Both the position numbers and the translations under genes were made by a program. Under the pieces are notes generated by a model. The model searched no databases. It worked only from the letters and a program-made list of their open reading frames with translations, and was not told the origin of the DNA. DNA of 5,248 nucleotides from a virus, in the IMG/VR virus record IMGVR_UViG_3300011182_000052, positions 1 to 5,248 of that record, one strand, 5' to 3'. Shown piece after piece: positions 1-5,248 of this stretch (positions are counted from its first letter, which is position 1; every line of letters starts with the position of its first letter).

Positions 1-76
1 CTCCGGGATTGTCAATACCATTGACAACATTTGACAATTCACGGTTTTGACCCCGAGCCGCCGTTCAGCCAGGCCA
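1..76. repeat. Terminal direct repeat, copy A (circularisation overlap)
   Basis: ctccgggattgtcaatacc...ccgttcagccaggcca is identical base for base to 5173-5248. Confidence 0.97.
9..37. repeat. TTGACAA repeat cluster: a perfect 8-bp inverted repeat plus a third direct copy
   Basis: TTGTCAAT (9-16), ACC, ATTGACAA (20-27), then TTGACAA (31-37). Copy spacing is 12 and 10 nt. The same cluster recurs at 5181-5209. Confidence 0.85.
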
Positions 77-290
77 CTGTGGCGCACTCCACGACACTGG
101 ACACCCCCATACCTCCTTCCCGGCGACCCCGCGCCGGCACGCCGGCCCGACACCGATCCCGCGAGTTGGCCGCCCGTGGCTCGACAGAGCGCCCGACGGG
201 GTCCCCACGGAGTGGGGCAGGGAGGGCCGAGGCCGCAGGCCGAGCACAGGCCAATGAAGCAGGCCCTCGTCGTCTCCTGCCGCCACCCTC

Positions 291-319
291 TTGACAACTG
301 CGTCCGGACCCACTATACA
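291..319 (+). promoter_or_regulatory. Candidate sigma70-type promoter
   Basis: TTGACA (291-296), a 17-nt spacer, then TATACA (314-319). It lies about 45 nt upstream of the ORF starting at 363. It is the only TTGACA in the non-coding region with a plausible -10. Confidence 0.5.
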
Positions 320-362
320 GCGTTTCATGTGCCGACTTTCGGTACGCATCAGGGGACCCACG

Positions 363-488
363 ATGCAACGTGAAACCGCCATTGGCATGGTCTTGTTCTT
401 GCTCTTTCTTCTCGTCGTCGCGATGGGTGCGCCGGTCATCGCGCAGTCCTACCTCGAGGCCCAGCAGGTTGCCGAGGCATCGCCATGA
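363..488 (+). CDS. Small hydrophobic protein, 41 aa (single TM or signal-peptide-like); function unknown
   Basis: ATG at 363 is preceded by AGGGGA (351-356, 6-nt spacer). Product is MQRETAIGMVLFLLFLLVVAMGAPVIAQSYLEAQQVAEASP, a 20-aa hydrophobic core with an acidic tail. It is the inner part of track ORF 291..488. Stop is TGA 486-488. Confidence 0.45.
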   Translation: MQRETAIGMVLFLLFLLVVAMGAPVIAQSYLEAQQVAEASP

Positions 489-657
489 CTCGGGCTGACT
501 GGAACGCTGACTACCGCCGTGCTCGACTCGTCCGGCGCTTCGAGGAAACATTCACGCATTGCTTTCCTTTCAGACTTTTCGGCTTGTCAACGTCTGTCCA
601 CACCTGTGGCATCAAGGCCTACAGGGCTGCTCGGCGCGATCGCCAAGGACGTCCGGC

Positions 658-1734
658 ATGAGCCGCTGGCAGGGTGCCAAGGTGATCCCCCCCCAGCCTG
701 CTGGGGGGGGCATCACTGCCGGAGGGGGCGGCCCGTTGGGTAACACGGGACGAACCGACCGCAGGGAGGTTCGTAGCCCCCTTCCCACCCTCGCTTCTGA
801 CGGAAAGGCTTCTTCTGGTGCTCTTGTTGACTGGCTCTCCTTCACGGTACGCCCGCAGGGCGAGGACGCGGAGCTACTGCTTCAGGACCCAACCGCCTAC
901 ATTCGGGACTTGGTCTTGAAGGTCTTCTGCGGTTCCAGCATCTACGCGGACGAAGTCGAGAATCGCGGCCTCAACGGCTACAAGCAACGCGCCCGCATCC
1001 TGGTCGATGGCCAGCACGCTGCCGGCAGCTTCGCGGGCTGCGGAGGCAACAAAGGAACGGTCAACATCCAGTTGACCGGCACGGGCTGCGCTGGCGTTCG
1101 TGACTGGCTTTCGGTAGCTCAGGCCCTCGACCGCCTCGATGCAAAGATCACTCGAGTCGATCTGGCTTTTGACGACTACCACGGCCGCTGCATTGAGCTC
1201 GATCGGTGGATCGAGATGAGCCAACGCGGCGAGATTCGCGCCGGAGCCGGTCAGCCGCCCAAGCATCGCCTGATTACCGGCGATGACGGGACGACCCTTT
1301 ACGTCGGTGTCAAAGGCTCCAAGGAGCTTTGTGTCTACGAGAAGGGCAAAGAGCAGGGCGACCCTGACAGCCCTTGGCTACGGGCCGAAATGCGCTTCTG
1401 GGCCAATGACCGAGTTATTCCGGTTGCAGTCCTCACGCAGTCCCTGAGCTTCATACGAGCCGCTTACAACGTGCTTGCCGAGCTTCCCGGCGATGTCTGT
1501 GAGCGGATCAAGACCATCGGGCGTTCGGTCAGCGCCAAGGCTGTCGCCGCTCTTTCCTGGGCACGCCATGCGGTCGGCCCTCTTGTCCATGTTCTTGCCT
1601 GTGCTCTGGGCGAAGAACGGACAGCCGAACTCCTCCTTACTGACATTCGCCGATCCGCGATCCCTAGGCGATTCGCAGGTATTCATCGGGATCAACTCCA
1701 CCATCAACTACAGGTCGCCCTATGTCCGTTCTGA
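658..1734 (+). CDS. Rolling-circle replication initiation protein (Rep_trans / phage gII-type); start codon uncertain
   Basis: Track ORF 559..1734. It carries an N-terminal LVDWLSFTV motif and a TLYVGVKGSKELCVYEKGKEQG motif, both as I recall them for the Rep_trans family (pfam02486). It sits immediately upstream of the gV-like gene. The track start at 559 is TTG with a poorly spaced SD. ATG 658 has AAGGA (645-649, 8-nt spacer). TTG 736 behind GGAGGGGG (721-728) is an alternative. Confidence 0.85.
   Translation: MSRWQGAKVIPPQPAGGGITAGGGGPLGNTGRTDRREVRSPLPTLASDGKASSGALVDWLSFTVRPQGEDAELLLQDPTAYIRDLVLKVFCGSSIYADEVENRGLNGYKQRARILVDGQHAAGSFAGCGGNKGTVNIQLTGTGCAGVRDWLSVAQALDRLDAKITRVDLAFDDYHGRCIELDRWIEMSQRGEIRAGAGQPPKHRLITGDDGTTLYVGVKGSKELCVYEKGKEQGDPDSPWLRAEMRFWANDRVIPVAVLTQSLSFIRAAYNVLAELPGDVCERIKTIGRSVSAKAVAALSWARHAVGPLVHVLACALGEERTAELLLTDIRRSAIPRRFAGIHRDQLHHQLQVALCPF
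682..716 (+). other. C8/G8 homopolymer hairpin in the 5' part of the Rep ORF
   Basis: GTGAT-C8 (682-694), loop AGCCTGCT (695-702), G8-C-ATCAC (703-716). This gives a 13-bp stem with one bulged C (711). Confidence 0.7.
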
Positions 1735-1778
1735 CCTCCGCCATCCGTCTCGCTCTCGCCTACTCCTGAGGACCCATC

Positions 1779-2051
1779 ATGATCCGCATCACCATCACCC
1801 AAGAGCCTGTCAACGTCCGTACCGGCATCAAAGAGGGCCGCGAGTGGACTCGTCGGGAACAGACCGCCTACGTCCACAACGGTCACGCTTTTCCGCAGCG
1901 TTTTGTCATCAGTCTCGGGCCCACTTCCCAACCCTACGCACCGGGCGATTACTCGCTCGATGCTCGATCGGTTGTCATCGGTCAATACGGTGAATTGCAA
2001 TTCGCCCGTAACCTCCATCTTGTTCCCGACAAGACCGCCAAGGTCGCCTAA
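1779..2051 (+). CDS. ssDNA-binding protein, gene V (g5p) family
   Basis: ATG 1779 with GAGGA (1768-1772). The 90-aa product aligns by eye with M13 g5p along its length. MIRITI matches MIKVEI, SQPYAPGDYSL matches GQPAYAPGLYTV, and GQYGELQFARNLHLVPDK matches GQFGSLMIDRLRLVPAK. Confidence 0.9.
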   Translation: MIRITITQEPVNVRTGIKEGREWTRREQTAYVHNGHAFPQRFVISLGPTSQPYAPGDYSLDARSVVIGQYGELQFARNLHLVPDKTAKVA

Positions 2052-2248
2052 TGGCTTTCGTCTACGTATGCACTGCTTTTGATACTGCTCTTCAGCAGTG
2101 CAGCGAAGGCCGTTGGATTCCGTATTCTCAAGGTCCACTGCCTCCCTTGAGCGTCGAAGAAGCCCAGATAATCGGAGCCGCTGTCGTCGGCTTTTGGGTC
2201 ATCTGCGCTATTCTTCGCATCCTGAGGCAGGAACTGGCAAAATTGTAG
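2051..2248 (+). CDS. Small membrane protein (65 aa) at the gVII/gIX position; putative minor virion or assembly protein
   Basis: The ATG overlaps the gV stop (TAATG, 2049-2053), with AAGG 7 nt upstream. It has one C-terminal TM (AQIIGAAVVGFWVICAILRIL) followed by basic residues. It lies between the gV-like and coat genes, as gVII/gIX do in Ff. Confidence 0.6.
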   Translation: MAFVYVCTAFDTALQQCSEGRWIPYSQGPLPPLSVEEAQIIGAAVVGFWVICAILRILRQELAKL

Positions 2249-2259
2249 GAGGCTGTCCC

Positions 2260-2385
2260 ATGGACACCACTGCCATTATGGGCTTCGTAAACGATGCCCA
2301 GACCGCCGCCGTGGCTATCGGCATCGCGGTCACGATCTTGATCTTCGCGATCAAGGCGACCAAGTGGCTTCGCCGCGCCGGTTAA
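2260..2385 (+). CDS. Major coat protein (gVIII-like), 41 aa, no leader peptide
   Basis: Strong SD AGGAGG (2247-2252) lies 7 nt before ATG 2260. Product is MDTTAIMGFVNDAQTAAVAIGIAVTILIFAIKATKWLRRAG: an acidic N-terminus, a hydrophobic helix and a basic C-terminus (K,K,R,R). A terminator hairpin follows. Confidence 0.85.
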   Translation: MDTTAIMGFVNDAQTAAVAIGIAVTILIFAIKATKWLRRAG

Positions 2386-2400
2386 TTCAGGCGTTACACC

Positions 2401-2431
2401 GAGGGCCGGGTTTTCCGGCCCTCTCCTTCTT
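2401..2431 (+). terminator. Rho-independent-type terminator after the coat gene
   Basis: GAGGGCCGG (2401-2409), loop GTTTT, CCGGCCCTC (2415-2423): a perfect 9-bp GC-rich stem followed by T-rich TCCTTCTT. It starts 16 nt after the coat stop (TAA 2383-2385). Confidence 0.7.
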
Positions 2432-2459
2432 ATGGGTCAAAAACGATGGACATTACCGG

Positions 2460-3734
2460 ATGGTTCGTTTTGTTCGTTCTCTTTGTTGGCTTCTTCTTGC
2501 TGTTGGACTGACAGCGCAAGCTCAAGTTTTCAATTTTCCGGGTCAGGGACAAGCTTTTGCGGCTTGTATGGCTCACCGTTCAACAGCACTAGGGTTGACA
2601 AGAGTCGTAGAGACTGCTCAGGGTCCAAGGAACGAACGTTCAGTTTTACCCACTACGCAACAAAGGGCTTGCGTACATCCTACAAACCAACATTCACATG
2701 CTCATCCAGCAACAAATTCTGATAGGTACTTGTGCGAGGTTACTTGGGAACGAGAACACGCCCCTAATCAATGGTCACCTTCTAACACTGGAAGTTGTTC
2801 AGATCCACTAGGACCTTCTGGCGCAATAAACACCTATATTTTTCCCTCGACAAGCACATGTGCAACGCGTCCAAGGATGCTTACATTCGTACCCGGTGAT
2901 GTTTCTCGTATGTGTCACGCTGGATGCGCATTTACAACAGCGCCCGGGGTATCTTCATTCTCACCCGAAGATAACAGGACATTCGCAGAATGGATGCCTA
3001 CAGGTCTGGTTTGTGTTCCAACACCGACTCAACCAGCACCACCTAATCCGCCTCCACCGAATGCAGATACAGATGGGGATGGAACTCCAGACGCACAGGA
3101 CGAAAGGCCAAACGATCCCTCATGTTCTGTTGGCTGTGGTCCGCATCCTGGACAACAACCGCCTCCACTTCCTGCACCTACGAATGACAATCAGGACGAT
3201 GGCCTGCAAGTTGTAGATCATTTGAACCCTCGCCTTGACGCCATTAACAACAGCATCAGGGCCATGCAGCAGGCCATAACGTCAGCTCAACAAACAGGAA
3301 CAACGCAAGTCGTACAGGCCATCCAAAGCTCAGGCGGCGGCGGCGGTGGTACAGGCACTTCAATCAACCTCGATCCTGTCGTTCAAGCGATCAATGCCGC
3401 CGCTAGTTCTGATGCAGCCAATACTCAAGGCGTCACTGACGCAATCGATGCATTGCGCGATGATTTGGCCAGGAACACGGCACCAGCGGATGACGGTGCG
3501 AATCCTGATCCGTGGACCTCGGCCAATCCCATCGATCCGACGCAATTGGACGACGGGGGTTTCGGCTGGAATCGCGCCTGTCCACAGTTCCCCACTGTGG
3601 GTTTCATGGGCCATACGATCCACGTCGATCCCACCGGGCAGATGTGCACGATCTTGCAATTGTTGTCGCATTTGATTCTTTTAGCTGGTTTTGTTCATGC
3701 CGGTTATATCGTCGCGTCTCGAGGGAGGGCTTGA
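2460..3734 (+). CDS. Adsorption / minor coat protein (gIII-like), 424 aa
   Basis: The track start 2364 is GTG inside the coat gene and upstream of the terminator. ATG 2460 gives a textbook signal peptide, MVRFVRSLCWLLLAVGLTAQA/QV. Next are a domain with 8 Cys, a Pro-rich linker containing DTDGDGTPDAQD and a G6 linker (SSGGGGGGTGTS). The C-terminus is a hydrophobic anchor (ILQLLSHLILLAGFVHAGYIVASRGRA). This is a g3p-like modular layout at the g3p position. Confidence 0.85.
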   Translation: MVRFVRSLCWLLLAVGLTAQAQVFNFPGQGQAFAACMAHRSTALGLTRVVETAQGPRNERSVLPTTQQRACVHPTNQHSHAHPATNSDRYLCEVTWEREHAPNQWSPSNTGSCSDPLGPSGAINTYIFPSTSTCATRPRMLTFVPGDVSRMCHAGCAFTTAPGVSSFSPEDNRTFAEWMPTGLVCVPTPTQPAPPNPPPPNADTDGDGTPDAQDERPNDPSCSVGCGPHPGQQPPPLPAPTNDNQDDGLQVVDHLNPRLDAINNSIRAMQQAITSAQQTGTTQVVQAIQSSGGGGGGTGTSINLDPVVQAINAAASSDAANTQGVTDAIDALRDDLARNTAPADDGANPDPWTSANPIDPTQLDDGGFGWNRACPQFPTVGFMGHTIHVDPTGQMCTILQLLSHLILLAGFVHAGYIVASRGRA

Positions 3735-3735
3735 T

Positions 3736-4029
3736 ATGTTAACGGGTATTTGGGCGGCCATGATTGCGGCACTTGGCTGGCTGGTACGCTCACAGATAGG
3801 TCGATGGGTCGCCATCGCTCTAAGTGCTCTCGGTATTCAGTTCGCGATTACCGAAGGCGTTATGGACCCGCTTATCGCCTACATTTCGGCACAAGCCGGT
3901 GGCGGCGTGGGTGCTGCTACCGAGTGGCTCGGTTTCTTCAATGTTGATCGTTATATCACACTGATTCTCAGTGCTTATGCAGCAGCCGCTGCAATGTCTT
4001 TCGCAATCCAGCGTATTCAGCGTCCATGA
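3736..4029 (+). CDS. gVI-like small integral membrane protein (97 aa)
   Basis: GAGGGAGGG (3721-3729) precedes ATG 3736, one nt after the gIII stop (TGA 3732-3734). The product has several hydrophobic segments (MLTGIWAAMIAALGWLV..., VAIALSALGIQFAI..., ITLILSAYAAAAAMSFAI). Its stop overlaps the gI start (ATGA 4026-4029). It lies between gIII and gI, as in Ff and in phages where a DUF2523-type ORF precedes zot. The track start 3691 is TTG. Confidence 0.75.
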   Translation: MLTGIWAAMIAALGWLVRSQIGRWVAIALSALGIQFAITEGVMDPLIAYISAQAGGGVGAATEWLGFFNVDRYITLILSAYAAAAAMSFAIQRIQRP

Positions 4030-5129
4030 TTCATCTTCTCACCGGCTTACCGGGTAGCGGAAAAAGCCTTCGTGCCGTCCACTACATTCAGTCCTTTTTG
4101 CAAGAGGGCCGACCTGTTTATGTCTGGGGTGTCGATGGCCTCAATACGCCCGGCATCATGTCCCTTGACGATCCCAATCTTTGGGAAAGCCTTCCCGATG
4201 GATCAGTTATCGTCCTGGACGAGGCTCAGAAGCTGTGGCCATCTCGTCGCGGTGCGGAGCCGATCCCGCCTGTGCGCGCTCTCTCCGAGCATCGCCACCA
4301 GGGCAAAGACTTCGTGCTCATCACGCAGCATCCCGCGATGCTCGATAGCTACGTGCGCCGCCTTGTTGGCCGCCACGAGCACCTTGTTCGGAAGTTCGGC
4401 ATTCAGGCCGCTCAGGTGTTCTCGTGGAATGAGGTGCACGACGATCCGAGCCAGTCGAGCGCCCGCGAGTTGGCCGAAGAATCGCTGTGGGCTTATCCGA
4501 AGGACCTTTTCGGTCAGTACAAGAGTGCGACCCTGCACACCGTAAAGCGGCGTGTCCCCAAGTCTTTGTATGTCATCGCAGCCACAATCGTTATTATTCC
4601 TCTGCTCGCATGGCTCGCTTACAGCACCATTAGCGGATGGACGGATCAACCGGAAGCGGCAACATACGAACCGGCGCAGGCAGAGGTGCCCGGCTTGCCG
4701 GCCACCTCTGCCGAGCCTGTGCCTGTCACTCTATCCGCTCATGCCGAGTATCTCGCACAGTTCATCCCTCGAGTTCCTCACGTGCCTTGGACGGCGCCGG
4801 TTTACGATCGATTCCCCGTGCAGGATTATCCTCGCCCACATTGCATTATCGGCGGCGATCAACGGATCGAGCGCATCACATGCCGGTGCTTCACTCAGCA
4901 GGTGACGCCCATGGATGTGCCGGACGAGATGTGCATCGCCATCGCTCGCCACGGCGCATGGGACCATCGACGCCTTCCCTTCACTGACGAAGCATCCGAT
5001 GCCACGCCGGTTGATAGCCTGGACAACACCGACAGTCCAACGATTCAGGGACCAACAGGCCTTCATGCTGGTGTATTTGATCGAGCGATCGGCGGTTACG
5101 TGCCTCCGGAGTTCCTGAATCCACAGTGA
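4026..5129 (+). CDS. Zot / gI-family morphogenesis ATPase (367 aa)
   Basis: N-terminal Walker A MIHLLTGLPGSGKS and Walker B VIVLDEAQ. A central TM (LYVIAATIVIIPLLAWLAYSTI) is followed by a C-terminal domain containing 4 Cys. This is the typical gI/Zot (pfam05707) architecture, and it is the last gene before the non-coding region. Confidence 0.93.
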   Translation: MIHLLTGLPGSGKSLRAVHYIQSFLQEGRPVYVWGVDGLNTPGIMSLDDPNLWESLPDGSVIVLDEAQKLWPSRRGAEPIPPVRALSEHRHQGKDFVLITQHPAMLDSYVRRLVGRHEHLVRKFGIQAAQVFSWNEVHDDPSQSSARELAEESLWAYPKDLFGQYKSATLHTVKRRVPKSLYVIAATIVIIPLLAWLAYSTISGWTDQPEAATYEPAQAEVPGLPATSAEPVPVTLSAHAEYLAQFIPRVPHVPWTAPVYDRFPVQDYPRPHCIIGGDQRIERITCRCFTQQVTPMDVPDEMCIAIARHGAWDHRRLPFTDEASDATPVDSLDNTDSPTIQGPTGLHAGVFDRAIGGYVPPEFLNPQ

Positions 5130-5160
5130 ATCCTGATATACAAAACACTTGACATGCAGT

Positions 5161-5237
5161 AACGGCGCGGCTCTCCGGGATTGTCAATACCATTGACAAC
5201 ATTTGACAATTCACGGTTTTGACCCCGAGCCGCCGTT
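5161..5237 (+). other. Compound stem-loop spanning the circle junction; candidate packaging signal or origin element
   Basis: The outer stem pairs AACGGCG[CG]GCTC (5161-5173) with GAGCCGCCGTT (5227-5237): 11 bp with a 2-nt bulge. It encloses the inner 8-bp hairpin TTGTCAAT/ATTGACAA (5181-5188 / 5192-5199) and a third TTGACAA (5203-5209). It starts 32 nt after the gI stop. Confidence 0.6.
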
Positions 5238-5248
5238 CAGCCAGGCCA
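5173..5248. repeat. Terminal direct repeat, copy B (circularisation overlap)
   Basis: Identical to 1-76. The window ends exactly where the identity ends, as expected for a circular molecule written out linearly. Confidence 0.97.

Follow-up and report, generated by a model that had tools for sequence, protein, structure and literature searches.

A complete 5,172-nt circular inovirus genome lacking the regulator and attP module of its closest relatives

Introduction

The inovirus isolates recognised by the ICTV have genomes of 5.5-10.6 kb (PMC8491893), and a range of about 5-15 kb has been given for inoviruses by Roux et al. 2019 (PMC6813254). The smallest ICTV inovirus isolate is Ralstonia phage PE226 (Inoviridae, Parhipatevirus, NC_015297), with 5,475 nt. 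Loss of a module within such phages is exemplified by phiRSS0 and phiRSS1 of Ralstonia solanacearum (7,288 vs 6,662 nt). Phage phiRSS1 is without an element of roughly 0.63 kb by the intergenic region that contains a regulator in reverse orientation together with a dif-like attP; phiRSS0 integrates via the host XerCD, and phiRSS1 is viewed as a superinfective phage that has escaped (PMC3816273).

Here we describe a window of 5,248 nt (the whole stretch of DNA that was analysed), which contains in full the circular genome of a filamentous (M13-like) phage of the Inoviridae that has not been cultivated. Its features are collected in Table 1. Two groups of metagenomic relatives, with genome sizes of 5.04-5.85 kb, were used for comparison: three Logan contigs (L094, L095 and L096; 5.77-5.85 kb), which share the replication half of the window, and a clade from Lake Mendota and IMG/VR (L002-L004, L020, L021, L091 and L093; hereafter the Mendota clade).

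Table 1. Features of the 5,248-nt window
Feature	Position	Strand	Description
Terminal overlap	1..76	.	Copy of 5173-5248; assembly closure of the 5,172-nt circle
Putative DUF3653-like 3' remnant	39..289	-	Aligns with the 3' portion of L094 1207-1662(-) at 91-94% nt
Three-hairpin single-strand DNA element	177..271	+	Conserved, downstream of gI
Junction	285..291	.	Site of about 629 extra nt in L094/L095, flanked there by the 5-nt microhomology ACCCT
Promoter-like element	291..319	+	TTGACA-17 nt-TATACA, for the orf41-orf58-Rep operon; directly 3' of the junction
orf41	363..488	+	Conserved 41-aa single-pass membrane protein; one hydrophobic segment
orf58	485..661	+	ATGA overlaps with orf41 and with Rep
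Rep	658..1734	+	358-aa rolling-circle initiator, Rep_trans/RstA type
C8/G8 hairpin	682..716	+	Very stable; within the 5' end of the Rep gene; 11-bp perfect stem, -16.4 kcal/mol
gV	1779..2051	+	90-aa single-strand DNA-binding protein; PF02303 E=7e-15, 55.5 bits
orf65	2051..2248	+	Small protein, C-terminal membrane segment; phrog_4644 E=5e-13
gVIII	2260..2385	+	41-aa major coat protein without signal peptide (leaderless)
Intrinsic-terminator-like hairpin	2401..2423	+	T-rich tail, 3' of gVIII; folding z-score -5.2
gIII	2460..3734	+	424-aa adsorption protein; signal peptide, Cys-rich N-terminal part
gVI	3736..4029	+	97-aa minor coat protein; DUF2523 E=1e-8, 36 bits; phrog_1242
gI/Zot	4026..5129	+	367-aa assembly ATPase, Walker A motif, one membrane segment
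TTGACA(A)/TTGTCAA motif cluster	5150..5225	+	Directly 3' of gI; 5173 onward repeats 1-53

Genome unit and family assignment

Bases 1-76 of the window are exactly those of 5173-5248, which leaves a circular unit of 5,172 nt with a G+C content of 57.7%. The same sequence is present in ENA as contig k141_44990 of ERZ27245539, which is 5,313 nt long, has an end overlap of 141 nt, and is identical to the window unit over all 5,172 nt (0 mismatches). Two assembly runs with different overlap lengths (76 and 141 nt) close one and the same circle, and neither of them contains host flanks. The genome was found in one sample only and, given this, could be a transient variant.

Nine genes are encoded on the plus strand in the order known from Ff phages: orf41, orf58, Rep, gV, orf65, the coat gene (gVIII), gIII, gVI and gI/Zot. 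A preceding reading of the sequence without database searches (the sequence-only reading) had proposed a complete circular inovirus genome on the basis of the 76-bp end overlap, and the identically closing second contig confirms this. The gene map also upholds the Ff gene order that it described, and Pfam matches were obtained for five of the families it had named (Rep, gV, gVIII, gVI and gI). Its count of about eight proteins, with one extra ORF upstream of Rep, has to be corrected to nine genes, as two coupled ORFs (orf41 and orf58) occur at this position. It had further stated that a secretin, a regulator and an integrase are missing, and none was detected in family searches of the window ORFs: other ORFs of >=50 aa, in all frames of the window, gave no further Pfam match at E<=0.01, and ORFs of the intergenic region matched no regulator family.

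The assignment to the Inoviridae follows from a circle whose replication, structural and assembly modules succeed one another as in Ff phages, all on one strand, from a pI/Zot ATPase whose Walker A motif is accompanied by a single membrane segment, from a small alpha-helical major coat protein (CoaB; PF05356), and from a rolling-circle initiator together with an ssDNA-binding protein (PF02486, PF02303). Every hallmark family of the Inoviridae scores higher than its Pfam cut-off. The G+C content falls within the ICTV range. The size of 5,172 nt falls below the 5.5-10.6 kb of the ICTV, a range that is descriptive for the family and not defining. The earlier suggestion that the genome is at or below the known lower size limit holds for the ICTV isolates, but smaller genomes do exist: L067 in IMG/VR is a complete inovirus of 5,094 nt, closed by a terminal repeat, and L091 of the Mendota clade would close at about 5.04 kb.

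A nucleotide search against 50,697 phage records gave no match to the window, and the best isolate proteins are only 35-37% identical, in agreement with the earlier view of an undescribed lineage. Membership of an existing genus is judged by the ICTV from >50% aa similarity of Zot and CoaB; the values found here, which are identities and not similarities, are 36% for the closest isolate Zot and 40% for the coat protein (to ORF4 of PE226), with 37% for the closest Rep. A Gram-negative proteobacterium is a plausible host.

Genes and intergenic elements

The promoter-like element of the orf41-orf58-Rep operon was read from the sequence and is conserved in L094 and L095; a consensus promoter scan omitted it because its -10 hexamer ends in A. 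The orf41 protein has aa identities of 90-93% to L095/L096 and of 64-68% to ORFs of 41-42 aa in the Mendota clade, its variable sites per codon position number 18/12/35, and phrog_14031 matches it at E=0.01; it is a possible pVII/pIX-like minor coat protein. No family match was found for orf58, which shows 76% aa identity to a 55-aa ORF of L096 and 57% to a 71-aa ORF of L095, with second codon positions being the most conserved. Rep is matched by PF02486 (E=1.2e-19, 71 bits), by phrog_453 (E=3.7e-69) and, weakly, by PDB entry 4CIJ, and its start at 658 agrees with homologues. The C8/G8 hairpin within its gene is kept in L094-96 and also in L022, where a compensatory C-G to T-A change has occurred.

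For gV, the M13-like character noted earlier is borne out by matches to the Ff gene V protein in the PDB (E about 1e-8 to 1e-9), and the protein is 100% identical to that of L095 and L096. The orf65 product, at the pVII/pIX position, is probably a minor coat protein; its identity is 63-66% to the Mendota clade vs 37% to L095/L096. The coat gene has an AGGAGG ribosome-binding site, and its product, which runs from an acidic N-terminus through a membrane segment to a basic C-terminus, matches positions 16-55 of the PF05356 profile (29.4 bits, cut-off 23.5). A terminator-like hairpin likewise follows gVIII in Ff phages. The gIII protein has linkers rich in Pro and Gly as well as a C-terminal anchor, and phrog_4454 matches its C-terminus; this gene is the least conserved (31-34%) and the poorest in G+C. 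For gVI, identity to the Mendota clade is 71-75%. The assembly ATPase is matched by PF05707 (E=4e-25, 88.8 bits, cut-off 20.3), phrog_197 (E=1e-76) and PDB 2R2A (E=6e-20), with a GLPGSGKS motif and the membrane segment at residues 177-204.

Two elements stand out in the intergenic region. The motif cluster 3' of gI contains a hairpin-forming palindrome, ATTGTCAAT-ACC-ATTGACAA, and has a folding z-score of -3.5; TTGACAA occurs 6 times per unit vs 0.54 expected. The cluster is found only in genomes with a Rep_trans-type Rep (the window, L094-96 and L022) and is absent from relatives with a PF23343 Rep. It is a candidate plus-strand origin or Rep-binding region, the alternative being that the motifs are promoters or operators. 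Of the 21 pairs of the three-hairpin element, 10 show compensatory changes, and 98.8% of cells are paired vs <=50% when slid. Its covariance model gives a single plus-strand match in each of 12 genomes, among which both Rep types are represented, and none elsewhere among 94 loci. It may be a packaging signal or a minus-strand origin.

The missing regulator/attP module

The replication halves of L094-96 and the window are shared at 90-94% nt (1-289, about 285-546, and 632-2051), and the Rep proteins are 95% identical. Within this collinear context, the window is without a segment of about 629 nt that L094 and L095 have between identical flanks, ...GCCGCCACCCT and CTTGACAACTG. L096 has the left edge and the module in common with them; its right edge is not resolved. 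The extra segment of L094 encodes, on the minus strand, an HTH regulator (phrog_638, E=1e-17), and it contains the N-terminal part (most) of a DUF3653-like ORF as well as a dif-like site, which was found in L095 and L096 too. All genomes of L094-96 and the Mendota clade have a minus-strand regulator (phrog_638, HTH_3 or DUF3653 genes) and most have a dif-like site. Such sites occur in L002, L003, L020-22, L093 and L094-96; L002 is integrated beside a host RTX gene, with a half dif on one side and a full dif-like site on the other. The window has neither. No window ORF has an HTH or regulator match that would indicate a minus-strand repressor or immunity gene, no intergenic TTCGCATAATG-like dif core occurs in the window, and the best dif-like attP candidates (14-16/28) are at the level of shuffled sequence. 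The genome is small because the lysogeny module (about 629 nt) of its closest relatives is missing, a cause that the sequence-only reading had overlooked along with the mosaic origin described below.

From parsimony we infer a loss in the window rather than a gain in the relatives. If the lineage were ancestrally minimal, and L094-96 and the other relatives had gained the 0.63-kb regulator/attP cassette by insertion, this insertion would need to begin exactly at the start codon of the regulator and to end in frame inside an ORF running to a stop in the older sequence. Moreover, the position of the module does not differ between the two sub-lineages (L094-96 and L022; L002, L003, L020, L021 and L093), and microhomology at the junction is typical of deletion. 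We consider such a gain distinctly improbable, even though PE226 likewise has no regulator and substitution counts over 1-289 lack a clear coding signal. The structured element within 39-289 also exists without a DUF3653 ORF in L091 and L004; therefore this region, which has no family match, need not be a gene remnant. A 170-aa ORF at 39-551, a gene-caller fusion through the antisense of orf41 and orf58, is probably not a gene, as the antisense frame over orf41 shows a non-coding substitution pattern.

An alternative without a free replicon, in which an assembler collapsed a tandem prophage array or a repeat-flanked prophage into a circle, is very improbable. Relatives integrate at dif, and L003 contains more than one unit, so tandem arrays exist in the group. 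However, the dif-like site, an integrase and a host flank are all missing in both assemblies, and overlaps of unequal length on one unit are expected when an assembler closes a circle. An array would in any case yield the same complete genome unit.

Two halves of different origin

Comparison with both groups of relatives indicates that the genome is a recombinant, its replication half (5076-5172 plus 1-2051) and its morphogenesis half (2052-5075) deriving from different lineages. The left breakpoint is at 2051/2052 and the right one near 5076, where similarity to L094-96 resumes. In between, no nucleotide similarity is detectable in the known relatives, and the morphogenesis module of L094-96 is unrelated to that of the window (gI 30%). 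This half is instead related to the Lake Mendota contigs (65-76% aa), orf65, coat, gVI and gI being shared with the Mendota clade at 63-76% aa, whereas the Rep of that clade belongs to a different family (PF23343). A chimeric assembly of two co-occurring phages is extremely unlikely: related phages do co-occur in samples and both breakpoints are at gene boundaries, but an assembler with k=141 (label k141, 141-nt overlap) needs equally long exact shared stretches at both breakpoints, two assemblies with unequal overlaps gave identical sequence, and the gene junctions are intact and compact.

Discussion

We think it highly probable that the window represents a complete minimal inovirus built on the PE226 plan, which is small through its missing lysogeny module, non-integrating and recombinant. 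Family assignments allow a life cycle to be proposed by homology. The Rep_trans/RstA-type Rep would nick the replicative form and start rolling-circle synthesis of the plus strand, with the origin probably within the TTGACAA cluster, and gV would coat the single strands. The three-hairpin element may act as a packaging signal, as the minus-strand origin, or as both. The leaderless coat protein would form the filament; one tip would carry gIII and gVI, and the other orf65 and perhaps also orf41. Assembly would proceed via the gI/Zot ATPase in the inner membrane. Since the phage has no secretin gene, export would rely on a secretin of the host. The lost module would have comprised the minus-strand HTH regulator and the DUF3653 ORF, along with a dif-like attP of the kind used for integration by XerCD; as it is missing, the phage is predicted to be non-integrating and unrepressed (purely episomal, chronic). 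By analogy with phiRSS1 relative to phiRSS0, it is possibly superinfective.

A more far-reaching and rather unlikely reading is that the genome is an escape derivative that arose naturally from a XerCD-integrating inovirus, is obligately episomal and shows the exact deletion junction, and that orf41 and the three-hairpin element form a hitherto unrecognised packaging-initiation pair. As parts of this same doubtful proposal, orf41 would be a pVII/pIX analogue outside the structural module and the hairpin element the DNA signal. These two are the best-conserved features across otherwise unrelated replication and morphogenesis modules, and L094-96 and the Mendota clade both have orf41 and the structured intergenic element, as does the window.

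With this genome the Inoviridae gain an uncultivated lineage of genus level. As it is 303 nt shorter than the smallest ICTV isolate, the published lower bound of 5.5 kb needs softening; smaller complete inovirus genomes are already in metagenome catalogues, and in this respect the window is tidy but ordinary. It provides a natural case, exact to the base, in which a repressor/attP module distinguishes a filamentous phage from its kin, and is a clean case of the exchange of whole replication and morphogenesis modules. Two cis elements are testable, the origin-candidate cluster tied to the Rep type and the covarying hairpin element independent of it. Should a host be found, the compact nine-gene genome is a possible minimal chassis.

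Among isolates, the best matches are Xanthomonas and Stenotrophomonas phages (Cf1c, XacF1, Xf109 and SMA6; Zot 34-36%, Rep 35-37%), identities far under the ICTV genus criterion of >50% similarity. Their Rep is likewise of the Rep_trans/RstA type and their modules follow the same order, but their genomes, at 6.5-8.3 kb, include regulators and extra ORFs. The phiRSS0/phiRSS1 pair resembles L094/L095 vs the window in the segment that is missing. However, BLAST detects no homology between the phiRSS and L094 regulators (the only match of the latter is Stenotrophomonas phage SMA9), the L094-type element also contains the DUF3653 ORF, and the whole morphogenesis module, too, is different between the window and its long relatives. 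Closest in plan is PE226, which likewise has nine ORFs on one strand and no regulator, secretin or integrase, with a small membrane ORF, a Rep_trans-type Rep and an ssDNA-binding protein followed by small minor-coat ORFs, coat, gIII, gVI and Zot. Its proteins are distant (Zot 35%, Rep 30-31% aa identity), its coat protein has 69 aa with a leader rather than 41 aa without one and, unlike PE226, the window has an Ff-like gV (PF02303).

Circular closure and gene content

The first 76 bases of the window are repeated exactly at its end (5173-5248), which defines a unit of 5,172 nt with 57.7% G+C. Searching for exact copies of the gI protein retrieved a second contig, ENA ERZ27245539 k141_44990 (5,313 nt, 141-nt end overlap), that contains the identical 5,172-nt unit with 0 mismatches, the window beginning at contig base 48; the proteins of the window are also encoded on a 5,248-nt JGI contig. 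As the overlaps differ in length (76 vs 141 nt) yet yield one unit, two assembly runs close the identical circle, and host flanks are absent from both. The earlier claim of a complete circular genome is thus confirmed, and the unit is complete whether it exists as an episomal circle or as a tandem array, the evidence being assemblies rather than reads.

Genes were assigned by HMM searches (Pfam, PHROG) and PDB matches.

Features of the window, and of the extra segment in the related Logan contig L094
Feature	Position	Strand	Assignment or remark
orf41	363-488	+	upstream of Rep; ATGA overlap with orf58
orf58	485-661	+	ATGA overlaps with orf41 and with Rep
Rep	658-1734	+	Rep_trans PF02486, 71 bits; phrog_453, E=3.7e-69
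gV	1779-2051	+	PF02303; PDB Ff gene V protein, E ~1e-8 to 1e-9
orf65	2051-2248	+	phrog_4644; membrane segment at C-terminus
gVIII	2260-2385	+	PF05356; leaderless coat protein, 41 aa
Terminator-like hairpin	2401-2423	+	3' of gVIII, placed as in Ff phages
gIII	2460-3734	+	424 aa; signal peptide, Pro/Gly linkers, C-terminal anchor
gVI	3736-4029	+	DUF2523
gI/Zot	4026-5129	+	PF05707; PDB 2R2A, E=6e-20
Regulator (L094)		-	complete; phrog_638, E=1e-17
DUF3653-like ORF (L094)			N-terminal two-thirds
dif-like site (L094)			also in L095 and L096

Where the sequence-only reading had a single small ORF upstream of Rep, there are two, orf41 and orf58, which brings the gene count to nine. The former is kept in all relatives, and the distribution of its variable sites over the codon positions (18/12/35) fits plus-strand coding; homologues of the latter occur in the Logan contigs L095 and L096. 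No further ORF of at least 50 aa in the window has a Pfam match and family searches of the intergenic-region ORFs returned nothing relevant, so that the reported absence of secretin, regulator and integrase stands. Rfam searches of the window gave zero matches, and it contains no tRNA.

The major coat protein lacks a signal peptide; its counterpart in L094-L096 is unrelated and 48 aa long. No sequence-level relative of gIII was found among solved structures. Within the genome, G+C is lowest in the N-terminal half of gIII (2460-3200; 48-52%, vs 58-65% in the replication half), which is also the least conserved coding region (31-34% amino-acid identity, vs 65-75% for the adjoining genes); this fits a receptor-binding domain that is fast-evolving or has been exchanged.

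Absence of a lysogeny module

A search with Rep identified three Logan contigs, L094 (5,839-nt unit), L095 (5,850-nt unit) and L096 (5,772 nt), in which Rep is 95% and gV 100% identical to that of the window, and which can be aligned to window positions 1-289, ~285-546 and 632-2051 at 90-94% nucleotide identity. Between ...GCCGCCACCCT and CTTGACAACTG, L094 and L095 have ~629 extra nt, with a microhomology of 5 nt (ACCCT) at the flanks; L096 matches them at the left edge, the one edge placed, and carries the module as well. The DUF3653-like ORF of L094 has no match in the phage database. L096 possesses two dif-like sites on the same strand, 51 nt apart (at offsets 560 and 611, counted from the base that aligns with position 1 of the window).

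A similar module occupies the same location in L022, a further relative, and in most members of the Mendota clade, a group of metagenomic relatives. One of these, L002, is a ~5.4 kb prophage bounded by a half dif on one side and a full dif-like site on the other (43-70 and 5483-5510), suggesting that the group integrates by way of XerCD; a large host gene (RTX/He_PIG/LysM/RHS-repeat; 6591-10994) adjoins the prophage. A dif search in the window gave matches at shuffle level only. The parsimonious reading is that the lysogeny module has been lost from the window, and the absence of this regulator/attP module explains the small genome.

The promoter-like element (TTGACA-17 nt-TATACA) of the orf41-orf58-Rep operon begins one base past the deletion junction. 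Close by, an 18-nt direct repeat, GGACCCAC(T/G)AT(A/G)CA(G/A)CGT, is present in two copies (306-323 and 354-371): one copy shares bases with the -10-like hexamer, the other with the start codon of orf41. The repeat is a possible operator or signal for translation.

Automated calling on the ENA contig missed orf41 and orf58 and gave instead a 170-aa minus-strand gene (window 39-551; 86-598 in the gene-call coordinates of that contig, L001). This ORF is confined to the two contigs of the window genome itself and consists of the DUF3653 tail fused to the antisense of orf41/orf58 across the junction; it is probably spurious. As regulator candidates, 39-551 and 65-439 on the minus strand and 31-294 and 47-373 on the plus strand were rejected, having no family match and a low-complexity Arg/Gly/Pro composition, the first of them additionally as a junction-spanning chimera.

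Mosaic origin and taxonomic standing

Amino-acid identities between the window and its relatives differ from gene to gene. L095/L096 have Rep at 95%, gV at 100% and orf41 at 90-93%, with orf65 at 37%, gI at 29-30% and no match for the coat protein or gVI of the window. In the Mendota clade, Rep belongs to a different family (PF23343), gV is 32-34% and orf41 64-67% identical, and the values are 63-66% for orf65, 68-76% for the coat, 71-75% for gVI and 65-67% for gI. With breakpoints at 2051/2052 and near 5076, these comparisons indicate that two lineages recombined to give this genome.

Whole-genome nucleotide searches, near and distant, against the INPHARED phages gave zero matches, and the closest isolate proteins (Xanthomonas Cf1c/XacF1, Stenotrophomonas SMA6, Ralstonia PE226) are 34-37% identical. 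The lineage is thus undescribed, as had been proposed, and under the ICTV genus criterion for Inoviridae (PMC8491893) it is new at genus level. Metagenome proteins are far closer, with a clade on 5.0-5.6 kb contigs having Zot proteins 57-69% identical; part of it derives from a Lake Mendota co-assembly (PMC11374980). Scanning IMG/VR with a single Zot protein gave nothing; a profile scan found the clade members L020 (5,395-nt unit) and L021 (5,490-nt unit). At 7,968 nt, L003 extends beyond a single phage unit in a tandem arrangement, and its two copies differ in the small ORFs preceding Rep.

Candidate cis elements

A 95-nt element (177-271, plus strand) forms three hairpins with 21 pairs, 10 of which show compensatory changes; 98.8% of cells are paired, vs at most 50% with the partners slid. 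It is covariation that supports these hairpins, single-sequence folding of the intergenic region being not significant (z = -1.65; z = 0.04 for 176-262). A covariance model locates a single copy of the element in each of 12 genomes, which cover both Rep types (the window, L002, L003, L004, L020-22, L091 and L093-96), always on the plus strand just downstream of gI, and none in 80-odd other inovirus loci searched. Since it occurs with either type of Rep, the element is a candidate for the packaging signal or for the minus-strand origin.

The motif TTGACAA/TTGTCAA is strongly over-represented (6 per unit vs 0.54 expected), with a cluster at 5150-5225 (5173 onward repeats 1-53) that includes a hairpin-forming palindrome, and further copies at 291, 584 and 2595. 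Such a cluster follows gI only in genomes with a Rep_trans-type Rep, and is a candidate plus-strand origin, promoters or operators being the alternative. A longer motif, TCCGGG(A/T)TTGTCAAT, is common to the window and L022.

Within the first 20 codons of Rep, a perfect 11-bp hairpin based on C8/G8 (682-716) is kept in L094-96, and also in L022, where a C-G pair is replaced by T-A in a compensatory change despite a differing peptide. The hairpin might control translation, or act as an origin or as a site of priming.

Genome size, host and comparison with known phages

The genome had been suggested to lie at or below the known lower size limit of the family. With 5,172 nt it is indeed below the ICTV range of 5.5-10.6 kb (PMC8491893), and inovirus genomes of ~5-15 kb have been reported by Roux et al. 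(PMC6813254). However, the IMG/VR inovirus L067 (IMGVR_UViG_3300020044_012909) is complete, a 121-nt terminal repeat closing a 5,094-nt unit, and so is smaller than the window and than every ICTV isolate; its genes include those for Zot, Rep, coat and gVI, and a 419-aa ORF without a family match occupies the gIII position. L091, of the Mendota clade, is short by only nine Rep codons at 5,017 nt and is expected to close at ~5.04 kb. The window therefore lies under the isolate range, yet public data extend to still smaller genomes; the original observation holds, and its interpretation in part.

A scan of genome collections yielded only distant prophages (at most 40% identity; a Lysobacterales MAG at 40%, followed by Cellvibrio, Xanthomonas and Stenotrophomonas) and no host assignment; the host is likely a Gram-negative proteobacterium.

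We conclude that the window is a complete, compact inovirus, representing a new genus-level lineage, with a recombinant origin and a PE226-like plan. PE226 (5,475 nt) likewise has nine ORFs on one strand, no regulator and a small membrane ORF preceding Rep; unlike the leaderless coat protein of the window, those of PE226 and L067 have leaders. For the absent module there is a precedent in phiRSS0 and the superinfective phiRSS1, the latter missing a 626-nt element that comprises the regulator ORF13 and the dif attP (PMC3816273).

What the first reader, a model, noticed from the sequence alone, without database searches (positions are those of the whole stretch)
5149..5237. TTGACAA repeat cluster nested in a 77-nt compound hairpin just after the last gene
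The 7-mer TTGACAA/TTGTCAA occurs six times in my hand scan of the genome. Three copies are packed at 9-37 (= 5181-5209) with spacings of 12 and 10 nt. Two of them form a perfect 8-bp inverted repeat with a 3-nt spacer. A TTGACAt lies at 5149-5155 and a TTGACC at 47-52. Further exact copies sit at the -35 of the only good promoter (291-297) and, inverted, upstream of Rep (584-590). None of the clustered copies has a -10 box at 16-18 nt, so they look like protein-binding sites or ssDNA structure rather than stacked promoters. An 11-bp outer stem (5161-5173 with 5227-5237) encloses the cluster. The position, directly downstream of the final gene, and the size match the M13 packaging-signal hairpin. 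Alternatively, the folded stem recreates a duplex TTGACA -35 hexamer in the ssDNA. M13 minus-strand origins and F-plasmid Frpo-type single-strand promoters recruit RNA polymerase for priming in that way. It could also be the Rep binding and nicking site.
Basis: partly seen in the sequence, partly recalled or inferred. Interest (0 to 1): 0.7.

Follow-up and report, generated by a model that had tools for sequence, protein, structure and literature searches.

The report
Optional TTGACA repeat module after zot
The repeat cluster is real and under selection, but it is an optional add-on that only a few related filamentous phages carry; it is probably a docking site for the host RNA polymerase rather than the packaging signal or the Rep origin.

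Summary
The window is a 5172-nt circular inovirus genome; bases 1-76 repeat 5173-5248. So the "two" clusters are one. TTGACAA occurs 6 times per genome against 0.5 expected, with three copies in 29 nt plus a TTGACAT 32 nt upstream. The 77-nt hairpin folds better than shuffles.

Homologous clusters sit directly after zot in only three other lineages: L123, L156 and L124. One of them has a Rep only 30% identical. The cluster is missing from at least five related lineages, including close kin. It does not track the Rep, repressor or structural-gene lineage.

Three blocks are invariant: TTGACA, TCCGGGWTTGTCAATA and TTKACAAT. The middle copy varies. No pair covaries, and the outer stem decays even in the closest relative. 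The copies at 291 (a plain -35), 584 and 2595 are unrelated.

Every family member instead shares a strongly covarying four-way junction (161-260) and a GC hairpin inside rep (682-716). These are better candidates for the packaging signal and origins.

Best guess, at low confidence: an accessory sigma-70 element, TTGTCA-18-GACAAT, firing into the intergenic region. Rivals are an accessory minus-strand origin and a binding array for an unknown factor.

The parts
5146..5215 (.). Conserved core of the module (continues as 1-43 in the duplicated end)
   Evidence: 70 nt without a single difference from L123, while the surrounding intergenic DNA differs at 8.4% of positions. P(max identical run >= 70) = 0.029.
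5149..5154 (+). Site 1: TTGACA, invariant in all cluster-bearing lineages
   Evidence: Alignment A3. It lies 32 nt upstream of site 2 in the window, L123 and L156, and 41 nt upstream in L124. It pairs with site 2 over 6, 6, 8 and 14 bp respectively.
5155..5173 (+).
   Evidence: Identical in the window and L123 and nearly so in L156; replaced in L124. It can pair locally with 5227-5237 or at long range with 118-136. The window and L123 choose different partners in whole-IG folds.
5174..5189 (-). Site 2 block TCCGGGATTGTCAATA (=2-17). It is the only inverted copy and the best conserved block. Read on the + strand it gives a -35-like TTGTCA.
   Evidence: Invariant as TCCGGGWTTGTCAATA in the window, L123, L156 and L124.
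5193..5199 (+). Site 3: TTGACAA (=21-27), not conserved
   Evidence: It reads TTTGCAA in L156 and AAGACAA in L124, so it behaves like a spacer.
5203..5210 (+). Site 4: TTGACAAT (=31-38), containing the -10-like GACAAT
   Evidence: Identical in L156. TTTACAAT in L124, which gives TACAAT.
5181..5210 (+). Promoter-like arrangement TTGTCA-18 nt-GACAAT; it also reads the same way on the - strand
   Evidence: Scores 9 of 12 against 0.1 expected per region in shuffles. The same arrangement is in L156. L124 has TTGTCA-19-TACAAT on the + strand only (read by eye; outside the scan's spacer range).
5219..5224 (+). TTGACC (=47-52), used by the minimum-energy fold to pair with site 2
   Evidence: The TTTTGA part is conserved in L156.
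5227..5237 (+). 3' arm of the outer stem (=55-65)
   Evidence: It pairs with 5161-5173 (11 bp plus a 2-nt bulge). It carries one of the three window/L123 differences within 5216-5237 (T to G at 5237/65). A second (C to T at 5226/54) weakens the adjoining helix. Neither is compensated. The arm is partly lost in L156 and absent in L124.
1..76 (.). Duplicate of 5173-5248 (assembly overlap of a circular genome), not a second cluster

Best explanation
The cluster is an optional cis-acting module that has been exchanged laterally between phages. It is read as DNA sequence by a host factor, most probably sigma-70 RNA polymerase.

Shown:
- It is under purifying selection.
- It always lies between the zot stop codon and a family-wide structured element.
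- It is present in only some lineages.
- It is uncoupled from the lineage of Rep, of the repressor and of the structural genes.
- Its conserved parts are three hexamer blocks at fixed spacing, separated by a variable middle.

Inferred:
- On the double-stranded replicative form, the inverted copy (TTGTCA, 5181-5186) acts as a -35 box.
- The last copy (GACAAT, 5205-5210) acts as a -10 box, 18 bp away.
- Transcription would start near 5215-5217 (=43-45) and run rightward as non-coding RNA into the intergenic region, across the four-way junction.
- In full-length relatives this RNA would be antisense to the minus-strand DUF3653 and repressor genes.
- In this deleted genome it would read on into the rep operon.
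- Site 1 and the GC-rich block would be an upstream control site, or a hairpin at the 3' end of the zot mRNA.
For: - The motif equals the sigma-70 -35 consensus, and its reverse complement gives both hexamers. TTGTCA-18-GACAAT scores 9 of 12 in the window and in L156, against 0.1-0.2 expected per region.
- Across three independent lineages the two hexamer blocks and their spacing are kept (start to start 22, 22, 23 nt). The sequence between them, site 3, is free to vary.
- The one informative change, G to T at site 4 in L124, turns GACAAT into TACAAT. That is a better -10 box. The same change destroys the TTGACA identity and the site 2/site 4 pairing. In L124 only the + strand reading survives.
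- Dependence on a host factor fits the distribution. The module is 84% identical between genomes whose proteins are 30-40% identical. It is absent from close relatives.
- No pair covaries, which argues against a fold-dependent signal.
- The repressor operators appear to be different repeats, GTCNNGAC(CC), around P_rep. These change with the repressor lineage.
Against: - No conserved + strand ORF, terminator or Rfam family lies downstream, so the transcript has no obvious product.
- The spacer is 18 bp, and 19 bp in L124, which is suboptimal. The scan tool does not call the L124 site.
- A promoter does not explain why site 1 and the 26-nt GC-rich block are invariant.
- Any inverted repeat of TTGACAAT at about this spacing looks promoter-like, so the hexamer match is not independent evidence.
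- There are only three independent lineages.
- No transcript data were available.
Confidence: 0.3

Rival explanations
1. Accessory minus-strand (complementary-strand) origin, or single-strand initiation signal. On the packaged + strand the single inverted copy (site 2) pairs with site 1, 3 or 4. This makes a duplex TTGACA that host RNA polymerase (or a primosome) recognises on SSB-coated DNA to lay down a primer.
For: - The position matches the Ff layout, at the start of the intergenic region (PMC5405960).
- Every lineage keeps one inverted copy and at least one direct copy able to pair (6-14 bp).
- The folds beat shuffles: z = -3.96, -2.73 and -3.56 for the window, L156 and L124. The true M13 origin region scores only z = -2.35 by the same test.
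- A host-dependent, dispensable and portable element fits the patchy distribution.
- The one imperfect pair in the 14-bp L124 hairpin is G-T on the + strand.
Against: - No -10-like hexamer lies 16-19 nt from any TTGACA, in the linear sequence or in any fold I built (reading).
- The pairing partner differs between lineages.
- The outer stem decays: L123 scores z = -1.57, and the GCTC/GAGC helix is paired in only 56% of cells.
- L124 breaks the site 2/site 4 pairing.
- A much more stable, covarying four-way junction lies next door in every family member and could serve this role.
Confidence: 0.22
2. Array of binding sites on duplex DNA for a protein that is not RNA polymerase. This could be a host nucleoid or regulatory protein, or an unidentified phage protein. 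It might act as an enhancer for the neighbouring origin-like element, in the manner of f1 domain B with IHF or CTXphi ori(+) with HU.
For: - Conserved sequence blocks without covariation.
- Sites roughly in helical phase: 32 or 41 nt, and 22-23 nt.
- An AT-rich patch within a 68% GC intergenic region.
- Optional, like the f1 replication enhancer (PMC5405960).
- CTXphi ori(+) needs HU and spans 167 bp with several inverted repeats (PMC4439123).
Against: - No phage gene tracks the cluster. The repressor and DUF3653 genes also occur in cluster-less genomes.
- The orf58/orf71 family is shared by the window, L123 and L156. But it is absent from L124, and distant homologues occur in cluster-less phages.
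- The motif matches no regulator site I could recall. IHF, DnaA, FNR, PhoB and LexA were checked by eye only.
- The exact identity with the -35 consensus would then be a coincidence.
Confidence: 0.2
3. Rep (Rep_trans) plus-strand origin. The nick would lie in the loop between sites 1 and 2, with Rep bound to the repeats downstream, as with IR-II and IR-III of pT181.
For: - The architecture resembles pT181 and f1 origins: an inverted pair plus a direct repeat.
- By position, this intergenic region is the counterpart of CTXphi ig-1, which holds ori(+) (PMC4439123).
Against: - The cluster is nearly identical next to Reps that are 95% and 30% identical. It is absent next to Reps that are 62-78% identical.
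- The putative loop sequence is replaced in L124.
Confidence: 0.07
4. M13-type packaging-signal hairpin.
For: The position directly after the last gene and the 77-nt size resemble Ff hairpin A. The fold beats shuffles.
Against: - The cluster is absent from packaging-competent relatives, including circular genomes (L125/L187) and L383.
- It is identical between the window and L123 although their zot genes are only 35% identical and the window's coat, g3-like and g6 proteins find no match in L123.
- The pairing is not conserved.
- In the nearest studied phages the signal is a 20-26 nt GC-stem hairpin, often inside rep (bioRxiv 10.1101/2023.12.30.573655). Such a hairpin is conserved here at 682-716.
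Confidence: 0.04
5. Hairpin at the 3' end of the mRNA, or a terminator between the convergent zot and lysogeny transcripts; or a neutral remnant of recombination.
For: - It lies exactly where the + and - strand transcription units converge.
- The outer stem in L156 is followed by T7. The 14-bp hairpin in L124 is followed by a T-rich run on the - strand.
- The module sits at a mosaic boundary.
Against: - The terminator scan finds nothing in the window, L156 or L124.
- T-runs are not conserved.
- Conservation of primary sequence over 70 nt is not expected of a stabilising hairpin or a neutral remnant.
Confidence: 0.1

Closest known systems
Ff (f1/M13) minus-strand origin, hairpins B and C recognised by sigma-70 RNA polymerase, and F-plasmid Frpo single-strand promoters
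   Same: - Lies in the intergenic region after the last morphogenesis gene.
- The + strand can fold so that a -35-like hexamer becomes duplex.
- Depends on the host, is dispensable and is portable.
   Different: - No -10 partner at promoter spacing.
- Stems are only 6-14 bp, and the pairing partner differs between lineages.
- Not universal in the family.
- No sequence similarity. The M13 intergenic region was fetched and folded for comparison.
Ordinary sigma-70 promoter; face-to-face or antisense promoters of temperate-phage switches (for example coliphage 186 pR/pL, from memory)
   Same: - -35-like and -10-like hexamers at 18 bp, conserved with a variable spacer.
- Points toward the oppositely oriented lysogeny genes of full-length relatives.
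   Different: - No downstream gene.
- The two hexamers are inverted copies of one motif.
- An extra conserved upstream TTGACA and GC-rich block.
- Activity is untested.
M13/f1 packaging signal (hairpin A)
   Same: Position and overall length of the predicted hairpin.
   Different: Not conserved in fold, missing in relatives, AT-rich inner part. The packaging signals of related Xanthomonas phages are short GC hairpins (bioRxiv 10.1101/2023.12.30.573655).
Rep_trans origins: pT181 IR-II/IR-III and CTXphi ori(+)
   Same: An inverted repeat followed by further repeats, lying between the last gene and the divergent repressor, as with CTXphi ig-1.
   Different: No co-variation with Rep. CTXphi ori(+) is a 167-bp multi-hairpin region with the nick in a hairpin loop (PMC4439123). 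Here the neighbouring four-way junction fits that description better.
f1 origin domain B (replication enhancer, IHF-bound)
   Same: An AT-rich, dispensable element near an origin-like structure that depends on a host factor.
   Different: No IHF consensus. It lies upstream of, not downstream of, the presumed origin. The resemblance is functional only.

Membership tests
Ff-type packaging signal | Long imperfect + strand hairpin just after the last gene | tested here: met
   5161-5237 folds at -19.8 kcal/mol, z = -4.95. It starts 32 nt after the zot stop.
Ff-type packaging signal | Pairing maintained among relatives | tested here: not met
   No compensatory change. Helix 40-43/118-121 is paired in 56% of cells. 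L123 scores z = -1.57.
Ff-type packaging signal | Present in every packaging-competent relative | tested here: not met
   Absent from L383, L184-186, L125/L187, L130, L126 and L129.
Ff-type packaging signal | Confers packaging in cis | not testable with these tools
   Needs a transducing-particle assay.
RNA-polymerase-dependent minus-strand origin / single-strand promoter (f1 ori(-), Frpo) | Folded + strand recreates a duplex -35 hexamer | tested here: met
   Site 2 pairs with site 1, 3 or 4 in all four sequences.
RNA-polymerase-dependent minus-strand origin / single-strand promoter (f1 ori(-), Frpo) | -10-like hexamer about 17 nt from the -35 in the same or a stacked duplex | tested here: not met
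   The hexamers at 16-19 nt from each TTGACA are not -10-like. In the window they are TCTCCG, CGTTAC, GTTTTG and CGAGCC. L156 and L124 give equally poor hexamers, for example CGTTGC, ACCTCC, CCTAAA and GGTAGG. Read.
RNA-polymerase-dependent minus-strand origin / single-strand promoter (f1 ori(-), Frpo) | Hairpin geometry conserved | tested here: inconclusive
   Pairing potential is kept, but with different partners and without covariation. There are only three independent lineages.
RNA-polymerase-dependent minus-strand origin / single-strand promoter (f1 ori(-), Frpo) | Primer RNA made on SSB-coated single strand | not testable with these tools
   Needs an in-vitro priming assay.
Rep_trans plus-strand origin (pT181, CTXphi) | Binding repeats co-vary with the initiator | tested here: not met
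   The same cluster occurs with Reps that are 95%, 62% and 30% identical. It is absent with Reps that are 62-78% identical.
Rep_trans plus-strand origin (pT181, CTXphi) | Conserved nick sequence in a hairpin loop | tested here: inconclusive
   The site 1/site 2 loop is conserved in the window, L123 and L156 but replaced in L124. The nick itself cannot be mapped here.
Sigma-70 promoter | -35 and -10 hexamers 16-18 bp apart | tested here: met
   TTGTCA-18-GACAAT scores 9 of 12 in the window and L156. In L124 the spacer is 19 bp, outside the scan range.
Sigma-70 promoter | A transcript or gene downstream | tested here: not met
   No conserved + strand ORF and no Rfam family. No transcript data.
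Immunity-repressor operator | Co-varies with the repressor and overlaps the regulated promoter | tested here: not met
   The cluster is absent from L184-186, whose repressor is 65% identical to that of L123. Lineage-specific GTCNNGAC repeats flank P_rep instead.
XerCD attP / dif-like site | XerC arm plus central region (TTCGCATAATGnATA in this family) | tested here: not met
   The dif-like site lies in the lysogeny segment of relatives and at the prophage ends of L126 and L129. None is in the cluster or anywhere else in the window.
Intrinsic terminator | GC-rich stem followed by a T-run | tested here: not met
   The scans find none in the window, L156 or L124.

The most novel reading that the evidence does not exclude
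The TTGACA triad is a self-contained, portable cassette that moves by recombination between unrelated inovirus backbones (Rep 30% identical). It recruits host RNA polymerase without a canonical -10 box. It would act either as a new kind of single-strand initiation signal on the incoming viral strand, or as an antisense promoter that overrides the lysogeny module. That would explain why the repressor-less, attP-less genome in this window keeps it intact.
Probability: 0.15. Interest if true: 0.6.

Novelty: new variant of a known kind. Interest (0 to 1): 0.38.

Why it matters
The cis signals of integrative, Rep_trans-type filamentous phages (the group that includes CTXphi, the RSS phages and Cf2) are largely unmapped. 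These signals are the minus-strand origin, the packaging signal and the plus-strand origin.

This work separates an optional, laterally exchanged module from two family-wide structured elements. It thereby shows where to look for each function. If the module recruits host RNA polymerase, it would be a compact, transferable part that alters phage expression or establishment. It would also be a marker of recombination between phage backbones.

If it proves inert, the result still corrects a plausible but wrong assignment as a packaging signal or Rep site.

Tried and rejected
- Nucleotide searches of the whole genome and of the cluster against curated phages and plasmids found nothing above chance.
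- TTGTCAATNNNATTGACAA and TTGTCAATA-N13/14-TTKACAAT in IMG/VR returned mostly chance hits in AT-rich genomes.
- The pattern with the CCGGG flank found only L121 and L156 in IMG/VR. It found two copies of the L124 type in JGI metagenomes. The remaining hits, in metagenome contigs and in GTDB genomes (Clostridiales/Oscillospiraceae-type), were strong promoters matching by chance.
- Contigs for P0002 and P0003 did not reach the post-zot region.
- Repressor-operator idea: rejected.
- attP idea: rejected.
- orf58/orf71 as the binding protein: rejected as a strict link. L124 lacks it, distant homologues occur in cluster-less phages, and the database holds only one other member.
- Hidden + strand gene downstream: rejected, because the reading frames differ between lineages.
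- Minus-strand ORF ending at the cluster: rejected. Amino-acid identity between the window and L123 is 80% at 91% nucleotide identity, which is the neutral expectation.
- MITE or target-duplication idea, based on the 12-nt repeat at 49-60 and 125-136: the geometry does not fit.
- Rfam and tRNA scans were empty.
- Similar repeat clusters after zot in 51 SMA6-like loci: none found.
- Reconstructing the f1 minus-origin promoter geometry from the M13 sequence as a calibration: I could not do this reliably from memory, and the key paper was not available.
- IHF, DnaA, FNR, PhoB and LexA consensus comparisons were made by eye only and gave no match.

Full report
WHAT THE WINDOW IS

Bases 1-76 are identical to 5173-5248, so the window is one 5172-nt circle with 57.8% GC. 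The same circle was assembled independently in ENA sample ERZ27245539 with a 141-nt overlap and is identical base for base.

All genes lie on the + strand:
- two small ORFs, 363-488 and 485-661;
- a Rep_trans initiator, 658-1734;
- a gene-V-type ssDNA-binding protein;
- a coat-B protein;
- a g3-like protein;
- a DUF2523 (g6-like) protein;
- Zot, 4026-5129.

This is an inovirus. No curated phage matches at the nucleotide level. The nearest cultured Reps are Stenotrophomonas SMA6 (37%), Xanthomonas Cf2 (35%), the Ralstonia RSS and PE226 phages, and CTXphi RstA. An integrated relative, L126, sits in a chromosome whose neighbouring gene is most similar (64%) to Hydrogenophaga among named hits. The host is therefore probably a betaproteobacterium; this is a weak inference.

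THE OBSERVATION

TTGACAA occurs on either strand 6 times in the unique genome, or 9 times in the window counting the duplicated end. The expectation is 0.54, and no shuffle out of 200 gave more than 3.

The 77-nt compound hairpin exists. The 11-bp outer stem has a 2-nt bulge. The region 5157-5241 folds at -19.8 kcal/mol, z = -4.95. With boundaries not chosen after the fact, the z-score is -3.26. The complementary strand folds about as well, z = -2.77. The minimum-energy fold does not use the perfect 8-bp repeat. For scale, the true M13 minus-origin region scores only z = -2.35 by the same test. Such z-scores therefore do not discriminate between functions.

RELATIVES

A Rep search found a family at 53-95% identity. 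I fetched contigs for most of them, and found others by DNA pattern.

A homologous cluster lies directly after the zot stop in only these sequences:
- L123: Rep 95% identical;
- L156: Rep 30%, Zot 37%, SSB 39% identical;
- L124, which is the same as L121, L178 and L180: Rep 62% identical.

The cluster is absent from:
- L184-186: Rep 62-63% identical, repressor 65% identical to that of L123;
- L125/L187 and L130/L131;
- the prophages L126 and L129;
- L383, whose Rep is 78% identical to that of L156.

In the cluster-less genomes the zot stop is followed within 70-97 nt by a conserved GC-rich element. The window carries about 167 extra nucleotides there. Among 93 related loci totalling 750 kb, only L123 and L156 have three or more TTGACA hexamers within 90 nt.

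WHAT IS CONSERVED

Between the window and L123 the intergenic DNA differs at 28 of about 335 positions. Yet 5146 through 43 (70 nt) has no difference at all. The probability of so long a run by chance is 0.029.

Across the three independent lineages the invariant blocks are TTGACA (site 1), TCCGGGWTTGTCAATA (site 2, the only inverted copy) and TTKACAAT (site 4). Site 3 is free to vary: TTGACAA, TTTGCAA or AAGACAA. The GC-rich stretch between sites 1 and 2 is kept in L156 but replaced in L124.

Start-to-start spacing from site 2 to site 4 is 22, 22 and 23 nt. From site 1 to site 2 it is 32, 32 and 41 nt.

IS IT A CONSERVED FOLD?

The results:
- There is no real covariation. The lone both-sides change falls within what shuffled controls give, and pairing persists only where the sequence itself is unchanged.
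- The GCTC/GAGC helix is paired in 56% of cells.
- L124 breaks the site 2/site 4 stem with a C-T mismatch.
- Three window/L123 differences lie within 5216-5237, the 3' side of the hairpin. Two weaken its predicted pairs (C to T at 5226/54 and T to G at 5237/65), and none is compensated.
- The fold of L123 scores only z = -1.57.
- In whole-IG folds the window uses the local outer stem. L123 instead pairs the same GC-rich block with a distant TCCCGGAGA...CGCGCCG segment.

Site 2 can always find a partner: 6, 6, 8 and 14 bp with site 1, and 8 bp with site 3 or 4 in the window. But the partner differs between lineages. With only three lineages this neither proves nor excludes a structure.

WHAT IT IS NOT

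- Not the copies at 291, 584 or 2595. In relatives the P_rep -35 reads TTGACAG, TTGACAT, TTGACTT, TTGACGG or TTGACAC. The copy at 291 is therefore a plain -35 whose seventh base matches by chance. The copies at 584 and 2595 have no counterpart in L123.
- Not the repressor operator. Lineage-specific repeats of the form GTCNNGAC(CC) plus a palindrome flank P_rep and change with the repressor. In the window these are GTCCGGACCC at 303-312 and GTGCCGACTTTCGGTAC at 331-347.
- Not attP. The dif-like TTCGCATAATGnATA lies in a segment the window lacks, and it marks the ends of prophages L126 and L129.
- Not a Rep-specific origin and not the packaging signal. The distribution described above is the reason.
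- Not an intrinsic terminator by the scan. L156 does have a T7 run after the outer stem, and L124 has a T-rich run on the other strand.
- Not coding. The + strand ORFs that start in site 4 use different frames in different lineages.

WHERE THE FAMILY-WIDE SIGNALS PROBABLY ARE

The conserved GC-rich element folds as a four-way junction at 161-260. It has a closing stem (161-178 with 245-260) and three hairpins (179-190, 191-227 and 228-244). On nine sequences the counts are as follows:
- 95.5% of cells are paired;
- 19 of 33 pairs show compensatory double changes;
- none of 500 shuffles reaches the observed values;
- controls with partners slid by 1-3 columns pair in only 32-44% of cells.

G-T cells outnumber C-A cells, about 6-7 against 2, which places the fold on the + strand. 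The element is present in every member except the most distant, including cluster-less genomes and L156. It has no Rfam match.

A second conserved hairpin, with C8 and G8 arms, lies inside rep at 682-716. It shows matched changes on both arms across relatives, read by eye.

In the nearest studied phages the packaging signal is a 20-26 nt GC-stem hairpin, often inside the rep gene (bioRxiv 10.1101/2023.12.30.573655). CTXphi ori(+) is a 167-bp multi-hairpin region between the last gene and rstR (PMC4439123).

HOW THE CLUSTER MOST LIKELY WORKS

The distribution points to a host-dependent accessory function, because no phage gene tracks the cluster. The motif is exactly the sigma-70 -35 consensus.

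No TTGACA copy has a -10 box. But the inverted copy read on the + strand gives TTGTCA, and 18 bp further on lies GACAAT. This scores 9 of 12 in the window and in L156, against 0.1-0.2 expected. L124 has TTGTCA-19-TACAAT on the + strand only.

Three observations fit a promoter:
- conserved hexamers at a fixed spacing;
- a variable spacer between them;
- the G-to-T change in L124, which improves the -10 box while spoiling both the repeat and the stem.

I therefore rank a rightward accessory promoter first, at about 0.30. It would make non-coding RNA that runs across the junction. In full-length relatives that RNA would be antisense to the lysogeny genes.

Its weaknesses are these:
- there is no downstream product;
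- the spacer is suboptimal;
- site 1 and the GC-rich block remain unexplained;
- any inverted repeat of this motif looks promoter-like.

An accessory minus-strand origin comes second (0.22). A binding array for a protein other than RNA polymerase comes third (0.20). Then follow a 3'-end hairpin, terminator or neutral remnant (0.10), a Rep origin (0.07) and a packaging signal (0.04).

VERDICT

It is a new variant of a known kind of element (a promoter or initiation signal) in an uncultured inovirus family. Interest is moderate.

Noticed in passing
window 161-260 (+ strand): A 100-nt four-way junction conserved across the whole phage family. On 9 sequences it has 33 pairs, 95.5% of cells paired and 19 pairs with compensatory double changes. 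None of 500 shuffles reaches these values. G-T cells outnumber C-A cells, so it folds on the + strand. It has no Rfam or tRNA match. It is the best candidate for the family's packaging signal or an origin, and is arguably more interesting than the finding itself.
   Followed up: yes
window 285-290; L123 1461-2089: The window lacks about 0.63 kb that its close relative L123 carries between two ACCCT repeats. The missing DNA holds a Cro/CI-like repressor (phrog_638), a dif-like XerCD site and the start of a DUF3653 ORF. The genome is therefore repressor-less and attP-less. This resembles Ralstonia phage RSS1 relative to RSS0, which differ by 626 nt (PMC3816273), and suggests a superinfective deletion form.
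   Followed up: partly
window 682-716: A strong GC hairpin (GTGATCCCCCCCC...GGGGGGGGCATCAC) lies inside the first 20 codons of rep. It is conserved in 12 relatives with matched changes on both arms, for example ATCT...AGCAT. It resembles the GC-stem packaging signals that lie inside rep in Xanthomonas inoviruses (bioRxiv 10.1101/2023.12.30.573655).
   Followed up: partly
window 299-371: Around P_rep (TTGACA 291-296, TATACA 314-319) lie GTCCGGACCC, the palindrome GTGCCGAC-TT-TCGGTAC, and an 18-nt direct repeat (306-323 and 354-371). In relatives the equivalent GTCNNGAC motifs change with the repressor lineage. They are likely the immunity operators, retained here without the repressor.
   Followed up: partly
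window 2050-5100 compared with L123: Mosaic genome. The window and L123 share the replication module (Rep 95%, SSB 100% identical) and the intergenic region (90% identical). Their zot genes are only 35% identical, and the window's coat, g3-like and g6 proteins find no match in L123. Homology resumes about 25-50 nt before the zot stop. The g3-like region (2400-3000) has 47-49% GC against 58% overall.
   Followed up: partly
window 485-661 (orf58); L123 2285-2500; L156 5752-5967: A small arginine-rich ORF lies just upstream of rep and overlaps the rep start. L156 carries a 326-nt patch that is 95-98% identical to L123 here, although the two Reps are only 30% identical. This indicates a recent recombination. 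The window's copy is shortened at its C-terminus. Only one other database member exists, and distant homologues occur in SMA6-like phages. The function is unknown.
   Followed up: partly
window 4679-4712: A 16-nt near-perfect palindrome (GGCAGAGGTGCCCGGC / GCCGGCCACCTCTGCC, 2-nt spacer) lies inside zot.
   Followed up: no
L276, L355, L371 (IMG/VR contigs): Unrelated phage contigs of about 51-52% GC carry TTGACAA-N5-TTGTCAATA-N13-TTGACAAT at what looks like a junction between two genes, the second starting at the ATG that overlaps TTGACAATG. This may be a coincidence of coding sequence or a related control site.
   Followed up: no
L257 6899-6965: A different inovirus has its own repeat cluster directly after zot, with four copies of CGTAACG in inverted pairs in an AT-rich patch. 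Repeat arrays after zot may therefore recur with different motifs.
   Followed up: no
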